Assembly (NCBI GenBank): GCA_965248435.1
Contig: OZ252100.1
Location: forward strand, 3,488,001-3,552,000
Length of the DNA: 64,000 bases
Direction of reading: 5' to 3'
From: Candidatus Latescibacterota bacterium
GTDB lineage: Bacteria > Latescibacterota > UBA2968 > GCA-2709665
The stretch's first letter is position 1; each line of letters starts with the position of its first letter. Position numbers and translations under genes: made by a program. Shown here piece after piece: positions 1-64,000 of this stretch. A model generated the notes under the pieces. That model saw only the letters and a program-made list of their open reading frames with translations, was not told the DNA's origin and searched no databases.

Positions 1-914
1 ATCATCGCCACTATGCCCTCGCGAGCCGCCTCATCGGTGCGGGCTGCCGAATGTGCAAACGCGGCCGAACCGAGCCCCGCCTCGTTGGAAAATGCGGCCC
101 GTTTGACTCCAGTGACCAGGACGCCCACCAGACCGCCGTAGAGTGCCTGAGGTGAAAAGGCCTCACTAAAGATTGTCACGATAAGCGCCGGGACTTCGCC
201 GATCCTGGAGAGGATGATGAGGAGCGAGGTCAGCACGTAGAGGACACACATAACCGGGACGATGCGAGAGGTGACGCTGCCGATGCGCCGAATGCCTCCG
301 ATGATCACGATTGCCACGAACGCCGAGAAGAGAACGCCCATAAGCCAGCTGTAGGTCTTGAACCCGGGGTGGACTGTGCTGAGGATTTCAAGGGTCTGGT
401 TGGCCTGGAACATGTTTCCGCCGCCGAGCGATCCGCCGATGGTCAAGAGCGCGAACAAGACCGCCAGCGTCCGTCCGAGGGGTCGGAGACCTTTTGAGCT
501 GAGACCGTGCTCGAGGTAGTACATGGGGCCGCCAGATATGTGTCCATCCGGATGGACCTGGCGATACATGATGGCCAGGGTGCAGGAGGCGAGCTTGGAG
601 GACATCCCGAACAGGGCCGTTAACATCATCCAGAAGACCGCGCCCGGACCACCGAGCCCCACCGCGATGGCCACACCAGCTATGTTTCCGAGACCGATCG
701 TGGCAGAGAGTGCGCTCGTGAGTGCCTGGAAGTGAGAAATTTCACCCGGGTCGTCGGGGTTGTCGTAGCGCCCCCGGATCACGTCGATCGAGTGCCTCAG
801 ACCCCGGAGCGAGAGCCACTTGAAGAAGAAGGAGTAGTAGACGCCCCCAAGGACGAGCACCACGACGATGAGAGGAACCCCCGTGCCGAGGTCTGCAAAC
901 AGGATGGCGGCCAT
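1..914 (-). CDS. Alanine/glycine:cation symporter (AGCS family), runs off window start; N-terminal part probably in ORF 914..1096 via a frameshift
   Basis: Manual translation: MAAILFADLGTGVPLIVVVLVLGG...GEISHFQALTSALSATIGLGNIAGVAIAVGLGGPGAVFWM...GGGNMFQANQ...RAAFSNEAGLGSA (AGCS signatures). Confidence 0.9.
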   Translation of the reverse strand, partial: MAAILFADLGTGVPLIVVVLVLGGVYYSFFFKWLSLRGLRHSIDVIRGRYDNPDDPGEISHFQALTSALSATIGLGNIAGVAIAVGLGGPGAVFWMMLTALFGMSSKLASCTLAIMYRQVHPDGHISGGPMYYLEHGLSSKGLRPLGRTLAVLFALLTIGGSLGGGNMFQANQTLEILSTVHPGFKTYSWLMGVLFSAFVAIVIIGGIRRIGSVTSRIVPVMCVLYVLTSLLIILSRIGEVPALIVTIFSEAFSPQALYGGLVGVLVTGVKRAAFSNEAGLGSAAFAHSAARTDEAAREGIVAM

Positions 915-1096
915 CAGACCCACGTTTCTCCAAGCAGATCGTTCAGTCTCTCGATTTGGCCCTCAACCCACAGCGAAACCGTGGAGGGCTGAGAAAAGAG
1001 GTGACCTGAATCTTCGGCAAATGCAGGATTCACGAACGCAAGGTGGGCAACCCAAACCGACAGAATAGGCAGAACAGTTTGCCTGAGTTTGATCAT
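914..1096 (-). pseudogene. Probable N-terminal fragment (signal peptide plus first helix) of the AGCS symporter
   Basis: 60-aa ORF with signal-peptide-like start (..VNPAFA|ED); one extra base after GAAAC would fuse it as ..LLGETVGLMAAILF. Confidence 0.6.
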
Positions 1097-1110
1097 GGAG
1101 CTTCCCCTGG

Positions 1111-1962
1111 TTAGAGATTCGGATGGAAACTTTGATAAAGTATAGCGAAACCGGCAGCAAAGATGACCAAAGTCAGCAGTAGTCTGAGTTTGGTTTCAGG
1201 AAGCCTTGCTGTCAACTGGCTCCCATAATAGACGCCGGGAATCGATCCGAGAGACATCAGGACGGCTGCAAGGATGTGAAGCTGACCCCCGTTGCCGTAG
1301 ATCAGCGAGGAAACCAGAGTCAGAATCAGGCCTATGAAGACGCAGGTTCCAACGCTTTGAGTGGCAGGGAGCCTGAAGCAGAGGAGCAGGACAGGGATGC
1401 CGAGGATGCCTGCGCCCAGCGCGGTGGCCCCGACGATGGCTCCGACGACGATTCCAAGGAGCGCGCTGGCCAACAACCTTATCACGGTCTCACGCATAAT
1501 GTCCTGAATTCTTCGTCCCTTGATAAGCGTCCAGATCAGGAGCGCGGCCCCCAAAAGCATTGCACATCCAACGAGGACCATCAGGTCTTGTTGAAACAAC
1601 AATCTTATCTCGGGATCCTGGGTTCCAGCACGCTCGTTTACAACCCACGCGGCGATTACGTCTCCCGGGATTGCGCCCATCAAGAAGAATGCTGACAGCC
1701 TGTAGCGAATCGTTCCGAGCATGAAGTGGCGATAGGTCGCAAAGATCTTCGTCAGAAAGGTGTAAAGGCTGGCTGTCCCCACCGCCATCGAGGCGTCTAA
1801 ACCGAATCCCATGGCCAATGCAGGCACGGCCAGTATACCTCCGCCAATGGCGGTCATTCCGATACAGAAGCCGATGACTGCTCCCGTGACAATCAGGAGC
1901 GTAATGTGAAGCGGAGCAAGCTCCAAGAGCCGGGTCCAGAGATCGGTCTGCAAGGGCGTCAC
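1111..1962 (-). CDS. Sulfite exporter TauE/SafE family membrane protein
   Basis: GMTAIGGGILAVPAL, AVGTASLY, second repeat GATALGAGILGIP/QSVGT; GTG start overlaps the trmY stop (GTGA). Confidence 0.85.
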   Translation of the reverse strand: MTPLQTDLWTRLLELAPLHITLLIVTGAVIGFCIGMTAIGGGILAVPALAMGFGLDASMAVGTASLYTFLTKIFATYRHFMLGTIRYRLSAFFLMGAIPGDVIAAWVVNERAGTQDPEIRLLFQQDLMVLVGCAMLLGAALLIWTLIKGRRIQDIMRETVIRLLASALLGIVVGAIVGATALGAGILGIPVLLLCFRLPATQSVGTCVFIGLILTLVSSLIYGNGGQLHILAAVLMSLGSIPGVYYGSQLTARLPETKLRLLLTLVIFAAGFAILYQSFHPNL

Positions 1963-2561
1963 GCTACACCCTGGCGGTCGAGCTCGTTGTGGACGAGGAC
2001 GATGCACTGAGAGGCGAAGAGGGTCTTTGGACCCACACTCATGGATTGGAGGCCGAGTCGCTGGAGATATTTGTCGCTCTTTTTCGGCATCGCGAGATGG
2101 TCGCTGAACACGAAGACGGGATGGGCATCGAAAGAAATCGTCCGAACGTCTGTGCCGTCTGGTTTCAAAAGGTAGGGCACAGAACAAGCACATTTCTCTT
2201 TGACCAGGGGTTCAAAACCTTTTTTGCAAACAAAAAGGCCACTGTCGACCTCCTTTTCTTGCCCGGGCGAGAGGCCCAGTCCTTCCCCGAGAAGGGTTTT
2301 GATGATCGAGCAGATGCCTCGCTCGTCCGATCCTTCCAGAGTGCCGAGCGTCTCGCTTTCGAATCTGAGCGTCTTTGGAGGATCTCCTGGGCCGTCCAGG
2401 ACGACGTGGATGACCGTCCGGGAGCGGATCTGCTTTGAATAGAACAGCGCGTTGGCCACGCAATGGGCCACGATTTCCATTCTCCCTGCTCTACGCAAGT
2501 CGTCCAGCGAAAAATCGGGTGTCGTTCGGCCCCGTCGTGCGCGAAGGATAAATTCTCTCAT
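1959..2561 (-). CDS. trmY: tRNA (pseudouridine54-N1)-methyltransferase, SPOUT family
   Basis: MREFILRAR..FSLDDL..AGRMEIVAHCVANALFYS..IR; PVFVFSDH; SVGPKTLFASQCIVLVHNELD. Confidence 0.85.
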   Translation of the reverse strand: MREFILRARRGRTTPDFSLDDLRRAGRMEIVAHCVANALFYSKQIRSRTVIHVVLDGPGDPPKTLRFESETLGTLEGSDERGICSIIKTLLGEGLGLSPGQEKEVDSGLFVCKKGFEPLVKEKCACSVPYLLKPDGTDVRTISFDAHPVFVFSDHLAMPKKSDKYLQRLGLQSMSVGPKTLFASQCIVLVHNELDRQGVA

Positions 2562-2582
2562 GGCCTAACTTAGAAGGAGCTG

Positions 2583-3356
2583 GTGATGGTTAGGAACAGA
2601 CTGGGCTGGATTTGTTTGACGATCATTTTTTACCTGTTGGAGACGCACCCCGCCCCGGCAGGGAAGCTTTCCACTGAAGACCCAAAGACCGATGCCGTGA
2701 TGGTCTCACTTCAAAAGAGATTGAAAAAAGTCGAGGCCTGCAGCTGCAAGGTTGTCACTGTCGTTCATTTGATGGGTCAGAAATTTCAGATCAACGGCAC
2801 TGCATATTTTATGGTCCCGGGAAAGATGCGCATCGATAAAGTCCTGCCCGGCGAAACGAATCAAACAGTTGTCTCGGATGGGGGCACGCTCTGGATCTAC
2901 GATGCTCAGGAAAAGGTGGCTTCGCGAACGAATCTCGGGAGGGTCTTCGAGGCCACAGGTCTGGAGGCGGATGCAGACAACCCTGACCCTACCCGTCCAT
3001 TCCGAGGTCTTGAGTGGAAGCAGATTCGATATATGGGAACAGAGGTCGTCGATGACGTGAGTTACCGCGTTTTCGAGGCCAAGCCTCAGGTGACCCTACT
3101 TCACGCAGAACTACCGGATGTCCCGAAGAAGGCCCGCGTCTTTATTCACCCGAAGGACGGAATGATGCGGTCGATTCATTTCATCGATGCCTCGGGTGAG
3201 GAGGTCCTATCCCAGCGGTTTGAGGAGATGGTGGTCAACCCTAAGCTGGATAAAAGCCTGTTTGAATTCGTGATCCCGTCGGGAGTACATATTATCGATA
3301 CGACGAATGAGGCCATTCAGATCTTGAAAGGGGCTTCTGGAAATGGAGGCCCGTAG
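2583..3356 (+). CDS. LolA-like outer-membrane lipoprotein carrier/sorting protein
   Basis: Signal peptide; PGKMRID..QTVVSDGGTLWIYD; NPKLDKSLFEFVIPSGV. Confidence 0.75.
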   Translation: MMVRNRLGWICLTIIFYLLETHPAPAGKLSTEDPKTDAVMVSLQKRLKKVEACSCKVVTVVHLMGQKFQINGTAYFMVPGKMRIDKVLPGETNQTVVSDGGTLWIYDAQEKVASRTNLGRVFEATGLEADADNPDPTRPFRGLEWKQIRYMGTEVVDDVSYRVFEAKPQVTLLHAELPDVPKKARVFIHPKDGMMRSIHFIDASGEEVLSQRFEEMVVNPKLDKSLFEFVIPSGVHIIDTTNEAIQILKGASGNGGP

Positions 3357-3370
3357 TGGGGAAAAACCGA

Positions 3371-3904
3371 CTACTGCAGTATGTATCGTTCAAAGTAAAT
3401 ATCTTTTATCGGCGGCGGGACGGGCTCCTCCACGAGCGCAGCCGCACCTTCTGTCCATCCAAGCAACGCGTTAAACTCGGATAGTATCTCCTGTCGGGCC
3501 TCTTCCTTGAATTTGGGTGTACGGAGTTCGTCCTTGGTGTAGATGCTGAAGATGTCGATAACGATGTTTTGTGCCTTGGGGAGGATCCAGGGTTTGTCTA
3601 GAAGTTCGACTAAGATATCGGCGTCTTGGAACAGGATGTTGATCTTGAGAATCAAAAAGAATCGGCCCCGGCTGTCTACGGGGTTGATAAGCAGCTGCGG
3701 AAACAGGTCATAGATGTTGTCTGCTGACACATTCTCAGGAGGTTCCCAGGTTGGCAGTGCCGATTCCTCCACGGGAACTTCCCTTATGAAGAAGAACCAG
3801 ACAAGTCCACCAATGATGACGAGGAGGAGCACCACGGCAATGATAATCGCCGGGATGTTAAGCTCCTCGTCCTCCTCCTCATCTAAAAGTTCATCATCAG
3901 CCAT
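3371..3904 (-). CDS. fliL: Flagellar basal body-associated protein FliL
   Basis: Single N-terminal TM; LLINPVDSRGRFFLILKINI; ELRTPKFKEEARQEI..FN; IKDIYFERYILQ C-terminus. Confidence 0.8.
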   Translation of the reverse strand: MADDELLDEEEDEELNIPAIIIAVVLLLVIIGGLVWFFFIREVPVEESALPTWEPPENVSADNIYDLFPQLLINPVDSRGRFFLILKINILFQDADILVELLDKPWILPKAQNIVIDIFSIYTKDELRTPKFKEEARQEILSEFNALLGWTEGAAALVEEPVPPPIKDIYFERYILQ

Positions 3905-3974
3905 GGCACAAGCGCTTTATGGGTTGGATCTTGTGTAAATCGTCGTGTAGACAACTTTCCGTTTCATCACTCAT

Positions 3975-4634
3975 CTACGTCTCCCCATACCGTTGCAGGT
4001 AGTCTTGAACATTGGCGAGGTGTTTTTCTTTCCCGTTGACGCTGCGTGCTGCCAGGTGGTCTATAACCTCGTAAATGGTGACGATCGATCGAACCTCGAT
4101 TCCGGTCGCCTGCGCAAGCGCACGGGAAGCGCTTCCGCCGTCTGGCTTTCTCTCCTTACGATCAAGGGCGACGATAAGCCCAAGTATTTCGGCAGAGGAA
4201 GTGTCCCTGAGCCGTTGAATGGTCTCAATCTTTGTCGTTCCTTCGGTGATCACGTCGTCTACGATGACGATCTTGTCTTCTTCCGTCGGGATTCTTCCAA
4301 CAACCCAACCGCCCTCCCCGTGTGGTTTGTGCTCTTTTCGGTTGAAGCTGTAGCAGGAGCTCACGTTAAAGCGTCGCTTCAGGGCGATGGCCGTAGAGAC
4401 GCAGATCGGGATACCCTTGTATGCCGGGCCAAACACGATGGTAACCTCGTCCCTCAACTCCTGGAACGCTGAGGCATAAAAATATCCCAGTCGGTCGACA
4501 TCCTCACCGGAGTTAAACTGCCCGGCATCGAAAAAATAGGGTGAAATCCTGTCGCTCTTGAGTCGAAATTCACCGAAGCGGAGCGCACCCGTCTGGACAA
4601 GGAACTCGATGAACTCCTCCTGGTAGTCCTCCAT
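3975..4634 (-). CDS. pyrE: Orotate phosphoribosyltransferase
   Basis: FGEFRLKSDRISPYFFDAG, FGPAYKGIP, FNRKEHKPHGEGG, IVDDVITEGT; start taken at MEDYQ. Confidence 0.95.
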   Translation of the reverse strand: MEDYQEEFIEFLVQTGALRFGEFRLKSDRISPYFFDAGQFNSGEDVDRLGYFYASAFQELRDEVTIVFGPAYKGIPICVSTAIALKRRFNVSSCYSFNRKEHKPHGEGGWVVGRIPTEEDKIVIVDDVITEGTTKIETIQRLRDTSSAEILGLIVALDRKERKPDGGSASRALAQATGIEVRSIVTIYEVIDHLAARSVNGKEKHLANVQDYLQRYGET

Positions 4635-4854
4635 CTGGGACCCCTTAATGTTCTTGACGGTATGATTTGGAGGGACGATCTTAAACGTCTTGGGGAGATG
4701 TGCGCCTTGCGGGGGGGAGGAGATGCTCTCGAAATCCAAGAGGATGCGGACAATTGGCTTTTAAGATAATAGGATGACAGGATAATTCCAAGTCATTTTC
4801 CAGCAACGATTTTCCAGAATTTTGCCTACTGGCGGGCTCGATTCGGCCATCAGA

Positions 4855-6105
4855 ATGAACTCAACTTTAGAACCTGTGTTGTTGAACGCCGCGCCCGGCG
4901 GCTGGGGCAATGAGGTCGATCGCCTCCGCACCCTGCTGGGTGCTCCAGACAATCCGGCCCTCTTCCCTCCACACTTCCTGAAGGCCACGTTTCCGAGTAT
5001 CGATGGTCGAATCATTTTGTTTGAGCTTGAACAGAAACCGGCAGCGGTCGGTTTCGTGTTCCCGCTCTCTTCTGGAGCACATTCTCGCCAGTTCACGCTG
5101 CGATTCCACCGGGTTGTCAGGGATCTCGACATAGGCCAGGCTGAATCGGTCCTCAAAGCGAGCGGGCTGCTTGGGAAGGACGAGGCTGTGTTCTATGACC
5201 CCCGTTCGGAACAGACGTATGCCAGTAGAAAGTCCGGACAGGTGAGGGATCTCGACGTGGGTCTGCCAGATGCGGAAGAGGCCTTGGCATTTCCGAGGCT
5301 GCAGGACCAGATCTGGCGCGGCGAACGGGATTTCCTCTACCCGAGCGACATTCATTCAAAGGGGTTTGGTTCGAGCTTGTCTCTTGTCGCGAGGTTCAGG
5401 GGCGCCCCGGCCGGATTTCTGTTTGGATTCTATAAGTTTGGTGAACCTTTGCTCCCTGAAATCTGGCGACTGAGATCCGAAGGGCGCCTCAAGGTCGAAT
5501 CCCAGCTGTTGGGTGTGCTTCCGGAATACCGAAGATTCGGGGTAGGATTCGCGTTAAAAAGGGCTCAGGCGGAGACTGCCCGTCGCGAGGGAATCGACGT
5601 CATCAACTGGACCGTTGATCCCCTGCAGTTCGCCAATGCCCGACTCAATTTTGGCCGATTGAGAGCGATTTCCTTCGATTTCTATCCGGATCATTACCCC
5701 TTCAGGAATGAGCTGAACCAGGTAGCGCCTTCCAGGCTTGGAATCACGTGGCTTGTCGACTCGCAGCGAGTGCGGAACGCACTTTCTGAACGCTCGGGGC
5801 CCGGCGTGGTTGATCTGGAGAAAGAGAAGGGGATCCAGAAATTGGATAGAGATTGGCAGAAGGAGGGGCTGGACGGGGATGCTCCGGGGATCGCGCTCGA
5901 GATTCCGGGAAACTGGGCCGCACTGCAAAAGGAGTCAGCGGAGGAGGCGTGGGCCTGGCGGGAGGCAACCGACACATTTTTTCAGAACCACCTGGGATTT
6001 GGGCAAGGGCAGTACGTCTTGACTGATGTCGGGGAGGTGGGGGATAGGAAATTCCTGGTAGCCAGAAGGGCTGACACGGAGCTGCTGAACCAGCTGGGGA
6101 ATTAA
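4855..6105 (+). CDS. GNAT-superfamily acyltransferase (probable D-amino acid N-succinyltransferase) with long N-terminal extension
   Basis: ESQLLGVLPEYRRFGVGFALKRAQ, INWTVDPLQFANARLNFGRL, SRLGITW; adjacent to NSAR/OSBS and M20 genes. Confidence 0.75.
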   Translation: MNSTLEPVLLNAAPGGWGNEVDRLRTLLGAPDNPALFPPHFLKATFPSIDGRIILFELEQKPAAVGFVFPLSSGAHSRQFTLRFHRVVRDLDIGQAESVLKASGLLGKDEAVFYDPRSEQTYASRKSGQVRDLDVGLPDAEEALAFPRLQDQIWRGERDFLYPSDIHSKGFGSSLSLVARFRGAPAGFLFGFYKFGEPLLPEIWRLRSEGRLKVESQLLGVLPEYRRFGVGFALKRAQAETARREGIDVINWTVDPLQFANARLNFGRLRAISFDFYPDHYPFRNELNQVAPSRLGITWLVDSQRVRNALSERSGPGVVDLEKEKGIQKLDRDWQKEGLDGDAPGIALEIPGNWAALQKESAEEAWAWREATDTFFQNHLGFGQGQYVLTDVGEVGDRKFLVARRADTELLNQLGN

Positions 6106-6114
6106 TGACGGGAG

Positions 6115-7227
6115 ATGCCTGACGTGCAGGTTGAACGAGTTGATTTGATGATCGTGAGGATGCCGCTCATTCGATCATTCGAGACCAGTTCGAGCAAAAG
6201 AAGACATCTGGACCATATTCTCGTAAAGGCCTACACGGAGGGCCTCGTGGGATGGGGTGAGTGTGCGGTCCCGCCCGATCCTTTCTACTGCGAAGAGACG
6301 ACGGAGACCTGCTGGCACATTCTGAATGACTTCCTGGTTCCGCTCGTTCTTGGCAAGCCCTGGAGTCGCGTAGAAGAATTACTGCGCCAGTATGAGAAGG
6401 TGAAGCGAAATCGTTTCGCGAAGGCAGGGCTCGAGATGGCTTTTTGGGATATCCTGTCTCAAGCGGAGGGACAGGCCCTGCACGTCCTGTTGGGCGGGAC
6501 GCGGGAAGCGATTGAATCCGGTGTCAGCTTGGGCATCGAGAGGGACATACAGCACTTACTCGATCTTATTGATGGATTCCTCGAGGAAGGCTACCGACGC
6601 ATCAAACTCAAGATCGCTCCGGGTCGGGATGTGGATGTCGTCAGACGTGTGAGGGAACGCTATCCAGATGTCCCGCTCATGGTGGATGCGAATTCGGCCT
6701 ATCGACTCTCGGATCTGTCCGTCATCAAGGAGCTTGATGCATTCGATTTGATGCTGATCGAACAGCCTTTAGCACACGATGACATCGTGGATCACGCCAA
6801 GCTTCAAAGAGAGATCCAAACTCCTGTTTGTCTCGACGAGAGTATTCATTCATCCGAGGATGCGCGTAAGGCGCTGGATTTGGAAAGCTGCCGGGTGATC
6901 AACATCAAGGTCAGCCGGCTGGGCGGACTACTGGAGGCCAAACGCGTCCACGATCTTTGTCACGGCCGCGGTGTTCCCGTTTGGTGTGGCGGGATGCACG
7001 AGTATGGCATCGGACGCGCCGCGAACGTGGCCATCTCAAGCCTGCCCGGTTTTAGCATTCCGGGAGATGTGTCGGGGTCGGACAAGTACTACGCTGAAGA
7101 TTTGATCGATCCCCCGATTCGTGCCGTGGACGGCTGCATAACGCTACCAAAACTACCCGGGCTGGGCTATGCAGCCATGGAAGATCGTATTCAGCGGCAT
7201 ACGACGAGAACGGCTTCGCTGACCTGA
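6115..7227 (+). CDS. menC: N-succinylamino acid racemase / o-succinylbenzoate synthase (enolase superfamily)
   Basis: RIKLKI, MVDANSAY, IEQPL, LDESI, NIKVSRLGG, WCGGMHEYGIGRA, PGDVSGSDKYY. Confidence 0.9.
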   Translation: MPDVQVERVDLMIVRMPLIRSFETSSSKRRHLDHILVKAYTEGLVGWGECAVPPDPFYCEETTETCWHILNDFLVPLVLGKPWSRVEELLRQYEKVKRNRFAKAGLEMAFWDILSQAEGQALHVLLGGTREAIESGVSLGIERDIQHLLDLIDGFLEEGYRRIKLKIAPGRDVDVVRRVRERYPDVPLMVDANSAYRLSDLSVIKELDAFDLMLIEQPLAHDDIVDHAKLQREIQTPVCLDESIHSSEDARKALDLESCRVINIKVSRLGGLLEAKRVHDLCHGRGVPVWCGGMHEYGIGRAANVAISSLPGFSIPGDVSGSDKYYAEDLIDPPIRAVDGCITLPKLPGLGYAAMEDRIQRHTTRTASLT

Positions 7228-7235
7228 TTTCCTGG

Positions 7236-8393
7236 ATGGTGATGGATATGCAAACCGCATTTACAGAATACTTCACCGAGAACCTTCCAGCCATGCTGGA
7301 TAGACTAAAAGAGCTCGTGGAACACGAAACACCAAGTACGGACAAGCCCGCTCTCGACGAAATGGCGAGACGCCTCAAGTCTAACTTTCAGGATGCCGGT
7401 GCAGAGGTTTCCATTGTTCCGAATAAAACCCGTGGCGACCAGGTGTTAGCCGTTTACGCCGCCGATTGTGAATCTCCGGACACTCGATCGGCGCTCATCC
7501 TGAGTCATTCAGACACCGTCTGGCCGTCCGGAACGCTCGCCGCTCGCCCCTTTCGGGTAGAGGAGAACAGGGCCTTCGGGCCTGGAATCTTCGATATGAA
7601 GACCAGCATTGTCATGGCCGAGTTTGCACTGCGCGCGATCAGGGACCTCGGACTGATCCTGCCACGACCGGTTACACTGCTCGTTACCTCGGATGAGGAG
7701 CTTGGCAGTCCCACCTCCCGGGAGCTGGTTGAGGCACACGCCAGGGAGGCCGAATACGCCCTGGTCCTGGAATCCCCGTTGCCCGGAGGTGTCCTGAAGA
7801 CGGCACGGAAGGGCGTTGGATATTTCCTGTTGGAGATCGAGGGTCGGGCGGCCCACGCCGGCATCGATCCTGAAAGGGGCAGCAGCGCGATTTCTGAACT
7901 GGCACAGCAGATTCTTCGTTTGAATGGTCTGGCAGACGCCTCGCGGGGAAGCACTGTCAACGTTGGTGTTGTAGGAGGAGGATCGCGTCCCAATGTCATT
8001 CCTGCCCGAGCCAGGGCGGAGATAGACGTACGCGTATCGGTCGTCTCGGAAGCAGGACGCATCGAGGTTGCGATTCTGGAGTCAAAGCCGCTCACCCCTG
8101 GGACACGTATCCGTGTCGAGGGAGGTTTCAAACGCCCACCCATGGAGCGGAGTCCCGGTATTGGGACGCTCTTCGAGCGAGCGAAAGAGATCGGGAATGG
8201 GCTCGGATTGGCGCTCGAGGAAGGTTCGACAGGGGGTGGAAGTGACGGCAATTTTTGCGCCTCTCTAGGTCTACCGACTTTGGACGGACTGGGTACACTG
8301 GGCGACGGGGCACACGCAGATCACGAGCATATTTATATTGATTCCATTCCGAGCCGCGCGGCTTTATTGCTGGCGCTCCTGCTGAATCTCTGA
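7236..8393 (+). CDS. M20 family metallopeptidase (CPG2-like; probable desuccinylase)
   Basis: SHSDTVW, GPGIFDMK, SDEELGS, GRAAHAG, GGGSDGNF, GAHADHE. Confidence 0.9.
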   Translation: MVMDMQTAFTEYFTENLPAMLDRLKELVEHETPSTDKPALDEMARRLKSNFQDAGAEVSIVPNKTRGDQVLAVYAADCESPDTRSALILSHSDTVWPSGTLAARPFRVEENRAFGPGIFDMKTSIVMAEFALRAIRDLGLILPRPVTLLVTSDEELGSPTSRELVEAHAREAEYALVLESPLPGGVLKTARKGVGYFLLEIEGRAAHAGIDPERGSSAISELAQQILRLNGLADASRGSTVNVGVVGGGSRPNVIPARARAEIDVRVSVVSEAGRIEVAILESKPLTPGTRIRVEGGFKRPPMERSPGIGTLFERAKEIGNGLGLALEEGSTGGGSDGNFCASLGLPTLDGLGTLGDGAHADHEHIYIDSIPSRAALLLALLLNL

Positions 8394-8435
8394 AGAACAA
8401 CGTTCACGCGGGCTGGTTCGTAAGTAAGTGGAGGC

Positions 8436-8475
8436 CGTTGATCGTTGATCGTTGATCGTCGTTCGTGGATCGTGG
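8436..8475. repeat. Heptamer tandem repeat (CGTTGAT)x3 plus degenerate units between convergent genes
   Basis: cgttgat cgttgat cgttgat cgtcgtt cgtggat cgtgg. Confidence 0.8.
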
Positions 8476-8496
8476 CAAGTCAGATTCGTTAGAGGA

Positions 8497-9567
8497 CTAT
8501 GAATCTTTTCCGGATAGAAAGTCTTTCTTCAGTTGGGACAGGAGGGCCTCCCGCTTGTCGTAGAGCCTTCGCAGAGAGCGACCTTTGTGGCGCTCCAGGG
8601 CGTACGCCGAGAGGATCGGGAGGGCGATCGAAGCATCACAGTAGCAAACGACGGTGTCGGGAAGGCCGGATGGATCCACCTTTCCCCACGTAACTGCTTC
8701 ACCCGGCGTCGCGCCGGAAAGGCCCCCTGTGTCGGGACGGGCGTCGGTAATCTGGATGAAATAGTCGTGACCGCTTTCGTCCAGTCCAAGGACCTCCTGA
8801 ATCTGAGGCTCGGTCTGCAGAATGAAGTTCTTCGGTGAGCCCCCGCCGATGATGAGGACCGCGCTTTTCCCTTCAGAGCGTTTCGCATCGTAGACGATTG
8901 CCGCGCATTCGTTCACGTCGATGCTTGGATCGATCTGGAGCCGATTCCCCCTCAGGGATTCCGCTGCAACATTCATTCCTATCGAGCTATCGCCAGGACT
9001 TGAGGTATAAATCGGCACGCCAGCCTTGTATGCAGTTGCAAGGAGGCTTTTCTCATTCTTGCCTACAGCGTTAGCGCGTTCACTGAAGTATCCTCCGACG
9101 TGATGGTAGAACTCGGCGGTCCCCATCACGCGTTGAAACCGTTCGCCTCTTATGACCTTCCTGAAGAAGGCATCCGTATCCAGTAGCACCTGGTAGTCGA
9201 ACAGGATATCGTAAATCCTGACCACACCCTCTTTCTTGAGTCGGGCATCGTCCTGCAAGGGGCTGTCGCGACGCATCGAATGTCCCAATCCAAAGTGTGC
9301 GTCGTGGTAGAGATTGGCCCCCGTGCTGACGATCCAATCTACCATCCCGCTTTCGATGAGCGGGATGAGACAACTCATACCAAGACCGGCCGGGGTAAGG
9401 GCGCCGGTAAGGCTCAAGCCGACGGTGACATCGGGCCGGAGGATTCGTTTCGAGAAAAGTGAACAGGCTTCTCTGAGACGCGCCCCGTTGTAGGCGAGGA
9501 ATGTCTCGTCAACGAGGTCCGAAACTAACATCCCGGGTTTGATCTTTTCGGGGGAAATCTCAGACAC
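8497..9567 (-). CDS. Deoxyhypusine synthase-like protein (probable homospermidine biosynthesis, SpeY-like)
   Basis: [54 protein letters not shown] (catalytic Lys present). Confidence 0.9.
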
Positions 9568-9622
9568 GAATTTGCCTTCAGAACTTTAAGTTGAGTTTTT
9601 ACACCTGGCTCTCTTCAGGTCC

Positions 9623-10168
9623 TCAAGGAAGGAGGACTGCCCCTGCGATCACGGTCGTCCAGCGTGAATGCCTGTCGCCAATCGTACTCTGAGTGATGTT
9701 CCGAGTATTCACGATAAGACCGCTGATTTTCCAGATCTCCTGCTTTTCGTCCCAGCTTCCGTCCGGATCGAATTCCAGACCGAGGCTTGTGGCGAGCATC
9801 TCTGCGGCAATGTCCTCCGCATAATCTCCTGCCTGGCTGTATGTCTCTCCAAAGCTATGATGTTCGGATAAGTAGCCGTGATGCTCCCTGTCCTTCGGGA
9901 TGGCAACGCCGACAGAAGCGGCAACAAGCCTGTTCGGCTCGTTCGTCGCATTCTCGCTGAGCACGCAGAAGACGATCTGACCGGGGGACAGCTCCTTCAG
10001 GCCTGCCTCTCTGCTGATCAGCCGACACTGGGGAGGGAAGATACTCGACACGCGCACGAGGTTGAAGTGGGCGACACCGGCCTTCCGGAGCGCCAACTCG
10101 AAGCTGTTCAGCTTTACGGCGTGAATGCCCACCCCCCGAACGAGGAACATCCTCTTTGGGACAAACAT
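9623..10168 (-). CDS. Pyruvoyl-dependent arginine decarboxylase
   Basis: [25 protein letters not shown] (Ser-Ser autocleavage site), [16 protein letters not shown]. Confidence 0.92.
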
Positions 10169-10216
10169 GGTAAGTCCCTATCGAAGACTAACTGTTTAAG
10201 GACAGAAGGGCCCGCT

Positions 10217-10726
10217 TCACTTCTGGCGCCAGATCTCCCAGACGAGATGCGAGAGTTCGGGTACGATCAGTTTTTCCATCGCGAGGCGCACAGCTCCGGA
10301 AGAGCCAGGCATGCAGAACACCATGAGATCTCGGTAGACGCCCGCGACGGCGCGCGAGAGCATCGCTCCTGAGCCGATCTCTTCCCAACTCAGGGACCGA
10401 AACAGCTCTCCGAATCCGTCGAGTCTCTTCTCCAGAAGACCCGCGACGGCTTCATATGTCGTGTCCCGCGCCGCGATTCCCGTTCCACCGTTCATCAGAA
10501 CGGCCTGGCAGGCCTCCCCGTCGGCGATTTCGACCAGGGTTCGTCGGATCTGATCAGGATCGTCTGCGACGATCTGATAGGATCCCAGCTTGTGGCCGGA
10601 TCCGTCCAGCAGCTCCTTTATGACCTTCCCGCTCTTGTCGTCTGCTTCCGTCCGGGTGTCGCTGACCGTGACCACAGCACACGTCACCGGCGCCTGAGCC
10701 TGTTTTTTGTGGTCCTCGTAAGGCAT
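10217..10726 (-). CDS. moaB: Molybdenum cofactor biosynthesis protein MoaB/MogA family
   Basis: VTVSDTR..DDKSG, GGTGIAARDTTYEA, GFGELFR, AMLSRAVAG, MPGSSGAV. Confidence 0.9.
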   Translation of the reverse strand: MPYEDHKKQAQAPVTCAVVTVSDTRTEADDKSGKVIKELLDGSGHKLGSYQIVADDPDQIRRTLVEIADGEACQAVLMNGGTGIAARDTTYEAVAGLLEKRLDGFGELFRSLSWEEIGSGAMLSRAVAGVYRDLMVFCMPGSSGAVRLAMEKLIVPELSHLVWEIWRQK

Positions 10727-10847
10727 CGTCTCTCCTCCCTGGTTACGATGGACGTAACATTCAGGTTTATCACAATGTTACATCGAAACATCGTCCAAAT
10801 CCTGGATACCTGAGGCGGGTGTAATATATGCGGACCAAAAAAAGGAG

Positions 10848-10875
10848 TCAAGTTGACTGAAGAGGATGCCGATAT
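10848..10875 (+). promoter_or_regulatory. Putative sigma28 (FliA) promoter
   Basis: TCAAGTTG-N12-GCCGATAT about 40 nt upstream of the SprA-like gene; resembles TAAAGTTT-N11-GCCGATAA. Confidence 0.65.
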
Positions 10876-10917
10876 GATGGGAATAGGGGAAGAACGCTCA
10901 AACCTAGGCTACGAGCA

Positions 10918-11886
10918 ATGCAGATCGATACCATTCCACAGACATATTCACACCCCGGACCGCAAACTCTCCGTGAGGGCATCCAGGAAGGGCAGCAGCA
11001 AGGTCAGAGGCCTCCCGGAAACTCGCTCACAGAGGAAGACCGGTTCGAACCCTCTGAAGCGGGGGTCAAATTTCTCGGTGCTGAGAAACCGGGCTCCGCA
11101 CAAGCGGTGGAGGACGAAGGGGCCAAAGTGAGCGGCTCGCCTCCTGGATCGAGTGAGGGTGCCCAGCAGGCCACCTCGGAACTTGGCGTTGAAGCTGAAC
11201 GCGAAAAGACTGAAGGGGAGGCATCTGCCCGCCCTGGATCAGATCTGCCTGAAGAGGATCAGGCAGAGGTCAAGCGTCTCCAGGAGCGTGATCGGGAGGT
11301 CAGGGCTCACGAACAGGCCCACATAGCAGCGGGCGGACGCTACGTCCAGGGCGCTGCACAGTTCGAGTATGAGACCGGACCAGATGGGAAGCAATACGCC
11401 GTAGGGGGTGAAGTTGGCGTTGATGCCTCCGAGGTTCAGGATGACTCTCAGGCGACGATCCAAAAGGCTCAGGTCATTCGAAGGGCGGCGCTCGCTCCGG
11501 CACATCCCTCGGCTCAGGATCACCGGGTCGCTGCCGCCGCTTCCCGAATGGAAGCGAAGGCGCGACAGGAGCTGATAACGGAAGGCGAGGGGGAAGGCAT
11601 CCAGAAGGACGAAGCGGCGGGCCCCGAAGAGACACCATCGCTCGGAGAAGGGGACGATGTGAGTCAAGATAGCCTTCCGGGGGACTCTGGAGCCGAGGCT
11701 TCGGGTGTCAGTGGTGTGGGGTCCGAAGGTCAAGATGGTATCGAGGGAATGGGTGAGGTCGAGCAAACCGGATCGAATGATTCTGACATAAACTCGACCG
11801 CTCCTCCTGACGTCAGCGGACCGTCTCAAATCACATTCGACCAGGGAGTGACGCGTCCTGGTCAGCTGGTGGATATATATAGTTAA
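10918..11886 (+). CDS. SprA-related family protein (putative HExxH metalloprotease, CJM1_0395-like)
   Basis: LQERDREVRAHEQAH, YETGPDGKQYAVGGEV, IRRAALAPAHPSAQDHRVAA; acidic low-complexity flanks. Confidence 0.85.
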   Translation: MQIDTIPQTYSHPGPQTLREGIQEGQQQGQRPPGNSLTEEDRFEPSEAGVKFLGAEKPGSAQAVEDEGAKVSGSPPGSSEGAQQATSELGVEAEREKTEGEASARPGSDLPEEDQAEVKRLQERDREVRAHEQAHIAAGGRYVQGAAQFEYETGPDGKQYAVGGEVGVDASEVQDDSQATIQKAQVIRRAALAPAHPSAQDHRVAAAASRMEAKARQELITEGEGEGIQKDEAAGPEETPSLGEGDDVSQDSLPGDSGAEASGVSGVGSEGQDGIEGMGEVEQTGSNDSDINSTAPPDVSGPSQITFDQGVTRPGQLVDIYS

Positions 11887-11913
11887 CCTTTCGTAGTGAA
11901 CAGCGATGAGGCG

Positions 11914-11946
11914 AAGCCCTGGAGAAAACTCCGGGGCTTTTTCTTT
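11914..11946 (+). terminator. Rho-independent terminator
   Basis: AAGCCCTGGAG-AAAA-CTCCGGGGCTT stem followed by TTTCTTT. Confidence 0.85.
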
Positions 11947-11950
11947 GAGG

Positions 11951-11978
11951 CGGACAACAGACTGCAGACGGCAGACCG
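11951..11978. repeat. Degenerate heptamer repeat x4
   Basis: cggacaa cagactg cagacgg cagaccg. Confidence 0.6.
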
Positions 11979-12167
11979 CCGAATGGATGGACTGATTCGC
12001 GAGGTTAGCGGTCCGTGGTCTTGGATAGCGATTTTGGTCACCCTCCCGCGAATGTGACGGATCTGTTGAGCGTTCCTTTTTGCTTTGAATGATCGAAATT
12101 TCGTCGGTAATTACTTCGGTGGACACACTCTAATGATGTAATCATCCGTGCTGGAAGGGATGTCGAC

Positions 12168-13025
12168 ATGGGCGCAACCGGTCCAAGGCGAATCGGAGAA
12201 TTCGAAGTGTGGCTGTTGAATGCGGGACGCTTCAAACTGGACGGAGGGGCGATGTTTGGCGTCGTGCCAAGGGTGCTCTGGGAGAAGCGCACAAAGCCGG
12301 ATGAGCGAAATCGCATCTGGCTGGGCATGAACTGCCTGCTGGTACGCACGCCTGATGAGACGGTCCTGATCGAGACGGGGTTCGGAGACAAGCACACGGG
12401 AAAGGAACAGGAGATCTACGGTATCGAGCCGCCCGGCGGACTCGTCGAGTCGCTATCGGATGCGGGCGTGGCTGTTGACGAGATAGACAAGGTCGTCTTG
12501 ACCCACCTCCACATGGATCACGCGGGCGGAGCAACGGTGGCAAAGGGTGGTGAGTATCTACCGACGTTTTCCAATGCCCGCTATGTCGTTCAACGGAAGG
12601 AGTGGGACGATGCGGTGAATGCCGACGGCCAGACGTCCGGTGGCTACTTTACGGAGGAAGATCTCATTCCCCTCGATCGGTCAGGTGTCCTGGAGCTGGT
12701 GGATGGGGACCACGACGTCTGCGGCGGCATTCGTTCGTTTATCACTCCCGGACACACCCGCGCGCACCAGTCTGTCGTGGTGACGTCGGGTGGAGAAACT
12801 GTCTGCTTCATCGGGGACCTGGTTCCGATGAGTCCTCACTTGCGTCCAATCTACATCATGGCCTTCGACCTCTACCCCAAAGAGACGTATCGTGTCAAAC
12901 AAGAGGTGTTGATGCAGGCTTCAGATGAAGGCTGGCTGGTGGTGTTTCCCCACGATGTGGGTCTCCCGTGGGGATATGTGAAGGTCGATGCGGACGGGAA
13001 TTTTGTGACCGAGGGAGCGAAATAA
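12168..13025 (+). CDS. MBL-fold metallo-hydrolase (YtnP-like lactonase family)
   Basis: LDGGAMFGVVP, THLHMDHAGG, TPGHTRAHQ, GDLVP, FPHD. Confidence 0.9.
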   Translation: MGATGPRRIGEFEVWLLNAGRFKLDGGAMFGVVPRVLWEKRTKPDERNRIWLGMNCLLVRTPDETVLIETGFGDKHTGKEQEIYGIEPPGGLVESLSDAGVAVDEIDKVVLTHLHMDHAGGATVAKGGEYLPTFSNARYVVQRKEWDDAVNADGQTSGGYFTEEDLIPLDRSGVLELVDGDHDVCGGIRSFITPGHTRAHQSVVVTSGGETVCFIGDLVPMSPHLRPIYIMAFDLYPKETYRVKQEVLMQASDEGWLVVFPHDVGLPWGYVKVDADGNFVTEGAK

Positions 13026-13027
13026 CC

Positions 13028-14011
13028 ATGCCGATCAAGATCGTATTCTGGCCTCCCCTGGAAGCGGAATGGATGGCGAAGGTGAAGGCGCTTGGGGTTG
13101 ACGCATTTGCGGCGCAGACAGAAGAGGAGGTACTGAGGGAAGCAGGGGATGCGGTGGCCTTTTGCGGGAACCCGACGCCGGCGATTCTGAGCGCGGCGAC
13201 GCAGCTGAGGTGGATTCAGGCGCAGAACATCGGTCTGGACAATTTCTTCTTCCCCGAGCTTCGAGAGAGCTCTGTTACGGTAACGAATGTGAGAGGGATC
13301 TACAGCGATGTGATTGCGGACCACGTCTTTGCGTTGTTGCTCTCGTTTGCCCGTGGGTTGCATCACTACGTGCGCCGACAACAGGAGGGAAGGTGGGCGA
13401 AGTCAGCTGAAGTGATCCACGTCGCCGGGACGACGTTGGGCGTTATCGGATTGGGTGGGATCGGGCTGGCCGTGGCCGAGCGGGGACGCGTGTTCCGCAT
13501 GCGTATTCTGGGTCTTGATCCCGCCCCGAAGGCCAGGCCGGACTACGTCGAGGCGGTCTACGCTGTTAATCGACTTCACGAGATGCTGGCCCAGGTGGAC
13601 TTCCTGGCCATCTGCGTGCCGCATACTTCTCTGACCGCACACATGATCGACGCGGTGGCCCTGAAGGTGATGAAACCCGGGGCCATCCTGATCAACATCG
13701 GACGAGGTAAGGTGGTGGACCTGAAGGCGCTCACCGAAGCGCTAGAGGCAGGAGCGCTCGGCGGGGCCGGTCTGGACGTGTTCGAGGAGGAGCCACTGCC
13801 CGAGGGTCATCCGCTGTGGGCGATGGAAAACGTCGTCATTACGCCCCACGTGGCGGGGTCGTCACCCAGAATTATCCCGAGGCGGATGGATTTGATTGTG
13901 GAGAACGTGAGGCGGTTTTGCGAAGGCGAACCGTTGCTGAACCTGGTGGACAAAGAAGCGGGGTATGTTGTGGAAGTCAACCCGGAGGGCGATGCGCACA
14001 TCGATTTGTGA
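13028..14011 (+). CDS. D-2-hydroxyacid dehydrogenase
   Basis: GVIGLGGIG, LINIGRG, GAGLDVFEEEPL, ITPHVAG; start taken at MPIKI. Confidence 0.9.
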   Translation: MPIKIVFWPPLEAEWMAKVKALGVDAFAAQTEEEVLREAGDAVAFCGNPTPAILSAATQLRWIQAQNIGLDNFFFPELRESSVTVTNVRGIYSDVIADHVFALLLSFARGLHHYVRRQQEGRWAKSAEVIHVAGTTLGVIGLGGIGLAVAERGRVFRMRILGLDPAPKARPDYVEAVYAVNRLHEMLAQVDFLAICVPHTSLTAHMIDAVALKVMKPGAILINIGRGKVVDLKALTEALEAGALGGAGLDVFEEEPLPEGHPLWAMENVVITPHVAGSSPRIIPRRMDLIVENVRRFCEGEPLLNLVDKEAGYVVEVNPEGDAHIDL

Positions 14012-14017
14012 TCGGCG

Positions 14018-14824
14018 CTAACCGAGAAGGGAGAGCGCCCTCTGTGGAAGAACGTTCACCTGCGCCAGTAGAGCGATGTTGGCCTGGGCGAGGATGCGGG
14101 AACGTGCAAACGCGGTCGTCTCTCGAGCAACGTCGGCGTCGCGAATCGTGGACTCGGATGCCTGAAGACTCTCGATCGCGCTCTCGCTGGATCGGAGGCT
14201 GAACGACAGGCGGTTCTGAACGGCGCCGATGTCTCCGCGCTGAGTGGAGACTCTCGAGATCGCCTGGTCTACCTGGGAAATCGATTGTCGGCTGGCCTCC
14301 GGAGTGGCGACAGAGGCGCCGGACAGGTTGAGATCGGCAGTAGAAGAAGCCAGCGTGTCAGCGTCAACACTGATCTGATTGGCCTGCGTCGCGTCCGCTC
14401 CCACCTGAAAGGTGACTGGATTTGCGGTCGGTGATGAGGAAGCGCTCACCCGATCGATTTCAGCCGTCAGCTGCGAGAATTCAGTCTGCAGGGTGGAGCG
14501 GTTCTCTGTGGACAAGGTGGAAGATGAGGCCTGCACGGAAAGCTCTCGCAATCGGCCAAGGATTCCGCTGACCTCGTTGAGGGTCCCGCCGGCCTGCTGC
14601 AGGAAATTGGTCGCCTGCTCGACATTCCTGACGGCTTGCGTCAGTCCGCTAATCTGCGCCCTCTGACCCTCGCTGATACTTAGACCGGCAGGGTCGTCCG
14701 CGGCACTGTTGATGCGAAGCCCGGTCGCCAGCCGCTTGATCCTGTTTTCAAGCTTGCGGAGGTTGACGTTCAGGGAGCGACGGACGACGTTTGTTCCGAG
14801 GTTCGTGTTGACGCGCAGGGGCAT
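14018..14824 (-). CDS. fliC: Flagellin, minimal type (about 268 aa, D0/D1 only)
   Basis: MPLRVNTN, LATGLRINSAADDPAGLSISE, RLRELSVQAS, FQVGA, RGDIGAVQNRL, ESTIRDADVARE; RBS AGGAG. Confidence 0.9.
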   Translation of the reverse strand: MPLRVNTNLGTNVVRRSLNVNLRKLENRIKRLATGLRINSAADDPAGLSISEGQRAQISGLTQAVRNVEQATNFLQQAGGTLNEVSGILGRLRELSVQASSSTLSTENRSTLQTEFSQLTAEIDRVSASSSPTANPVTFQVGADATQANQISVDADTLASSTADLNLSGASVATPEASRQSISQVDQAISRVSTQRGDIGAVQNRLSFSLRSSESAIESLQASESTIRDADVARETTAFARSRILAQANIALLAQVNVLPQRALSLLG

Positions 14825-14961
14825 GGCTTGCTCCTGAGTACGAAGAAATTCGATCTTGACATCACCAAGATATTGAATCACGGAGAAAGCTGCAATTCAA
14901 TTTTGTGCTATCTCGCGCCGCCTGACGCAGGAACAAGCACTCGGTCGAGAGAGGGTGAGCT

Positions 14962-15849
14962 ATGGAATTCAGGACCTTGGGGAAGACGACGATGAACGTC
15001 AGTCGAATCGGTTTCGGAGGCGCCAGAATCGGTTCGGATGAGGTTCCACCCGATCAGGTCGAAGCATTGCTGAACACCGTATTGGATCTGGGCATCAACT
15101 TCGTGGATACAGCAGCGTGCTATCACGAGAGCGAGGAATGGATCGGCAAATTCATCGGCCGAAGGCGAAGCGAATTTATCCTGGCTTCGAAGTGTGGACA
15201 CGTGACCGGAGGGGCGAGCGGAGAGAAATGGTCCAGGCCGGTAATCTCCGAGAGCGTCGACCGGTCTCTCAAGCGCCTCGAGACGGACTACCTCGATCTG
15301 CTCCAGCTCCACAGCTGCTCGAAGGAGGTGCTCCTTGAAGGAGAAGCAGTCGATGCGATTCTGAGGGCGCAGGAGCAAGGGAAGACACGACACGTCGGAT
15401 ACAGCGGCGACGGGGAAGACGCCCTCGAGGCAGTACGGATGGGGGTCTTCGATACGCTTCAGACTTCGTTCAACCTCGTAGACCAAAGCGCAAGGGAGGA
15501 AATCCTGCCCGCAGCGAAAGAGGCGGGGCTGGGCGTGATCGCAAAGCGCCCCGTGGCCAACGGTGCCTTCGGCAAGTCCGCCTCCCCGTACAAGTACTCC
15601 GATCTCTACTGGAAGCGTGCGCAGCGGCTTCAGGTACCCGAAGGCGCTCCTGAGGACCCGCAGGAGTTGTCGCTTCGATTTACGCTGTCTGCGGACGTCA
15701 TCGATACAGCTATCGTGGGGACGACGAAGGCGGAGCACGCGCGGCGGAACGTCGAGCTGGCGGAAATGGGGCCTTTAGCGGCTTCAGTCAGGGAATCGTT
15801 TTACGATCAGTTCGAGAGGTTGGGGAGAGATTGGACCCAGCTGATGTAG
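14962..15849 (+). CDS. Aldo/keto reductase
   Basis: GINFVDTAACY..SEEWIG, SKCG, SLKRLETDYLDLLQLH. Confidence 0.9.
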   Translation: MEFRTLGKTTMNVSRIGFGGARIGSDEVPPDQVEALLNTVLDLGINFVDTAACYHESEEWIGKFIGRRRSEFILASKCGHVTGGASGEKWSRPVISESVDRSLKRLETDYLDLLQLHSCSKEVLLEGEAVDAILRAQEQGKTRHVGYSGDGEDALEAVRMGVFDTLQTSFNLVDQSAREEILPAAKEAGLGVIAKRPVANGAFGKSASPYKYSDLYWKRAQRLQVPEGAPEDPQELSLRFTLSADVIDTAIVGTTKAEHARRNVELAEMGPLAASVRESFYDQFERLGRDWTQLM

Positions 15850-15853
15850 CGCT

Positions 15854-16951
15854 TCATCCCAAACGCTGCCGCAATATCTCTGCCGCTTCACACATCGACC
15901 TGAGCTTCAAGTAGGCTTCGTCCAGGTCCATCGGATTCTGAACCGAGGGGGAGAACCCGCAATCCGGGTGCAGGGTGATGCGCTCTGCATCCACGTGGCG
16001 CATCGCGCCCTCCACGCGCGCCACGACTTCCTCGGCCGTTTCAACGTGAGTGTCGCAGTGGTCGATACACCCGAGACCCAATCGTCGATTCTCGGGGAAT
16101 TGTGAGAGGGATTCCAGGCCCCCTGCATCCGGGGTCGCATACTCCATCGAGATTGTACCTACTCGAACGTTCTGAAGGGCCGGCATAATCAGTTCGTAGC
16201 CGCCCTTAGTGGCGTGCTTGTGGTCGAAGTGGGCGTGGCAGAGGTGCATTCCGGTCGCAATGCCTTCGATTCCGTCCACCGTCTGGTTGATCAGGTCCAC
16301 GCAGAGGTCCATTTCGTACTGCAGGTCGGTGACGTTCTCCCTTTCGCGAAAGTTCGGATCGACCATCGTACTGAGCCAGGGCTCGTCGAGTTGAATAGTG
16401 TCGGCTCCGATGTCGCGGATCGCCTCGATCTCCCGCCGCAAGATCGGCACGCAGTCGGCCATCAGCTTCTCGGGACTCGGATAAGCCGCCTTCGAGTGAT
16501 CAGGATGCCACATCCGCCGGCCGACGATGTAGGGCGCGGGCAGCGTCGCCTTGACCCTTCGCTGAGTCAGTTTCCGAGTGTAACGGACCTCCTCGGCCGC
16601 CAGAGGCTGGAAATACTCGATCGGTGCGACGACAGCCGGGTAGGACAACACCCCGTCGCTGGGGTTAAGGTCGGACTGAAAACCTCGCACACGTTCGGCA
16701 AAGATCTTGACGTAGCTCTCCCGGCGCCATTCGCCATCGGTGATCTCGTCCAGGCCGGCCCGTTCCTGAAGCCGAATCGCCGATTCGACCGCGCCGTCGA
16801 GCAGGCTGTCGACATCCTCCTCTGAAATCCGACCCTCCTTCCGATCCAGGATCACTTCGCGAATCCATTCTGGGCGAGGCAGGCTTCCGATTACGGTCGT
16901 GGGAAACAGCTTGTCTGCCAAGCCAGGCCTCCTTTCTTTCCGGCTCTTCAC
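15854..16951 (-). CDS. Cobalamin-independent methionine synthase II family protein (single-domain core MetE)
   Basis: TTVIGSLPRP, ITDGEWRR, IQLDEP, HLC, PDCGF Zn-ligand motifs. Confidence 0.85.
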   Translation of the reverse strand: MKSRKERRPGLADKLFPTTVIGSLPRPEWIREVILDRKEGRISEEDVDSLLDGAVESAIRLQERAGLDEITDGEWRRESYVKIFAERVRGFQSDLNPSDGVLSYPAVVAPIEYFQPLAAEEVRYTRKLTQRRVKATLPAPYIVGRRMWHPDHSKAAYPSPEKLMADCVPILRREIEAIRDIGADTIQLDEPWLSTMVDPNFRERENVTDLQYEMDLCVDLINQTVDGIEGIATGMHLCHAHFDHKHATKGGYELIMPALQNVRVGTISMEYATPDAGGLESLSQFPENRRLGLGCIDHCDTHVETAEEVVARVEGAMRHVDAERITLHPDCGFSPSVQNPMDLDEAYLKLRSMCEAAEILRQRLG

Positions 16952-16969
16952 CCCACCTCACAAAACATC

Positions 16970-17270
16970 ATGCCTCCGGCGGCCTACTTTTCTTGTCTCG
17001 CCACAAGAAAAGTAGGCAAAAGAAAGGCGCCCCTCAGACGCCGGGGGGGCTTGGGCCGCGGCACCTTACCTTCAGTGGAAAGCACCGACGCAGCAATAGT
17101 CCGGAACTCCTCCCGTCACCAGATGCCCGCTGTGGGACCCGCCCCCACCCCGCGAATTTCCATTCGCCCGCGCCGCCACCCCCGCACTTCACCCGGTCCC
17201 ACAGAGGGCCCCAACCCCTTGGGAGGAGGAACGCGCTTGGGTGCAGGGGAGTCGCACACCGCGGCCCTGG
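16970..17270. repeat. Highly structured intergenic element (REP/MITE-like or ncRNA)
   Basis: Perfect 15-bp hairpin 16982-17017 plus nested inverted repeats 17053-61/17259-67, 17107-14/17221-28, 17130-39/17195-204, 17152-57/17162-67. Confidence 0.65.
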
Positions 17271-17329
17271 TGCGAGTTAAGTGATATATTCCCAGAGTTT
17301 CAGTGCCGCCCGCGGGCTGGCGAGTAGAG

Positions 17330-18418
17330 CTATTTACTTCCAATCGCAGACGCTACTGCACTCCCGACGCTTTCTGTCGAGGCGCTTCCTCCGAGGTCGG
17401 CGGTGTGGTTCGACGGGTCTTCGAGTACCTGCCCGACCGTCGCGTCGATCGCCCGCGCAGCGGTCGCGGCATCCTGGTCATCGTGACGCGCTCCCAGCCA
17501 GGTGAGCATCATCCCGGCCGAGAGGATCTGGGCCAGTGGGTTTGCAATGCCCTGGCCGGCGATGTCCGGGCCCGTGCCGTGAGAGGGTTGAAAGACGCCG
17601 TATCGGTCTCCGACGTCGGCCGACGGGGCCATCCCCATCCCGCCGATCGTCGCAGCCGCGAGGTCAGATATGATGTCGCCAAACATGTTCTCCGCGACCA
17701 CAACGTCGTAGTAGTCTGGTTTTTTAACCTGGTAGACAGTAAAGGCGTCTACGTAGGCGTAGTCGCGTTCTGTATCGGGGTAGTTCTCGGCCACACCATC
17801 ATAGACCTTTCGGAAGAAGGCCATGCTTTTTAGGATGTTGGCTTTATCGACGCACGTGACACGGCGCTTTCGATCCTTGGGGGCACCCTGCCGCTGCCCG
17901 GCGATTTCGAAGGCATAGCGCACAATCCGTTCCGTACCGGTCCGCGTTATCACCAGGTTATCCACCGCTACGTCGTCGCCCACGCTGACGCCGGCGCCGC
18001 AGGAGGCGTAGAGGCCTTCGGTATTTTCGCGCATGATGACATAGTCGATGGGAGGATCGTCGGCAAGAAGGGGCGAGATGCCGGGAAACCTCTTGATCGG
18101 ACGAATTCCGGCATACAGGTCCAGGACGAATCGCAGGGTAATTTGAGGCGTGATCTCTGTGCCATCGGGAAAGCGGACATCTGGATCTCCCGCAGAGCCG
18201 AAAAGGATCGCATCCGATTTCCGGCAGGCCTTTAGCGTATCCTCCGGGAGGTCGCTTCCGGTCTCCGTGTAGCATTTTGCGCCGACCGGGTATTCGGTCA
18301 GGCTCAAGCTCAGGTTCGGAAAGGGCGACTTGAGGGCGTCGAGGACCTTGAGTGCCTCGGCCATGACTTCCGGCCCGACGCCGTCACCTGAGAGGACTGC
18401 GATGTTGTAGCTTGCCAT
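17330..18418 (-). CDS. Isocitrate/isopropylmalate/tartrate dehydrogenase family protein
   Basis: LSGDGVGPEV, RENTEGLY, VDKANIL, ENMFGDIISD, PSHGTGPDIAGQGIANP. Confidence 0.9.
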   Translation of the reverse strand: MASYNIAVLSGDGVGPEVMAEALKVLDALKSPFPNLSLSLTEYPVGAKCYTETGSDLPEDTLKACRKSDAILFGSAGDPDVRFPDGTEITPQITLRFVLDLYAGIRPIKRFPGISPLLADDPPIDYVIMRENTEGLYASCGAGVSVGDDVAVDNLVITRTGTERIVRYAFEIAGQRQGAPKDRKRRVTCVDKANILKSMAFFRKVYDGVAENYPDTERDYAYVDAFTVYQVKKPDYYDVVVAENMFGDIISDLAAATIGGMGMAPSADVGDRYGVFQPSHGTGPDIAGQGIANPLAQILSAGMMLTWLGARHDDQDAATAARAIDATVGQVLEDPSNHTADLGGSASTESVGSAVASAIGSK

Positions 18419-18584
18419 GAGTAACACCTAGTGGACAACTTCGAAGTGCGAGGCGAAGGAAGATCATGCCTGCTTGTCTGTTTGACTCCGGTCTCAGAGC
18501 TTCTCAGAATCTGGGCACCTTGTCAGTTTAGGGCTGTGTTGAGAAAAATGTTTTAAGGCATGAGCACGATTCCTCGATAGTTAA

Positions 18585-18655
18585 CTACAACCTAGACGCT
18601 GGAAAATCAGCGGCAGCGCGAATTACCTGCCGCTGCGTCGCTAATTGGGTTGCAT
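18585..18655 (-). mobile_element. Degenerate attC-like site
   Basis: Minus strand ATGCAAC...CAGCGGCAG-loop-CTGCCGCTGATTTTCCAGCGTCTAG-GTTGTAG; 71 bp, AAC/GTT ends, central hairpin. Confidence 0.5.
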
Positions 18656-18717
18656 GAGGAGACTTTCCTGATCTCCTTTTTTATTGCTCTGGTCCGAGAA
18701 GAGCCATCGGCGAGTTG

Positions 18718-20181
18718 CTAACCGACTTCGTCCCTTAAAGTCTCAACCCTCTCAAAGAAGTGGGGGATCGACCAAAGAAGCTCTGCGTGTTTGTAGTCTG
18801 ACACCATCTTACCGAAAGCCTGCTCCGCCACGTAGGAGCTGAGGCGCTCTACGGTATCCCTGTGGTCCGCAGGCCACAGGCGAAGAAGAACCTCACCAAT
18901 ATGGGCCGAAGCCCCAAGATCTGGACTGCCGTGAATAGTGAGCGGATAGCCACTAATGTGAGATTCGAGATCAACATGGAGGCCACGTAGACCGGTGTGC
19001 ACACTCGACAGAGTCTTCTGAGTCTGGTCACTGCTACTAGCAATCAGCATGTCGCCGCAGGCGTCGAGAACCCACCAACTGTAGTATCCCGACATATGCC
19101 ATTGCTTCTCATGGCCGAACAACCGAGCCTCACCCCGTTCCGACTCGTAGGCGAGAGCCATTTCGCAGAGATTCTCTTCGAGAGTTGATTGAATCTGATC
19201 AAGACGTGAATTGGTCATCCATGAAGTTCTCAGGTCAGGACGAGATCGCACGAGGCCGATCAAATGGAGTCGCTCAGCATGGGTAGGGACACGGTGGTCC
19301 CCCACGGATAAGTCCTGCAGACAAAAGTTAATCGCTTGCTTGATCGGTGCTGGGCGCTGATGTGAGAGTTGGAGAAGCGCTTTTGCAAATGTTGCTGAGT
19401 GACGGACGTCTACGCGAATCGTTTCACCCGTTGACGTCATCTGTATAAGGCCAGCCCCTTTGCCGTCGAAGTGCCTGAGAAGGTAACCCCTTGCAAGCGT
19501 CAGTCGTCGGTCGATACGATCCAAGTAATCAGGATATGCCGAACTTCGCAGAAAGAGACGCTTCAGGCTGCATAACCCTCTAATCATCCAGTGCGTGACT
19601 GAAACGCTGTCGACTTGAGATACCGAATCGGGTACGTGGTCAGGAAACGAAAGGGGAAGGTAGTTCTGGGAATACGATTTTGACCAGCCTCCGTATCGAT
19701 GTGAGGCCGGCTCCTCGACGAACTGGTCTGCCTCGATCGCCGATAGAATGGGTTCCCAGTCGCCAAGCTCGATACCGCACGACGACTCAAGGGGTTGAAG
19801 CTTCCCGGCGATGCGATCGGCTATCGACTCAGGGGTCCCTACCCGACCGTCAATATACAGCAAACCAGACAGGATCCTCGGAACACAATTGTCTTCCAGT
19901 AGAATTGGGAAAAGTCTGAATGATGGGTCAAGACCCCTTCGGGCGAACGCCGCGCTCAGTTCGGCCTGGACCCACCACGAGTCGAGAGATTTATGCGATA
20001 GCAATACACAATAACCCTGTGATCGATCGATTGCACGAGATATCTCGGTCGTGAGCACTTGGCCAGGGTCCAGGTGATCAATATCTCGCCATAGGAGAAT
20101 CCCCTTCGCCGCAAGTGTCGAAGCAAAGGCATCGGCCCAGACGCCATCCTCATGGGAGTAGCTGAGAAAGAGTGTTGTCAT
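18718..20181 (-). CDS. TIR domain protein fused to a helical C-terminal domain (possibly alpha/alpha toroid, prenyltransferase-like)
   Basis: LFLSYSHED, LWRD..LDPG..ISRAIDRS..VLLSHKSLDSWWVQAEL (catalytic Glu), FPILLE..P..L..LLYID. Confidence 0.85.
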   Translation of the reverse strand: MTTLFLSYSHEDGVWADAFASTLAAKGILLWRDIDHLDPGQVLTTEISRAIDRSQGYCVLLSHKSLDSWWVQAELSAAFARRGLDPSFRLFPILLEDNCVPRILSGLLYIDGRVGTPESIADRIAGKLQPLESSCGIELGDWEPILSAIEADQFVEEPASHRYGGWSKSYSQNYLPLSFPDHVPDSVSQVDSVSVTHWMIRGLCSLKRLFLRSSAYPDYLDRIDRRLTLARGYLLRHFDGKGAGLIQMTSTGETIRVDVRHSATFAKALLQLSHQRPAPIKQAINFCLQDLSVGDHRVPTHAERLHLIGLVRSRPDLRTSWMTNSRLDQIQSTLEENLCEMALAYESERGEARLFGHEKQWHMSGYYSWWVLDACGDMLIASSSDQTQKTLSSVHTGLRGLHVDLESHISGYPLTIHGSPDLGASAHIGEVLLRLWPADHRDTVERLSSYVAEQAFGKMVSDYKHAELLWSIPHFFERVETLRDEVG

Positions 20182-20194
20182 TTTATCTTTGTCC

Positions 20195-20255
20195 AGCTAG
20201 CACTTTGCAGATCTGTCGCGGTGCGAGGCGCCGTCCTTGCATCGGCTTGTTCGTG
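20195..20255 (-). mobile_element. Degenerate attC-like site (61 bp)
   Basis: CACGAAC-AAGCC-GATGCAAG...ACAGATC-TGCAAAGT-GCTAGCT; R''/L''/L'/R' layout, 13 nt before the TIR ATG. Confidence 0.6.
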
Positions 20256-20445
20256 CCGCCGCCCACTCGTCTTCGACACCTTCGGCGGATGAAGCAGTCA
20301 TCGTTTTTCTTCTTCTATCTCGCTTCTCTTCAGCTTGGGCGCAGTGGGTTGCCATTCTCTCAAATGCTGAACCACGTCTCCGTAGAATCCGACGACTACT
20401 CCGATTTCTGCCGGTTCCGAAAGGTCCTCGATGTCGTTTCACTCC

Positions 20446-21390
20446 TTATCCGCCGTCTTGGTCTGCGTGAACGAAGGCATATGAACCGATACCGAGTACA
20501 ACTAGGGTTACTCCTAACCCCGCGGTCAATGACGGCGCATTGCCACCAAACAGGCCCCACTCTATTATGAGTGCGAAAGGCACTTCTGCGGCCTGCGTGG
20601 CATCTACTGCGGCGATTGCCATCGGACTCGTCGTGCTATGCCTTGCGTACAGGAAAATGCTCGTCGCAACGATTCCCGTTGATATCGCCACATATGCGGT
20701 ACTAGCGAGCTGTTCTGCCGTTGGGGCCGGAGGCTGTGCAAGAAGACCGATTACCATCAGAACCGGTATCGCGCCAGCTGTCATCATCCACACTCTGCAG
20801 AATGTATTACCTATGGGCGGCTGAACGATGTGCGGAACAATTGCGTGTCCACCACTTTTCGCGAGTCCGCATAGTGTGTTTCCCAAAGGGAAGCACGTCG
20901 CTGCGAGGAGCACCGGTCATACGCCATACCCTATTTCCAGAGAGAATCGTCCGAACTGTGAAGCATTTACCAAGAGCACCCCGACAACTGCTATCCCGGC
21001 ATAGAGCACGCCTCTGCTAGGTACACGTCGGCCGAACACGCGAAGCACAAGAGGAGTCGCGAGGATCGTGCATTGCCAAGTTGTCGCCACGACCCATCCA
21101 GGAGCGAAGCTAGCCGCGAAACAGAGGGCAGAATAGAAGCATCCGAATCCAATGCCCCCAGCAACAAGCCACAACCAGCGATATTGAACAAGGCACACAC
21201 CGGATTCCCACAAGCTCCGCCGTCCGTACCTGAATGCGATCAAAGGTGTGAGAAGTATGAACACGTACGCATACCTAAGCGCAGCGGTCCAAAACCAATG
21301 CCCACCTTCTACACTCATCCATCTATTGAGAACGAAGGTGCTAGAGAAAAAGAAGGCAGCAGCTACACCCAAAGACACCAGTCGAATCAC
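20446..21390 (-). pseudogene. YjlA-like multidrug-resistance efflux transporter (DMT superfamily) with in-frame TGA at 20917-20919
   Basis: FFSSTFVLNR..GGHWFWTAALRY, GFGCFY..FAA..APGWVVATTWQ.TILATP; same frame continues *PVLLAATCFPLGN..ATSIFLYAR..AAVDATQAAEVPFAL. Confidence 0.8.
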
Positions 21391-21444
21391 AGATACCGTC
21401 CTTCCCCTTCCTTCGCCATCAGAACAAACAACCTTATGGTCATA

Positions 21445-22926
21445 TCACAGATCGTATCGGCCGACATTGAACGCCATTGCCCGCTCCCGCTCACCACGCG
21501 TCGCGTGCGGGTCTTCGGGAAGCACGTACTGGGTGACACACTCCTTGAGTTCACACATGTTGAGGAAATGGTGGGTTACCAGGTGGCGAAACTCAGCATC
21601 AGGGTGGGTCACGGGCGCCGGCAACGCGGTGAAATCCAGCAACTGAAAGGTACGTGGAGTATCTAGAAAGTAACGGATGGTGGAACGATTTGCTGGGTCA
21701 AACCAACCGTCGTTTCCCGGTACAATCCCCTTAGCCACGTGCGGGCGGGGGAGAGCACCGTGCTCATCAGCCATCCTTCGTCCGAATTCAGCCGCACGTT
21801 CAAGGCTATCAGCGTCATCCACTCCGACGTGACCGAAAACCATGAGCGTTTCCGCGGTGATGCCGTAGCACTCCCGTGCGACTCGAATGGCCTCCGCGGG
21901 TGAATACGAGCCATGAGGCTTTCGGATGGCCTTCCAGACCCGTGAGACCGCCCCATCCACCCCAAAGCCAATGCGGCATAGACCGGCGCGTGCTAGATCA
22001 GCGATTAGATCGGGCTCACGCATATGTGCACTGAGGAAGGAATTAACGTTCGAGAGCCCTCTCATCCGAAGCTTGAACCCTTGTTGTTCTTGAAGGACGG
22101 ACAGTATACTCTGACAGACACCACGAACCTCGGACGGCGATTGAAAGAGGTCAAGGTTTGTTAGATAGAGTTGTAGGCTTGAAATCCCCAGCTTCTTCGA
22201 TCGCTCAATTAGATATGTGAGGTCCTCCTGGATACGTTGGAGCTCTCTGTAGCGCTCTTGTACTTTTCGAGCAGGTCCGCCCGAAACACTGTCTGGTCGA
22301 GTACGATCAGCGGCGCAAAAGCTGCAACTGTAGCGACAACCCTGCGAAAGGTAGAATGCAAACTCCTGCGATAGGTAGAGCCGCATGGTGGCATCTGATA
22401 TTTGCTCATAGGCACAAAGCAGAGAGACGCTCTCCGGTGTCGGCACTGCGCCGGGCCCCAATCCCAATGCTCCGCTGAGAGCACACGGCGAGTTTCCATT
22501 GACGACGCTGCCGCCGAAGAGGTCAGCCATCTGATGTTCGGTGAAGCCGGAGATAATCTGGCCACCGAGGAGAATCGTGGCCTCTGGCCGCTGCTCCCGG
22601 ACCCGGCTAGCGAGGCGAATCGTGGGCTCCACGTAAGGCGCGCCGACCAAGTTTATGCCAACACACGGTTCGAACTCTCGCGCCTGGTCAATGTTCTCAT
22701 CCACCAACTCTACCTCAAATCCAGCAGCCATCAGGCGTGCTTGGACAGACAGGATCGACGTTGGCATGTACACGTGACCCAGGGGGTGATCGACCGGATC
22801 CGGCGCATAGACATGGCGTGGCTGGATCAGTTGAACGGAGTCACGGTTTCTTGAGGGGATCATCAGGTCCTCGGGTGCGAGCATTGGCACAGTGCCCGTC
22901 GCGCCCTGACGGCTCGCTGCAGGCAT
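21445..22926 (-). CDS. B12-binding domain radical SAM protein (start may be 22863)
   Basis: N-terminal PTSILSV..L..AGFEVELVD..VGIN..ILLGG (B12 domain); SQGCRYSCSFC CxxxCxxC; AGLCRIGFGVD. Confidence 0.85.
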   Translation of the reverse strand: MPAASRQGATGTVPMLAPEDLMIPSRNRDSVQLIQPRHVYAPDPVDHPLGHVYMPTSILSVQARLMAAGFEVELVDENIDQAREFEPCVGINLVGAPYVEPTIRLASRVREQRPEATILLGGQIISGFTEHQMADLFGGSVVNGNSPCALSGALGLGPGAVPTPESVSLLCAYEQISDATMRLYLSQEFAFYLSQGCRYSCSFCAADRTRPDSVSGGPARKVQERYRELQRIQEDLTYLIERSKKLGISSLQLYLTNLDLFQSPSEVRGVCQSILSVLQEQQGFKLRMRGLSNVNSFLSAHMREPDLIADLARAGLCRIGFGVDGAVSRVWKAIRKPHGSYSPAEAIRVARECYGITAETLMVFGHVGVDDADSLERAAEFGRRMADEHGALPRPHVAKGIVPGNDGWFDPANRSTIRYFLDTPRTFQLLDFTALPAPVTHPDAEFRHLVTHHFLNMCELKECVTQYVLPEDPHATRGERERAMAFNVGRYDL

Positions 22927-22969
22927 CGTAGCGGTACGAGTAACACTGCTTCCTCTTCGCCATTCCTTC

Positions 22970-22995
22970 CACGGACAACTGATTGCTTGTTGGAC
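22970..22995 (-). mobile_element. Internally deleted attC-like remnant
   Basis: GTCCAAC (perfect RYYYAAC) AAGC 4 nt after the stop of the upstream gene, then GTTGTCC. Confidence 0.4.
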
Positions 22996-22999
22996 ATTC

Positions 23000-24163
23000 T
23001 CAATAGCCCGAAACCTCCTTTAACCGGCCCTCCTCTTGCGTGTAAACATGGAACCTCATCGCCGTGTTGTTTCCGTCAGGACCGAATTCATAATTCCCTG
23101 CGGCGCCACCGTGAATAATGATATCCTTTTTATCCGCCTGGACATGCTCTCCTATGGATCTTCGCGAGTTTCCATTGACGCCACTTATGATGATCTCAGC
23201 CAGCTTATAGGCATCGGCCCCAATAGGCTCGTAAGTTGCCTTCTTCTGCCCTTCCGAAATGGTGACAGCTGACAGGAAGTATGATTCGTTTCGCAGCGTC
23301 GCCGATCTCTCGATAAGTTCTTCGACTGTACAACCATCCGTGAAGACGACCGGCACGGTGATATCGAAAGTAGCTAACTCGTCGATGAGAAGCAGGCCGT
23401 TATTCGAAACTCCAACAAAGATCAGGATCTCAGGAGATTGAGCATGGTCGCGAAGCCGTTCGAAGTCATCAACCAGTCTACTCGCATCTCCATAGTTCTT
23501 CTTGTATATAATTTGACCGCCATTCTTCCTAATCTTGGCTGAGATCTTCTTCGCGAGGTCCTCAGAGTAGGCCCGGTTTTCCTCGTCAACCAGGATTGCG
23601 ACTCTCTGGTTCGTTGTCCTCTTGGCAATGAAACTCTTGATTTGAGTTGCTTGGTCTTCGTTGTCTGGAATCATCCTAAGCATGGCATTGTACCCTGCGG
23701 ATTGAGCGATTGCTGTGAGTTGGGTCGCAGTTGCAATTGGCAAGATGAATGCGGGTCTGCTAGAGGACCTGACTATTTCGCCAAGTGTAACGGTGGTGAG
23801 CTCGCTGTTCGAGTTCCCGATGATCATCACACAATTCTCATCGTTAACGAGTTCCATCGCGACCCGCTCCGCTTCCTCGACTGAGTAATGATCATCTCTA
23901 TAGGATATTTTTACGACTTCTCCTCCCTTTGTTTTCAAGTGATTGCTGCTTCCGAAGCCAGTCAGGAACTCAGTCGGTATGGTGAACGTTTCGTCCGACT
24001 TTGACATCACCACGGCAATGTATTTTTCCTGGTGAGAAGCATCTATGACCACATCCTTCCCAAGGTCGAGGAGGGTGGAGATCACCCATGTTGCGCCGGT
24101 AAGAGCAAAAAAGCCTAAGATTAAGTAAATGATGTGTTTTGGCTTTGGTCTTCTCACGGTCAT
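23000..24163 (-). CDS. Membrane-anchored type-1 periplasmic binding protein (LivK/ABC branched-chain-like), with no partner transporter genes
   Basis: N-terminal TM; YRDD..EAERVAMELV..IIGNSNS, ILPIATA, LRMIPDNEDQA, YSEDLA, GAAGNYEFGPDG; RBS GGAGG. Confidence 0.75.
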   Translation of the reverse strand: MTVRRPKPKHIIYLILGFFALTGATWVISTLLDLGKDVVIDASHQEKYIAVVMSKSDETFTIPTEFLTGFGSSNHLKTKGGEVVKISYRDDHYSVEEAERVAMELVNDENCVMIIGNSNSELTTVTLGEIVRSSSRPAFILPIATATQLTAIAQSAGYNAMLRMIPDNEDQATQIKSFIAKRTTNQRVAILVDEENRAYSEDLAKKISAKIRKNGGQIIYKKNYGDASRLVDDFERLRDHAQSPEILIFVGVSNNGLLLIDELATFDITVPVVFTDGCTVEELIERSATLRNESYFLSAVTISEGQKKATYEPIGADAYKLAEIIISGVNGNSRRSIGEHVQADKKDIIIHGGAAGNYEFGPDGNNTAMRFHVYTQEEGRLKEVSGY

Positions 24164-24274
24164 GTCAGTTCCTCCCTCATTGATTGCGTAGAGTTGGCAT
24201 TGTCCCGAACGGTGTTCAGAGGTGAGTCTAATGAGGTCCCGTACGGTCTTAAGGTGTAATAACGTCTCCGTTCG

Positions 24275-24421
24275 GACTAACATGAATTGTGCAGGTCAGC
24301 ATGAAGCCCAAAACATAGCTGATTCTCTGCAAGATATCACCCCACGGTTTCATCCAGTTTGTGAGGGCAACTCCATTTATCCAATAGACTCCGGAAAGAG
24401 CAGACACTCCGCTGGTTAGTA
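24275..24421 (-). mobile_element. Degenerate attC-like site (147 bp)
   Basis: TACTAAC contains the stop TAA of ORF 24416..24763 and is complementary to GTTAGTC at the other end. Confidence 0.5.
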
Positions 24422-24763
24422 AGAAGCCACTTCTCGCCGAGACGTTGATGACAGCAGCTCGTAGAGTCGCTTGAGACCGGATACCACCTCTGCCCATCCG
24501 TCTGTCCATCGGTCGTCGAGTGGCTCACTTGCTTGGCAGATGGAGTGAGTCCGGTCAAGCAGCACATTGGCAACCTTGCAAAGTTCCTGAAGTTGCGCTG
24601 GCGCGGATGCAGGCAGCTCATAGTGGCCAGGAAACACAGGTCCGTGGAATCCGGCCTCCCGTGCAGCATATCGCGTACATGCGAGGACCGCTCGAAGTAA
24701 GCGGGCGCGCGCCGTATATGCAAGCTCGGCAGTTCCTGCCAACTCAAGTGCGTGCTTGATCAC
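24416..24763 (-). CDS. Hypothetical helical protein or C-terminal gene fragment
   Basis: 115-aa ORF, GTGA overlap with upstream gene, stop lies inside an R''-like box. Confidence 0.45.
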   Translation of the reverse strand: MIKHALELAGTAELAYTARARLLRAVLACTRYAAREAGFHGPVFPGHYELPASAPAQLQELCKVANVLLDRTHSICQASEPLDDRWTDGWAEVVSGLKRLYELLSSTSRREVASY

Positions 24764-25254
24764 TCGGCGAGATTTGCCTCGCGGGCAGCCACTTCAACGA
24801 GACGATAAGCCTTTGCCGGCGCAGCGTGTCCCAGCTTTGCAGCCTCCCGCGCGAGGTCATGTGCGAGGGCCTCTCGCAGATTCGGCTCCTGCGGTATGCT
24901 GTTCTCCAACTCGTGGAAGTCAACGTAGCAACCTGTGAAGCGAGCGTAACGAAAGTCACACGCACTGATGGAAGTGCCCGGGAACTCGCAATCGATGAAC
25001 CTGCACGCCGAGAATACCGATGACCGCAGCTGGGTCTTCCGGAAGTAACAGCCGAGGAATGCACAGTTGAGGAACCGCGCTTGTTGGAGCGTTACATCCT
25101 TGAAACTGATATTCGCAAACGTACAATGCTCATAGGTAGCGTTCTGGATCAGCCTGCCATCTAGAAGCTCGCTACCATACAGTTTCTTCTTGCCACGATA
25201 GGGCTCGGCAATCTCAGACGGAGTCCGTCCGACGAAGTATAGACCAGCTGTCAT
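24760..25254 (-). CDS. Pentapeptide repeat protein, probably C-terminally truncated
   Basis: ATYEH CTFAN ISFKD VTLQQ ARFLN CAFLG CYFRK TQLRS SVFSA CRFID CEFPG TSISA CDFRY ARFTG. Confidence 0.8.
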   Translation of the reverse strand: MTAGLYFVGRTPSEIAEPYRGKKKLYGSELLDGRLIQNATYEHCTFANISFKDVTLQQARFLNCAFLGCYFRKTQLRSSVFSACRFIDCEFPGTSISACDFRYARFTGCYVDFHELENSIPQEPNLREALAHDLAREAAKLGHAAPAKAYRLVEVAAREANLAE

Positions 25255-25266
25255 GGCACCCTCTCC

Positions 25267-25432
25267 CTACAACTAGACACCTTACGAAGCCGCGCACGCT
25301 ACCCGCAGACCCTGGATGAGTCTGCAGCGATCCATTGAGTCGGAACATCGAAGTACATCCCCACATCGAGACGGACAGCCAGCTATACGTTCCTTTTCGA
25401 AAACGCGGTTGGTCTGCAACGCCTTTTTAGCC
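25267..25432 (-). mobile_element. Degenerate attC-like site
   Basis: GGCTAAA-AAGGC-GTTGCAGACCAACCGCG left arm overlapping the gene stop; right end GTCTAGTTGTAG nearly identical to the end of the 18585 site. Confidence 0.5.
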
Positions 25433-25822
25433 GGCCGCCATCAGGTTAAAGCTAGCGATTTCAGTGTTTAAGATGAGCACAGCCGGAGGTGCATCCAGCT
25501 CAGCCTCCTGGACATGGGTTGCCCGCACGGCGCTGGAAAAATTCACCTCGATAATTTTGCAGCCAAACCCTTCTTCTTTAGCGACCTCGAACTGCTCGTA
25601 CGCGAAAACGACCCCCGGATCGGCCGTTGCAGGCGGTGAAACTAAATGGTTCTGAGTCTTATCTAGTTCCGCATCAATTGGAGCACCTAAGAACCGACCA
25701 GATTGGACAATAGCAGCAGCGTGATTAGTGTAGTGATACGCCTTTCCGGCCCCGAGTAGCTCGACGTCGGTGAAGGTTGAAATCGCCGTCTGAATGAATT
25801 CTGCAAGCTCTTGCGATGTCAT
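25427..25822 (-). CDS. Small protein with ADP-ribosyltransferase (Tox-ART-HYD1-like) pattern
   Basis: AYHYT...AIVQSGRF...PGVVFA pattern; 131 aa from MTSQE. Confidence 0.5.
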   Translation of the reverse strand: MTSQELAEFIQTAISTFTDVELLGAGKAYHYTNHAAAIVQSGRFLGAPIDAELDKTQNHLVSPPATADPGVVFAYEQFEVAKEEGFGCKIIEVNFSSAVRATHVQEAELDAPPAVLILNTEIASFNLMAAG

Positions 25823-25888
25823 TCTCTTCTCCAACACCCCGCTTAAGTTTTAGCTGCCTGGATAGTTGTACGATCCTGTGAGGTAGTT

Positions 25889-25918
25889 ATTATACGATTT
25901 GAGATAGATGCTTATCAA
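25889..25918 (-). promoter_or_regulatory. Sigma70-type promoter at the head of the island
   Basis: TTGATA-N18-TATAAT on minus strand, about 65 nt upstream of the ATG at 25822. Confidence 0.6.
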
Positions 25919-26199
25919 GTTCTCGGACATTTAAATTCGTATCACTATGTTGAATATGTCGCCATGCGCCAAACCAAGTCCATGACGATATGCTCGGGGC
26001 GACTCTTAGAGTGGCACGATTCATTTCTTCTACGGCTTAGTGGTAGGCTATTTGCTCAACATATGATTCCAGTTGTTTTGTCCCTTTTACGTCAGACTGT
26101 TACTTCAGGAATTGAGAACAATTAGCGACTTCCTCAGTGTGAACATCCCTTTGAACATCCGAACTCCTAATTCGCATCCACTCAAGACTCTGCCCATCG

Positions 26200-26538
26200 C
26201 TATGTGCGATCCTCGTTGATTTTTCCAGTGGCTCGGTACCTGGCCAGTCTCCTGCGCACGACTCGACGTAGCTTTCGGTCTGGATCGTTGCGAAGGCCTT
26301 CCATTACGGATAGGACCTCCGACTCCCGAGCTTTCGGAGAACCGTCGATCAGGGTGTGGAACGCGATTCTTCGCACGCTCAGATCGGGGTCAGATGTCAA
26401 TTCGAAAATCCGGTCCCAAACCCTCGGGTCGTCCATCTTGATCTCGCAAGGGCAAAGGTCTCTGGCCGCTTGCTTACGAACTCTGTGGTCTGGATCGTGA
26501 GTATCACTCAGGAGATCATCTATCGTTCGCGTTTCCAC
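26200..26538 (-). CDS. HEAT repeat protein
   Basis: Three DPD..VRR/VRK/LRR helical repeats; DLCPC motif. Confidence 0.7.
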   Translation of the reverse strand: METRTIDDLLSDTHDPDHRVRKQAARDLCPCEIKMDDPRVWDRIFELTSDPDLSVRRIAFHTLIDGSPKARESEVLSVMEGLRNDPDRKLRRVVRRRLARYRATGKINEDRT

Positions 26539-26541
26539 GGT

Positions 26542-26847
26542 TCAGTACTCCGCAGGCGTGTATATGTTCAGTGTCTCGAGGGGTCGATCGCTGGTGTTCA
26601 CGATTTCGTGGGTTTCGCCCGCCTCTACGAGGAGGAGCGTTCCGGATTGGAGATCGGTCTGTTTCTCTCCCACGATGGCCCTGCCCTCACCCGAGATGAC
26701 ATAGAGCCACTGATCACTTTGGCGGTGCTTATTGTGTGGTCCTCCCGTTGCCTCCCTGGCTTCGAGGACCATGGTTGCGGCCTGCCCGCGGTCTGTCGTG
26801 GCCAGGATCCGAAAGCCGCTCTCTGGTTCGATTTGAAGACGCTTCAT
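26542..26847 (-). CDS. Cupin domain protein
   Basis: HNKHRQSDQWLYVISGEG..L..G..GETHEIVN..LNIYTP; RBS AAGGAG. Confidence 0.85.
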   Translation of the reverse strand: MKRLQIEPESGFRILATTDRGQAATMVLEAREATGGPHNKHRQSDQWLYVISGEGRAIVGEKQTDLQSGTLLLVEAGETHEIVNTSDRPLETLNIYTPAEY

Positions 26848-26896
26848 CAAAGTGCTCCTTCGGCCGCCATTTAGGGTCGATGGTTGACATGGAAAC

Positions 26897-27039
26897 AAAT
26901 CCCCCCTGCCCCCCTTTTCCGAAAGGGGGGAGATTGCTCTTTCTGAAAAGAGTACCCATCCAGGAATAGATTCTTCCCCCTTTGCAAAAGGCCTGTCCCG
27001 AGCGAGCTTGCGAGTCGAGGGAGGGATTGAGGGGGATTT
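26897..27039. repeat. REP/MITE-like palindromic element with a nested second palindrome
   Basis: Terminal IR AAATCCCCC / GGGGGATTT; internal CCCCCCTTTTCCGAAAGGGGGG hairpin; insert CCTGTCCCGAGCGAGCTTGCGAGTCGAGGGA at 26992-27022. Confidence 0.7.
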
Positions 27040-27048
27040 CAGAATGCA

Positions 27049-28632
27049 TCACAGATTTCTTTCGCCGGTGACCTCCGCCTCACAGGCCTCGTATTTCCGA
27101 ATCAACTTGGCATAGATCTCCCGAGCATCGGGAGCCGGGTTGATGGCCGACCCGGAAACAGGATCTGCAAACCCCGACACGACCTCGTCCCAGGGCATTT
27201 CGTTTCCGGATTCAAGGAGGTAGCCGTGGGCCGCCCTCAACGCGGCGCCAAGGGCCGCGCTGTTTGTCGTTTCGAAGCGGTATACGGGGCATCCCTGGAC
27301 GTCGGCCATGACCTGCAGGATGTCTCGATTTCCCGAAGCGCCGCCCGTTGCATAAATCTTCGCGGTGCTGACGCCCATCCATTTCGCGTGGATGCGCATG
27401 GAGATCATTTGCGCCTCAACGACCGCCCTGCAGTTGCCTGAAATGTTGTCTTCCTCGAGCCCAATTCTTCTCACGCCCGGCTCGAGGACGTTCGGTACGA
27501 TCTCGGGTTCAAAATAGGGTAGCATGACCTTGCCGTCATTTCCAGGAGGCGCCGTAGACAACGCCCTGGAAAATCCGTCCCAGTCCAACCCAAAGGAATC
27601 TTTGACCTTTTCTCGCGCGAGGGATCCGTTCTTGAAGCAGATGAGCGTCATGTAGTCGCCTGTGGGCGAGACGAAGACGTGTCCCTCACCCCTCGGGTCA
27701 AAGCGGCAGTCCTTCATCGTTCCGAAATAGGTGTCGCTTGTTCCGAGGCTGATGGCGACCATGCCCTCCCGAATCAGACCCAGCCCGACCACGCTGTTTG
27801 GATTGTCGCCCGACCAGACCAGCGCCTTCGCGTTTGCGTTCAACTCGTATCTTTCAGCAAAGTAGGGACTGACGGAGCCGATGCACGTCCAGGATTCGGC
27901 CAGCGAAGGCAGACGGCCTTCCAGGCCGGGGGCCGTGGCCTCCAGCGCGCCGGCGTGCCACCGCCGTGTTCGGATATCCATCAGGTTCATACCTGCGCCA
28001 TCGCCGTGGTCGATCGGAGCGATCCTTCCTGCCATAAGGGAAGCCATGAACGAACTGACGAGCGCGATATGGTTTGTATCCTCGTAGGCAGCCGGCTCGG
28101 TCTTGAAGAACTTTCTGATCTGGGGTCCGGTGAAGCGCTCAAAGGTCGTCGACCCTGTGGCCTCTGCGGTCGCCCCAAGGCCGCCCAGCCCCTCGCATAT
28201 CTCACTGCATTCCCGGGTCGTGGATGAATCCATCCAAACCGGTGAGGTCTGCCGGGAAAAAACGCCCTCCAGGTTTTCCTTAAGGCTCTTCGAGGGATCG
28301 AGGCCCTCGAGGGCCTTTGCCGCCTCGTCGTTCAAGTAGACGGAACCGTGCTGCTGACCCGACCCGGATACGGCCAGGACCTCGCTCAGCCTCACTCCCG
28401 CGTCGCTCATCTTCTCGAACAGGACATCCAGCGCCTCCACCCATATCAGGGGTGGAGTGTGGACGACCCTGGGGTCCTGATGAGGGAGCACGCCATTCTG
28501 TGTCCCGTAGGAGGGAAACGTTTCGTCGAACCCGACCGAATCTTCGTAGACGATTTCTCGGCTCGTGAGATCTATAACGACCGCGGTGAGGCTCTGCGTG
28601 CTCGAGTCGAGCCCCAGGAACAACCTGCTCAT
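27049..28632 (-). CDS. Xylulokinase (FGGY family, eukaryote-like subtype)
   Basis: LGLDSSTQS, SGSGQQHGSVY, PVWMDSST, ERFTGPQIRK, GDNPNS, ISLGTSDT, NGSLARE, TGGASGN. Confidence 0.85.
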   Translation of the reverse strand: MSRLFLGLDSSTQSLTAVVIDLTSREIVYEDSVGFDETFPSYGTQNGVLPHQDPRVVHTPPLIWVEALDVLFEKMSDAGVRLSEVLAVSGSGQQHGSVYLNDEAAKALEGLDPSKSLKENLEGVFSRQTSPVWMDSSTTRECSEICEGLGGLGATAEATGSTTFERFTGPQIRKFFKTEPAAYEDTNHIALVSSFMASLMAGRIAPIDHGDGAGMNLMDIRTRRWHAGALEATAPGLEGRLPSLAESWTCIGSVSPYFAERYELNANAKALVWSGDNPNSVVGLGLIREGMVAISLGTSDTYFGTMKDCRFDPRGEGHVFVSPTGDYMTLICFKNGSLAREKVKDSFGLDWDGFSRALSTAPPGNDGKVMLPYFEPEIVPNVLEPGVRRIGLEEDNISGNCRAVVEAQMISMRIHAKWMGVSTAKIYATGGASGNRDILQVMADVQGCPVYRFETTNSAALGAALRAAHGYLLESGNEMPWDEVVSGFADPVSGSAINPAPDAREIYAKLIRKYEACEAEVTGERNL

Positions 28633-28813
28633 TTCAATATTCTCCTGCAAAGGAAGGCAGATTTCGGATCAGAGTCAGATCCTGATGGCTTCGGAGGCCG
28701 AACCGGGCGACAAAATTGAAAGTTAGAGCCGGTGGACTGCGATGTCAATTGCTGATCCGGGAGGATCGGCCCGATATCGGTCGCGCCTGGACCCCCATTA
28801 TGGGAAAAAGCTC

Positions 28814-28842
28814 TTGACTGTGTATACAAGATGTTGTATTTT
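28814..28842 (+). promoter_or_regulatory. Sigma70 promoter of smc
   Basis: TTGACT-N17-TATTTT. Confidence 0.55.
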
Positions 28843-29006
28843 AGACACATCTGGAAGAGTTGTCATCGAATTGCACGTCACCGATTTCTTTTCCCCGGCT
28901 TTCTCCTCTCCCTGTACCTTGCCTTTCGATCTGTCTCGCCTGCAGACATCGCTTTCGAGTGCCCATTTCCGGGATGAGCTTTAGCGAATTCCCAGGAGGC
29001 TGACCC

Positions 29007-32000
29007 TTGTATCTTTCCCGTCTCTCAGCGGTCGGGTTCAAATCTTTTGCAGAACGGCTGGATTTGAAGCTCCAAAAGGGCATTATCTGCGTGGTGGGCC
29101 CCAACGGGTGCGGAAAGTCGAATGTGGTGGACGCCCTGAAATGGGCCCTGGGTGAACAGCGCCCGCGTTCTCTACGAAGCCACTCGATGGATGACGTGAT
29201 TTTTTCCGGGTCACGGACGCGAAAGCCGCTGGGTATGTCCGAAGTGTCCGTGACAATCGACAACTCCGATAGTTTGCTGCCCGTGGAGTTTTCAGAGGTG
29301 ACGGTCACTCGAAGGCTGTTCCGGTCCGGGGAGAGTGAATACCTGCTGAACAAACTCCCGTGCCGGCTCAAAGACATCCACAACCTGTTCATGGACACCG
29401 GGCTGGGGGCTTCTCACGCCTATGTGATCGAACAGGGAATGGTGGACGAGATCATCAGCGACAAACCGGAAGAGCGCAGGCGGCTTTTCGAAGAAGCGGC
29501 GGGCGTTACTCGATACAAGGTCCGTCGAAGGTCGGCGTGGAACAAGCTGCAGTCGATTCAGCAAGATCTGGTCCGGCTGGACGATATCATCACGGAAGTG
29601 GATCGGCAGGTGAACTATCTGGCCAGACAGGAGCGGAAGGCCAGGTTGTACAAGACGCGGTCAGACGAGCTCAGAGGGCTGGAAATTCTGCTGGCACGAT
29701 TCCGTTTCTTCGAGATGTCCGATCGCTCGCGACCGATGCTGGATGAGATGGCTTTTCTGAAGGAAGACAGCGAAATCGGTCAGGCCGACGTTACCAAACT
29801 CGAGGCGAGGCTGGAAGCCGTCCGAGCCGAGCTGACCGACCAGGACCATGCCCTGGCTGCGGCCAACGCAGATGTGAGCCGCCACGTGGAGACCGTCTAC
29901 CGAAAAGACCGCGAGATTGCGGTGGCGAAAGAAGAATCCAGGAGTATCGATGCCTTTCTTTCTCGCTCTGCTGAGAGGCAGGATGAACTGGGCGCCCGGG
30001 AGGAACTGGCGGTTCAGGCGCAGGAGGCTGCAGAAAAAGGCAGGCGGGAGGCCGTGGGCGCGCTGGAAGAGACCGAGATCGCTCTTCAGAATGAAGAGAC
30101 GGCCCTTGAAAGGGCCGCTGAGATGCTGGAGACGGCCAGGTCTGTGGCAGACGATGAAAAAGCTATGCTGATCGATGCACTTCGTGAGCTGAGAGACCAG
30201 GGCGTATCGCTCGAGCGGGCCAGGACGGAGCTGAAAGGAGTCACCGACCAGCGGGGGCGTCTGAGTGAGGACCGGACCCGAGTGGAGGCGCGTCTCACGG
30301 AATCTAGGACGGAGGCTTCGAACGCGGCCCGACAGATTGTGGATGAAGAGCGGAAACTCGAAGAGCATAATGGGCTCAAGACGGCGCACGCCGAAGCAAA
30401 GGAGCGGTTGGAAAAGGACCTGTATGATCATATTGAACATCGGAACGGCGTGAAGACCCAGCTGGAGGCCGATGCCGCCCGGCTCGCCCTGCTGAAAAAG
30501 CTGCGCGAAGGGCTTGAAGGGTATTCGGCGGGTGTGCGTGAGCTGCTGAAGGGTGAATCCCCCGTTTCAGGACGAATACGGGGAGTTGTCGCGGATCTGG
30601 TCGTCGTTGAGTCGGACCACGAGTCTGCTGTGGAGGCGGCCCTGGGAAGGGCTCTGGAATGCCTGGTCGTGGATTCGACAGACGATGCTGTCGAGACGAT
30701 CGCATACCTCAGGTCGGGAAAACTGGGGGCGGCCGCGTTCCTGCCACTTGACAGGATGTCCCGAAGAAACGGCGTATCTTGGGAGGTCCCGACGGGTCCG
30801 GGCATCGTGGGCCGGGCTTCAGACCTGATTCTGTCCGAGGGGGGAAGTGCCGTAGGTGAACTGCTTCGCCGGTCCCTGGTCGTGAGGGACACAGAGGTGG
30901 CCCTGAACGTAGCAGACAAGATGGGTGAAGTCGGGGTCGATGTCGTGACGCTGAAGGGAGAGGTGTTTGCCGCGAACGGGACGGTTTACGGCGGGGCCAC
31001 CGACGGGCAGGAGACGGGGTTGATCGGCAGGGTAAAGCTGATCGAAAGGCTGGAGGCCAGCCTCGAGGCGGGCGAATCGCGGCGAGAATCTCTGGAGTTG
31101 GATATTTCACGATTGGAGCGGGCCCGCGAAGAGGAGACGGCGGCTTTAGATGTGGAGGAGGCAGTCCTGGAACGGTTGCGGAACCGCCTCGCCGGCCTGC
31201 ATCGAGACTCCGAAAATGCCTTTTCCGAAGTGGAGAGGCAGACGAAGGCCTCTGGGGAACTCAGGGAGGAAGCGGCGAGACTCGACCAGCGCGAGCGCCA
31301 GCTGCGCGTTGCGATCGCTGCTGCGGAGGAGGCCCTGAAGGTTCCGGAAGAAAAGCGCAGCCAGCACGAGACGGAGGCACAAAGATCGGATGAAGTCTTG
31401 CGGACTCTGGACGACGGGCGGCGAACCCAAGCGGAAAAAGTGTCGGCTCGCCGGGTAGAGATCGCTTCCTTTAGGGAACGCGTGTCGAATTTCGAGCGAG
31501 AGGCGCGGCGACAGGCTGAAGCCAGGGCCGAGCGGGTCAGGGAGCGCGACCAGCTGACAGAGGAGTGCGGGAAGAGCGAGAAACGAAGCGAACATCTGGC
31601 GGATGTGATAAAAAGCGGTTCAGAGGAACTGGAGGGGCTCAACCAGGTACGCCTTGAACTGGAAGGGAAACGCAGCAGCCAGGCTGAGCAACAGCAGGAA
31701 ATGGTGGGGTCAGCGGGAGAAATGGAAGAAGTGCTGCGTAAGAAACGGGCAGGGGTCACGGAAGGCACAGGGCGGCTTCACGGCCTGGAGGTGGAGCTGG
31801 CTGAACTGAAGACACGTGCGGAAGGGCTTCAAGAACGCATCCGCCGGGAATTCGAAGCGGACATCCAGACGCTCGGGCGGGTGGAAGATCCAGAATTCAG
31901 TGCTGACATCACAGATAAGAAGGTGATCGAGATTCAGGAACGGCTGCGCCGGATGGGGTCAGTCAACCTGGCGGCCCTGGAGGAGTACGATGTGCAGCGG

Positions 32001-32618
32001 GAGCGCTACGAGTTCTTGTCAAAGCAGCGAGCAGATCTGGAGGAGGCAGAGAATACACTGAAGAGAACCATCATGAAGATCGACAGGACGGCGAGAGCGC
32101 GGTTTTTGGAGGCTTTCTCGAAGATCCGAGAGAATTTTCAGCAGACCTTCACGGCCTTCTTCGAAGGCGGGGAAGCGGACCTCGTGCTTGCGCCTGATGT
32201 AGACCCCTTAGAAGCGCCCGTGCAGATTATCGCGCGTCCAAGAGGAAAGCGTCTTCAGAACATCAACCTGCTTTCAGGGGGAGAGCGTGCACTGACCGCG
32301 ATTGCCATGCTCTTCGCGATCTATCTGGTCAAGCCGAGTCCTTTCTGCATCCTTGACGAAGTAGACGCGCCGCTCGATGATGCGAATGTTGATCGATTCA
32401 TACGTGTGGTTCGTAAGTTCTCGGAGCAGACTCAGTTTATTGTTGTGACCCACAATAAGGGGACGATGGAAGCGGCCGACTGCCTGCACGGGATCACCAT
32501 GGAGGAACCAGGCGTATCCAAGCTCGTGTCTGTACGTCTGGGACAGGGCGATGAGTCGGGAGGGAACGGCCAGGCAGAAAGCCTGGAGGAGCCGGCGATG
32601 GTTGGAGCCAACGGCTAG
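29007..32618 (+). CDS. smc: Chromosome segregation protein SMC
   Basis: GFKSF, GPNGCGKSN, coiled coils, hinge (G.VADL..AVEAALG..FLPLD), LSGGE, LDEVDAPLD. Confidence 0.97.
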   Translation: MYLSRLSAVGFKSFAERLDLKLQKGIICVVGPNGCGKSNVVDALKWALGEQRPRSLRSHSMDDVIFSGSRTRKPLGMSEVSVTIDNSDSLLPVEFSEVTVTRRLFRSGESEYLLNKLPCRLKDIHNLFMDTGLGASHAYVIEQGMVDEIISDKPEERRRLFEEAAGVTRYKVRRRSAWNKLQSIQQDLVRLDDIITEVDRQVNYLARQERKARLYKTRSDELRGLEILLARFRFFEMSDRSRPMLDEMAFLKEDSEIGQADVTKLEARLEAVRAELTDQDHALAAANADVSRHVETVYRKDREIAVAKEESRSIDAFLSRSAERQDELGAREELAVQAQEAAEKGRREAVGALEETEIALQNEETALERAAEMLETARSVADDEKAMLIDALRELRDQGVSLERARTELKGVTDQRGRLSEDRTRVEARLTESRTEASNAARQIVDEERKLEEHNGLKTAHAEAKERLEKDLYDHIEHRNGVKTQLEADAARLALLKKLREGLEGYSAGVRELLKGESPVSGRIRGVVADLVVVESDHESAVEAALGRALECLVVDSTDDAVETIAYLRSGKLGAAAFLPLDRMSRRNGVSWEVPTGPGIVGRASDLILSEGGSAVGELLRRSLVVRDTEVALNVADKMGEVGVDVVTLKGEVFAANGTVYGGATDGQETGLIGRVKLIERLEASLEAGESRRESLELDISRLERAREEETAALDVEEAVLERLRNRLAGLHRDSENAFSEVERQTKASGELREEAARLDQRERQLRVAIAAAEEALKVPEEKRSQHETEAQRSDEVLRTLDDGRRTQAEKVSARRVEIASFRERVSNFEREARRQAEARAERVRERDQLTEECGKSEKRSEHLADVIKSGSEELEGLNQVRLELEGKRSSQAEQQQEMVGSAGEMEEVLRKKRAGVTEGTGRLHGLEVELAELKTRAEGLQERIRREFEADIQTLGRVEDPEFSADITDKKVIEIQERLRRMGSVNLAALEEYDVQRERYEFLSKQRADLEEAENTLKRTIMKIDRTARARFLEAFSKIRENFQQTFTAFFEGGEADLVLAPDVDPLEAPVQIIARPRGKRLQNINLLSGGERALTAIAMLFAIYLVKPSPFCILDEVDAPLDDANVDRFIRVVRKFSEQTQFIVVTHNKGTMEAADCLHGITMEEPGVSKLVSVRLGQGDESGGNGQAESLEEPAMVGANG

Positions 32619-32790
32619 CTAAAGTGCGCCCTTTACGGGTATCGTCGCTCGTTGACCGTTGATGTTACACGGAGGCCGGATAATCTGATGAATTGATTGA
32701 TTAAGCAAGAGCATAGGCCAAAAAAGAAAACCCGTGCTGTCCTCGTGGACTGCAGGGGTTTTTGCGTTGTGCGTGATCTCCAGAGTGACC

Positions 32791-33303
32791 TTACGACTCG
32801 GATTGACGCGCGGTCCCTTCTTCAGGCAGGTTCATCACGCGCGCGACCATCCGGACCTCTGCGGTTCCGATGCTCAACTCGCGTGCGACATCACGGGTCG
32901 ACTTGCCTTCAGATAAGAGTTTTCGTGCCCTTGCGTAGGGGTCGTCATCGATCTCTTCTCTTTCGTCCGCCGCTTCCGGCTTGGAAGACTCAGTGGAACT
33001 GGGTGTCGCTAAGGCTTCGAGCGGCGCAGGCGTCAGTTCCTTTATTCGGTCTAATCTCTCGTCGAGGGACTTAAAGCCCTCATTGAGCTGTTCATCCGCG
33101 GTCTGAAGAGAGGCGGTGGCATGTTGTAGGGATTCCACTACGAGCGAGAGTCTGTCGACTTCCACGGACAGGCCCTTGAGTTGCTTCTGGGCCTCTTCTC
33201 GTTCCTCCTTGCGCCAGCCCCGGCACCAGACCAGGATGGAGAAAACCATGGCGAGACAGAAGAGGATAGAGATGGCCCAGTATAGAATTTCGATACCTTG
33301 CAT
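32791..33303 (-). CDS. Membrane-anchored coiled-coil protein with C-terminal HTH-like module (DUF2802-like, flagellar-associated)
   Basis: N-terminal TM; YARARKLLSEGKSTRDVARELSIGTAEVRMV. Confidence 0.6.
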   Translation of the reverse strand: MQGIEILYWAISILFCLAMVFSILVWCRGWRKEEREEAQKQLKGLSVEVDRLSLVVESLQHATASLQTADEQLNEGFKSLDERLDRIKELTPAPLEALATPSSTESSKPEAADEREEIDDDPYARARKLLSEGKSTRDVARELSIGTAEVRMVARVMNLPEEGTARQSES

Positions 33304-33339
33304 CAGATTTTCAGAATCGTCCGTTCGCGGAGTCCGAGC

Positions 33340-34536
33340 TTACGAAGCCTCGGACGTGTAGTTTGGAAATTCAAGCGTAAAGGTCGTGCCCACGCCGACC
33401 TGGCTGTCTACCGTGATTTTGCCTTTATGATTTTTGACGATACCGTGAATGATGGAAAGCCCCAGCCCGGTACCGCCCTGCTCCTCGCGGGTCGTAAAAA
33501 AGGGATCGAAGATCCGAGGCAGATGGGATTCCGGGATGCCTTCCCCGGTGTCGCGGATGCGGGCGGTGGATTTCTTGCCATCGGAGTGCAATTCGATGTC
33601 GAGTCTCCCGCCCTTGGGCATCGCCTGGTGTGCGTTGATAAGCAAGTTGAGAAAGACCTGTTCGATTTCCCCTACATTGCAATGGATCTTCGGGGAATCA
33701 CCCTCCGGGAGGTGTGTTTGAACTTCGATTCCGGATTTTTCCATCAAGTGCTGCATGAGATTGGCTGTCTGTGTGACCACGTAGACAAGATCGGCGGGCT
33801 TCCATTCTTCCTCTTCATTGTTGTGCCTGGCAAAGTCGAGCAAGCTACGGATGATTCGCGAGACCCGCTTGACGTTAGACTCGATCAGCACCAGGTCATC
33901 GGTAAAACGTTCCTCGTTTGCGTAGCGTATCAACAGGAGTTGTACACGGCTCAGGATGATCTGGAGAGGGTTGTTGACCTCGTGAGCAACGCCCGCTGCC
34001 AACTGGCCAACGGCGGCCAGTTTTCCGGACTGAACCAACTGGATCTGAGAGGCTTTGAGTTTCTCCCGGGTTCGGATCTGAGCATCGTAGAGCCGCACAT
34101 TCTCGAGGGCCATCGCCGCCTGACGTGACAGGATGGATATCAGGTCAAGTTCTTCCTCGGCGTAATCGTCCTGTGCACGGTCGGAGGCAATCACAAAGAG
34201 GCCGAGGACTTGATGATCCTCAGTCACAACCGGTGAGACAACGAGGGTCTTCCCAGTACCTTCGGGGTGGACATCCGCCTCAGACACGACCAGAGGCTTT
34301 TCGATCTCGAAGGTCTCCCTGAGTAGGCCATTCTTGTGGAGCTGATGAACACGGGCTTCAAAGGAGGGGAGCGCGTTCCGCGTCGTGAGCAGTTCGGGAG
34401 CGCCTTTGCCCTGGATCCGAAAGATGCCCGAAGCGTGCGTGTCGGTAAGCGTTTCGCAGAGTTGGAGAAGGGCGTTCAAGACGCCCTCAAGGGGTTCTTT
34501 AGGCATAGTGCCCGCGGTCAGTCTATGCACGTCCAC
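33340..34536 (-). CDS. Cytoplasmic GAF-domain sensor histidine kinase (NtrB-like)
   Basis: GQLAAGVAHEVNNPL, QVFLNLLINA, DTGEGI, IFDPFFTT, GTGLGL; no TM segment. Confidence 0.9.
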   Translation of the reverse strand: MDVHRLTAGTMPKEPLEGVLNALLQLCETLTDTHASGIFRIQGKGAPELLTTRNALPSFEARVHQLHKNGLLRETFEIEKPLVVSEADVHPEGTGKTLVVSPVVTEDHQVLGLFVIASDRAQDDYAEEELDLISILSRQAAMALENVRLYDAQIRTREKLKASQIQLVQSGKLAAVGQLAAGVAHEVNNPLQIILSRVQLLLIRYANEERFTDDLVLIESNVKRVSRIIRSLLDFARHNNEEEEWKPADLVYVVTQTANLMQHLMEKSGIEVQTHLPEGDSPKIHCNVGEIEQVFLNLLINAHQAMPKGGRLDIELHSDGKKSTARIRDTGEGIPESHLPRIFDPFFTTREEQGGTGLGLSIIHGIVKNHKGKITVDSQVGVGTTFTLEFPNYTSEAS

Positions 34537-34562
34537 ACAGTTGGTTTAATCGCGACTTTACT

Positions 34563-35483
34563 TCAATCACCCAGGTCATCAAAGACCTGAGCCTTGTCAA
34601 GCTCGGCATCGAGACCCTCGCCTAAACGGTCGAGCAGAGCTTCGTCTGAGAGGTCTTCCCCGCCCTTGAACAGGCCCGCTACCATAGCGTCCAGTCTGGC
34701 GGGCTGACTATCTCCACTGTTTCCAATACCGCGATGCCGCACGAGGGCGTTGGCCAGATGGACGAGAAGGAGGAGCTCCTCAGGATTCTCGAGATCGCTG
34801 GGATTGTGGTGATAGGCGATCGTCTCAACGAGGGCTTGAGGGAGGTTCCACTTTTCGGCCAGCCAACCTCCGATGTCAGCGTGGGTCACACCAAGGGTCT
34901 GCTCCTCTGCCTCGGCGATCGTCAAACTTTCAGTCTCGGCCTTTTCTAGGGCTTCAGAGAATTGATCGGGGAAGTACTCGATCAAGATCAGCTTTCCGAT
35001 GTCGTGCAGGATTCCGCAAACGAAAGCTTCGGCCTCGACCTTGTAGTTGAACCTCTTCGCCAGCATCTGCCCCGCGACGGCACTGGCGATGGCGTGGCCC
35101 CAAAATCTCTGCCGGTCAAAGAGCCGGTGTTCCTTTCCGCTGGAGAATCGCTTAAGCACGGCAACACTGAGGCCCAGGTTTTTGACCGCTTCGAACCCCA
35201 GCACGACGATGGCGAGCTGGATCGTCGCGATTTTGCGCGGAAAGCCGTAAAAGGCAGAGTTGGCGACTTTCAGGATCTTCGCCGTCAGGGCCTGGTCGGT
35301 GGATATGAGCTTGGCGAGTTGTCTCGCGGAAGACTTGGGGTCTCCGACCAGGGCGATGAGCTGAGTAACGATGGTCGGTAGGGTGGGCAGCCCAATGATT
35401 TTCTCGGTGACTTGGCGCAGCGCTTGAATGCGGTCCTGTCGCATGTCCACGGTCTGTTCGGATCTCTGGGCCAGTTTTTGCAC
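34563..35483 (-). CDS. HDOD domain protein
   Basis: LPTLP, DQALTAKILKVANSAFYG, FWGHA, GILHDIGK, HADIG..LAEKWNLP, YHH. Confidence 0.92.
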   Translation of the reverse strand: MQKLAQRSEQTVDMRQDRIQALRQVTEKIIGLPTLPTIVTQLIALVGDPKSSARQLAKLISTDQALTAKILKVANSAFYGFPRKIATIQLAIVVLGFEAVKNLGLSVAVLKRFSSGKEHRLFDRQRFWGHAIASAVAGQMLAKRFNYKVEAEAFVCGILHDIGKLILIEYFPDQFSEALEKAETESLTIAEAEEQTLGVTHADIGGWLAEKWNLPQALVETIAYHHNPSDLENPEELLLLVHLANALVRHRGIGNSGDSQPARLDAMVAGLFKGGEDLSDEALLDRLGEGLDAELDKAQVFDDLGD

Positions 35484-35534
35484 GGTGATTTCCTCAGCGA
35501 TGACTCGGCGAAGCGAGGAACCGGAAATCGATCA

Positions 35535-36308
35535 TTACTGCATCAACCGCATCCGGAGCTTGGCGCGGAGACTGAGGACGGATTTCGTGTGAATCTGTGA
35601 GACTCGGGATTCGGACAGTTCCATTACCTGTCCGATTTCTTTGAGCGTCAACTCTTCATAATAGTAGAGCGCAATGACCAGACGTTCCTGTTCGCTCAGA
35701 AGTTCAATGGATTCGACCAAGAGTTTGCGCATCTCGTCCCGCTCCAAGTCGGAGAGGGCATCAGAGCGTTCGCGAGATTGAAGCGTGTCGATGAGGGGGA
35801 CAGGTTTGTCGTCGTCTGAGCCATAAGTGAGTTCGTCCAACGACAGAAGGGTCGTTGAACTGACATCGTCTAGGAGTTTGTAGAGATCTCCAAGCGAGAT
35901 GTCGAGATTTTCAGCGATTTCTTCCTCAGTGGGTGAGCGTCCCAGTCTGTTTTCGAGGGATGCGATGGCCTTCTCGACCTGGCGGGATCTGGCTCGAGTA
36001 GACCTGGGTGCCCAATCGATGGCGCGGAGTTCATCCAGAATCGAACCCCTGATGCGCATCGAGGCATAACTTTCAAATTTCACGCCTTTGCTCTTGTCGA
36101 AGTTGTTGTAGGCCTCGATGAGCCCCACGACACCGGCGTTGATGAGATCGTCCAGTTCGACCGACTTCGGCAGGCCGATCGCGATTCGCCCGGCGATGTA
36201 TTTGACCAGAGGAAGATAGTTCATAAGCTGCTTCTCTCGCACCGAGGCATCGGATTGTTCCTCGTAGGCTTTGGTCAGGTGCGATTTCTGTTTTTTGGTC
36301 GTTTTCAT
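35535..36308 (-). CDS. fliA: RNA polymerase sigma factor FliA (sigma28)
   Basis: DDLINAGVVGL, FESYASMRIRGSILDELR.IDWAPRS, LYYYEELTLKEIG, SESRVSQIH. Confidence 0.95.
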   Translation of the reverse strand: MKTTKKQKSHLTKAYEEQSDASVREKQLMNYLPLVKYIAGRIAIGLPKSVELDDLINAGVVGLIEAYNNFDKSKGVKFESYASMRIRGSILDELRAIDWAPRSTRARSRQVEKAIASLENRLGRSPTEEEIAENLDISLGDLYKLLDDVSSTTLLSLDELTYGSDDDKPVPLIDTLQSRERSDALSDLERDEMRKLLVESIELLSEQERLVIALYYYEELTLKEIGQVMELSESRVSQIHTKSVLSLRAKLRMRLMQ

Positions 36309-37159
36309 AGCAAACTTTCGGCCTCCGCTTCGGCGACCCATCTGTCCATCAGGCGCTCGAAAAGTCCAGGCCCGGTGTGACGAAGTGTCGTCGTGTCAGG
36401 GGCGAGGAGCTCTGTCAGGTCCGAGATGCATCTGGCGGCAACCGAGTCTGGGTGCGAAAGGATCACGGGACTCTGGTTGCGTGCAGCCTGCTCGACGGAA
36501 GAGTCTTCAAGGACGTGCCCTGCCTTTGAGACCGATGTGCCGAGGAACCGATTGACAATATTGTTGAAGTTCTGGTGAAGCTCGAACGCCTCGCGGGGCG
36601 ACCGCGCCCTGTTGACCAGAAGGCTGACATCGAGGTCTTCACGCTGCGCTTGACAGACCTTGACCATCGCGTAGGCATCCGCAATCGAGGTTGGTTCAGG
36701 TACAGCGACAAGGATCATCCGGTCGGCCGAGAGGACGAAATCGGTGACCTTCGAAGAGATTCCGGCGCCCGTGTCGATCAGAATCAAATCGAATCCTCGT
36801 TCCAATCGCCGCATCTCCTCGGCAAAGGTCTGCTGGTCTCCCGGCCTCCAGGCATCCTGCTCCGATAACCCGGAAGCTGCCGGAAGGATCGAAAGGCCTT
36901 CCGGGCCTGGCACGACGACATCGAACGCGCTGGCACGTCCCTGGAGGAGATCCTCTACGGTGGCCTCCGGAGATAACCCAAGCAGGATGTCTATATTGGC
37001 CAGACCGAGGTCTGCATCGATCAGGAGCACCTGCCTTCCCGCCCTGGATAGGGAGATCCCGAGGTTCAGGCTAAGGGTCGTCTTTCCGACCCCTCCCTTT
37101 CCACTGGTGATCGCCCAGACGGAGGCACTTTCGGCTGCGGGTTCACCCGGAAAGGACAT
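36305..37159 (-). CDS. flhG: Flagellar number regulator FlhG/FleN (MinD-like ATPase)
   Basis: ITSGKGGVGKT, DADLGLANID, DTGAGIS, PEPTSIADAY. Confidence 0.92.
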   Translation of the reverse strand: MSFPGEPAAESASVWAITSGKGGVGKTTLSLNLGISLSRAGRQVLLIDADLGLANIDILLGLSPEATVEDLLQGRASAFDVVVPGPEGLSILPAASGLSEQDAWRPGDQQTFAEEMRRLERGFDLILIDTGAGISSKVTDFVLSADRMILVAVPEPTSIADAYAMVKVCQAQREDLDVSLLVNRARSPREAFELHQNFNNIVNRFLGTSVSKAGHVLEDSSVEQAARNQSPVILSHPDSVAARCISDLTELLAPDTTTLRHTGPGLFERLMDRWVAEAEAESLL

Positions 37160-38360
37160 TCGCCCTCCTGTTCAGGCTTGCGACCGCCAGACGACGGGGA
37201 TCGCCCGGGTGCAGGTCGCCGGGCACGGACCTTCCATCGGTCGTGAAAGAGAGCGGAAGCTTGGATCTTACTGCAAAACTGCAAGCCGCACCGAGACGCC
37301 GGGTCTCGTCAAGCTTTGTGAAGAGCAGGCGATCGGCACCCAACCTGGAGAAGGCGCTTAGGGAATCTTTCATCTGCCGATAGTCGGTGGTGGCACTCAG
37401 GACCAGGTGAATTTCGCTCGGACCAGCCTCACGAAGGAACTTGCCCAGGTTTTCCAGTTGCTTGGCGTCCACGGGACTCGTACCGGATGTATCGATCAGG
37501 ATGAGATCGACGTCCCGCCGGGCGTGGATCACCTCTCCCATCTCCTCGGGTGTTTGCGCGATGTCCAGTGGCGTCTGGAGGATGCTGGCGTAGGCCCGAA
37601 GCTGTTCGAGTCCGCCGACCCGATCGGGGTCCGCGGCGATGAACGCCGTGCGTGCCTTCTTTTCTGAACTGTATTGCGCGGCGATCCTGGCTGCCGCCGT
37701 CGTTTTGCCGACACCGGCGGGACCGACCAAAGCAACGACCGTTCTCACGCCTTTGGCCAGGACAGTCGGAGATGGGGGCTGGCAGCGTTCTGCCAACATC
37801 TGCGCCGCTCTACGGTGGAGCCCCTTGAGATCTTCCAGCCCGCCGTCGCCTGGTGCGAGCAGCAGCGATTTCAGGATCTCTTCGGTCAGCGTTGGTTCAA
37901 AGCCGGCGTTCAACATACGCTTGGACAGGGGATCGAGGGCGCCGGGCAGGATCAGGTTTCCTTGCAAAGCCGTCGGCTGGCCCATGGATTCCATGGAGGT
38001 CTGGAGTTCCTCGATCTGCCTGGACAACCGATCGGCCCATCCTGCGTCGGCCGCATCAGCCGTCCGGGTCTTTTGCGGGACGGGGGTTCGCTTGGAAATT
38101 CGCGGCTTCCCCGATCGGGGCGCGGGTGCGGGAGTTTTGGCCATGGGCTTGGGCCGAGGCGCACCGCCCGCCTGCCGAATGACCGCTTTGCCTTTGTCTA
38201 CGGCCGCAGTGATTTCGACCTGCGATTTCCCGAGGATGCCGAGCGCGCTGCTCTTACGAATCGTACGCTTGTTGAGCACGATGGCTTCGGACCCAAGGTC
38301 GGCCTTGACCAGCTTGAGTGCCTCCGGCATGGAGTCGGCTACGTATTTTTTAATTCGCAT
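37143..38360 (-). CDS. flhF: Flagellar SRP-like GTPase FlhF
   Basis: MRIKKY.A.SMPEAL..VK.DLG, GPAGVGKTT, DTSG, TKLDET. Confidence 0.92.
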   Translation of the reverse strand: MRIKKYVADSMPEALKLVKADLGSEAIVLNKRTIRKSSALGILGKSQVEITAAVDKGKAVIRQAGGAPRPKPMAKTPAPAPRSGKPRISKRTPVPQKTRTADAADAGWADRLSRQIEELQTSMESMGQPTALQGNLILPGALDPLSKRMLNAGFEPTLTEEILKSLLLAPGDGGLEDLKGLHRRAAQMLAERCQPPSPTVLAKGVRTVVALVGPAGVGKTTAAARIAAQYSSEKKARTAFIAADPDRVGGLEQLRAYASILQTPLDIAQTPEEMGEVIHARRDVDLILIDTSGTSPVDAKQLENLGKFLREAGPSEIHLVLSATTDYRQMKDSLSAFSRLGADRLLFTKLDETRRLGAACSFAVRSKLPLSFTTDGRSVPGDLHPGDPRRLAVASLNRRANVLSG

Positions 38361-40413
38361 TGTCGTCGCTCATTGAGAGCATACCTACGGAGAAGACCTC
38401 TACTCCGGGGATGATCTCGTTGTAGGAGAGGATGACAAGATTGGGGAAGGTGGCCTCGGTCAGCCGTCGAAGGGCGAGCCGTATGTTCGGCGAGACGAGC
38501 AGCAGGGGCTGCCGACCATTTGAAACCATGGAATCGATCGCCTCGGCCAGCTGTTCGAAAAATCGATTGGTCAGGTCGGGGGGTAAGACCGCCTTGATGC
38601 CGACCGGCGTCGTCTGGGTGGCCTCCGAGATCTGTTGCTCCAACTCTGGTGCAACGGTGAGGACAGGAATGTTACCTTCGTCGGTCTGGTAGTTCTGGCA
38701 AATCGGACGGGCGAGGGCCGCCCGGACATACTCGGTGAGGATGTCCGGATCCTGAGTTACCCCGGCGTAGTCGGCAAGGGTCTCAAGGATGGACTGCATA
38801 TCCCGAATCGGGACACGTTCCTTCAGGAGATTCTGCAGCACCTTCTGTACCCCTCCCACCTTGAGTTGATCCGGAATCAGCTCGTCGACGACCGTCGGGT
38901 TCTTCTCCTTGATCTGGTCGATCAGCGTCTGGATGTCCTGCCGCGAGGGGATCTCGTATGCATGGGTCTTGATGATCTCTGTCAAATGGGTCGCGAGTAC
39001 AGCGGGCGGTTCCACGACAGTGTAGCCGAGAAGCTCCGCCTGTTCACGGACGTCCTCCGTAATCCACTTCGCGGGGAGTCCGAATGCCGGTTCCGTCGTA
39101 TCGGTGCCTTCGATTTCTCCTTCCACGTAACCGGGGTCCATCGCGAGCAGGTTTTTTGGTTGGATCTCCCCGCGTGCCACGCTCACACCCTTGATGTTGA
39201 TCGTGTATTCGTTCGGACTGTAAGTGATATCGTCCCGAATGCGGACAGGGGGGATCACGATTCCCAGGTCGAGCGCGGTCTGCTTTCTGAGCATCGTGAC
39301 CCTTTCGAGCAGGTCTCCTCCCTGCGCAGGGTCGACCAGGGGGATGAGGCCATAACCGATCCTGATCTCCAGGGGATCGACAAGCAGGTAGTCTTCAACT
39401 TTCTCCTCCGGCGCCGCTTTTTCTTCTTCAGCGGCTTCTTCCAGGGCGATCTCTTGCATTTGGGATCTATGGGCCGTAAATGCCACGACCGCAGTCGTTG
39501 CGGCCATGATGACAAAAGGAACAGAGGGCAGCCCCGGCACGAAAGCAAAGCCGATCAGTACTGCAGACGCGATCATAATGGCACGAGGTTGCGAAGTGAG
39601 TTCACGGCCCAGATCCATCCCAAGGCTGGCTCTCGATGTGGAGCGGGTAACGATGATGCCCGCAGAAGTCGAGGTAATGAGGGCAGGAATCTGCGTCACG
39701 AGGCCGTCACCGATCGTGAGGATGGTATAGGTCTGGGCGGCACTCGAGGCATCCATGCCTTTCTGGAGGACGCCGATTGCGAGTCCGCCAATGATGTTGA
39801 CGAAGGTGATCAGAATGCCGGCGATTGCATCGCCCCGAACAAACTTGCTGGCGCCATCCATGGCTCCATAGAAGTCTGCTTCGCGGGCAATCGACTGGCG
39901 GCGTTCGCGGGCATCGTCCTCGGTGATTAGACCTGCGTTGAGATCGGCGTCGATGCTCATCTGCTTTCCGGGCATCGCGTCGAGGGTAAACCGCGCAGCG
40001 ACTTCTGCAACCCGGCCTGCGCCCTTTGTAATCACTACGAACTGGATGATGACGATGATCAGGAAGACCACCAGTCCCAGCACGTAGTTTCCTTTTACGA
40101 CAAACAGCCCGAAGGCGTTGATGACCTCTCCCGCATAGGCCTCACCAAGGATGAGCCGCGTCGTGGCGACGTTGAGGGAGAGTCGGAAGAGCGTCAGGAC
40201 AAGGAGCAGACCAGGGAAGACTGATAGCTGGAGGGGATCGGTAATGTAGATGGTCATCAAGAGGACCACCAGGGCGAACGCAATATTGAATGTCAGGAGG
40301 ACATCGATCAGCCCGGGTGGCATCGGGATGATCATGACCGAAATCATCCCGATTACCCCTACTGCAAAAACGACATCGGCATACCCTGCGAGCTTTTCAA
40401 AGAGGGAATTCAC
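38350..40413 (-). CDS. flhA: Flagellar export gate protein FlhA
   Basis: RVAEVAARFTLDAMPGKQMSIDADL, FYGAMDGASKFVRGDAIAG. Confidence 0.97.
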   Translation of the reverse strand: MNSLFEKLAGYADVVFAVGVIGMISVMIIPMPPGLIDVLLTFNIAFALVVLLMTIYITDPLQLSVFPGLLLVLTLFRLSLNVATTRLILGEAYAGEVINAFGLFVVKGNYVLGLVVFLIIVIIQFVVITKGAGRVAEVAARFTLDAMPGKQMSIDADLNAGLITEDDARERRQSIAREADFYGAMDGASKFVRGDAIAGILITFVNIIGGLAIGVLQKGMDASSAAQTYTILTIGDGLVTQIPALITSTSAGIIVTRSTSRASLGMDLGRELTSQPRAIMIASAVLIGFAFVPGLPSVPFVIMAATTAVVAFTAHRSQMQEIALEEAAEEEKAAPEEKVEDYLLVDPLEIRIGYGLIPLVDPAQGGDLLERVTMLRKQTALDLGIVIPPVRIRDDITYSPNEYTINIKGVSVARGEIQPKNLLAMDPGYVEGEIEGTDTTEPAFGLPAKWITEDVREQAELLGYTVVEPPAVLATHLTEIIKTHAYEIPSRQDIQTLIDQIKEKNPTVVDELIPDQLKVGGVQKVLQNLLKERVPIRDMQSILETLADYAGVTQDPDILTEYVRAALARPICQNYQTDEGNIPVLTVAPELEQQISEATQTTPVGIKAVLPPDLTNRFFEQLAEAIDSMVSNGRQPLLLVSPNIRLALRRLTEATFPNLVILSYNEIIPGVEVFSVGMLSMSDDNAN

Positions 40414-40445
40414 ACCTCACCTCCAAGGTTACCGGTCACTTGCAT

Positions 40446-40475
40446 AATATACTCCTAACGTGTCACTTAAGTCAA
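40446..40475 (-). promoter_or_regulatory. Internal sigma70-type promoter upstream of flhA
   Basis: TTGACT-N18-TATTAT on minus strand in the flhB-flhA gap. Confidence 0.55.
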
Positions 40476-40507
40476 GGCAGAAGGCCTTCTCCTGGACACG
40501 CCCACGC

Positions 40508-41584
40508 TTAGTTGACAATGCTGTTGTTTCCCTTCAGCCGGAAGACGTAAGCCAGGACTTCGGCGACCGCCTTGTAGAGGTCATCGGGTATCTCTGCGCC
40601 TATCCCTACGGCCTTGAACAGCGTCTGCGCCAGTGGCTTGTTCTCCACGATGGGGACACCGGCCTGCTTCGCGACTTCCTTGATCTTTTCTGCGATCAGG
40701 TTCTGTCCCTTGGCAACAAGCTTCGGGGCATCCATGGATTCCATATCGTATCGGAGGGCGACGGCGTAGTGCGTCGGGTTTGTGACGACGACGTCAGCTT
40801 CAGGGACCTCATCCATCATGCGCTTGCGTGCCGCCTCTCTTTGCAGTGCACGGATGCGCATTCTGACCTGTGGGTCACCTTCTGTTTGTTTCAGCTCCTC
40901 CTTGACCTGCTGCTTGGTCATCTTGATGCTTTGGTTGTGCTCCCATCGCTGGTAAGCGTAGTCCAGTGCGGCCAGGACGAGGAGAGCGAGAGAGACATAC
41001 AGTCCTACTTTAAAGACCATGAATCCGATGAACTTGAACGCTGATCCCAGCGACGCATCGGCGAGGATCGCGATTCGTGGCAACTCGGGTGCGATCGTAA
41101 GGTAGCTGATGTATCCGACGATCAGGACTTTAAAGATTCCTTTGACCAGTTCCACGAGGGAACGCTTTGAAAAGATTCGCTTTGCCCCGGAGATCGGGTT
41201 CAGGCGGTTGAACTTGGGGACCAATGCCTCTTCACTCACCATGAAGCCGACCTGAGCCAGACTGACAGCCAGGGCTGCGACGCCGACGGTTAGCAGTATC
41301 GGTCCTATGGCTCCAAAGAACGTCTTTCCCCATCCCAAAAGGTGTGCTTGGAAGTTCGTGGGTGTCAGCTCGAAAGTGTGCACGCTCTCCAGTGTCGTTG
41401 TCATAAGGACGGACAAATCACGATAGAGAATGTCTCCGAGGAGGTAGATACTCGTGATTCCGGCCATCAACACCACGACAGAGTTGAGTTCCTGGCTTTT
41501 GGCAACCTGTCCCTTTCGCCGCGACTCTTCGCGGCGTCGTGGCGTTGCGGGTTCGGTCTTTTCTTGAAAAGATTCTTCAGCCAT
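40508..41584 (-). CDS. flhB: Flagellar export switch protein FlhB
   Basis: EKTEPATPRR, TEGDPQ, VVTNPTHYAVAL. Confidence 0.97.
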   Translation of the reverse strand: MAEESFQEKTEPATPRRREESRRKGQVAKSQELNSVVVLMAGITSIYLLGDILYRDLSVLMTTTLESVHTFELTPTNFQAHLLGWGKTFFGAIGPILLTVGVAALAVSLAQVGFMVSEEALVPKFNRLNPISGAKRIFSKRSLVELVKGIFKVLIVGYISYLTIAPELPRIAILADASLGSAFKFIGFMVFKVGLYVSLALLVLAALDYAYQRWEHNQSIKMTKQQVKEELKQTEGDPQVRMRIRALQREAARKRMMDEVPEADVVVTNPTHYAVALRYDMESMDAPKLVAKGQNLIAEKIKEVAKQAGVPIVENKPLAQTLFKAVGIGAEIPDDLYKAVAEVLAYVFRLKGNNSIVN

Positions 41585-41620
41585 CAGAAGTTGCTCTGGT
41601 CGTTCTCAGGTGTGTGTGCG

Positions 41621-42409
41621 CTAGGGTTTGTACATCTGCTGAAGCAGGATGCTGAAATCGGATCCCATACCTGCGAAGAACTTCATCAAGACCGTGTTGA
41701 AAAAGGGCAGGGAGAGCATTATGACCCCCATCCCGATCCCGATCTTGAGGGGGAAACCGACGACGAAGACGTTCATCTGTGGCACGGTGCGGGCAGTGAT
41801 GCCAAGGGCCAGGGAGGTCAGAAAGAGCGCCGCAATGACGGGGGCCGCCAGTTTGGCTGCCATGACGAAAACCCGAGAGGTCATCTGGATCAGGCCCTGA
41901 GCGAGCAGATCTGTAAACTGCATGCCGCCCAATGGCACCATCTCAAAACTCACCGCCAGGGTCTGCAATACGACGTGGTGACCGTTCACAAGGAGAAAGA
42001 CGACGACTGCGATCAAGTTCTTGAATGTCCCGATGATGGATATCTGTTCAGACGACAGCGGGTCTATGATGTTGACGACGCCAAAGCCGACATCGATTCC
42101 GATCACTTCCCCAGCGAATTGTACGGCAAAGAAAATGAGCCTCGCGACGAAGCCGATCATCGTCCCCATGATGAGCTCTTTGACGACTGCAATCGCGTAA
42201 GGGATAAGCTCTACCGTAAGAGACAAGGTGATCGGTATGGCTGGATAGAGGACAATCGCAAGGGCCAGTGCAAGTCCCGCCTTGGCCTGCGAGAGTACGA
42301 TCCTGTGCCCGAATACAGGTGCGACTGCCACGATCCCGATCGTCCGAGTAAACACAAGCAGGAGGATTTGGAACTGGTTTACGGAGATGTCGAGAAAAGT
42401 CGTGTTCAT
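41621..42409 (-). CDS. fliR: Flagellar export protein FliR
   Basis: VFTR..APVFG, AVQFAG, ARTVPQMNVFVVGFP. Confidence 0.95.
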   Translation of the reverse strand: MNTTFLDISVNQFQILLLVFTRTIGIVAVAPVFGHRIVLSQAKAGLALALAIVLYPAIPITLSLTVELIPYAIAVVKELIMGTMIGFVARLIFFAVQFAGEVIGIDVGFGVVNIIDPLSSEQISIIGTFKNLIAVVVFLLVNGHHVVLQTLAVSFEMVPLGGMQFTDLLAQGLIQMTSRVFVMAAKLAAPVIAALFLTSLALGITARTVPQMNVFVVGFPLKIGIGMGVIMLSLPFFNTVLMKFFAGMGSDFSILLQQMYKP

Positions 42410-42420
42410 GGGGAAGGCGA

Positions 42421-42690
42421 CTATCCGGCGATCGTGGGGATCTGGTTCATGAGACTAATAACGAAGGAAAGCATCTTTTGGATCATCCAGGGAAGCGCGA
42501 GCATCAGGGCCAGCGAAACCGCCAGGATCTTTGGAATGAATGTGAGCGTCACTTCGTGGATCTGAGTGACGGCCTGCAAGATGCTGATTCCCAGGCCGAT
42601 GAACAGGCCTGCGAGCAGCATGGGCGCGGAGATCTGAAGCATCAAATAGATGGCTTCTTGACCCAAATGGACAACGAACTGATGTGTCAC
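42421..42690 (-). CDS. fliQ: Flagellar export protein FliQ
   Basis: LQAVTQIHEVTLTFIPKI. Confidence 0.95.
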   Translation of the reverse strand: MTHQFVVHLGQEAIYLMLQISAPMLLAGLFIGLGISILQAVTQIHEVTLTFIPKILAVSLALMLALPWMIQKMLSFVISLMNQIPTIAG

Positions 42691-42711
42691 GGCCTTTTCC
42701 CGATACGGACG

Positions 42712-43485
42712 TTATCTAAAACTCAATACGAGGGACTGAACAATCAAGTGCCAGCCGTCGACCAGAACAAAGAGGAGAACCTTGAACGGGAGGGATACCG
42801 TTACAGGAGGCAACATCAGCATCCCCATGGAGAGCAATGTGCTGGATACGACCATGTCGATGATGATGAATGGGATAAAGAGCACGAAAGCGATCTGGAA
42901 GGCAGTCTTCAGTTCGCTGATGACAAAGCCGGGTATCAGCACTCGGTTGGTGAGATCCTCTGGCGTTGCCGGCCGGGGCGAGCGGGACAGTTTCACGAAC
43001 AGCGCGATGTCCTTCTCCCGCGTGTTTCGAAGCATAAACTCACGAATGGGATCCATGCCCAGCTTGAGGGCGACCTTGTGATCGATCTGTTCCTCCAGGT
43101 AGGGCTCAATCGCTGTATCATAAACTCTTTCCCACGTCGGCCCCATCACGAACAGGGTCAAGAAGAGGGAAAGGCCGACGACGAGCTGGGTAGGTGGAAT
43201 CTGCTGAGTCCCGATGGCCATCCGAAGGAAGGAAAGGACGACTACGATTCGGGTAAACGAAGTCAGCATGATCAGGAGGGCCGGGGCCAACGTGAGGATG
43301 GTCAGGAGGAAGATGATCTGAAGCGTGACCGCGGCGTTTTGAGGATTTGAGGCCTCGTCCACCTCTATGCTGATTCGTGGGAGGCCCTGCGCTGAAGGCT
43401 CGTTCGAAACGAGAATCAGGAACATCATACTCAGAAGGAAGGTGCAGATTCCGATTCGGCGCAGGGATTTGTTGAAGCTCGTCAT
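42712..43485 (-). CDS. fliP: Flagellar export protein FliP
   Basis: TSFTRI, SELKTAFQI, MGMLMLPP, LPFKVLLFVLVDGW. Confidence 0.97.
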   Translation of the reverse strand: MTSFNKSLRRIGICTFLLSMMFLILVSNEPSAQGLPRISIEVDEASNPQNAAVTLQIIFLLTILTLAPALLIMLTSFTRIVVVLSFLRMAIGTQQIPPTQLVVGLSLFLTLFVMGPTWERVYDTAIEPYLEEQIDHKVALKLGMDPIREFMLRNTREKDIALFVKLSRSPRPATPEDLTNRVLIPGFVISELKTAFQIAFVLFIPFIIIDMVVSSTLLSMGMLMLPPVTVSLPFKVLLFVLVDGWHLIVQSLVLSFR

Positions 43486-44003
43486 CAGGCCTTTTCCGTT
43501 TTAGGGAGTTCGCCCGAGAGGCGACCCCGAAGGTTGTTGAAGAGTTTGGCGAACGGGGGAAGGCCGCCATTTTCCTTTATCTGTTGATAGGCAGCCAGGG
43601 TCTGTTCCGAGTCGAGCTCGGTGAGCGTATTCATCTGGGCATCGGTGACCCCGACGGCGAGGACTCGACCGGCTACCTGGATGATGTAGACGGCCTTTTT
43701 GGGTGCGATATAGGTCCTGTCCAGAACGGTCACTTGGGATGCTCCCCTGCCGGGGGAGGCGTTGCTCGAGAGGCGGCGAAAGAGGAAGAGGGCTGCCCAG
43801 ATGAGCAGAATGACCGCTCCGAGGGAGAAAGCCATCCGCGTGACCAGGCTGGAAGGGTCGGGGATATCGGATACTGCAGAGAGCGAATCCTGGGCGGGGG
43901 TCGGGTTGAAGTTGTAGGTGTCGCTGAACTGGAATCCCTGTGCGGGGGCAGGGAAGACTGCCAGGACGAGGCTTAGTGTGAGCAATAACGCAGAGAGTGG
44001 CAC
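43485..44003 (-). CDS. fliO: Flagellar export chaperone FliO/FliZ
   Basis: TM helix then VLDRTYIAPKKAVYIIQV..LAVGVT..L.EL; position before fliP. Confidence 0.85.
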   Translation of the reverse strand: MPLSALLLTLSLVLAVFPAPAQGFQFSDTYNFNPTPAQDSLSAVSDIPDPSSLVTRMAFSLGAVILLIWAALFLFRRLSSNASPGRGASQVTVLDRTYIAPKKAVYIIQVAGRVLAVGVTDAQMNTLTELDSEQTLAAYQQIKENGGLPPFAKLFNNLRGRLSGELPKTEKA

Positions 44004-44042
44004 GGGTTTCCCTCCTCAGGGGGGTGGGGACACCTCCTAGAG

Positions 44043-44058
44043 AGCAACCCATATGCCA
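44043..44058 (-). promoter_or_regulatory. Sigma54 -24/-12 promoter upstream of fliO
   Basis: TGGCATATGGGTTGCT (GG-N10-GC). Confidence 0.8.
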
Positions 44059-44139
44059 GATCTGGAGGGAAGGGATTCGCGAGGGAATGCCGGGCACGTC
44101 CTGGAAGGGAAACGAGTGGGCGCGCCGCAAATTCAGGAA

Positions 44140-44152
44140 TAAGCTATTGATA
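44140..44152 (-). promoter_or_regulatory. IHF binding site
   Basis: TATCAATAGCTTA matches WATCAANNNNTTR, between the sigma54 site and palindrome TGTCCG-N6-CGGACA (44193-44210). Confidence 0.7.
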
Positions 44153-44324
44153 TTACAACGATTTAATCCAAAAAGTCCAAAGTCACCGGGCGTGTCCGAA
44201 TTGCCGGACAAGGGGGCGGAGTTGGCCGATGGACCGGCAGGGATTTCCCCTTACCGGCTGGATTTTCCCCTTGCGTTCGGTCTTGAGGGGAGGGAAGGGG
44301 CTGTTGGTGAGTGTATCGGGAGGG

Positions 44325-44843
44325 CTATCCTCTTGATCCGAGGTTGAAGATCTCAGTCAGGCGTACACCGAAGTTTTCGGAAATGGTGATCACTTCTCCG
44401 ATCGCATACTTCTTTCCGTTGACGAGGACGTCCACGGCATCGCCAGAGACCTTGTCGAGTTCGATTAGCGAACCCTCTGTCCATCCCAGGACAGTGTGGA
44501 TGGCCACATCGGTGTGGCCCAGTTCAATGGAGATCGGAATACTAATGTCCGTCAGCGGGCTCTTTCCCGGCTGTGCAGCGATCGCCCCGGCCGGGATCGG
44601 TCCCTGGACGGCGGTCTCCAGGGCGGACTCTGGATCCCCCGTTTCCTCCATCAGCGCCTGAAGCATGTCCGCCTCAAGGCCAGCTTCCGCATCTTCACCC
44701 GTTTCTGCCTGAGCCTGTTCGGCCGGTGCTTCCGCTTCGGCGGCCGGCTCTGCTTCCCCCGAGCCGGTTTCGGCGGCTTCCTCTTCCATCATGGCAGCCA
44801 TCTCTTCTTCTAGCTGGCGGTCTTGATCATTCTCTTCTGGCAT
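44325..44843 (-). CDS. fliN: Flagellar motor switch protein FliN with long acidic N-terminal extension
   Basis: SpoA domain LTDISIPISIELG..GSLIELDK..VDVLVNGK..GEVITISENFGVRL. Confidence 0.88.
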   Translation of the reverse strand: MPEENDQDRQLEEEMAAMMEEEAAETGSGEAEPAAEAEAPAEQAQAETGEDAEAGLEADMLQALMEETGDPESALETAVQGPIPAGAIAAQPGKSPLTDISIPISIELGHTDVAIHTVLGWTEGSLIELDKVSGDAVDVLVNGKKYAIGEVITISENFGVRLTEIFNLGSRG

Positions 44844-44865
44844 CGCAATTCCACCCTTGGTTGCT

Positions 44866-45663
44866 CTACTCTATGGGTTCTGGAGGATTCTCCCTGCCTT
44901 CTATCAGGACTCCGCGGTCTTCTATCGTTTTGTAAAGCTCTGTAGGCTTCAGGCCCATTCCACTCTCGTAGAGAACGTGGATTTCGACTCTCCGGTTCTG
45001 GTTCATGTTTTCCTCGGAGTCGTTTGGGACCAGCGGGCGATACTCGCTGTATCCCGTTATGGAGATCCGGTTGGGCGCGATCTTGCCGTTCTGGATGAGG
45101 TAACGTGCGACCGAAAGCGCCCGCATTCCAGACAGCTCCCAGTTGGACGCAAAGAATTCGGTGTTGATCGGGCGATTGTCAGTGTGCCCTTGAATATTGA
45201 TCTGGTTGCTCAACCCACTCAAGACATCTCCGACCTTTCCGAGCAACGGAAGCGCTTCCAGTTTGAGATTCGATTCTGCCAGGTCGAAGAACAGCTTGTC
45301 TGAGATCCGGATGATGATGCCGGAAGATGTCTCCTCCAGCATGACATCGCCCTGAAGCCCTGCATCCTCGATCGACTCCTCGAGTTCCTGAGAGGCCTTC
45401 GTCATGGATTCGGCCTGCGAAAGGTTGCCTTCCGTCTTGGGCAGGGACTGCCGGATGGAGAGGCTGAGTTGAGGCTCACCAGATAGAACACCGAGCGAAC
45501 CGGACAGGGCACCCATCGCGTGGTTGAATTGCTGCACGTTGACCGTTGAGAAGGAAATGAGGAGAACGAAGAAGGTCAGCAGGAGAGACATCAGGTCTCC
45601 GAAGGTGGCCAGCCAGCCCGGCAGGCCTTTAGGACAATCATCTTCTTTTATCTGCTTGCCCAC
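44866..45663 (-). CDS. motB: Flagellar stator B subunit, copy 2
   Basis: WLATFGDLMSLLLTFFVLL; OmpA-like IQGHTD, SNWELS, NRRVEI. Confidence 0.92.
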   Translation of the reverse strand: MGKQIKEDDCPKGLPGWLATFGDLMSLLLTFFVLLISFSTVNVQQFNHAMGALSGSLGVLSGEPQLSLSIRQSLPKTEGNLSQAESMTKASQELEESIEDAGLQGDVMLEETSSGIIIRISDKLFFDLAESNLKLEALPLLGKVGDVLSGLSNQINIQGHTDNRPINTEFFASNWELSGMRALSVARYLIQNGKIAPNRISITGYSEYRPLVPNDSEENMNQNRRVEIHVLYESGMGLKPTELYKTIEDRGVLIEGRENPPEPIE

Positions 45664-45696
45664 GAAAACTCCTTACTCAGGTGTATTGCAGACGAT

Positions 45697-46497
45697 TCAT
45701 CTTCGTCTGATGATGTCGCTTCCATCATCGCGCGAACCCTTCACGCCGTAGTCCTCGAACACCTCTGAGATAATTCTCAGGTTTCCGTCGTCTTCCCCCG
45801 CATAGAGGATGTGGATTTCCACCCTGCGGTTCTTCTGCCGCCCTTCCTCCGTCGCGTTCGAGGCGATCGGTCGATACTCGCCGTATCCTTCGGCCGCGAG
45901 TCGTCGCGGATAGATCGTCTCTTCCGTGATGAGATAGCGCACGAGATTGACGGCCCGCTGGAAGGAGAGCTCCCAGTTGGACGGAAATGGTCCCGACCGG
46001 ACGGGGCGGTTATCCGTGTAGCCCTGAACGACGATGTTATTGGGCAAAAGCTTCAGGATCGCCCCGATCTGAGAAATCACGGGGATGATGGATTCCCGAA
46101 ACTCCGCAACCCCAAGATCGTAGAGGACGGGGGCGCGAATTCGGATCACGAGGCCTGTGGCTGTCCCTTCAAGTGCCAGATCTCCTTCCATCCCTTCGTC
46201 CGAGAGGGTCTTTTCGAGGGCCTCGGCAGCCTTGCGGATGTTCTGCGACTGGTTGATGCTTCCCCGGACCATGGGGATGCTGATGAAGATGGGCTGGCTC
46301 ATCTCGGGTTCGGAGTCAAAGACACCCAGCGCCCCCTTCAGAGATCCCATGGCTTTGTTAAACTTGACTTCTTCCATCGAGGAGAAGGACAGGATGAGCA
46401 CGAAGAATGTCAGCAGCAGGGACATCAGGTCGCCAAAGGTAGCGAGCCACCCCGGCAATCCCTTCGGACATTCGTCTTCATCTATCATCTTCGCCAT
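45697..46497 (-). CDS. motB: Flagellar stator B subunit, copy 1
   Basis: WLATFGDLMSLLLTFFVLI; VQGYTD, SNWELS, NRRVEI. Confidence 0.92.
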   Translation of the reverse strand: MAKMIDEDECPKGLPGWLATFGDLMSLLLTFFVLILSFSSMEEVKFNKAMGSLKGALGVFDSEPEMSQPIFISIPMVRGSINQSQNIRKAAEALEKTLSDEGMEGDLALEGTATGLVIRIRAPVLYDLGVAEFRESIIPVISQIGAILKLLPNNIVVQGYTDNRPVRSGPFPSNWELSFQRAVNLVRYLITEETIYPRRLAAEGYGEYRPIASNATEEGRQKNRRVEIHILYAGEDDGNLRIISEVFEDYGVKGSRDDGSDIIRRR

Positions 46498-46499
46498 CG

Positions 46500-47273
46500 T
46501 TACTCCTCCGCCTCTTCTGAGGAGCTTCGCAGATTAGGCGCGATGAATACGTTCAGCTTCTGTTCGACGATGCGGGGATTATCTCCGGATTGGATCGACA
46601 TGATGCCTTCCATAATCATCCGCTTTTGCAGACCCTCCTCGGCGGACCGAACCTTGAGCTTGCCCGCAAAGGGGATGTAGATCAGGTTCGCGGTGACCGC
46701 GCCATAGAACGTCGTGATGAGCGCGGTGGCCATACCCGGCCCGATTGCGGATGGGTCATCCAGGTTCTGGAGCATGTTTACGAGCCCCACCAGGGTGCCG
46801 ATCATCCCGAAGGCCGGGCCTGCAGAGCCCATGAAGTCGAACACTCCGGCGCCCGATTTGTGCCGCTCGTCCACGAAGGAGAGCTCCGTCTCGAGGATCG
46901 TCTGGATCAGTTCGGGTTCGGTGCCATCCACCGCGAGCCGAATTCCGGAGCCCATGAAGGCATCGTCGATTTCCTGAACCGCCTGCTCCAGCGCCAGGAT
47001 GCCTTCTCGACGGGCGGTCTCCGCGAAACCCACAATCTTTTCGATCAACTCGGTCGGGGGGATGCTCTTGTGGAAGAAGGTCTTTTGCATCACGGCCACG
47101 ATTCCGACGATCTGGTTGAGTGGATAACAGACCATCGTGGCCGCAAGGGTCCCGCCGATGGTAATCAGCAGCGACGGGACGTCAAAAAAGTTGATGAGTG
47201 CGCCGCCGTTGAAAATTCCCATGATGATCAGGGTAAAACCGGCGACCAGACCTACGACAGTGGTGATGTCCAT
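46500..47273 (-). CDS. motA: Flagellar stator A subunit (MotA/PomA)
   Basis: ARREGILALE, GPAFGMIGTLVGLV, IGPGMATALITTFYG. Confidence 0.95.
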   Translation of the reverse strand: MDITTVVGLVAGFTLIIMGIFNGGALINFFDVPSLLITIGGTLAATMVCYPLNQIVGIVAVMQKTFFHKSIPPTELIEKIVGFAETARREGILALEQAVQEIDDAFMGSGIRLAVDGTEPELIQTILETELSFVDERHKSGAGVFDFMGSAGPAFGMIGTLVGLVNMLQNLDDPSAIGPGMATALITTFYGAVTANLIYIPFAGKLKVRSAEEGLQKRMIMEGIMSIQSGDNPRIVEQKLNVFIAPNLRSSSEEAEE

Positions 47274-47284
47274 TGCTTTACCCC

Positions 47285-47491
47285 CTATTGGGACCTAACC
47301 TCCGGGGCTGTCTGGAGGAACCGACGTTTGTATTCCACAACTTTTTCGATGATTTCATCGACGGATTCTTTTGCTACGACCTTTCGGCCTGTAGTCAGGG
47401 TAATGATCGAATCGGGGGTGGCCTCCAAAAACTCGATCAGCTCCGCATTGATGACTAAGACGGTATCGTTCAACCGCGTGATTTTGATCAT
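47285..47491 (-). CDS. flbD: Flagellar FlbD (SwrD) family protein
   Basis: MIKITRLN..INAELIE.LEATPDSIITL..G.K.V.KES. Confidence 0.9.
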   Translation of the reverse strand: MIKITRLNDTVLVINAELIEFLEATPDSIITLTTGRKVVAKESVDEIIEKVVEYKRRFLQTAPEVRSQ

Positions 47492-47591
47492 GGGGACACA
47501 CCTCCGATTACTTTTGGAGGAGGAGGGCCCGCCAGCCCTCCTCCCCTGGTTCTCTCCGAACGCCCGCTACAACTGCGCGGGCGTCAGATTA

Positions 47592-49559
47592 TTACTGTTT
47601 AAGGTTGACTGTCTCGGCCAGGATCTGATCCGTCGTGGTCACCACCCGGGCGTTCGCCTGGAACCCCCGCTGGGAGACGATCAAATCGGTAAATTCCTGG
47701 GCCAGATCGACGTTGGAGAGCTCGAGTGCCCCGGCTGTGATCTGGGACTCGATCGTCTCCGCCGCGATCTCGATCAGCGGCGGGCCTGTGTTCTCCGTCT
47801 CGGAGAAGATGTTTCCACCGAGACGGTTCAGACCCCCCGGGTTGTCGAAGTTGGCCAGGTTGACCCTCGCCAGGTTCAGGGTCTCGCCGTTCGTGAACCG
47901 TCCCTCGACCACACCGTCCACCCCGATGAAGAGGGTATCCAGACGTCCGGCGGACCGGCCGTTCTGGTCGACCACATCGGCCGTGGATGGGGCGGCGAAC
48001 TGGGTCAATCCGTTGATCCCACGTTCGGGAACCGAGAGACCGGTAAACTCGATCTTGAGCGGCAGGACCTCGCCGTCGGGCGTAAACTCGACGAGCGTGC
48101 CCTCACCCTCGATCGGCGTGAAGGACCGGACGGAGCCGTCCTCGTCGAAGACGACGACACCGGTCCCGCCAGAGGTGGGGAACTGGTTGTCGATCTTCGT
48201 CGTGTAGGTCCACCTGTTCGCGACCGTCGTCCTGGCCAGGGTGATGTCCATCACGTGCGTCCGGCCCTGGGAGTCGAAGATGATCGTGCTGATCTCGTGC
48301 TCCGTCAGGCCGGCCGTGCCGATCAGGCCGCTTCCTGAGCCCTGGTCATCCATGGTGATGTTCATCGTGAACCCGGTGACCGAGCCTCCGGCCGCCTCCT
48401 GGAGCGCGATCTTTCCGGTCAGGTCCAGACTGCCCGTCACGCTGTCGCCGAAGGCGGCGGCGACCGTGTCGAGGAAGTTCTGGACCGTATCCGTCAAGGG
48501 AGTCGCGACCGTGAAGGTGCCGTTGAACGAGCTGCCGTCGGCCCGTGTGCCGCTGAACCGAAGGACGTCGCCGGCATCGAAGGCGGTGCCCACCTGGGCC
48601 AGGTCGTTCAGCAGGGTGGTGCCGCTGGCCACATTACTGGCGGTTCCGGCTGCGCCGAAGACCAGGGTCGCCAGCGCAGTGCCCGTGCCGACATCGGCCA
48701 GCGTGAGCTGAACGCCGCTGCCGCCGCTGGTCGTGCGGATCTGCACGGAACCGGCCGCGGCCGGGTCCTCCTGGACGACGACCGCGCCTGCCAGCCGCTC
48801 GTTGCCGGAGATGGCCGCGTTGAAGGCGTCCACGAACTTGTCGATCGTGAGGTAGGTCGTGTCGGGGATCGTGACGATCCCGCTGGTGACGCCCTCAGGC
48901 GCTGTGATCGTGATCTCTATCTGCTGCGGAGTCGCTACCGTGACCGGAAACCCGGGTCCCCCCGAGATCACGGAAGCGGTTGCAAACTCTGTGCCTATCG
49001 TCAACGCGGGGATCGGTCCTGGATCGACGTTACCCGACAGGCTGAGCCTCGATGTGGCGACGCCGGCGATCTCCCGGTTGAGATCGAGCTGGATGTTTTC
49101 GAGTCCGGTGGTGGCTCCGAATTGCCCCTCGGCATCGGCGATATTACCCTGTACAACCATGCCGTTGCTGGGGTTGACGAGCCGACCCAGGGCGTCGAAT
49201 GCGAACGCCCCGTCGCGGGTGTAGAACCTGGTTACGCCATCGCTGAGGATGAAGAAGCCGTCCCCCTCGATGGCCAGGTCCGTCTCCCGGCCGGTGGTCT
49301 GCAGGCTGCCTTGAATGAAGGACGTATCGATGCTCTTGAGGCGTACCCCGATCCCAATCTGGGAGGGGTTTGTGCCCGAGCGGGACCCTCTGGGTCCTGT
49401 GGCCTCCTTCACGGTCTGTGCCAGCAGTTCCTCGAAGTTTGCCCGACGCGTCTTGAAACCCGTGGTGTTGATGTTGGCAATGTTATCGGCCACCACGTTT
49501 GTTCGGGATTGGTGTGCCTGGATCCCAGACAGACCTGTAAACAACGAGTTACCAGACAT
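47592..49559 (-). CDS. flgE: Flagellar hook protein FlgE (about 655 aa, large central insertion)
   Basis: SLFTGLSG..NIANINTTGFK, DLAIEGDGFF, YTRDGAF, LELSNVDLAQEF..QRGFQANA. Confidence 0.93.
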   Translation of the reverse strand: MSGNSLFTGLSGIQAHQSRTNVVADNIANINTTGFKTRRANFEELLAQTVKEATGPRGSRSGTNPSQIGIGVRLKSIDTSFIQGSLQTTGRETDLAIEGDGFFILSDGVTRFYTRDGAFAFDALGRLVNPSNGMVVQGNIADAEGQFGATTGLENIQLDLNREIAGVATSRLSLSGNVDPGPIPALTIGTEFATASVISGGPGFPVTVATPQQIEITITAPEGVTSGIVTIPDTTYLTIDKFVDAFNAAISGNERLAGAVVVQEDPAAAGSVQIRTTSGGSGVQLTLADVGTGTALATLVFGAAGTASNVASGTTLLNDLAQVGTAFDAGDVLRFSGTRADGSSFNGTFTVATPLTDTVQNFLDTVAAAFGDSVTGSLDLTGKIALQEAAGGSVTGFTMNITMDDQGSGSGLIGTAGLTEHEISTIIFDSQGRTHVMDITLARTTVANRWTYTTKIDNQFPTSGGTGVVVFDEDGSVRSFTPIEGEGTLVEFTPDGEVLPLKIEFTGLSVPERGINGLTQFAAPSTADVVDQNGRSAGRLDTLFIGVDGVVEGRFTNGETLNLARVNLANFDNPGGLNRLGGNIFSETENTGPPLIEIAAETIESQITAGALELSNVDLAQEFTDLIVSQRGFQANARVVTTTDQILAETVNLKQ

Positions 49560-49586
49560 CTCTTGTGACCTCCATAGAGATGGTAT

Positions 49587-49641
49587 CCACTGCCTCAATC
49601 GATCGGCAGCGGTGGGGCCTCCTCACTTGAGGTCCAGCCCC
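49587..49641 (-). ncRNA. Candidate cis-regulatory two-hairpin RNA in the flgE leader
   Basis: GGGC-TGGA-CCTCAAGTGAGG-AG-GCCC followed by CCGCTGCC-GATCGATTGA-GGCAGTGG, just upstream of the flgE RBS. Confidence 0.5.
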
Positions 49642-49739
49642 GGGGTGGTCCAACCTCCCAACCGCCCGTTCCCGTTAAAAAGTAAGGCGTTCGCTACTCA
49701 ACGTCAAACTCCGCGATCAAGCAGGGTTGTCGATCCGCC

Positions 49740-50168
49740 TTATTGGAGGACGACGGCACTGTCGATGTTGGTGAAGACGCTTTCCCGCATACGCTCACCA
49801 TCCATGGCGGTGACGACCGTCCGGTTGACGACGCTGACGACGAGCGCCAGGTCATCCGTCCGGGATGCGCCCGGGATCAGCACGAGGGCGTCTCTAGCAC
49901 CCTTGGCTGCGGCGCGGTCGACCGCATCATTCAGCCTGTCCATGGCCTGCTGCGTAAACTGGATATCCCTTGAGGTGAGCCGGTCCATGGCGTGGTTGGA
50001 GAATTGGAGCGCCTTTCCCTGGCCGATCTCCTTTTGAAACATCTCCTGGAAGGTGGGGGTCCCACGCTTCCCGACCGGATCCTGCCTCTTCGACGACTCG
50101 CCGATGGGGTCATGCCGCCCGATCCGGGGATCGAACGCGTGACGACCCAGGTGGTCGATCCGGTTCAT
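49740..50168 (-). CDS. Flagellar operon protein (TIGR02530-like)
   Basis: LQFSNHAMDRL..R.I, KGARDALVL, LVVSV.NRTVVTAMD, VFTNIDSAV. Confidence 0.88.
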   Translation of the reverse strand: MNRIDHLGRHAFDPRIGRHDPIGESSKRQDPVGKRGTPTFQEMFQKEIGQGKALQFSNHAMDRLTSRDIQFTQQAMDRLNDAVDRAAAKGARDALVLIPGASRTDDLALVVSVVNRTVVTAMDGERMRESVFTNIDSAVVLQ

Positions 50169-50180
50169 GGTTAACCTCCT

Positions 50181-50852
50181 TTAGAATATCCGAGTCACTG
50201 CTGAAAGCGGGGCTTCTCCGCCATCCAACGTCAGGATGGGGACCCCGTCTTCGTAGCGGACTCCTGTGACTTGGCCGGTTAAGGCCGCTGAGATGGTTAC
50301 CGGATTGCCCTGACCGTTCACGGCGGCGGAGACGATATGAAATTCTCCTGCCTCAACCACCTGCCCTACGGCATCCCTGCCGTCCCAAATCAGCGATCCG
50401 TTGCCTTCATTGGGCGAGAACTCGGTCAGCGTGCGGACGTGGTCGCCGCCCGCGTCGAAAATCAGGATGTCTACCTGATTGGCAGGACCCGCCAGGTGGT
50501 ACCCGAGTTCCACCGATCCGCCCCCTGAGTAGGCGACGGTATCCGTGGGGATTTCCACACCCTTGCCGATCAAGGAAACAGCTGTGTTGCCCTCGATGGC
50601 CTGGCGGAGATCCAACGTGGCCACCGCTTCGTCATCCGAAGAGACGGCCTTGTTGATGTGCTGAAGCTGTTCAAGAGAACTGAACTGCGCCAGCTGCGCG
50701 AGGAAATCCTGATTCTTCACGGGCTCCATGGGGTCCTGGTTCTGGAGTTGCACCAGCAGCAGCTTTAGGAAGGCATCCTGACCCAGGTTCTGGTTTTGTA
50801 CCAGCGATTGGGTAATCGATTCCTGCTGTTCTGGTGCGATGGGATCAACCAA
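50181..50852 (-). CDS. flgD: Flagellar hook capping protein FlgD
   Basis: LGQDAFLKLLLVQLQNQDPMEP..FLAQLAQFSSLEQ, AVSLIGK, WDGRD. Confidence 0.95.
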   Translation of the reverse strand: MVDPIAPEQQESITQSLVQNQNLGQDAFLKLLLVQLQNQDPMEPVKNQDFLAQLAQFSSLEQLQHINKAVSSDDEAVATLDLRQAIEGNTAVSLIGKGVEIPTDTVAYSGGGSVELGYHLAGPANQVDILIFDAGGDHVRTLTEFSPNEGNGSLIWDGRDAVGQVVEAGEFHIVSAAVNGQGNPVTISAALTGQVTGVRYEDGVPILTLDGGEAPLSAVTRIF

Positions 50853-50897
50853 AGTTATTCACCTCCTTCCGATGATATCTTGGTTTCAATTTCGAGT

Positions 50898-53675
50898 CTA
50901 AGCGGTGAAATCCACGCCTCCGTCCTGAGGGGTGGAACCCCTTTGCCGGGATTCTTCCCACGGGTCGCGACGCTGCCGCGAATTGTCGCTGTCCTCTTCC
51001 GCCTTCCTGTCGGAGGCGTCCCGTGAAGAGGGCGAGGCGGGTTCTCGATCTGCCCCGGCCGATCCTCGCTGGTCGATCGAGACTTCGATCTGGTCGACCC
51101 GCACTCCCTGATTGACGAGGGATTCCGTCAGATCAGCCAAGTTGCCTCGCACGACCTGGTAGGCTTCGCGGTTCCCGACAGCGATTTCACCGGTTACCGT
51201 ATCGTTTACTGTCGCCAGCTTTATCGTGACTTCACCCAGCTCGGGTGGGTCCAACCGCAGGGTGACCTGGGTGGTGCCGTCACGAGAGAGGAGCCGCGCA
51301 CCCCGGACGAGCTGATCGGTGACCCGATGGGTCTCCTGCAGCACCTCGGGGCCAGGGCCTCTCTGTTGGACCGGCTCATTTCCCGTCAGCTGTGAGGGAC
51401 GCGGGGATGAAGGGGCCTGAACGGCCTGTGTCGGTCTTGCTGACACCGGTTCTCGAACCTCTTGAATCCGCTGGCCCTCGGGCTTCGGGGTTGCGTCCTG
51501 CTCGGAGTCGAGTGGCTGGGAGAATCTCCCCGCCTCTCTCTCCGGAGTTTGAGGCGTGTCGCCCGAACGCAACTGGACGATTTCCTCACCGTCGGCTTCG
51601 GGTTGGTCCTGCGTAGCGCTGGCACTCACCTGCGCCTTGCGGGACGCCTGTGGATCGACCGACACAACCCGTTTTGGCTCGACCTGGAGGGTCGGGCGTG
51701 CGGGCTCCTGCCGATGCTCAGCTTGTGGCTGAGCCGGCATTGCCCCGGGCTCGGTCTCCAGTCTCGCTGACGGTTCTGCTTTGGTTCCATTCGCTTCGCC
51801 TGTCCCTGTCGGGTGGTGACGCACGACATTCGGCTCGGCAGGCCCGGGCTGGAGTTTGGACTCCAGCGCGGGTTGATGGGTCGTCCTGGCTGCCGATTTG
51901 GCGACGTCAACAGGCCTCTCCTCGCCGGCCGTCCAGCTTACCTGTGGGCGATCCGGAACAGGAGCCGCTTGGGAATCAGCGGTCCTGCCGGTCTCCGAAG
52001 GAACAGACGACTGGCTTACAGAACCATCCATGTGGGTCTCAGGACTTGGGTGACCTGAATTTCTGGAGGCCTCCTGGCTGTGAACCCACCTGGGTTGGAC
52101 ATCATTTCTCACAAAGCTTCCAGCTGTTGGCGGGTCCCGATCTGCCGAGACTGCCACCTCCCCTGCCGACGCTGCAATAACACCTGCCAGAGGAGATGTG
52201 GCTGAACGACCCCCGCCCGATTCCACGACGCCCTCAGACGATTCCTGTTGGAACGGCATGACCCTGGGAGGAGAGTCGTTCATCCTTCCCTGGGGCAGCC
52301 TCCCGGACGCGAAGACCCCGGGTTGCTGATCGCTCAGCTTTCCCTGGGCCGAAGGCGTCCCGGACCCACCCGGTTCAGGCGGTTCGGGCTGGGACGTAAA
52401 GACCCCGGGTTGCTGATCGCTCAGCTTTCCCTGGGCCGAAGGCGTCCCGGACCCGCCCGGTTCAGGCGGTTTGGGCTGGGACGTAAAGACCCCGGGTTGC
52501 TGATCGCTCAGCTTTCCCTGGGCCGAAGGCGTCCCGGACCCACCCGGTTCAGGCGGTTCGGGCTGGGACGTAAAGACCCCGGGTTGCTGATCGCTCAGCT
52601 TTCCCTGGGCCGAAGGCGTCCCGGACCCGCCCGGTTCAGGCGGTTCGGGCTGGAATTCAACAGCGAGAAGTGATTCGTTCGGACGCACCTGACGGAGTAC
52701 CCCTGAGGATTCCGGTATTCCACCCTCGGACTGCTCTCCAAATAGGGGGTCTACCGGCGGTTGTCCACGTTGAGGGTTCTTCAAGTGTCCGAACGATTCT
52801 GATTCCGTGTCTTCCGGCGGCATTTCCGGTTTCAGGAGCACGGGTTGAGCGGGGTGCGGTCGAGATGATGCTTCGCCCCCGGCCCATCCGCCGTTCCCTT
52901 CCGAACCAAATCGTTCGAGAACGGGCTGGATTCCAAAACTCGGTCCTGAAATGAACGGGATGCCGCCCGACGGGACGGAGTCGGAAGACAGAATGCCTCC
53001 GCCGTCCCCCTCGGCCCTTCGAGGAGGTTCGACCTGCGAACTTCCCTGATCCTGGGTCGCGGGGATCTCTCCGGAATTCGGATGCTCCACTGGCTCAGGC
53101 GATTCCCTTCGCAGGAGGGTGACGTGGCCGGCTTCTACCGGTCCGTTCGTGACCCGGCCAGAAGGGCCGGGGTCGGTTTCACGTTCCTGCAGCACGGGAT
53201 TCGTATGATCCAAAACAGCGTCCTTCAGTCTCTCAAGACCTTTACCGGAAAGTGGGTGCTCCTTGGGATTCCTCGACTCACCATCCTGGATTTCCTCCGG
53301 AATGGCGGGGTCCTGGTCTCGGGCAGGCGCGGGTCTTTCTGCCTGGCCCCATCCAAGCGCCGAGGAGAGGTTCTCTCCTTCCTGAGCAGGTGGCTCTGAC
53401 TCCGCGCCCCATTCTGGTAGCTTTGGGGCGTTCGGATCTGTCCGGAGCGACCTGTCGGCCAAGATTCCTTCGATGAGCTTGGCCAATGAAGGATACACCG
53501 TTTGTGAGCCCCCGGTCGGCGAGGCCTGTCCCAGGTGCGCATCCAAGTCCTGCTGCGCCTGCTGAAGCGCTTCCTGGAACGGAGAATCCTGACTGCCGAA
53601 GAGTGCAGCATTCCCCGAAGGTCCCGTCGTGTTTTCAACCTCCGCCTCTAAGAGTTGGAGTGGATTGAGCAACAT
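50898..53675 (-). CDS. fliK: Flagellar hook-length control protein FliK (about 925 aa)
   Basis: Long P/S/E/G-rich region; C-terminal VTLRLDPPELGEV..L..SL..QG; ends GGVDFTA; lies before flgD. Confidence 0.88.
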   Translation of the reverse strand: MLLNPLQLLEAEVENTTGPSGNAALFGSQDSPFQEALQQAQQDLDAHLGQASPTGGSQTVYPSLAKLIEGILADRSLRTDPNAPKLPEWGAESEPPAQEGENLSSALGWGQAERPAPARDQDPAIPEEIQDGESRNPKEHPLSGKGLERLKDAVLDHTNPVLQERETDPGPSGRVTNGPVEAGHVTLLRRESPEPVEHPNSGEIPATQDQGSSQVEPPRRAEGDGGGILSSDSVPSGGIPFISGPSFGIQPVLERFGSEGNGGWAGGEASSRPHPAQPVLLKPEMPPEDTESESFGHLKNPQRGQPPVDPLFGEQSEGGIPESSGVLRQVRPNESLLAVEFQPEPPEPGGSGTPSAQGKLSDQQPGVFTSQPEPPEPGGSGTPSAQGKLSDQQPGVFTSQPKPPEPGGSGTPSAQGKLSDQQPGVFTSQPEPPEPGGSGTPSAQGKLSDQQPGVFASGRLPQGRMNDSPPRVMPFQQESSEGVVESGGGRSATSPLAGVIAASAGEVAVSADRDPPTAGSFVRNDVQPRWVHSQEASRNSGHPSPETHMDGSVSQSSVPSETGRTADSQAAPVPDRPQVSWTAGEERPVDVAKSAARTTHQPALESKLQPGPAEPNVVRHHPTGTGEANGTKAEPSARLETEPGAMPAQPQAEHRQEPARPTLQVEPKRVVSVDPQASRKAQVSASATQDQPEADGEEIVQLRSGDTPQTPEREAGRFSQPLDSEQDATPKPEGQRIQEVREPVSARPTQAVQAPSSPRPSQLTGNEPVQQRGPGPEVLQETHRVTDQLVRGARLLSRDGTTQVTLRLDPPELGEVTIKLATVNDTVTGEIAVGNREAYQVVRGNLADLTESLVNQGVRVDQIEVSIDQRGSAGADREPASPSSRDASDRKAEEDSDNSRQRRDPWEESRQRGSTPQDGGVDFTA
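52305..52652 (-). repeat. Intragenic tandem repeat, 87 bp x4, in fliK
   Basis: Four near-identical copies of QPEPPEPGGSGTPSAQGKLSDQQPGVFTS at 87-nt spacing. Confidence 0.95.
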
Positions 53676-53773
53676 GGGATGAATCTCCAATTGGGACTCT
53701 GGTAAACCGCAATTGCCAAGCGATAGTCCTACAACTGGAAGTATGTGAAAGATCGGTGCCGTGAATCCGAACA

Positions 53774-54349
53774 TTATTGTTTGCCTCCACCCTTTCCCTC
53801 CAGGAGCTGTGCGGAGAGACTGGCTTTTCGTTCGTCGTTGGCGAGGCCGTTCAGGATTCTGGCGGCTTGACGCTCGTCTAGCGTTGGAAGGATTTCAAGC
53901 ACCATTTGGTCGCTCATCTGGTCCATGATGGCGGCCGCGTCAGCGGGGCGCATCGCTCCGTAGAGTGTCGTAAGCTGTTCCAACCGCTCGGATCGGAGCT
54001 TGCTCTTGTCTTCACTCCCGGATTCGCCCTGCTGAATGAGGTCCTTGACCTCCGTGGAAAGCGAGTCTCTGACCTGAACCAGGACTTTCTGCTCATCGAC
54101 GAGCCTTTGGAGATCGCCTTGGAGTTCCTCCTTCTGCTGCTGCAAAAGCATCAGAGCGTCTTGTTCCTCGGAGACTTCTCCGGCCCTTAGAAACGCACTT
54201 TGACTGCCGGGCATCTCTCCCAACAACAGGGCACGTGCTTCGTCCACGTTTTCTACAACGCCTGTGGCGAAGAGCATGACCAGCCCGATGGCTGAGAACG
54301 AGAGACCCATACCGATAAGCAGCAGCAGCACGAGTGCGAGCTTTTTCAT
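53774..54349 (-). CDS. MotE/YlxF/FlbB-like protein (TM, coiled coil, MgtE_N-like C-terminus)
   Basis: LTTLYGAMRPADAAAIMDQM..ILPTLDERQAARIL; lies between fliJ and fliK. Confidence 0.75.
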   Translation of the reverse strand: MKKLALVLLLLIGMGLSFSAIGLVMLFATGVVENVDEARALLLGEMPGSQSAFLRAGEVSEEQDALMLLQQQKEELQGDLQRLVDEQKVLVQVRDSLSTEVKDLIQQGESGSEDKSKLRSERLEQLTTLYGAMRPADAAAIMDQMSDQMVLEILPTLDERQAARILNGLANDERKASLSAQLLEGKGGGKQ

Positions 54350-54512
54350 AAGTTTGGCCGGAAGTCCGCCTTATTATATCCGTGGAAAATCGTTTCCGAC
54401 GTGGCGAGGTCGAGTTTCGAGTCCGGAGGGGTCGATCTGGTCACACTTCTGGATATACGTGGACCTATCTCCCGCCAACGGTTCTCCGTTTTGCCACTAG
54501 CCGGGTGATTCT

Positions 54513-54962
54513 CTACAGATGCGTTCTGTTTGCGCGTCGGTTGGTGCTCTCGTCCATGCGAGCTTGATCCCGACGGCGCTCTGTCTTGCGATACGTCTGG
54601 TAGTCCCGCTCTTTCAGGTTTTCCAGTACCTTTACCTCCTGGACGGTCTTGAGCAGGATTTCCCTCTTCTGATCGGTCACCGATTGGGTGTTTCGTAGAT
54701 TGCGATGCTGCTTCTCTATCTTCCCTTCAAGTCGTTGTAGGTAAGTGCGAGCAAGCTTGAGCTCGGTCGTGTTGATATGCCCCGACTGTTTGGCGCGCAG
54801 TTGATCCAGACAGTCATCTTTCTGGCCCTGGAGCCGGCTGAGATCGGACTCTGTCGATCTCACCCGACGTCTGGCCGCCGCAAGATCTTCGCGATCACGA
54901 TCTTCCTCGCGTTTCTTTGCTTTTTTGACCGATTCCAGTCGCCAGGTGAATCTCCTGGCCAT
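54513..54962 (-). CDS. fliJ: Flagellar export protein FliJ
   Basis: FTWRLESV, coiled coil, VKVLENLKER..DQARMDE. Confidence 0.88.
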   Translation of the reverse strand: MARRFTWRLESVKKAKKREEDRDREDLAAARRRVRSTESDLSRLQGQKDDCLDQLRAKQSGHINTTELKLARTYLQRLEGKIEKQHRNLRNTQSVTDQKREILLKTVQEVKVLENLKERDYQTYRKTERRRDQARMDESTNRRANRTHL

Positions 54963-55174
54963 TCATTGACCCCCGTGTGAGTAGATCGTTGGCTCGTTTG
55001 CTACAACGCTGTCCTCGTGGCTTTCTCCCCGTAGGGTTCTGGCCGCTCCTGCGGCGTCTCTGCAAGACAAGGAGGTCCTCAGACATCCACTAGTGGGATG
55101 TTGACGCACGTATCTCCTTAGCTTTTTGCGAAGTACGGCTAAGCACACAACGATATCGAGTCGACTATGTGGGT

Positions 55175-56488
55175 TTATCCAGTCGCCTGGAGCAGATGAA
55201 TCATCTCCTCGACACTCTGGTCGAATTCGAAATGTTCGTTTACACCCTGTCTCAGAAGCTGATTGATCCGATCGATGTGATCGATCGCGAAGTCGATTTG
55301 TTCGCTGTTTCCCCTTTGGTAAGCGCCTACGTTGATCAGGTCCTCGGCTTCCCGGTGTGTGACCATGATCTCCTTGATCCGATTGGCTCGCTCCATGTGC
55401 TCAGGGGTGACGACTTCGCTCATGACCCTGCTGACGCTTCCGAGTGGATCGATGGCTGGATAATGACCCAGAGCCGCCAGTCTTCGGGAAAGGACGATAT
55501 GACCGTCCAGTATGGCCCTGACGGCATCGGCAACGGGTTCATCGAGATCATCTCCTTCCACGAGGACCGTGTAGAGCCCGGTTATGCTTCCTCGCATTCC
55601 CATTCCTGCTCGCTCCAGCAGCCGGGGGAGGAGGGCGAACGTGGATGGCGTGTAGCCCCGTGTCGTGGGCGGTTCACCGATCGCCAAACCGACTTCCCGC
55701 TGGGCGGTGGCCACGCGGGTGACGGAGTCCATGAGCAGCATCACGTCCTTCCCCTGGTCGCGGAAGTATTCAGCGATGGCCGTCGCGACGTGCGCCCCCT
55801 TGATCCGAACGAGGGCGGGCTGGTCGGATGTCGCAACAACGACGATAGACCGGGCCAGTCCTTCCGGGCCAAGGTCCCGCTCCAGAAACTCTCTGACCTC
55901 CCTTCCGCGTTCACCGATGAGCGCAATGACGCTGATATCTGCGTCCGAGTGTTTGGCAAGCATACCCAGGAGAACGCTCTTTCCGATACCGCTGCCGGAG
56001 AAGATCCCGACCCTTTGTCCTTTCCCACACGTGAGCAACGTGTCGACTGCCCGGATGCCGGTTCCGAGGGGTTCCTGAATGCGGCGTCGGGTCATTGGAT
56101 CGGGTGGGGGGCTGGAGGCCGGGCGTTTCTCACTGCTCCAGATCGGTCCCTTCCCGTCGATAGGTTCTCCCAGGCCGTTGATGACTCGCCCGAGGAGCTC
56201 GTCACCGACGCGAACCGCGAAGGGTTCATCCATGGCCGTTACGCGGCTTCCCGGGGCGATGCCCTGCATTTCTCCGAGGGGCATCATCAGCACCCTATTC
56301 TCTTTGAATCCGACGACCTCGGTAAAGACGGGTGTCCCGCCTTCAGGACCGTCAATGCGGCAGGACTCTCCGATGGATACTGGAGGCCCGTTCGTTTCAA
56401 TGACGAGTCCGACGACCTGGCTAACTTTGCCCCTTATGCGGATGGGTTCGGCAGCCTCAACTGCTCGAATCATCCGATTCGTGTTCAT
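55175..56488 (-). CDS. fliI: Flagellar export ATPase FliI
   Basis: GQRVGIFSGSGIGKS, IGERGREV, MDSVTR, GEPPTTRGY, LDGHIVLSR. Confidence 0.96.
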   Translation of the reverse strand: MNTNRMIRAVEAAEPIRIRGKVSQVVGLVIETNGPPVSIGESCRIDGPEGGTPVFTEVVGFKENRVLMMPLGEMQGIAPGSRVTAMDEPFAVRVGDELLGRVINGLGEPIDGKGPIWSSEKRPASSPPPDPMTRRRIQEPLGTGIRAVDTLLTCGKGQRVGIFSGSGIGKSVLLGMLAKHSDADISVIALIGERGREVREFLERDLGPEGLARSIVVVATSDQPALVRIKGAHVATAIAEYFRDQGKDVMLLMDSVTRVATAQREVGLAIGEPPTTRGYTPSTFALLPRLLERAGMGMRGSITGLYTVLVEGDDLDEPVADAVRAILDGHIVLSRRLAALGHYPAIDPLGSVSRVMSEVVTPEHMERANRIKEIMVTHREAEDLINVGAYQRGNSEQIDFAIDHIDRINQLLRQGVNEHFEFDQSVEEMIHLLQATG

Positions 56489-57314
56489 CCGCTTCGCCTT
56501 CCCTCCGGATCTCATCGATCAGGACTGTCTTGAGTCTTTCGATTCGTTCCTCTATTTGGGCATCGACATCGCCCTTCGGCGTTTCGACAATGCAGCCTCC
56601 GGGTGAGATATCGCCGTCGGACTCGATGATCAGCTCTTGAATGCCTTCGAGTGCTTGGAGCCAATCGTTTCGGTGCTGCCTGATGGTCTCAAGGTTATCG
56701 GGATGCACTTTGATCACGACCTGGGACTTGTCCTGCAGGTGATCAAGGCACTCCCGAACGGCCTCGAGTATCGGCTCCTCCCGAACTTCTACGGCTTCTC
56801 CGATGATTTTCCTCGATATGGCGAGTACGAGATCGACCAGTGACTGGTCGGAATCCTTGTAGCGGGTCTTCCACTGGGCGCCGAGGTCCTCCAGGACGGA
56901 TTTGAATCGGTCGATCTCTTCCTGGCTCTGGTCCTGGCCTTCCTTCAACCCTTCGGAGCGTCCATCTTCGAACCCGGACTTGTAGGCTTCCTCCTTTTCT
57001 CGCTGGAAGCGTTCCTCGAATTCCTTGAGGCGCTCCTCGACGAGGGCTTCTACCTCGAGGGCAGAAGGCTGCGCCTCTTCGACGGGTTCCTGGCCCTCTT
57101 CGGGCGCTTCGAGTGCGGGCTCCCCCTCTTCCGCGGGTTGCGCTTCTTCTGACTGCTCTCCTTCTGAAGAAGCAACCTGCTCTGCAGACTCCGCGAGATC
57201 GAGGAACTCACCTTCGGCACCTTCGGGTTCAAACTCAGATTCTATTTCACCCAATAGATCCCGTAGTCGTACGGATTGTTCTGAAATTCTGGAGCTGCGA
57301 ATGACCTTGTCCAT
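56457..57314 (-). CDS. fliH: Flagellar assembly protein FliH
   Basis: AYKSGFEDGRSEGLKEG GxxxG repeats; VHPD; GGCIVETPKGDVDA. Confidence 0.9.
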   Translation of the reverse strand: MDKVIRSSRISEQSVRLRDLLGEIESEFEPEGAEGEFLDLAESAEQVASSEGEQSEEAQPAEEGEPALEAPEEGQEPVEEAQPSALEVEALVEERLKEFEERFQREKEEAYKSGFEDGRSEGLKEGQDQSQEEIDRFKSVLEDLGAQWKTRYKDSDQSLVDLVLAISRKIIGEAVEVREEPILEAVRECLDHLQDKSQVVIKVHPDNLETIRQHRNDWLQALEGIQELIIESDGDISPGGCIVETPKGDVDAQIEERIERLKTVLIDEIRREGEADEHESDDSSS

Positions 57315-57320
57315 CAGAGC

Positions 57321-58853
57321 CTATGCTGTGGCCGATCTCGTTTGGGCAGCGTCTTCTATGAGCATGGTGCGGATGAGTTTGGCCGCATCTTCAGGCCGCT
57401 CGGATATCAACTGTGCGATGCGACCCAACAAGAGTTCGTGCGGAGTCTCGGGCAGTTCTTCGGCAACCGATTCCTCTTCCAACTCGGCTTGTGCCTGGAG
57501 GGCAATCTCTTCCTCGCGGGCGACACCGCGCCCAATGGCGCCGATGATTGCACGCAGCACCAGCAGGGCCATGATGACGCCGATCAGCTTTGCTGCGTTC
57601 AGGACGATCTCGGTGATGAGCGCTTCACGCTCATCCGCCTTCCGCTTGATATCCTGCTGGGCCCGAATGTCGGTGATCGCGAATGGGAAGCTGCTGATTT
57701 GGAGCTGATCGCCTCGAGCACTGTCCAACCCGACGGCACCACGCACGAGGTCCGCGACCATGTCTATCTCCTCAGGCGTGCGATCTCGGAAGGGCACCGC
57801 TTCATCTTCCGCCGCTTCGAGTATATTCGGCACGTTCCGGTTGACCGTCAGGGAGACAGAAATCCGTCTGATGGAGCCGACCGACCCCGCGATTCGCTTG
57901 ATGGTCTTGTTGACTTCGTAGTTCGAGACGGTGCTTTCCTTGGTTCCGGACTCCGCCGAACTCTCTTCGTTGCGCTGCTCGCTGCGGATGACCCTCGAGG
58001 CTGGATCGAAGGCCTCAACCGTCTCCTCGGTCTGATCGAAGCTCAATTCTGTCGTGACCCTGACGACCGCCTGGTCCGGTCCCAGGACGTGATCGAGCGT
58101 TTCCTGTGCCCTGGCCTCGAGATAGTGCTCGACGTTCCGTTGAACTTCGAGCTGTTTCGAGGTGAGTCGTGCCAGAGGATCGATCTCCTCGGAGAGGAGA
58201 TTCCCCTCGCTGTCTGCGACCACGATGTTTCTGAAGTCCAGACCTTCCACGCTGGCCGCGACCAGCCGCTGAATGCCCTCAATTTGTCTCGTCGTTGGAG
58301 CCATTCTCTGCCGCAACCTGAGCATGATTGAAGCCGTCGTGATCTTCTGGTCCTCGGTGAAGAGGCTGGGTTCAGGCATTACGACGTGGAGCCGAACGTC
58401 TTCCACCTGCTCGAGCTCCATAATCGTCTTCTTGAGTTCGCCCTCGAGGGCCTGACGCATCTTGACCTTCTGAAGAAAGTCCGTCATGCCGAGGGGGACT
58501 TCATCGAAGATCTCGTAGCCGATCAGTCCTGTGGAAGGGAAGCCTTCGGCCGCGAGCGCCGCTCGAAGCCTTAAACGATCTTCCTCGGGGACCATCACGA
58601 GGGTCCCGTCTCCACCCAATTGGTAGTCCTGATTCAACTCCCGAAGCCGGGCGGAGAGTTCCCCTGCTTCTTTAAGATCCAGGTCGGTGTAGAGCGGGAG
58701 GTATTCTACTTTACTCTCGCCGCCGCCAGCCGAGAGGACGATCAAGAGAATGACGACGAGACCTCCACCGCCCCCGAAAGCGATCTTCCGGTTTCGATCG
58801 AGCCCTCCCCACATCTCTTGAGCCCGTTCCATCAGGGCGCGCAGTTGATCCAT
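57321..58853 (-). CDS. fliF: Flagellar MS-ring protein FliF
   Basis: GYEIFD..GMTDF..ALEGEL..TI, VRLHVVMPEPSLF, ASVEGL, SNYEVNK, GAVGLD..RGD, PEDAAKLIR. Confidence 0.95.
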   Translation of the reverse strand: MDQLRALMERAQEMWGGLDRNRKIAFGGGGGLVVILLIVLSAGGGESKVEYLPLYTDLDLKEAGELSARLRELNQDYQLGGDGTLVMVPEEDRLRLRAALAAEGFPSTGLIGYEIFDEVPLGMTDFLQKVKMRQALEGELKKTIMELEQVEDVRLHVVMPEPSLFTEDQKITTASIMLRLRQRMAPTTRQIEGIQRLVAASVEGLDFRNIVVADSEGNLLSEEIDPLARLTSKQLEVQRNVEHYLEARAQETLDHVLGPDQAVVRVTTELSFDQTEETVEAFDPASRVIRSEQRNEESSAESGTKESTVSNYEVNKTIKRIAGSVGSIRRISVSLTVNRNVPNILEAAEDEAVPFRDRTPEEIDMVADLVRGAVGLDSARGDQLQISSFPFAITDIRAQQDIKRKADEREALITEIVLNAAKLIGVIMALLVLRAIIGAIGRGVAREEEIALQAQAELEEESVAEELPETPHELLLGRIAQLISERPEDAAKLIRTMLIEDAAQTRSATA

Positions 58854-59094
58854 AATTACCTGACCTCTTTGGTGAATCTGGTTTCGGATTTCCCCGACGA
58901 GATATCTGCTTCCTTCGAGTTTCTCTTTAGAGTCCCGGGTTGACCACGGATCGAGGCAGACAGACCCCCCCCCGCCAACACCCCATCTACTGGGTATGGA
59001 CTTCCTCTCACGGTCTGGATCGACCGTTAAATCAGATCAAGGCCACAGATGTTCGGATGATGCCTGTCGCTTCTCCTGATCTTAAGTCTGCACC

Positions 59095-59463
59095 TTACAC
59101 CTGAATTCTCATAATTTCCTGGAATGATTCCATGGTACGGTTTCTGATTTCAAGCAACAAGTCCAAGGCAAGGCCGGCTTCCTGAACGGCAACCATGACC
59201 TGGTGGACGTCCGTGATCTCACCGGCCGCAAAGGCGTCTATCGCTCTGCCCGACTGAAGGGAAACATCGTTGACATCGCCGATAAAGTTTCGAACAAGGT
59301 CGAGAAATTCTGGTTTGGGAGCTCCCTCGGGGGCTTCAAGGATGCCCGGGCCTTCTGGAGATCCTACTTCAAGTTTGCGGGGCTGGCCTTGCTCGAGCTG
59401 TCGGAATGACTGCTGGCCCCCGGGGCCCTGGGCCTCTGACGAGATGATATTCGTGATCGGCAT
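59095..59463 (-). CDS. fliE: Flagellar hook-basal body protein FliE
   Basis: DVHQVMVAVQEAGLAL..EIRNR..ESFQEIMRIQV. Confidence 0.93.
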   Translation of the reverse strand: MPITNIISSEAQGPGGQQSFRQLEQGQPRKLEVGSPEGPGILEAPEGAPKPEFLDLVRNFIGDVNDVSLQSGRAIDAFAAGEITDVHQVMVAVQEAGLALDLLLEIRNRTMESFQEIMRIQV

Positions 59464-59464
59464 T

Positions 59465-60169
59465 CTAGAATGGGTTCCTGTCCAGGATCGATTTAATTCG
59501 CAGGACTTCGGGTACGAATCGTTTGGTTTCGAGGGGCATTCTTTTTTTCTGAACCGCTCCTGGACCCGCATTGTAGGCCCAGAGCGCCAGCTCAGGATGG
59601 TCGAACTGCGTCAAAAGAGAACCCAGATAGCGGGTGCCGCCAAAGATGTTCTGTGCCGCATCGAACGGGTTGCTCACACCAACCTCAGAGGCCGTGGCGG
59701 GCATCAACTGCATCAGACCCTTTGCCCCACGATTGGAGACGGCCTTCGGATCGCTGCCCGACTCGACATAGATCAAGGCTCGAACCAGATTGGGATCTAT
59801 GCTGTTCATTCGGCTATAGCGTTCAATGAGGGGATCGTATCGTTTGAGGCGTTTCAAGACCCTGGTATCCAGGCCGGTCGGAATCAGTGACGGGGAAGGC
59901 GGTCGCTTCGGACCCGAAAGGAGGGGGTCCGGATCTTGTCTGGCCTCAGGCGGGCTAGAAAAGAGGTCAAAGGGGATTCGGCTATCCGCCACGGGCAGAC
60001 CCGAGCTACGGAGCAGGATCCGATAGGCCAGATCCGCGCGATAGCTCCGCTCCAAAAGGGCCCTGTTTTCCATGCGGCGGACAGCCCTCTTTTCGGCCGA
60101 TGCTGGACTGGAATCCGCACTCAGCGCGCCAAAGATACAGAAAAGGATGTAGGGGGTCAATTTGTTCAT
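59465..60169 (-). CDS. Lytic transglycosylase (SLT domain) with signal peptide
   Basis: ALIYVESG.DPKAVS.RGAKGLMQLMP.TA, NIFGGTRYL, AYNAGPG, ETKRFV. Confidence 0.9.
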   Translation of the reverse strand: MNKLTPYILFCIFGALSADSSPASAEKRAVRRMENRALLERSYRADLAYRILLRSSGLPVADSRIPFDLFSSPPEARQDPDPLLSGPKRPPSPSLIPTGLDTRVLKRLKRYDPLIERYSRMNSIDPNLVRALIYVESGSDPKAVSNRGAKGLMQLMPATASEVGVSNPFDAAQNIFGGTRYLGSLLTQFDHPELALWAYNAGPGAVQKKRMPLETKRFVPEVLRIKSILDRNPF

Positions 60170-60282
60170 CTCTTATAATTCCCTACTCTTGAAAGGGTTT
60201 TTTTGGACATAGTTGTAGATCTAGGTCCGGGATCGGAAGGCCTATGGACCTGGTGTCCGACCGAGATTCCGGGTGGACGGTT

Positions 60283-60558
60283 CTATGCCTGCAAGTCCAG
60301 GGAGTTCCCTGGGATGGAATAACTTCTTGCCGCCCCGCGAGCGGTGTAAACTTCCTTTAACGGGGCGAAGAGCGATTCAATGGCCCGACTTTCTTCGGCC
60401 GTGAGCACGCCCTTTATCGTTCCGATTTGGGGTGATGGTTTCCCTGCGTCGCCGGACTCGAGCGCTTCGGGCCGGGCGGGATCTGAAACTGTGATATCAA
60501 TGGTCCGAGCCGCCGGCTTGGCCGCTTCGGACACGTTCGTGATGGGTCTCAAGTTCAT
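60283..60558 (-). CDS. Hypothetical small flagellar-operon protein
   Basis: 91-aa ORF directly after flgB; LTAEE..IESLF and C-terminal GNSLDLQA. Confidence 0.6.
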   Translation of the reverse strand: MNLRPITNVSEAAKPAARTIDITVSDPARPEALESGDAGKPSPQIGTIKGVLTAEESRAIESLFAPLKEVYTARGAARSYSIPGNSLDLQA

Positions 60559-60579
60559 TTCTGGTCGCGGTGAGGGTTA

Positions 60580-61002
60580 TCAGGCGCCGGGTTGACCGGT
60601 TATGCTCTTACGGATTCCCTTGAACTGTCCCCTGAGCAGGGTGGCCCCAATGTTGTACAAGAGGTGATTTTCGGCCAGGTCACCCATTTCCGAATCGATG
60701 TCTACGTTGTTGATTCCCGTTGTATTGGGCCCCGGTTCGGGCTGGAGGATCCTGGGTCTGGCCAGCGGATCTGTCTCCCCGACGGGCATGTGTCGCTGAT
60801 CGGTTCGCGCGCCCTGGACTGCAGGCTTGACGACCTGGGCCCTGAGGTAGGTGGCGAAGTTGACGTCTTTTCTTCGGTAATTGACCGTGTTGACGTTTGC
60901 GATGTTGTTGGAAATCGCCTTGTGACGTAGCGATGTCACGTTCAGCATCTTGTTCAGGAGCGGGATCTTCGTCTTGTCAAAGACAAGGTTCCTCATTAGC
61001 AC
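60580..61002 (-). CDS. flgB: Flagellar basal body rod protein FlgB
   Basis: RHKAISNNIANVNT.NYRRKDVNF, NNVDIDSEM..LAEN. Confidence 0.95.
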   Translation of the reverse strand: MLMRNLVFDKTKIPLLNKMLNVTSLRHKAISNNIANVNTVNYRRKDVNFATYLRAQVVKPAVQGARTDQRHMPVGETDPLARPRILQPEPGPNTTGINNVDIDSEMGDLAENHLLYNIGATLLRGQFKGIRKSITGQPGA

Positions 61003-61068
61003 GGCGCGACTGCCCTCCAGGTTGGGACACCTTTTTCTGACTTCGATAAAGTTGCTCTCGCCCTCAAA

Positions 61069-61084
61069 AGCAACATGTGTACCG
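61069..61084 (-). promoter_or_regulatory. Sigma54 -24/-12 promoter upstream of flgB
   Basis: CGGTACACATGTTGCT (GG-N10-GC); IHF match TATCAATATGTTA at 61136-61148. Confidence 0.7.
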
Positions 61085-61332
61085 AAGCCGGATGGAGACC
61101 CTCCCTAGGGGCAATGTGATATGTTATTATATATATATCAATATGTTATATTGAATTCTCCGGGAATCCACGGACGTATTTATGAGGGGGTTTCTCAAGA
61201 AAAACCTTCCCAGAAGGTGGGAAAGCGAGGGGATCAGTGGCTGAGGCAGTCGTGATCCGGTATCCCAGGTGGGGGCGGAGCGCGTTACGACTGATGCTTC
61301 TTGACGGTGGGATGGACAACCCATATTATCAC

Positions 61333-61360
61333 CTCGTATCTCGTATCTCGTATCCTGCTT
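61333..61360. repeat. Heptamer repeat (CTCGTAT)x3 plus one degenerate unit
   Basis: ctcgtat ctcgtat ctcgtat cctgctt. Confidence 0.75.
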
Positions 61361-61379
61361 CGTTCGAGGACTTTGACCC

Positions 61380-62057
61380 GTGCTAACCGCACCTGAGTGG
61401 CAGGCCCTGCTTCTTTCGATCAAGGTTGGTGTTCTCTGTGTCTTGCTGAGCCTCTTACCGGCTGTGCTTTTGGGTTGGGCGCTCGCTCGCGTGCCGTTTC
61501 GGGGTAAGATCCTGGTGGATGGACTCTGTCATATGCCCCTGGTCCTTCCCCCTGTCGTCACGGGCTACCTGCTTCTTGTCCTGTTCGGGCGTCGTGGGGT
61601 CTTTGGGGGAATCATCGAGGGCGTCCTGGGCATTCAGCTTGCCTTCGACTGGAAAGGGGCCGTCGTGGCATCGGCAGTGGTTGGATTTCCGCTGATGCTG
61701 AGGGCCATACGGCTTTCGATCGAGGGCGTGGATACTCGGTTGGAGAGGGCCGCCCGCACGCTTGGGGCAGGACCCTTACGCGCTTTTTGGACGGTCACCC
61801 TGAGGTTGGCGTCGCCCGGACTGCTCGTGGGCGCTCTGCTTTCTTTCGCAAGGAGCCTGGGCGAGTTCGGGGCAACCATCACCTTTGTCTCGAATATCGC
61901 GGGCGAGACCCGGACGCTCCCGCTCGCGATGTTCACCTATCTGAGCCAACCCGGTGGAGAACAGGCCTCGGCGAGGCTGGCCCTTATCTCGGTGATTCTG
62001 GCGTTTACCGCCCTCCTGGCGAGCGAGTGGGTTGCCAGGAGAGTCAAGCGGGGATAG
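61380..62057 (+). CDS. modB: Molybdate ABC transporter permease
   Basis: PLVLPPVVTGY, VVGFPLM, LERAARTLGA, FARSLGEFGATI, ETRTLPLA. Confidence 0.95.
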   Translation: MLTAPEWQALLLSIKVGVLCVLLSLLPAVLLGWALARVPFRGKILVDGLCHMPLVLPPVVTGYLLLVLFGRRGVFGGIIEGVLGIQLAFDWKGAVVASAVVGFPLMLRAIRLSIEGVDTRLERAARTLGAGPLRAFWTVTLRLASPGLLVGALLSFARSLGEFGATITFVSNIAGETRTLPLAMFTYLSQPGGEQASARLALISVILAFTALLASEWVARRVKRG

Positions 62058-62058
62058 T

Positions 62059-63138
62059 TTGCTTTCTATCGACCTCGAGTGGCGCCGATCCGACTTCAGG
62101 CTGAGTGTAGAAGTCGTCTGTCCTTACGCTGTGACGGCGGTCTTCGGACCTTCCGGCGCAGGGAAGACGACGCTGTTGAACCTTCTCGCCGGTTTCACCC
62201 TCCCTGACCGGGGGGAAGTGAAGATCGGGGAGGAGATCCTCTTTTCATCCAAAAGGGGGATCAATCTTCCTCCTGAGAAACGCCGCGTGGGGCTGGTCTT
62301 TCAAGACGGTCTCCTCTTCCCGCACATGACCGCCATCCAGAACCTGCGCTACGGTTATGACATGCTTCGCCCGGGGGCGCGGCGGTTCGAGGTAGATTCT
62401 ATTGTGGAGCTGCTCTCCCTCGGCGGCCTGCTGGATCGACGACCGGACACGCTTTCCGGAGGGGAGCGGCAGCGCGTCGCGCTCGGTCGAGCGATTCTGG
62501 CTTCTCCTAGAATGCTTTTGATGGACGAACCCCTGGCCTCCCTCGACCAGGGGCTGAAGGATCGAATCATTCCCTACCTGCGTCATATCCGGTCAGATCT
62601 CGAGATCCCCATGTTTTATGTGAGCCATTCGGTCGCAGAAATCCTGGAATTGACCGGTCAGGTGATCGTCCTGAATTCCGGCCGTGTGGTTGCGCACGGA
62701 GATTTCTTCGATATCGCACACGATCCTGAGGTACTTCCGCTGGTTGAGGCTCACGGATTCGAGAACGTCCTCCCGGTTCAGCTCGTGTCGAGCGATGCCT
62801 CTCGAGGGACTTCTGTCGTAAACTACAGAGACCAGGAATTGAAAGTACCCTACACCGATCGGCCGATCGGTCGGAGAATGTTTATTGGCATTCGAGCGAA
62901 CGATATCATCCTTTGTAGAAAACGTCCGGAAGGGCTGAGTATCCGCAATGCCCTTCCCGGCCGGATCCTCGAAGTATCCGAGGTAGCCGGGAAACAGCTG
63001 ATCTATGTGGATGTCGGGAAGCGGCTTGCAGTGGAAGTGACCGCTGAGGCAGTGGAGGAACTCGGTCTAAACGCCGCAGACAGGGTTGTCTGTTTGATCA
63101 AGACACATTCGATTCGGATCGGACCGGAGGCGGAATAA
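62059..63138 (+). CDS. modC: Molybdate ABC transporter ATP-binding protein
   Basis: FGPSGAGKTT, LSGGERQRVALGRA, MDEPLASLD, C-terminal TOBE/Mop (SIRNAL, IKT). Confidence 0.93.
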   Translation: MLSIDLEWRRSDFRLSVEVVCPYAVTAVFGPSGAGKTTLLNLLAGFTLPDRGEVKIGEEILFSSKRGINLPPEKRRVGLVFQDGLLFPHMTAIQNLRYGYDMLRPGARRFEVDSIVELLSLGGLLDRRPDTLSGGERQRVALGRAILASPRMLLMDEPLASLDQGLKDRIIPYLRHIRSDLEIPMFYVSHSVAEILELTGQVIVLNSGRVVAHGDFFDIAHDPEVLPLVEAHGFENVLPVQLVSSDASRGTSVVNYRDQELKVPYTDRPIGRRMFIGIRANDIILCRKRPEGLSIRNALPGRILEVSEVAGKQLIYVDVGKRLAVEVTAEAVEELGLNAADRVVCLIKTHSIRIGPEAE

Positions 63139-63219
63139 CGGGTACCGGGCAGGCAGAGAAGGGTACCGTAAATACAACTGCGGGCGGATTGAGGATTGAA
63201 AGGAATTGAGGCTATCGAG

Positions 63220-64000
63220 GTGAGTGTTGCATCCTCTTTGTTGGGGTCTGGTCCACTCAGGCTTAAAGGCAACTGCCACTGTCACTCGACGTATTCGGAT
63301 GGGGCCCATCCACCGGATGAGACAGTTGGACGATACCGCGCGGCTGGCTACGACTTCCTTTTTCTTACCGAGCACTGCGACAAACTTACGAATGGCGAGT
63401 TTCCTGATTTCGGGGTGCTGGACAGCCCGGACTTCCGCGTGCTGCCCGGAGTGGAGTACAGAAATACCACGCACCGGGGCGGACGTGAAAGGATGGCCAT
63501 GATTCTGGGTTTGGGGACCCTGGAGGTAGATCACTGGAGGCCCGGTTTGGATCAACAGTCCACGATCGATGCGATCAATCAAGATGGGGGGCTGGCTGTT
63601 CTGAGCTGTACGGTTTGGGATGGAAGAGTAGCGGGTGATATGTTGAACCTGGAGGGCGTGTCCGGTATCGAGATCTACAATGCAACGTGCGAAGGATCCG
63701 TCAACAAGGGATTCGCGCTGACGCACTGGGATGCACTGCTGGAGTCCGGAATGCGGCTCAACGGTTTGGCCGTGGATGATACACACTTCAGCGAGTGGCC
63801 CGACTTTGGGTTGGGCTGGATCGTCGTGTCGGCGAAGGACAGGACGCCTCCCTCGATCGTGGAGGGCCTTAGAACCGGCGTATTCTACTCGTCTTGCGGA
63901 CCAGAGATAAAGGAATGGTCGATTCAAGGCTCCAGGATTCGTTTTCGCTGCTCTCCGGTCGAGAAGATCGTCTATAGTGGGGTCGGACCGTGGGGTCGCG
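63220..64000 (+). CDS. PHP-domain (CehA/McbA-like) metallohydrolase, runs off window end
   Basis: Manual translation: LKGNCHCHSTYSDG..YRAAGYDFLFLTEH..LPGVEY..GIEIYN..WDALL..AVDDTH. Confidence 0.8.
   Translation, partial: MSVASSLLGSGPLRLKGNCHCHSTYSDGAHPPDETVGRYRAAGYDFLFLTEHCDKLTNGEFPDFGVLDSPDFRVLPGVEYRNTTHRGGRERMAMILGLGTLEVDHWRPGLDQQSTIDAINQDGGLAVLSCTVWDGRVAGDMLNLEGVSGIEIYNATCEGSVNKGFALTHWDALLESGMRLNGLAVDDTHFSEWPDFGLGWIVVSAKDRTPPSIVEGLRTGVFYSSCGPEIKEWSIQGSRIRFRCSPVEKIVYSGVGPWGR

Follow-up and report, generated by a model that had tools for sequence, protein, structure and literature searches.

The locus analysed here raises the question of whether a block of adjacent, foreign-looking genes without an integrase is the remnant of an integron cassette array. 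The initial annotation had proposed such a decaying array, with conflict-type genes separated by five attC-like spacers.

Composition and gene content of the island

In the window, i.e., the whole 64-kb stretch of DNA that was analysed, the block, its predicted promoter and its genes are located as follows:

18530..26100, minus strand: foreign island, flanked by a leuB-like dehydrogenase gene on one side and cupin/xylulokinase genes on the other
26200..26538, minus strand: HEAT-repeat gene (PF13646)
25889..25918, minus strand: predicted sigma-70-like promoter, TTGATA-N18-TATAAT, preceding the first gene, 11/12 consensus
25427..25822, minus strand: G1, 131 aa, intact, predicted ADP-ribosyltransferase-like (ART) fold
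24760..25254, minus strand: G2, N-terminal 161-164 aa of a HalA-like pentapeptide-repeat/two-helix membrane protein, membrane half missing
24752..24775, minus strand: deletion junction from alignment, about 1.1 kb lost
24416..24763, minus strand: gene C remnant, third operon gene
23000..24163, minus strand: G3, membrane-anchored periplasmic-binding protein (type 1), intact, PF13458 (E 1e-14), N-terminal helix
21445..22926, minus strand: G4, B12-binding radical SAM protein, intact, start codon uncertain, PF04055 and PF02310
20446..21390, minus strand: G5, EamA-type (PF13536) exporter, split by an in-frame TGA at 20917-20919
20298..20438, minus strand: 46-codon open frame, ending before site 4
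18718..20181, minus strand: G6, TIR domain (PF13676, E 7.5e-21) plus about 350 aa, intact

In agreement with the A/T-richness described earlier, the island is the lowest-G+C 7.57-kb stretch of the 64-kb window (53.4% vs. 57.8% elsewhere, a modest drop). Codon-use scores do not exceed 0.015 for any of the eight island gene pieces, and all 38 host genes score higher (minimum 0.032). The ORFs of at least 100 aa retained in 18530-26100 do lie on one strand, as had been described (8/8, minus), an arrangement that is not distinctive because the flanking host genes (15854-18427 and 26200-28650) are likewise encoded on the minus strand. The absence of intI was corroborated for the whole 64-kb window, in which neither the gene nor a remnant was detected by tblastn or with a profile of seven IntI proteins (best E 0.69 and 1.3, respectively). 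No transposase or recombinase was seen in the island or among the 38 other window genes scanned, Rfam (gathering scores) and ARAGORN gave no matches in the window, the repeat finder returned no repeat family common to the island spacers, and the open frames in the spacers had no family match. A repeat of 9 nt found close to both ends of the island (26022 and 18572) is at chance level by estimate. The promoter said to head the array is present at 25918-25889 and is the best of five promoter-like sites, 5.5 being expected in shuffles.

Conflict-type genes make up three of the six units (the predicted ART-fold gene, the Hailong-like relic treated below and the TIR gene), while G3, G4 and G5, coding for a periplasmic-binding protein, a B12-binding radical-SAM enzyme and a broken exporter of the EamA type, are of a non-conflict kind. 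G1 has 14 relatives besides itself, no match in Pfam, NCBIfam or PADLOC, and no immunity gene is seen alongside it. Its model (pLDDT 90.6) finds ART-fold proteins in the top rows of a fold search (best Z 6.3, rmsd 3.9, 115 residues aligned), the nearest Atlas clusters are Arr/PARP-like (0.91-0.92), and residues H30-Y31-T32 are invariant and Q105-E106 conserved. The TIR domain of G6 carries a Glu motif at what we take to be the position of the catalytic residue, and the remainder of about 350 aa probably forms an alpha/alpha toroid; PADLOC matches arise via the TIR domain only and the Atlas lead (0.88) is below 0.9. The two pieces of G5 cover positions 1-118 and 128-261 of the PF13536 profile. 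A plasmid search gave no match for G1, G3 and G4, three distant matches for G5 and three for G6, the latter limited to TIR. The open frame 20298..20438, which has no family or structure match, could represent the 3' terminus of a gene that was deleted.

Search for attC sites in the spacers

The spacers contain the following candidate elements:

25829..25854, minus strand: candidate right half of an attC, 6 nt ahead of the G1 start, absent from the earlier list
25409..25432, minus strand: site 1 left arm, attC R''-spacer-L'', overlaps the stop codon of G1, AAC core reading AAA
25267..25278, minus strand: shared end motif GTCTAGTTGTAG of site 1, 12 nt before the G2 start
24275..24421, minus strand: site 2, TACTAAC as an R''-like box on the stop of gene C, GTTAG end, L boxes unpaired
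22970..22995, minus strand: site 3, lone R''-like GTCCAAC, 5 nt past the G3 stop
20195..20255, minus strand: site 4, attC-like layout of 61 nt with its end 13 nt ahead of the G6 start, GCT in place of the GTT core
18578..18655, minus strand: site 5, degenerate attC-like layout with a 9-bp hairpin, next GTCTAGGTTGTAG and GTTAACT

All boxes named in the initial annotation were found at the coordinates given there. Whole sites were searched for with three home-made covariance models (R1, R2 and R3, 15-22 attC sites each), which are not those of IntegronFinder and of which R2 and R3 were built on imperfect MAFFT alignments. Over the whole window, the three models recovered none of the five sites at E<10; the claim that the five spacers are attC sites thus found no covariance-model support for any whole site, and only the left half of site 1 beat controls. 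In an 80-kb control, R3 recovered 10/13 held-out attC sites at E<10, and R1 found one of the six sites of locus L021, i.e., divergent true sites are missed by the models. With the R1 search restricted to 7.8 kb, sites 5, 3 and 4 reached 6.7, 6.0 and 4.9 bits (E 2.7-8.5, the lowest for site 5), three of the eleven matches falling in spacers (P=0.08). A strict AAC/GTT hairpin scan retrieved 0/5 sites, none of the five forms the canonical bottom-strand attC hairpin (L'/L'', R'/R'', AAC/GTT), and none keeps AAC and GTT cores together with paired L boxes. Folding of the bottom strands, suggested earlier as a check, spoke for site 5 (z -2.3) and against the other four, which were no better than shuffles (z +0.3 to +1.0).

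Half-site matrices supported the left arm of site 1 only. Two of the 47 training sites lacked the AAC/GTT register and were dropped after the ranking of positions over the whole window; the shuffle and gene-end tests are based on the remaining 45. The arm ranks first among 127,940 positions (0/200 shuffles), its signal persists with Hailong-like loci excluded from training, and its offset of -5 from the stop codon is the modal one, shared by 7/21 annotated cassettes. The layout of an attC left half (RYYYAAC R'', 5-nt spacer, L'' at or after the stop) was found at site 1 only, sites 2-5 not rising above controls. Taken as a group, the gene ends of the island did not outscore those of the host (n = 47; rank test, p 0.62 left and 0.28 right). 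The possible right half at 25829..25854 is weak, with a position-anchored matrix score of 5.0 at a nominal p=0.03 for one of eight starts tested.

The end GTCTAG(G)TTGTAG, said to be common to two sites, does occur twice (25267-25278 and 18585-18597) and in 0/100 shuffles, the pattern having been picked after sighting; as an attC right half the GTCTAGTTGTAG end gave p=0.55. Beyond this motif, no further common sequence was found in the five sites. When spacer ends were aligned to seven attI-like regions, 3/35 pairs passed the filter, none of them from sites 1 or 5, and blastn of these two sites against plasmids gave chance matches only. The interior of site 2 is an open frame of at least 51 codons, and the site is not above shuffles (42/60; fold z +0.5); in relatives, an attC is present at the equivalent position. 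Site 3 (p=0.48) has no partner arm. For site 4, a full layout had been reported; it is without the GTT core, has an L box paired at 4/7 positions and is equalled by 27/60 shuffles, the left arm ranking 145 of 127,940 and the fold giving z +0.3. The fold of site 5 is favourable (z -2.3 and -2.2; 3 and 5 of 200 shuffles) and not in a clean canonical register, and its hairpin could be a terminator instead. GTTAACT after GTCTAGGTTGTAG fits an attI-like simple site; the corresponding pattern CTAR-N5/6-GTTR has four matches in the window. The G4-G5 spacer showed no attC-like signal (score -10.6).

According to the available text of Cury et al. 2016 (10.1101/030866), CALINs comprise two or more detectable attC sites less than 4 kb apart, and 95% have no intI or pseudogene nearby. 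The island resembles them in its tandem foreign genes on one strand, in the absence of an integron integrase (from the whole window) and in an attC-type sequence on a stop codon. It differs in that no whole attC was detected and one half-site is significant: two attC sites less than 4 kb apart on one strand were not found with R1, R2 or R3. The island fails the CALIN test as run here because no intact attC remains and, with no whole site and a single significant half-site, is at best a stage beyond CALIN.

A truncated Hailong-like operon and its relatives

The region 25254-24416 consists of the two ends of a HalA-like/HalB-like/gene C operon. G2 is 70-73% identical to proteins of 297-298 aa, the match ending at aa 161-164, and the two hydrophobic helices of these relatives have no counterpart in the window piece. 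The deletion took out the rest of G2 and the entire HalB-like gene, along with about 10 codons at the gene C side; the positions equivalent to the junction are 1,104-1,107 nt apart in 6/6 relatives measured. Gene C (about 120 aa) encodes a four-helix bundle (pLDDT 93.9 for the model of a relative) that has no sequence match in Pfam, PADLOC or the PDB and belongs to a family of at least 183 clusters at 50% identity. A fold search returned generic four-helix bundles (best Z 13.3, rmsd 2.6, 107 aligned), with HEPN proteins in weak rows only (E>0.2), a HEPN identity of gene C being doubtful, and a protein search with the remnant, covering only proteins of at least 203 aa, was empty.

The main feature of the locus had not been noted earlier, namely that the pentapeptide gene is what is left at one end of a three-gene Hailong-like operon truncated by the 1.1-kb deletion. 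Two other assignments were rejected: 24416-24763 is not the C-terminus of HalB, tblastn and alignment identifying it as a separate third gene, and G2 is not a Qnr-type resistance protein, its relatives having a membrane half and a nucleotidyltransferase neighbour (score 44 vs. 240).

In all 13 full-length loci, HalA-like, HalB-like and gene C are present as three genes, with gene C overlapping its operon neighbour; gene C was detected by tblastn at E<1e-3 in 12/16 loci and at E 0.028 in a 13th. In Ca. Binatia (L002), the operon is the first cassette of a complete integron, in the order IntI (TIGR02249, 386 bits), attI-like site, three genes and canonical attC (E 4e-8; fold z -5.1), the R'' of which is exactly complementary to the upstream core. 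Directly behind gene C, an attC-like site is found in 5/13 loci (L002, L003, L004, L009 and L010; 0/40 shuffles). L003, L004 and L010 are near copies, so that these represent about three independent cases, and the site is damaged in four of the five, i.e., the same decay is seen in relatives. The other 8/13 loci have no significant attC behind gene C, and IntI occurs in only 1/16 loci. The operon also resides in defence settings without an integron (in L001 next to an ABC three-component system, and in L005, L011 and L014), and the copy in L015 is interrupted by transposase-like ORFs. Since the operon corresponding to 25254-24416 is a true cassette in L002, the objection that homologs of the island genes never lie next to attC sites does not apply.

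The Hailong anti-phage system, reportedly described by Tan and colleagues in 2025, consists of HalA and HalB. In the available text of two reviews it comprises two genes (PMC13434031, PMC13276650), HalA being toxic without HalB (PMC13434031). The relatives of the window copy similarly pair a pentapeptide-repeat protein that has a two-helix, channel-like C-terminus with an adjacent nucleotidyltransferase (13/13 full-length loci), the profile of which has HalB as its best PDB match (E 4e-9). HalA and HalB are also their best defence-family models, and the HalA architecture of pentapeptide repeats and two membrane helices is found in the full-length relatives and absent from the window copy. Their C-terminal half matches the M1-pore-M2 region of KirBac weakly (E 0.2). 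Solved HalA (9nyi) is matched at E 0.008, in the repeats only. In contrast to Hailong, the relatives stay far below the NCBIfam cut-offs (HalA 26-47 bits vs. 250, HalB 43-53 vs. 190), contain the third, overlapping gene and are cassette-borne in some hosts, while the window copy is destroyed. Tyr-primed oligo-dA synthesis, an oligo-dA-gated channel and phage protection characterise Hailong. A third Hailong gene was not found in the literature searched; the primary work of Tan et al. 2025 and its supplements may describe one. Integron-borne anti-phage cassettes, as far as the accessible parts of two reports show (10.1101/2024.07.02.601686, 10.1101/2024.07.02.601719), likewise carry defence genes, a cargo which the ART-fold, TIR and guard-type modules of the island fit; they differ in being streamlined single genes and not a 2-kb three-gene operon. 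Hailong has no occurrence in the available text of the former.

Origin of the island

We consider it probable that the island is a fossil integron cassette array whose integrase was lost or separated and which is eroding by point mutations and deletions. This reading is based on the composition, the absence of intI from the window, the site 1 half, the cassette ancestry of the operon, the deletion and the nonsense codon. Sites 2-5 would then be attC relics decayed past detection, and the cassettes would no longer be excisable because paired L boxes and both cores, AAC and GTT, are not retained together at any site; the predicted upstream promoter may still drive the intact genes. A single deletion of ~1.1 kb took the HalA-like membrane half and the whole nucleotidyltransferase, a loss that would disarm toxin and guard together. 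It may have been a viable route for losing a guard system with a channel that is toxic once the nucleotidyltransferase is missing, since pore and enzyme went together. Sites 4 and 5 are of attC length and lie at gene boundaries; on the other side stand the 0/5 whole sites, gene ends no better than those of the host, the 8/13 relatives' loci without significant attC, and the large, operon-like units G3 (1.2 kb) and G4-G5 (2.5 kb). Of the original proposal, a foreign, decaying block without integrase and the cassette ancestry of part of it are retained, while five recognisable attC sites are not.

As an alternative, an ordinary variable island of the defence type that received one or two former cassettes (G1 and the Hailong-like operon), e.g., by IntI at attG, with sites 2-5 as chance boxes, a terminator and gene remnants, appears rather unlikely. 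It would account for the single significant half-site, for the ATTTT behind the site 5 hairpin, which may mark a terminator, for the mostly open frame of site 2 and for the operon in non-integron settings, and IntI does insert cassettes outside att sites, for example singly at attG (10.1101/2022.09.11.507474, available part). The lack of transposase or recombinase genes, the 12-nt end common to two spacers and the attC-like length, box order and place of sites 4 and 5, with similar partial decay in relatives, argue against it. Delta-attI cassettes, functional in class 1 integrons according to the accessible text of PMC12901181, resemble attG insertions in explaining how cassettes can lie apart from intI and how attI-like ends can come to stand within arrays; the island differs from both in requiring several adjacent units.

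Such cassettes would also lend some credit to living sites of a lineage-specific or attI-derived type (GTCTAG-N5/6-GTT ends), recombined by an IntI elsewhere on the 5.66-Mb replicon, as would the end shared by two sites, the agreement of the site 5 end with the attI simple-site spacing in L003, L004, L007, L018, L019 and class 1 attI1, and the poor sensitivity of R1 in L021. We regard this as very improbable, as the motif occurs just twice in the window, differently spaced and lacking GTT in site 1, no further sequence unites the five sites and 2/6 units are broken. Hardly credible are assembly or base-calling errors in an operon that is intact in the organism: two frames lie one base apart at the junction, and G1 is on a 5.66-Mb contig that probably stems from long-read assembly, but neither the clean loss of 1.1 kb nor the in-frame nonsense codon is typical of indel errors, the long flanking genes are unbroken and damaged copies exist elsewhere (L015, with transposase-like ORFs).

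Integrase-less, eroding cassette arrays are already known, and as a fossil array the island is unremarkable by itself; of greater interest is the cassette-borne Hailong-like variant with its three genes. The island shows the limit of decay at which an array origin stays readable, from one half-site and relatives, and this limit bears on the number of fossil arrays overlooked by annotation tools. The three-gene, cassette-borne branch with its uncharacterised third gene sits below current family cut-offs, and a ready test case for it is the first cassette, still intact, of the integron in Ca. Binatia. Only tentatively do we propose that a three-gene Hailong-like guard of channel, oligo-dA synthase and four-helix third subunit might be an addictive integron cassette spreading across phyla, fixed by attC decay and shed only by joint deletion of pore and synthase, such arrays being an overlooked end state of integrons that is invisible to attC models. 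If true, decayed arrays of this kind would be traceable via half-sites and homolog context only.

The island may extend somewhat further than delimited here: the HEAT-repeat gene 26200..26538 has a codon-use score of -0.002, that of the cupin gene upstream of it is host-like (0.128), and the former is possibly the first gene of the island.

Foreign character and gene content of the island

With regard to gene content, the island comprises intact genes as well as truncated and interrupted ones, arranged as follows:

26100-18530, minus strand: whole island, flanked by a leuB-like gene on one side and cupin/xylulokinase genes on the other
25822-25427, minus strand: G1, intact, putative ADP-ribosyltransferase-like fold
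25254-24760, minus strand: G2, N-terminal part of a HalA-like protein
24763-24416, minus strand: remnant of gene C, the third gene of a HalA-like/HalB-like operon
24163-23000, minus strand: G3, periplasmic-binding protein
22926-21445, minus strand: G4, B12 radical SAM enzyme
21390-20446, minus strand: G5, EamA-type exporter interrupted by an in-frame stop codon
20181-18718, minus strand: G6, intact TIR protein, probable alpha/alpha toroid

The island is of foreign origin. Its G+C content (53.4% vs. 57.8%) is the lowest among 7.57-kb stretches of the window, and the host codon-use score is at or below 0.015 in all eight island gene pieces, with all host genes (n = 38) scoring higher (minimum 0.032). 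Codon use is also foreign-looking in the HEAT gene upstream of the island and host-like in the cupin gene. The initial annotation had reported a promoter at the head of the array and the absence of intI, and both observations stand: the promoter-like site matches 11 of 12 consensus positions, and a search of the whole window found neither IntI nor a remnant. The uniform gene orientation, likewise reported, is true of the island but continues into the host flanks and is therefore not evidence for it. For G1, the best fold match (Z 6.3) provides a lead toward an ADP-ribosyltransferase-like fold. G4 and G5 look like one unit, and no site lies between them.

A large flagellar gene cluster (32791-61002) and a short flagellin of 287 aa (14018-14881) constitute host housekeeping context. 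The intergenic region separating the leuB-like gene from the methionine-synthase gene (16970-17330) is rich in G+C, contains short repeats and was without match in a family search; a similar palindromic stretch with C/G runs is located at about 26900-27040.

Evaluation of the attC-like spacers

Five spacers had been proposed as attC sites: 25267-25432 (site 1), 24275-24421 (site 2), 22970-22995 (site 3), 20195-20255 (site 4) and 18585-18655 (site 5). We built three covariance models (R1, R2 and R3, from 22, 18 and 15 attC sites) with training sites from 13 fetched loci covering environmental, phage-borne and class 1 integrons. The R1 training structure shows covariation (matched by 0 of 500 shuffles), and R3 recovered 10 of 13 held-out attC sites at E<10 and six at E<1; R1 is less general, finding one of six attC sites in Virus Rctr41k. 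In whole-window searches none of the five island sites was retrieved at E<10 by any model. When confined to the island, R1 gave 4.9-6.7 bits for sites 5, 3 and 4, and R3 gave 8.7 bits for site 3 (E 1.3), none of them significant. The proposal of five attC sites is confirmed in part: among the half-sites, the left arm of site 1 exceeds controls.

This left arm (25432) has the top score of a half-site matrix among 127,940 positions (16.6 vs. 13.5 for the runner-up; true sites withheld from training had a median of 13.1). None of 200 shuffles reached its score, and it lies at the commonest stop-codon offset, as in 7 of 21 annotated cassettes. The remaining island spacers were matched by 18-42 of 60 shuffles, and the ends of the island genes, taken together, showed no difference from the 47 host ends compared. 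In a bottom-strand-type fold test only site 5 was better than shuffles. The end GTCTAG(G)TTGTAG, described as common to two spacers, is real and fails to score as an attC right half; its copy in site 5 fits attI simple-site spacing, with four such matches in the window. TACTAAC overlaps the gene C stop in site 2, at the position of attC in relatives, and the sequence following it has no attC-like score.

R3 also matched, on either strand, an A/T-rich inverted repeat between divergent genes (10752-10783) that resembles a binding site for a regulator. Among the comparison loci, the Gemmatirosa plasmid NZ_CP007129.1 (L018:19900-40268) carries, in an unannotated record, IntI together with over 30 attC sites that are homogeneous and share one orientation, and two phage records, Virus Rctr41k (L021:4680-10101) and Shewanella phage M16-3 (L023:6261-12831), contain IntI with attC arrays.

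A three-gene Hailong-like operon and its cassette state

G2 is 70-73% identical to residues 1-161/164 of proteins of 297-298 aa, the remaining part of which was not found in the window. In a plasmid relative, a HalB-like nucleotidyltransferase gene follows downstream. A genome scan for the HalA-like gene (A) yielded 16 loci, of which 13 carry it at full length, and all 13 share the order HalA-like, HalB-like (B) and an overlapping gene C of about 120 aa. The window remnant matches gene C at E<1e-3 in 12 loci and at 0.028 in one. HalB is the best solved relative of the B profile (E 4e-9), and full-length A relatives feature two hydrophobic helices with a weak alignment to a potassium-channel pore (E 0.2); HalA and HalB family-model scores for operon relatives are far below the cut-off. 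Gene C, predicted to form a four-helix bundle, falls into 183 clusters at 50% identity and had no family match in sequence and fold searches. Hailong comprises two genes according to the reviews PMC13434031 and PMC13276650, whereas the operon of the window's relatives has a third; the literature covered reports no HalC with Hailong, and the primary Hailong paper with its supplements and bioRxiv supplements may bear on this gene. Three proteins (P0066, P0182 and P0139) contain gene C sequence attached to a second part, which is a HalB-like N-terminus in two of them and another domain in one; these may represent fusions or frameshift artefacts. On a Rhizobium plasmid (L001:3968-5866) the HalA-like/HalB-like pair adjoins an ABC three-component system, and the third overlapping ORF does not match gene C.

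The positions joined in the window lie 1,104-1,107 nt apart in the six relatives measured, so that a single deletion removed the channel half of A, the whole of B and the beginning of C. HalA is described as toxic without HalB in the same two reviews; if this holds for the present branch, loss of B by itself would not be viable, and the deletion would be of a kind that survives. A further inactivation is seen in L015:2959-4513, where transposase-like ORFs truncate the HalA-like gene.

In a Candidatus Binatia integron (L002) the operon is a cassette: downstream of an IntI gene (386 bits) come, in order, an attI-like site, the operon with its three genes, a canonical attC with R'' complementary to the upstream core, and further cassettes. 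IntI occurs in no other operon locus. Using a matrix trained without the Hailong-like loci, we found that five of the 13 loci have an attC-like site 3' of gene C (each at 0 of 40 shuffles), three of them (L003, L004, L010) near copies of one another; it is intact in L002, damaged in the core in these three and reduced to the left half in L009. The other loci have no such site behind gene C; in L008 (11918-11977) L-box pairing is 7/7, yet not significant. A phylogeny based on 170 N-terminal residues places the window protein in a group with three unnamed proteins (support 99/99), apart from L002. Damage in most relatives with an attC (L003:8883-8948, L004, L010, L008, L009) consists of AAC core changes to AGC/AGT or loss of the right half, which suggests repeated fixation of the operon cassette. 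Conserved attI-like simple sites lie mid-array in Nitrospira-type loci (L003:9171, L004:12182 and 13894, L010:12180, L007:8308 on the minus strand), with no IntI within the fetched stretches.

Origin of the island

We consider it probable that the island is an eroded, fossil integron cassette array without integrase. Its cassettes would have been collected earlier by an IntI, and the array would then have lost the integrase or been moved away from it. The sites would have decayed to the point where none combined the two cores with a paired L box, which would immobilize the genes. Intact genes may still be transcribed from the promoter upstream of G1, and costly units would have been shed through deletion or nonsense mutation. 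The main alternative, a mixed island holding one or two former cassettes, is rather unlikely. The initial interpretation is thus supported in part: the foreign origin, the single half-site in the window, the cassette state of the operon in L002 and the lesions are shown, and an array origin of G3-G6, the loss of mobility and a selective cause of the deletion are presumed. Plasmid searches with G1 and G3-G6 provided no cassette context.

As a fossil array, the island would resemble an aged CALIN (cluster of attC sites lacking integron-integrase) in its working; CALINs, mostly without intI pseudogenes (10.1101/030866), need two detectable attC sites, which the models built here did not provide. 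Integron erosion is known from Xanthomonas (10.1101/2025.06.18.660453) and anti-phage systems from cassette cargo; titles and abstract openings revealed no link between Hailong and integrons.

Two open frames of 46-51 codons (24252-24404 and 20298-20438, minus strand), without match in a family search, end inside spacers and are perhaps 3' ends of deleted cassettes. Past site 5, a ribosome-binding-like GAGGA followed by an ATG with an immediate stop (18554-18577, minus strand) is possibly the beginning of a lost cassette.
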